IMG/VR virus record: IMGVR_UViG_3300028844_002921
DNA: 5,097 nt
From: a virus
Direction: 5' to 3' (one strand)
Within the stretch, counting starts at the first letter, position 1. Each line of letters begins with the position of its first letter. The notes beneath the pieces are model-generated. The model ran no database searches. It had not been told where the DNA came from and saw nothing but the letters and a program-made list of their open reading frames with translations. Positions 1 through 5,097 of the stretch are shown in pieces. Both the position numbers and the translations under genes were made by a program.

Positions 1-110
1 AGTACGAAAGCCAGGAAGAAGCAGAAAAAGAGTGCAAGGCAATAACATGGAATAGAATTATTCAAATAGTAATGATATTAAACGAAAAACTAAAAACAGA
101 TAACAAATGA
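1..110 (+). CDS. Partial CDS: C-terminal 35 codons plus stop of the 76-aa hypothetical protein (duplicate of 4954-5063 via circular overlap)
   Basis: Reading from position 3 gives YESQEEAEKECKAITWNRIIQIVMILNEKLKTDNK*, identical to the C-terminus of ORF 4833-5063. The stop TGA at 108-110 overlaps the VP1 ATG at 107-109. Confidence 0.6.
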   Translation, partial: YESQEEAEKECKAITWNRIIQIVMILNEKLKTDNK

Positions 111-144
111 AAGTAGCAATAGGAGGAAACCGACTAGGAAGCGG
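1..144. repeat. Terminal direct repeat, copy 1 (identical to 4954-5097); overlap from linearising a circular genome
   Basis: I compared the full 144-nt string with 4954-5097 and found no mismatch. It spans the 3' end of the 76-aa ORF and the first 38 nt of the capsid gene, so it is the same locus read twice and not a discrete repeat element. Confidence 0.95.
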
Positions 145-2083
145 AAACAAAGAAAACGTAAATTTAAAAACATTTAGTAGAAGTACACACGACTTAAGTA
201 GTACCTGGAGAAGCTCGATGAGTAGCGGGACACTAGTGCCATTTATGAGCGAATTAGCACTACCAGGAGACAGTTGGGACATAGACCTGGATTGTAATGT
301 AATGACATTGCCAACGATTGGACCATTATTCGGAAGCTATAAAGTACAATTAGACGTATTCCAAATACCAATAAGACTGTATAATGCAGGACTACACATG
401 AACAAGCTAGGAATAGGAATGAAAATGGGTGAAGTATTTCTACCAAGATTAAAAGTACTAACGAATAATCATGCAGACTATGTGCAAACATTCGAGGACA
501 ACGAACAAATCAATAGTTCGTGCATATTCAAATATTTAGGAATTAGCGGACTAGGAAGAATAACAGGGTCAACAAACCCAGCCAAAAGATACTTCAACGC
601 AGTACCATACTTAGCATACTGGGACATATACAAAAACTATTATGCAAACAAACAAGAAGAAAGAGGATTCGCGATACACACAGACACAAGCGGAGAAACG
701 GACATGGATAGCGCAATACTATTAAATACAAATGAAGTAGTAGGAGATATACTAGGAATTGGACAAGCAGGATATACGGCAGACGTTGACACAGTATTAA
801 GGATAAACTTTCCAGACGGAACAAACGAACCAGACGTAACAGACATCGACGTAGTAGTAGGGGGGACGACATACAATCCGACAGAATTATGGGACAGTGT
901 AGTATGGGAACCAAACTTATCAAGATTCAACTGTACAGAATGTAGAGACGATAGCGGAAGTACTACATGGGTAGTAACAGACAATCCAGTAAAAACAGAA
1001 GGAGGAACAGGAGCACAAATATCACTAGCAGAATTTCCATTAGAAAACATAGACAAAATGCGAGAAGATATATTACAATATCCTTTTGCAAGTGGAGTAT
1101 TCACAGTGAGCGACAGTAACGTAACACCGTATAGCTTCCCGATGGAAAGCTTCGGAACCAATGAAAACAAAACATATTCATGCCAATATACACAGGAAGG
1201 ACTGGGACTAAAAACCTATCAAAGTGATTTATTTAACAACTGGATAGAGACAGAGTGGATAGACGGAACAAACGGAATCAACGAAGTAACAAGAGTAGAC
1301 ACAACAGGCGATAGTTTCACAATAGACAGTTTAAACCTAGCGCAGAAAGTATATGAAATGTTAAACAGAGTTGCGATAAGTGGGGGAAGTTATGATGACT
1401 GGTTAGATGCAGTGTACACACATGAAAGAAGTAAAAGCGTAGAAAGTCCAGTATATCATGGAAGCCTAATAAAAGAACTAGCGTTCCAGGAAGTAGTAAG
1501 TAATGCAGAAACAACAGACCAACCGTTAGGAAGTCTAGCAGGACGAGGAAAACTAACAGGAAAGAACAAAGGCGGAAAAATGGTAATTAAGGTAGATGAA
1601 CCATCATATATAATGGGAATCGTAAGCTTAACGCCAAGAGTAGACTATTCACAAGGGAATAAATGGGACGTAAACCTGGAAACAATGGAAGATTTTCACA
1701 AGCCAAGCTTAGACGGAATAGGTTACCAGGACTTAATTACAGACCAAATGAGTTGGACAGACACAAGTCAAAACGCAAGCAACGGAACAAGTACATTCTC
1801 AAGCGCAGGAAAACAACCAGCATGGATAAACTACATGACAGCGGTGAATAGAACGTATGGAAACTTCGCAGAAGAATCAGAAATGTTCATGACATTAAAC
1901 AGAAGATATACGAAAAATAATAGCACAGGAGCTATTGAGGATTTAACAACGTACATAGACCCAACAAAATTCAATCAGATATTTGCACAAACGCAATTAG
2001 ATGCACAAAATTTTTGGGTACAAATCTCGAAGAGAATAACTGCGAGAAGAAAAATGAGCGCGAAAATTATTCCAAATTTATAA
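107..2083 (+). CDS. VP1: Major capsid protein (Microviridae VP1 / phiX F family), 658 aa
   Basis: This is the largest ORF in a ~5 kb one-strand genome. Several blocks match, from memory, conserved blocks of the Microviridae F/VP1 jelly-roll capsid family: N-terminal FSRSTHDLSSTW..GTLVPFMSELALPGDSWDIDL, YWDIYKNYYAN, GLGLKTYQSDLFNNW and FTIDSLNLAQKVYEMLNRVAISGGSYDDWLDAVY. It sits with pilot and Rep genes. It ends in three tandem in-frame stops, taa taa taa, at 2081-2089. Confidence 0.96.
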   Translation: MKVAIGGNRLGSGNKENVNLKTFSRSTHDLSSTWRSSMSSGTLVPFMSELALPGDSWDIDLDCNVMTLPTIGPLFGSYKVQLDVFQIPIRLYNAGLHMNKLGIGMKMGEVFLPRLKVLTNNHADYVQTFEDNEQINSSCIFKYLGISGLGRITGSTNPAKRYFNAVPYLAYWDIYKNYYANKQEERGFAIHTDTSGETDMDSAILLNTNEVVGDILGIGQAGYTADVDTVLRINFPDGTNEPDVTDIDVVVGGTTYNPTELWDSVVWEPNLSRFNCTECRDDSGSTTWVVTDNPVKTEGGTGAQISLAEFPLENIDKMREDILQYPFASGVFTVSDSNVTPYSFPMESFGTNENKTYSCQYTQEGLGLKTYQSDLFNNWIETEWIDGTNGINEVTRVDTTGDSFTIDSLNLAQKVYEMLNRVAISGGSYDDWLDAVYTHERSKSVESPVYHGSLIKELAFQEVVSNAETTDQPLGSLAGRGKLTGKNKGGKMVIKVDEPSYIMGIVSLTPRVDYSQGNKWDVNLETMEDFHKPSLDGIGYQDLITDQMSWTDTSQNASNGTSTFSSAGKQPAWINYMTAVNRTYGNFAEESEMFMTLNRRYTKNNSTGAIEDLTTYIDPTKFNQIFAQTQLDAQNFWVQISKRITARRKMSAKIIPNL

Positions 2084-2091
2084 TAATAACA

Positions 2092-2122
2092 GGGGCATGA
2101 TCACTAACGTGAATTTGCCCCT
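2092..2122 (+). repeat. Intergenic palindromic hairpin element, copy 1 of 2 (31 nt, identical to 3478-3508); function unknown (regulatory or ssDNA structural signal)
   Basis: Sequence ggggcatgatcactaacgtgaatttgcccct. Outer stem GGGGCA 2092-2097 pairs with TGCCCC 2116-2121. Inner stem TCAC 2101-2104 pairs with GTGA 2109-2112 around a TAAC loop. It starts 8 nt after the VP1 stop. The stem ends 15 nt before the ATG at 2137. No T-tract follows. Confidence 0.85.
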
Positions 2123-2136
2123 TAAAATAAAAAACA

Positions 2137-2484
2137 ATGAGCAAAATAAAAGCATATAGCAAAGCAAAAAAAGGAACAAGAAGCCAACTAACAAGAATTG
2201 AAACAGTGGAAGGAGAAAGAATAGAACAAAAAGTGGCGAGACTATTAGATAATAACGAACCGATAACAGACGGAGCAAGTGAAATATTTACGGAACGAAG
2301 AGACGGAGTAGTAGAAGCATATAACATACGAACAGACAGATTTGAAGTAGCATGTGATGCAATGGACACAGTAAGTAAAAGTAAGTTAGCAAAAAGAGAA
2401 GGTAAGGGAAAAGTCGTAAAACTAAAAGCAGACGAAAAAGAGGATAATATCGGAGATAAGTCAATACAAGGTAAAACAGAGTAA
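2137..2484 (+). CDS. Hypothetical highly charged 115-aa protein; possible internal scaffolding-type protein (function not established)
   Basis: It fills the gap between VP1 and VP2 in a very compact genome. It has the same strand, the same A-ending codon usage and the same A-rich Shine-Dalgarno-less leader as the identified genes, and a strong terminator follows it. The block EPITDGASEIFTERRDGVVEAYNIRTDRFEVACDAMD resembles, from memory only, a small conserved ORF of gut microviruses. Confidence 0.7.
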   Translation: MSKIKAYSKAKKGTRSQLTRIETVEGERIEQKVARLLDNNEPITDGASEIFTERRDGVVEAYNIRTDRFEVACDAMDTVSKSKLAKREGKGKVVKLKADEKEDNIGDKSIQGKTE

Positions 2485-2498
2485 TAACAGAGTAGTAC

Positions 2499-2539
2499 GC
2501 GTGTATTTATATATATCAAGACGTAAATACACGCTTTTT
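2499..2539 (+). terminator. Rho-independent terminator downstream of the 115-aa ORF
   Basis: A perfect 11-bp stem, gcgtgtattta 2499-2509 with taaatacacgc 2524-2534, encloses a 14-nt loop and is followed directly by ttttt at 2535-2539. T5 runs are very rare on this T-poor strand. Confidence 0.7.
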
Positions 2540-2558
2540 ACAAAAAAGCACGAAAAAA

Positions 2559-3470
2559 ATGCCAAGCGGATATAGTACAACAGGAACACCAACAAACACA
2601 AATCAAATGGATTGGACACAAACAGCAATAGGATTAGGAACCGGACTCATAGGAATGATAGGACAAAACCGACGAGAAAGAAGAGCAATGGAAAACCAGG
2701 AAACACTAATGGGAATCCAAAGCAGAAACCAAATGAAACTTAACCAACATGGAGCAGACTTACAATACGACATGTGGAAAAAAACAAACTACCCAGCACA
2801 AGTAGAAATGTTAAAAGAAGCGGGATTAAATCCTGGTTTAATATACGGAAGCGCAGGAGCGGGAGGAACAACAGGAAGTCAAGGCGGAGGAAGTGCGCAA
2901 GGAGGAAATGCACCAAGCCCACAACCAATGGACATACAAAGCGCATTAAATGTAGCAATGAGCAAAGCACAAATAGAATTAGCGAAAAGCCAGGCAAACA
3001 AAAACGAAGCAGAAGCAGAAGCGATAGGAGGATATAAAGCAGAAGAAAGTGGAAGTAAGACTAAATTAAATAATCAACAAGCAAAAGCACTAGTACAACA
3101 AGTACAAGAAAGTATAAGCAAAGCAAAACTGAACACAGAACAAGGCTTAACAGAAGCAAGCAAAAGACAATTAATGAAGGTAACGGAAGGACTACAAGAT
3201 GCACAAACTGGACAAGCAATAGCGAATACAGAGATATCTGAAAAAGATTTACAATGGATGAAAGAGACAGGACTTAACAGAAACGACGGTATAATAGCAA
3301 AAACAATTCAATACCTATCAGAACAAACGGGAGTAGAACAAGGAACAATAATATGGACCTTAGGAGGACTAACAGCAGTAGAAAAAATAATAAAATTATT
3401 ACCACAAAAAGTCATGACAGACTTACTAAGTAAAGCACCAACAGTCATTAGAGGACTAGGGAAAAATTAA
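2559..3470 (+). CDS. VP2: DNA pilot / minor capsid protein (Microviridae VP2, phiX H-like), 303 aa
   Basis: An N-terminal hydrophobic Gly-rich helix WTQTAIGLGTGLIGMIGQ (about nt 2613-2666) is followed by the motif EMLKEAGLNPGLIYG, which is typical of gokusho/alpa-type VP2. Next come a Gly/Ser/Ala linker GSAGAGGTTGSQGGGSAQGG and a long Q/K/E/A-rich, coiled-coil-like C-terminal half. The gene lies between the capsid and Rep genes. Confidence 0.85.
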   Translation: MPSGYSTTGTPTNTNQMDWTQTAIGLGTGLIGMIGQNRRERRAMENQETLMGIQSRNQMKLNQHGADLQYDMWKKTNYPAQVEMLKEAGLNPGLIYGSAGAGGTTGSQGGGSAQGGNAPSPQPMDIQSALNVAMSKAQIELAKSQANKNEAEAEAIGGYKAEESGSKTKLNNQQAKALVQQVQESISKAKLNTEQGLTEASKRQLMKVTEGLQDAQTGQAIANTEISEKDLQWMKETGLNRNDGIIAKTIQYLSEQTGVEQGTIIWTLGGLTAVEKIIKLLPQKVMTDLLSKAPTVIRGLGKN

Positions 3471-3477
3471 GTTTAAC

Positions 3478-3508
3478 GGGGCATGATCACTAACGTGAAT
3501 TTGCCCCT
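3478..3508 (+). repeat. Intergenic palindromic hairpin element, copy 2 of 2 (identical to 2092-2122), immediately upstream of the Rep gene
   Basis: The 31-nt sequence is the same as copy 1. It starts 7 nt after the VP2 stop (3468-3470). Its stem ends at 3507, exactly 15 nt before the Rep ATG at 3523, followed by the A-rich spacer taaaacaaaaaaaaa. Confidence 0.85.
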
Positions 3509-3522
3509 AAAACAAAAAAAAA

Positions 3523-4590
3523 ATGTGCCTATATCCAACAATAATACTGAATAGAAAATACACCAAAACCAAAAAAAATAAAGGGAAAATACCACAAATA
3601 AAAGATGAAAGGACGAGATATGTGCCAGTGGGGTGTGGAAAATGCATGGAGTGTAAAAAACAGAAAAAAAGACAATGGCAAGTAAGACTACAAGAAGAAA
3701 TAAGGCACGATAAAAGAGGACAATTCGTAACATTAAGCTTTAATGATGAAGAATTAGCAAAACTAGAGACGGACTATGATGAACAGGAAATAATTACAGG
3801 AATAAGAAAAACAATAACACTAAGCAACGGAAAACAAAGAAACTACTATAATAAACAAAAAGTCAAAACGAAAAATAAACTACAAGGATATGAGTTAGAC
3901 AATGCAGTAGTAAAAAAAGCAGTAAGAAGATTCCTGGAAAGATGGAGAAAAGAAAATAAAAAGAGTGTTAAACATTGGTTAGTAACAGAATTAGGACAAA
4001 AGAAAACAGAAAGAATACACGTACACGGAATACTATTTACAGACAAAACAACAGAAGAAATAGAAAAAATATGGAAGTACGGTAAAGTATGGATTGGAGA
4101 GTACACAAACGAAAAAACAATAAATTACATAGTTAAATATGTAAGTAAGACAGACAAGCAACACCCTAACTATAATAGCATAACATTATGCAGTCCAGGA
4201 ATCGGAAGTAACTACATAAATAGAATGGATAGTAATAACAACAAATACAAAGGGGATAAAACAAACGAGACATATAAAACGAGACAAGGAATAAAATTGA
4301 ATCTACCAATATATTACAGAAATAAGATATACACAGAAGAAGAACGCGAAAAACTATGGATTCAAAAACTAGATAAAGGGGAAAGATGGGTAAATGGAAT
4401 AAAAATAGATATAAGCGAAAGTGAAGAAGTCTATTATAAAAGACTAAAAGAAGCACAAATAAAGAGCAGAATGCTAGGGTACCAGGACAATAAAAAAAAC
4501 TGGAATAAAATAAAATACGAGAACGAAAGAAGGAATTTAAAAAAAATGGAACGCTTCGCTAAGTTAAAAAACTGGGGCAAAAAAAGGTGA
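3523..4590 (+). CDS. VP4: Rolling-circle replication initiator protein (Microviridae VP4, phiX A-like HUH endonuclease), 355 aa
   Basis: RCR motif I is FVTLSF (aa 68-73, nt 3724-3741). The motif II HUH is HVHGILF (H166/H168, nt 4018-4026). Motif III is the two-tyrosine YIVKYVSK (Y202/Y206, nt 4126-4140), compare phiX A YVAKYVNK. The N-terminus MCLYP plus the Cys cluster GCGKCMECKKQKKRQW is typical of microvirus VP4. Confidence 0.95.
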   Translation: MCLYPTIILNRKYTKTKKNKGKIPQIKDERTRYVPVGCGKCMECKKQKKRQWQVRLQEEIRHDKRGQFVTLSFNDEELAKLETDYDEQEIITGIRKTITLSNGKQRNYYNKQKVKTKNKLQGYELDNAVVKKAVRRFLERWRKENKKSVKHWLVTELGQKKTERIHVHGILFTDKTTEEIEKIWKYGKVWIGEYTNEKTINYIVKYVSKTDKQHPNYNSITLCSPGIGSNYINRMDSNNNKYKGDKTNETYKTRQGIKLNLPIYYRNKIYTEEEREKLWIQKLDKGERWVNGIKIDISESEEVYYKRLKEAQIKSRMLGYQDNKKNWNKIKYENERRNLKKMERFAKLKNWGKKR

Positions 4591-4612
4591 AACAAACTGT
4601 TTACCAATTTTT
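4586..4612 (+). terminator. Candidate weak intrinsic terminator overlapping the Rep stop codon
   Basis: An 8-bp A/T-rich stem with one bulge pairs ggt(g)aaaca 4586-4594 with tgtttacc 4598-4605 around a 3-nt loop. After 2 nt comes ttttt at 4608-4612. The stem is weak, so this call is tentative. Confidence 0.35.
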
Positions 4613-4635
4613 ATGTATATTTAAAAAAAAAAATT

Positions 4636-4836
4636 ATGTTAAAACAATTCAAACAACTAATAAGAAAAACACATCAATGGGATAAAAACGGAACATGTAA
4701 ACACTGCGGAAACGTCAGAATAAAAGTAAGACGAGAAATCAACTCTCAATGGTATGAAACCCTATACGCAGACAAAGAAACAGGGGAAATAGTACAAAAA
4801 ATAAAATGTAAAACAAATCAATTAAAACTATTATGA
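4636..4836 (+). CDS. Hypothetical small basic protein, 66 aa (15 K/R vs 6 D/E; one CxxC); candidate J/VP8-like DNA-binding protein, unproven
   Basis: It is on the same strand and has the same A-rich Shine-Dalgarno-less leader (a run of 11 A at 4623-4633). Its stop overlaps the next ORF's start as ATGA at 4833-4836, and it fills otherwise empty space in a ~95% coding genome. I recognised no family motif. Confidence 0.55.
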   Translation: MLKQFKQLIRKTHQWDKNGTCKHCGNVRIKVRREINSQWYETLYADKETGEIVQKIKCKTNQLKLL

Positions 4837-5063
4837 GTACAGAAACTGAAGAACTAATAAAGCGAACAGAAGTAAAAGATACGCCTTTCGTAGTAATAAG
4901 CTTAAACGAAAAAGAACACTTTGCGACACTGGGCGAATATAGAATAACAGAAAAGTACGAAAGCCAGGAAGAAGCAGAAAAAGAGTGCAAGGCAATAACA
5001 TGGAATAGAATTATTCAAATAGTAATGATATTAAACGAAAAACTAAAAACAGATAACAAATGA
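4833..5063 (+). CDS. Hypothetical acidic protein, 76 aa
   Basis: ATGA overlaps couple it at both ends, to the upstream ORF at 4833-4836 and to the VP1 start at 5060-5063 (equivalent to 107-110). Codon usage matches the other genes. I recognised no family motif. Confidence 0.6.
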   Translation: MSTETEELIKRTEVKDTPFVVISLNEKEHFATLGEYRITEKYESQEEAEKECKAITWNRIIQIVMILNEKLKTDNK

Positions 5064-5097
5064 AAGTAGCAATAGGAGGAAACCGACTAGGAAGCGG
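4954..5097. repeat. Terminal direct repeat, copy 2 (identical to 1-144)
   Basis: Base-for-base identity with 1-144. Confidence 0.95.
5060..5097 (+). CDS. VP1: Partial CDS: first 38 nt of the VP1 capsid gene re-read through the circular junction (duplicate of 107-144)
   Basis: Identical to 107-144 and encodes MKVAIGGNRLGS... Confidence 0.9.
   Translation, partial: MKVAIGGNRLGS

Follow-up and report, generated by a model that had tools for sequence, protein, structure and literature searches.

A duplicated stem-loop past the VP1 and VP2 genes of an uncultured microvirus as a candidate mRNA 3'-end element

A 31-nt sequence, GGGGCATGATCACTAACGTGAATTTGCCCCT, occurs twice on the plus strand of the microvirus genome described here, at 2092-2122 and at 3478-3508. 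We propose that the two copies represent one portable stem-loop module on the mRNA-sense strand, placed just past the stop codons of VP1 (the major capsid gene) and VP2 (the pilot-protein gene), which would function in the polycistronic message as a 3'-end element, that is, as a weak, leaky terminator and/or as a barrier to 3'->5' exonucleases. Judged from sequence comparison, we put the probability that the module is a leaky terminator or a 3' mRNA-stabilising stem-loop at about 0.45.

Results

The window, by which we mean the whole stretch of 5,097 nt that was analysed, has a terminal overlap of 144 nt and closes into a circle of 4,953 nt, of which 224 nt are non-coding; both figures agree with an earlier note on this DNA. 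The genome is rich in A (46.5%) and poor in C (15%), contains little structure besides its hairpins, and encodes small uncharacterised proteins; its small ORFs include 4636-4836, 4833-5063, and ORF2. Megablast of the whole genome against INPHARED gave no match, and the protein search returned only uncultured microviruses, with VP1 identities of at most 60%. The exact, direct duplication of the 31-mer, likewise reported before, was confirmed: no other match was found even when up to three mismatches were allowed, and two matches were obtained in none of 200 shuffles when a 31-mer repeat was tested against chance. The likeness between the two repeat regions extends to 90% over 51 nt.

Each copy is predicted to fold into an outer stem of 6-7 bp, a 3x3 internal loop, an inner stem of 4 bp, and a TAAC loop, much as had been drawn from the letters alone, with an energy of -17.3 kcal/mol and z-scores of -5.3 (copy 1) and -4.9 (copy 2). 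In copy 1, which follows VP1, the outer stem pairs 2092-2097 with 2116-2121 (A2091-T2122 being an optional further pair), the internal loop comprises 2098-2100 and 2113-2115, and the inner stem (2101-2104/2109-2112) encloses the loop at 2105-2108. In copy 2, between VP2 and Rep, the corresponding outer stem is 3478-3483/3502-3507, the inner stem 3487-3490/3495-3498, and the loop 3491-3494. Copy 1 is the most stable local fold of the genome, and the top three 45-nt folds are the two copies and a hairpin between ORF2 and VP2 (2499-2534), with energies of -17.3, -16.5, and -14.2 kcal/mol against a genome mean of -2.9 (sd 2.6). The hairpins are also the strongest folds under DNA parameters, with which they are stable on both strands. 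A covariance-model scan against Rfam (E <= 10) revealed nothing relevant, the only hit being a sub-threshold CRISPR-DR elsewhere in the window (E = 5.6).

The VP1 and VP2 stop codons (2081-2083 and 3468-3470) are both TAA, and the stems start 8 nt (copy 1) and 7 nt (copy 2) past them. We considered a stimulator of stop-codon read-through or frameshifting, given this short distance of 7-8 nt, and rejected it because further in-frame TAA codons follow at once: the VP1 stop and 5' spacer (2081-2091) read TAA TAA TAA CA, with three in-frame stops, and the VP2 counterpart (3468-3477) reads TAA GTT TAA C, with a second one. On the 3' side, 15 nt separate each stem end (2121 and 3507) from the next ATG (2137 for ORF2 and 3523 for Rep). 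Both leaders are A-rich; that of ORF2 (2122-2136, TTAAAATAAAAAACA) is unstructured and has no Shine-Dalgarno (SD) sequence, and that of Rep spans 3508-3522 (TAAAACAAAAAAAAA). Their length remains 15 nt throughout lineages A-D, although substitutions have occurred and the A runs are prone to indels.

Among relatives, it is the distance to the stop codon that is kept. The stem begins 7 nt past the stop (8 nt at copy 1 of the window) over post-VP1, post-VP2, and post-ORF2 junctions in five lineages, and six of seven sequence contexts covering these three junction types have the spacer pattern TAA-NNN-TAA-N upstream of the module. The distance to the next ATG varies from 15 nt to at least 150 nt, and the 15-nt value is found only in the window's own lineages. 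In the distant relatives L082, L083, L090, and L048, the module again starts 7 nt past the stop, with the next ATG 150 nt or more away, and we therefore regard it as tied to the upstream stop and not to the downstream start. The earlier framing of the module as placed 15 nt upstream of two start codons thus holds for the window but is weakened by these four relatives, and the accompanying suggestion of a 5' mRNA stem-loop loses ground with it.

The duplication is not an assembly artefact, a concern raised at the outset, as both copies were recovered in five independent assemblies, with a sixth lineage inferred from contig ends. Both are unchanged in L111 and L112 (99.9% identical to the window), L109 (~92.5%), and L002 (91.5%), and two short contigs carry one unchanged copy each (L103, copy 1; L105, copy 2). 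Samples containing this virus are JGI 3300038799, 3300038730, 3300038758, and 3300028829, ENA ERZ27295583 and ERZ28603689, and SRR18489175, the lineage from the last of these being recovered without its VP2-Rep junction. Pattern scans of IMG/VR using the exact 30-mer, a stem-only pattern, and the inner 18-mer matched the sister strain L001 only. Three of the nine matches from a metagenome pattern scan were relevant (L082, L083, and L090), and a covariance-model search added one further variant, L048. In more distant relatives the module, identical at 27-28 of 30 positions, follows ORF2, and across lineages it retains 90-93% identity at different junctions, compared to 66-70% for coding DNA. 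Positional conservation, proposed earlier as a check, is found in the relatives. A pattern scan of bacterial genomes gave 11 matches, all of them unrelated, perfect-palindrome, terminator-like hairpins from mostly high-GC genomes, and revealed neither a host REP-like family nor a prophage copy; a corresponding scan found no copies in unrelated viruses.

The module is under selection, as the earlier note had inferred. Comparison of the window with L002 showed no change at 62 hairpin sites, against a divergence of 24.3% at 4-fold sites (P about 3e-8), and the flanking spacers had changed at 5 of 70 sites, the hairpins at 0 of 124 (p = 0.006). The nucleotides of the loop and the internal loop are invariant within lineages A-C (P about 1.5e-5, 40 neutral sites). 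Substitutions between lineages affect unpaired positions, apart from one compensatory change from A-U to U-A. The compensatory changes that had been suggested as a test are thus represented by a single pair, and formal covariation at this level is not significant, being equalled by 117 of 500 shuffles. The two copies are identical to each other within each genome, although 4-fold sites diverge by 24% from strain to strain. One lineage, whose VP1 is 78% identical at the amino-acid level, has one and the same single change in both copies, which indicates concerted evolution; position 23 is T in both copies in lineages A-C and A in both copies in lineage D.

Stem mismatches at hairpin-class sites comprise 24 G·T and 5 A·C, compared to 10 and 14 elsewhere (p = 0.0035). 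This excess of G·T over A·C points to a folded, single-stranded plus strand and argues against a symmetric duplex site, be it an operator or a recombinase (Xer) site. In Microviridae, mRNA and packaged ssDNA are normally of the same sense, and for that reason the strand evidence does not separate a role in RNA from one in ssDNA; the packaged strand of this virus is assumed from the family norm.

A shared operator/promoter, proposed earlier from a partial likeness to the Bacteroides -7 element TAnnTTTG, found no support. The motif has no match on the plus strand of the window, and the candidate TGAATTTG carries G at position 2 of the -7 motif. Its TTTG is replaced by ATTG in four other lineages: it reads TGAAATTG in L102/L110, L082, and L083, and the counterpart in L048 is TGAAATAG. 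By inspection, a -33 TTTG located 19-21 nt upstream and consistent in both copies is absent, with only TTTA at spacings of 28 nt (copy 1) and 21 nt (copy 2). The G·T-biased mismatches speak against this proposal as well. We agree with the earlier note that a recombinase site is unlikely, since two direct copies would resolve the genome into two circles. An RNase III site was also set aside, as a helix of ~13 bp including the internal loop would probably be too short.

With regard to termination, each copy provides a stable, GC-rich hairpin on the sense strand past a coding sequence, but the U-rich tract of 7-9 nt expected 3' of the stem in a canonical terminator is absent (the tails read TTAAAATA and TAAAACAA), and a terminator scan of the window flagged neither copy. 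The earlier observation that no T-tract follows is correct; its dismissal of a terminator-type role is less secure, given the anchoring at stop codons and the clade pattern described below.

A third gene-end structure is found at 2490-2556 on the plus strand, where the hairpin at 2499-2534 is followed by TTTTT and a small palindrome, GCTTTTT/AAAAAGC. This ORF2-VP2 element, the third most stable fold, is conserved in sequence in 60 of 72 relatives, and in reverse complement it can be aligned to the phiX174 origin core. It is likely the principal cis element, serving as origin and/or terminator, and is separate from the duplicated module. We rejected the duplicated hairpin as the nick site or origin of an HUH-Rep rolling-circle system because the loops of the GC hairpins vary in relatives, two direct copies are present, and a better-conserved candidate exists at 2490-2556.

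The duplicated module is not unique and belongs to a clade-wide set of gene-end hairpins. Across ~90 related microviruses, plus-strand hairpins with G/C clamps are concentrated just past VP1, just past ORF2, and around the start of Rep. In 83 relatives, hairpins with at least five G-C pairs occur after VP1 at 22 of 80 loci and after ORF2 at 47 of 72, and most begin 5-11 nt past the stop; 58 of 80 relatives have a tight junction and no hairpin after VP1. In the window, the post-VP1, post-ORF2, and post-VP2 junctions each hold one of the three strongest folds, and no such strong fold is present between Rep and the small ORF. Hairpin sequences and loops vary freely among relatives. In L050 and L068, one 15-mer is common to each genome's two hairpins. 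Tails of the post-ORF2 class are T-rich, with a T fraction of 0.69 over the first 5 nt (background, 0.22; post-VP1 class, 0.33), a comparison that is partly confounded by the frequent pairing of T-rich tails with upstream A runs as extended stems. In L082, L083, and L048, the module itself is followed by a T-rich tail, CTTATTTAAT.

At 52 of 56 distinct loci, the stretch from the VP2 stop to about Rep codon 45 contains a hairpin of -9 kcal/mol or stronger. A locus with the intergenic version almost always lacks the intragenic one, and vice versa (counts 2/7/43/4, p = 4e-5). In most relatives this Rep-proximal hairpin is located at +53 to +100, within translated Rep sequence. Copy 2 replaces this near-universal hairpin, which relatives carry in the N-terminal coding region of Rep.

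Discussion

Anchoring at the stop codon and the clade-wide pattern make a role at the 3' end of the mRNA the best-supported reading of the duplicated module. Since no U-tract follows, a terminator of this kind would be weak and leaky. In this scheme, the VP1 and VP2 segments of the message would accumulate above the downstream ORF2 and Rep segments, with read-through keeping ORF2 and Rep expressed. The hairpin would be packed as tightly as the neighbouring genes permit, between a 7-nt spacer with a back-up in-frame TAA on its 5' side and, on its 3' side, a 15-nt, A-rich, unstructured, SD-less leader as needed by a Bacteroidota-type ribosome. Bacteroides species use canonical intrinsic terminators, and their leaders are SD-less and A-rich. 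Bacteroidetes mRNAs have no SD sequences and are enriched in A at -3, -6, and -11 to -15 (PMC7366714), and we consider the host to be probably a member of the Bacteroidota.

We infer that RNA, and not virion ssDNA, is the acting molecule and that termination or stabilisation is the effect. The post-ORF2 hairpins of relatives, which resemble terminators in their T-rich tails, count towards this reading, and the absence of a post-VP1 hairpin from most relatives would be more in keeping with a tuning function than with a signal essential for replication. A role in the Rep leader is disfavoured because both placements of the Rep-proximal hairpin lie downstream of VP2 and only one lies upstream of the Rep ATG. 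Some observations weigh on the other side. Bacterial RNA polymerases require a U-tract for intrinsic termination where this has been tested (PMC3993855), and none follows either copy of the window. The invariant nucleotides of the loop and internal loop imply a sequence-specific partner, which a generic stabiliser would not obviously need. Lastly, the Rep-proximal hairpin of most relatives lies inside translated sequence, and ribosomes would melt it at the RNA level.

The second reading, suggested in the earlier note and in our view a less likely but serious rival, is that the host uses the hairpins, which would be the sole stable duplex features of the SSB-coated virion strand, to enter or to prime synthesis of the complementary strand, in the manner of the phiX174 primosome assembly site (PAS) and the G4 complementary-strand origin. 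Their rank under DNA parameters in an A-rich, otherwise little structured genome is consistent with this idea, as are the conserved loop nucleotides, suggestive of a specific partner, and the G·T bias of the plus strand. In phiX174 and G4 such a site likewise lies directly past the capsid gene, and a DNA element inside the Rep coding sequence has a precedent in the phiX174 origin within gene A. The same role has been proposed for conserved intergenic hairpins of other microviruses (PMC9865509). However, priming predicts neither a fixed 7-nt distance to the stop over three junction types nor that relocated Rep-proximal hairpins always lie between the VP2 stop and early Rep. A common host factor should moreover impose a motif, yet the hairpins of relatives differ widely in sequence and loop, and the post-VP1 hairpin is mostly missing. 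The polarity of the packaged strand is an assumption, and the origin-like motif is read from the other strand.

Less probable still, one could imagine a portable hairpin that is recognised sequence-specifically, with both copies read by a single phage- or host-encoded factor, which would explain the invariant loops together with the concerted evolution. Such a factor might act on virion ssDNA, priming at two sites, or on mRNA, co-regulating the scaffold-like ORF2 and Rep. The Rep-proximal hairpin would then be an essential cis element, housed either in a spacer newly formed between genes or inside Rep, where it would force GGG/CCC codons, and the direct copies might double as cassette boundaries for exchange of the ORF2-VP2 block.

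A hairpin bound sequence-specifically by a protein that co-regulates ORF2 and Rep, whether as a translational operator on the mRNA like that of MS2 coat protein and replicase or as a boundary element whose distance to the start codon is exactly 15 nt, appears improbable. The exact 15-nt spacing at both copies in lineages A-D, the selection on unpaired nucleotides, and the T23/A23 pattern expected if one factor reads both copies are in its favour, and the small uncharacterised proteins might include a partner. No candidate binding protein was found, though, and the module lies far from any start codon in L082, L083, L090, and L048; the Rep-proximal hairpin of most relatives falls inside Rep, outside the initiation footprint. 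A version acting on duplex DNA is further disfavoured by the mismatch asymmetry and the non-conserved TTTG.

Most doubtful is a recombination or mobility module, a portable cassette boundary spread by intra- or inter-genomic recombination, with any effect on expression secondary or absent: direct copies flanking the block of ORF2, origin-like element, and VP2 could promote modular exchange, for which promoter-stem-loop cassettes of T4-type phages are a precedent, and the high identity at different junctions, the concerted evolution, the divergent VP2 3' segment of L109 that ends at copy 2, and the 15-mers shared within L050 and L068 would fit, but purifying selection at every position across strains is unexpected of a passive junction, direct repeats risk the loss of 1,386 nt of essential genes, and the pattern scans found no copies in bacterial genomes or unrelated viruses.

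To our knowledge, the cis elements of uncultured Microviridae are almost unknown, with transcript ends and complementary-strand starts unmapped outside phiX174 and G4. The data presented here show that plus-strand hairpins recur regularly at the gene ends of one clade, that one hairpin close to the Rep start is nearly obligatory and able to shift between coding and non-coding DNA, and that a hairpin module can spread from one junction to another and remain identical within a genome. These hairpins offer testable sites for transcript ends and for the conversion of ssDNA to the replicative form, as well as a marker for the annotation of such genomes. Should the module be only a leaky terminator or stabiliser, it would be an ordinary feature, still useful for understanding expression ratios in SD-less phages of the Bacteroidota type.

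Several known systems invite comparison. Like a canonical Rho-independent terminator, the module is a GC-rich stem-loop right past a stop codon, with a T-rich tail in L082, L083, and L048; the copies of the window lack the defining U-tract. In E. coli, REP-type stem-loops between malE and malF stabilise the upstream mRNA. These resemble the module in forming a repeated family of GC-rich intercistronic hairpins without a U-tract, for which a barrier to 3'->5' exonucleases that raises upstream gene expression is proposed. However, REPs are host chromosomal elements with hundreds of copies and a dedicated transposase, whereas the module is present in one or two copies per phage genome and no host copies were found. 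With the phiX174 PAS (n'/PriA site) and the hairpins of the G4 F-G intergenic region, it shares a stable plus-strand hairpin immediately past the major capsid gene of a compact genome. Those elements are single loci with defined recognition by host factors, unlike the two identical copies at fixed distance from a stop described here, of which the post-VP1 element is missing in most relatives and which have no Rfam or sequence match.

Closer in kind are the roodoodoo- and reekeekeeviruses, for which metagenomics has predicted conserved intergenic Cap-Rep hairpins with compensatory changes and stronger conservation than the flanking DNA (PMC9865509). The authors of that study suggest initiation of the complementary strand and note other possibilities (PMC9865509). 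There, too, conserved hairpins of uncultured microviruses have a proposed function only; the clade and the sequences are different, and the hairpins were not reported as identical duplicates or as interchangeable with a hairpin inside a gene. In phiX174, intercistronic terminators and mRNA-stabilising hairpins follow genes J, F, G, and H. The module bears no sequence similarity to these terminators, its copies in the window have no U-tract, the host is probably a member of the Bacteroidota rather than E. coli, and an identical, concertedly evolving sequence is used at two junctions. Common to both are stem-loops right after structural genes, on the mRNA-sense strand and one per junction; in phiX174 partial read-through grades polycistronic expression, and we propose that the module of the window might do the same.

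Results

Closed over its 144-nt terminal overlap, the window gives a circular genome of 4,953 nt, that of a microvirus. Its + strand carries every gene: VP1, the major capsid protein (107-2083; Phage_F), ORF2 (2137-2484), VP2, the pilot protein (2559-3470), Rep (3523-4590; PF23343), a small ORF of 66 aa with a CxxC motif and a distal Cys, for which no family match was found (4636-4836), and a second small ORF (4833-5063). A-rich leaders without a Shine-Dalgarno sequence precede all six start codons, which suggests a Bacteroidota-type host. Over the whole window, the coding strand holds 46.5% A, 20.6% G, 17.8% T and 15.1% C, and is unusually rich in A and poor in T for the presumed packaged strand of a microvirus. 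The sole T-rich non-coding stretch, a 45-nt spacer at 4591-4635 (CTGTTTACCAATTTTTATGTATATTTAAAAAAAAAAATT), showed no strong hairpin in the fold scan and is a possible site of the main promoter, where TATATTTA matches TAnnTTTG at 7 of 8 positions.

The 31-mer GGGGCATGATCACTAACGTGAATTTGCCCCT occurs exactly twice in the window, after VP1 (2092-2122) and after VP2 (3478-3508), with no further match at up to 3 mismatches; two matches were obtained in 0 of 200 shuffles. Each copy folds into an outer stem of 6-7 bp, a 3x3 internal loop, an inner stem of 4 bp and a tetraloop (-17.3 kcal/mol; z about -5), starts 7-8 nt after a TAA stop and ends its stem 15 nt before the next ATG, in agreement with the duplication, fold and distances described in the earlier note. 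When stability was ranked with a sliding 45-nt fold across the genome, the top three structures were both copies and a hairpin in the ORF2-VP2 spacer (2499-2534), with energies of -17.3, -16.5 and -14.2 kcal/mol where the average 45-nt segment has -2.9 (sd 2.6), and DNA parameters left this ranking unchanged. A strong hairpin therefore stands at each of the junctions after VP1, ORF2 and VP2. Tandem in-frame stops on the + strand precede both copies (TAA TAA TAA at 2081-2089 after VP1; TAA GTT TAA at 3468-3476 after VP2). In 6 of 7 module contexts another in-frame TAA lies between stop and stem (TAA-NNN-TAA-N-GGGG), such that the TAA-NNN-TAA-N prefix accompanies the module.

The duplication is not an assembly artefact, a possibility raised in the earlier note: independently assembled sequences from other samples contain both copies, namely two at 99.9% identity to the window (L111 from ENA, L112 from JGI), L109 (ENA; about 92.5%) and L002 (IMG/VR; 91.5%), and the short contigs L103 and L105 hold one copy each. 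Selection, which the same note had surmised, is evident from the comparison of the window with L002, where 4-fold degenerate sites have diverged by 24.3% and 0 of 62 hairpin positions have changed (P about 3e-8). The short flanking spacers have changed at 5 of 70 sites and the hairpins at 0 of 124 (p = 0.006), and the unpaired hairpin nucleotides are likewise conserved (P about 1.5e-5 for 40 sites). The duplicated hairpin is thus under selection. As a separate feature of L109, the last ~430 nt of its VP2 (window 3037-3465) are too diverged for megablast, between flanks of 92-97% identity; the same holds for the matching end of L105, and the alignment of L109 to the window resumes at the VP2 stop (3465), about 13 nt 5' of copy 2. 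This part of VP2 is a putative mosaic segment, and copy 2 may mark a recombination junction.

For a more distant lineage, D, whose VP1 is 78% identical to that of the window in amino acids and whose nucleotides are 77-82% identical, a single run supplied two Logan contigs, L102 and L110. L102 terminates 27 nt into the post-VP1 hairpin; L110, which covers ORF2 and VP2, begins within a hairpin that a 15-nt spacer separates from the ORF2 ATG, and terminates within a hairpin located 7 nt past the VP2 stop. Both hairpins of this lineage read GTGAAATTGC, with A at position 23 versus T in the window. Since the copies are identical within a genome and differ between lineages, the two evolve in concert. 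The contigs break after 30 nt of the shared repeat, which fits the k of 31 that we take the Logan assembler to use; as seen at the 3' end of L102 and both ends of L110, duplications of this kind break up microvirus genomes in k-mer assembly.

A stem-only pattern scan of metagenomes returned three related microvirus contigs (L082, L083, L090) with proteins about 55-64% identical to those of the window and a module, GGGGCA(T/G)GATCACTAAAGTGAAATTGCCCC, matching that of the window at 27-28 of 30 positions; a covariance model built from these module sequences added one more variant, GGGGCTTGATCACTGAAGTGAAATAGCCCC (L048). The coding DNA of these four is merely 66-70% identical to the window. In all of them the module stands after ORF2, 7 nt past the TAA, followed by CTTATTTAAT and the conserved ORF2-VP2 element, and lies at least 150 nt from the next ATG. 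What is conserved is thus the placement of the module with respect to the upstream stop, to which it is anchored. Module substitutions are confined to the unpaired positions 7, 15, 17 and 23, bar one compensatory change from A-U to U-A at pair 6-25 of L048; this covariation is formally weak, as the single compensatory pair was equalled by 117 of 500 shuffles.

We surveyed 80 relatives from IMG/VR (VP1 identity 54-98%), and others obtained through protein look-ups, by scanning the + strand for unbroken stems containing five or more G-C pairs; these relatives are phylogenetically non-independent, and the counts share that kinship. GC hairpins follow VP1 at 22 of 80 loci and ORF2 at 47 of 72, lie within the first ~100 nt of Rep at 50 of 51 observable loci, and are rare in the VP2-Rep spacer (the window, L002, L005, L009 and L043). 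Most intergenic hairpins start 5-11 nt after the stop, at variable distance from the next ATG. The 58 relatives without a post-VP1 hairpin include L003 and L104 at 68-70% identity. The position after VP1 is nevertheless old, because L079, at 56% VP1 identity, shares the prefix TAAAAATAAC with L002 and continues into a shorter GGGGG-loop-CCCCC hairpin. The duplicated hairpin is one member of a clade-wide class of gene-end hairpins. In L050 (299, 4288), L068 (2365, 3306) and L011-type genomes, the post-ORF2 and intra-Rep hairpins of one genome have 13-15 nt in common, (GT)CATCCCCCCTATT, and also a GATAAGAG tail; hairpins with common sequence in a single genome therefore recur in the clade and are not unique to the window.

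Relatives with a tight VP2-Rep junction carry the hairpin inside Rep, at ATG+52 to +58 (codons N-G-G-x-I-P-P) or +83 to +101. This GC hairpin occupies Rep codons ~18-34 in about 43 of 56 distinct relatives, for example L046 (1026-1060), L083 (reverse complement, 1613-1638) and L003 (3702-3725). Its Gly codons are GGG in 42 of 45 cases versus 9% genome-wide, its Pro codons CCC or CCT in 48 of 50 versus 19%, and pairing is kept at the cost of amino-acid change in variants such as GGCGGG/CCCGCC. The covariation score is 0.141 versus 0.103 in shuffles (3 of 500 reach it), and on all these counts selection acts on the nucleotide sequence of the intra-Rep hairpin. At 52 of 56 distinct loci, the stretch from the VP2 stop to Rep+140 contains a hairpin at least as stable as -9 kcal/mol; it is placed only within the gene at 43, only in the spacer at 7 and in both at 2, with none at the remaining 4 (p = 4e-5). 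The two placements are almost mutually exclusive. The window's lineage falls among those with the intergenic placement only, with NKGKIPQ and no hairpin in its Rep; copy 2 substitutes for the near-universal Rep-proximal hairpin. Both placements are 3' of VP2, and only the intergenic one is 5' of the Rep start codon.

The third structure, the ORF2-VP2 element (2490-2556; GGTACGCnTCTGTTCTTATATATCAAG...CGCTTTnAAAGCGCGAAA / (G)GTACGCnTCTGTTCTTATATATCAAG ... CGCTTTnAAAGCGCGAAA), keeps its sequence in 60 of 72 relatives, in the same spacer across L003-L090, and in the window comprises a hairpin of 12 bp with TTTTT after it. Read as reverse complement, it aligns to the phiX174 origin core CTTGATAT-TAATAACA with 15 of 16 positions matching (9 of 2000 shuffles are as good), and we regard it as a candidate Rep origin. 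The origin-like motif reads in antisense to the genes, which puts in question which of the two strands is packaged. A Rep nick site is unlikely for the duplicated hairpin: the loops of these hairpins vary among relatives, and the element at 2490-2556 is far better conserved.

Discussion

We propose, as the best-supported reading and with a probability of about 0.45, that the duplicated hairpin is an mRNA 3'-end stem-loop of the upstream cistron. As it lacks a U-tract, the hairpin would serve as a leaky terminator and/or a barrier to 3'-exonuclease, which would favour VP1 and VP2 message over that of ORF2 and Rep with read-through still possible. The absent U-tract, the invariant loop nucleotides and the location of the relatives' equivalent hairpin inside a translated region speak against this reading.

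Isolated mismatches within otherwise Watson-Crick stems bear on the acting molecule. Sites of this hairpin class contain 24 G·T and 5 A·C mismatches, compared to 10 and 14 in hairpins elsewhere in the same genomes (p = 0.0035, indicative only, as the genomes are related), whereas base composition predicts A·C as the commoner type. The structures are therefore selected as single-stranded nucleic acid of the coding-sense strand and not as a symmetric duplex site, and the acting molecule could be mRNA or plus-sense virion DNA. We infer RNA, with termination or stabilisation as the effect. The main rival, an ssDNA hairpin for priming, would act in the presumed virion strand, which the mismatches also allow; conserved intergenic hairpins in other uncultured microviruses have been suggested to prime, a role that was left open (PMC9865509). 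We consider priming less likely for the module than the mRNA role, yet ahead of the other alternatives.

The suggestion of a 5' element of the downstream gene is weakened by the post-ORF2 occurrences and the intragenic equivalents, which speak against it, although the 15-nt spacer length is kept in lineages A-D and matches the A-rich, Shine-Dalgarno-less initiation region described for Bacteroidetes. We read the 15 nt as what may be the minimum leader that needs to stay unstructured. A specific protein-binding operator is improbable. The promoter or operator proposed in the earlier note did not hold up: the window's + strand has no TAnnTTTG, the module's TTTG reads ATTG in four lineages, the -33 spacing differs between the copies, and the strand asymmetry speaks against a duplex site. 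A recombination or mobility module is slightly less probable still, and we share the earlier doubt about a recombinase site.

No Rfam family matches the duplicated hairpin, which differs from canonical intrinsic terminators in having no U-tract. In position it resembles the phiX174 primosome assembly site and the G4 complementary-strand origin. The module is proposed to work like the phiX174 gene-end hairpins and REP-type intercistronic stabilisers. Hairpins of this sort are already known; what sets this one apart is its identical duplication with concerted evolution, its portability between junctions and its interchangeability with a coding-embedded hairpin.
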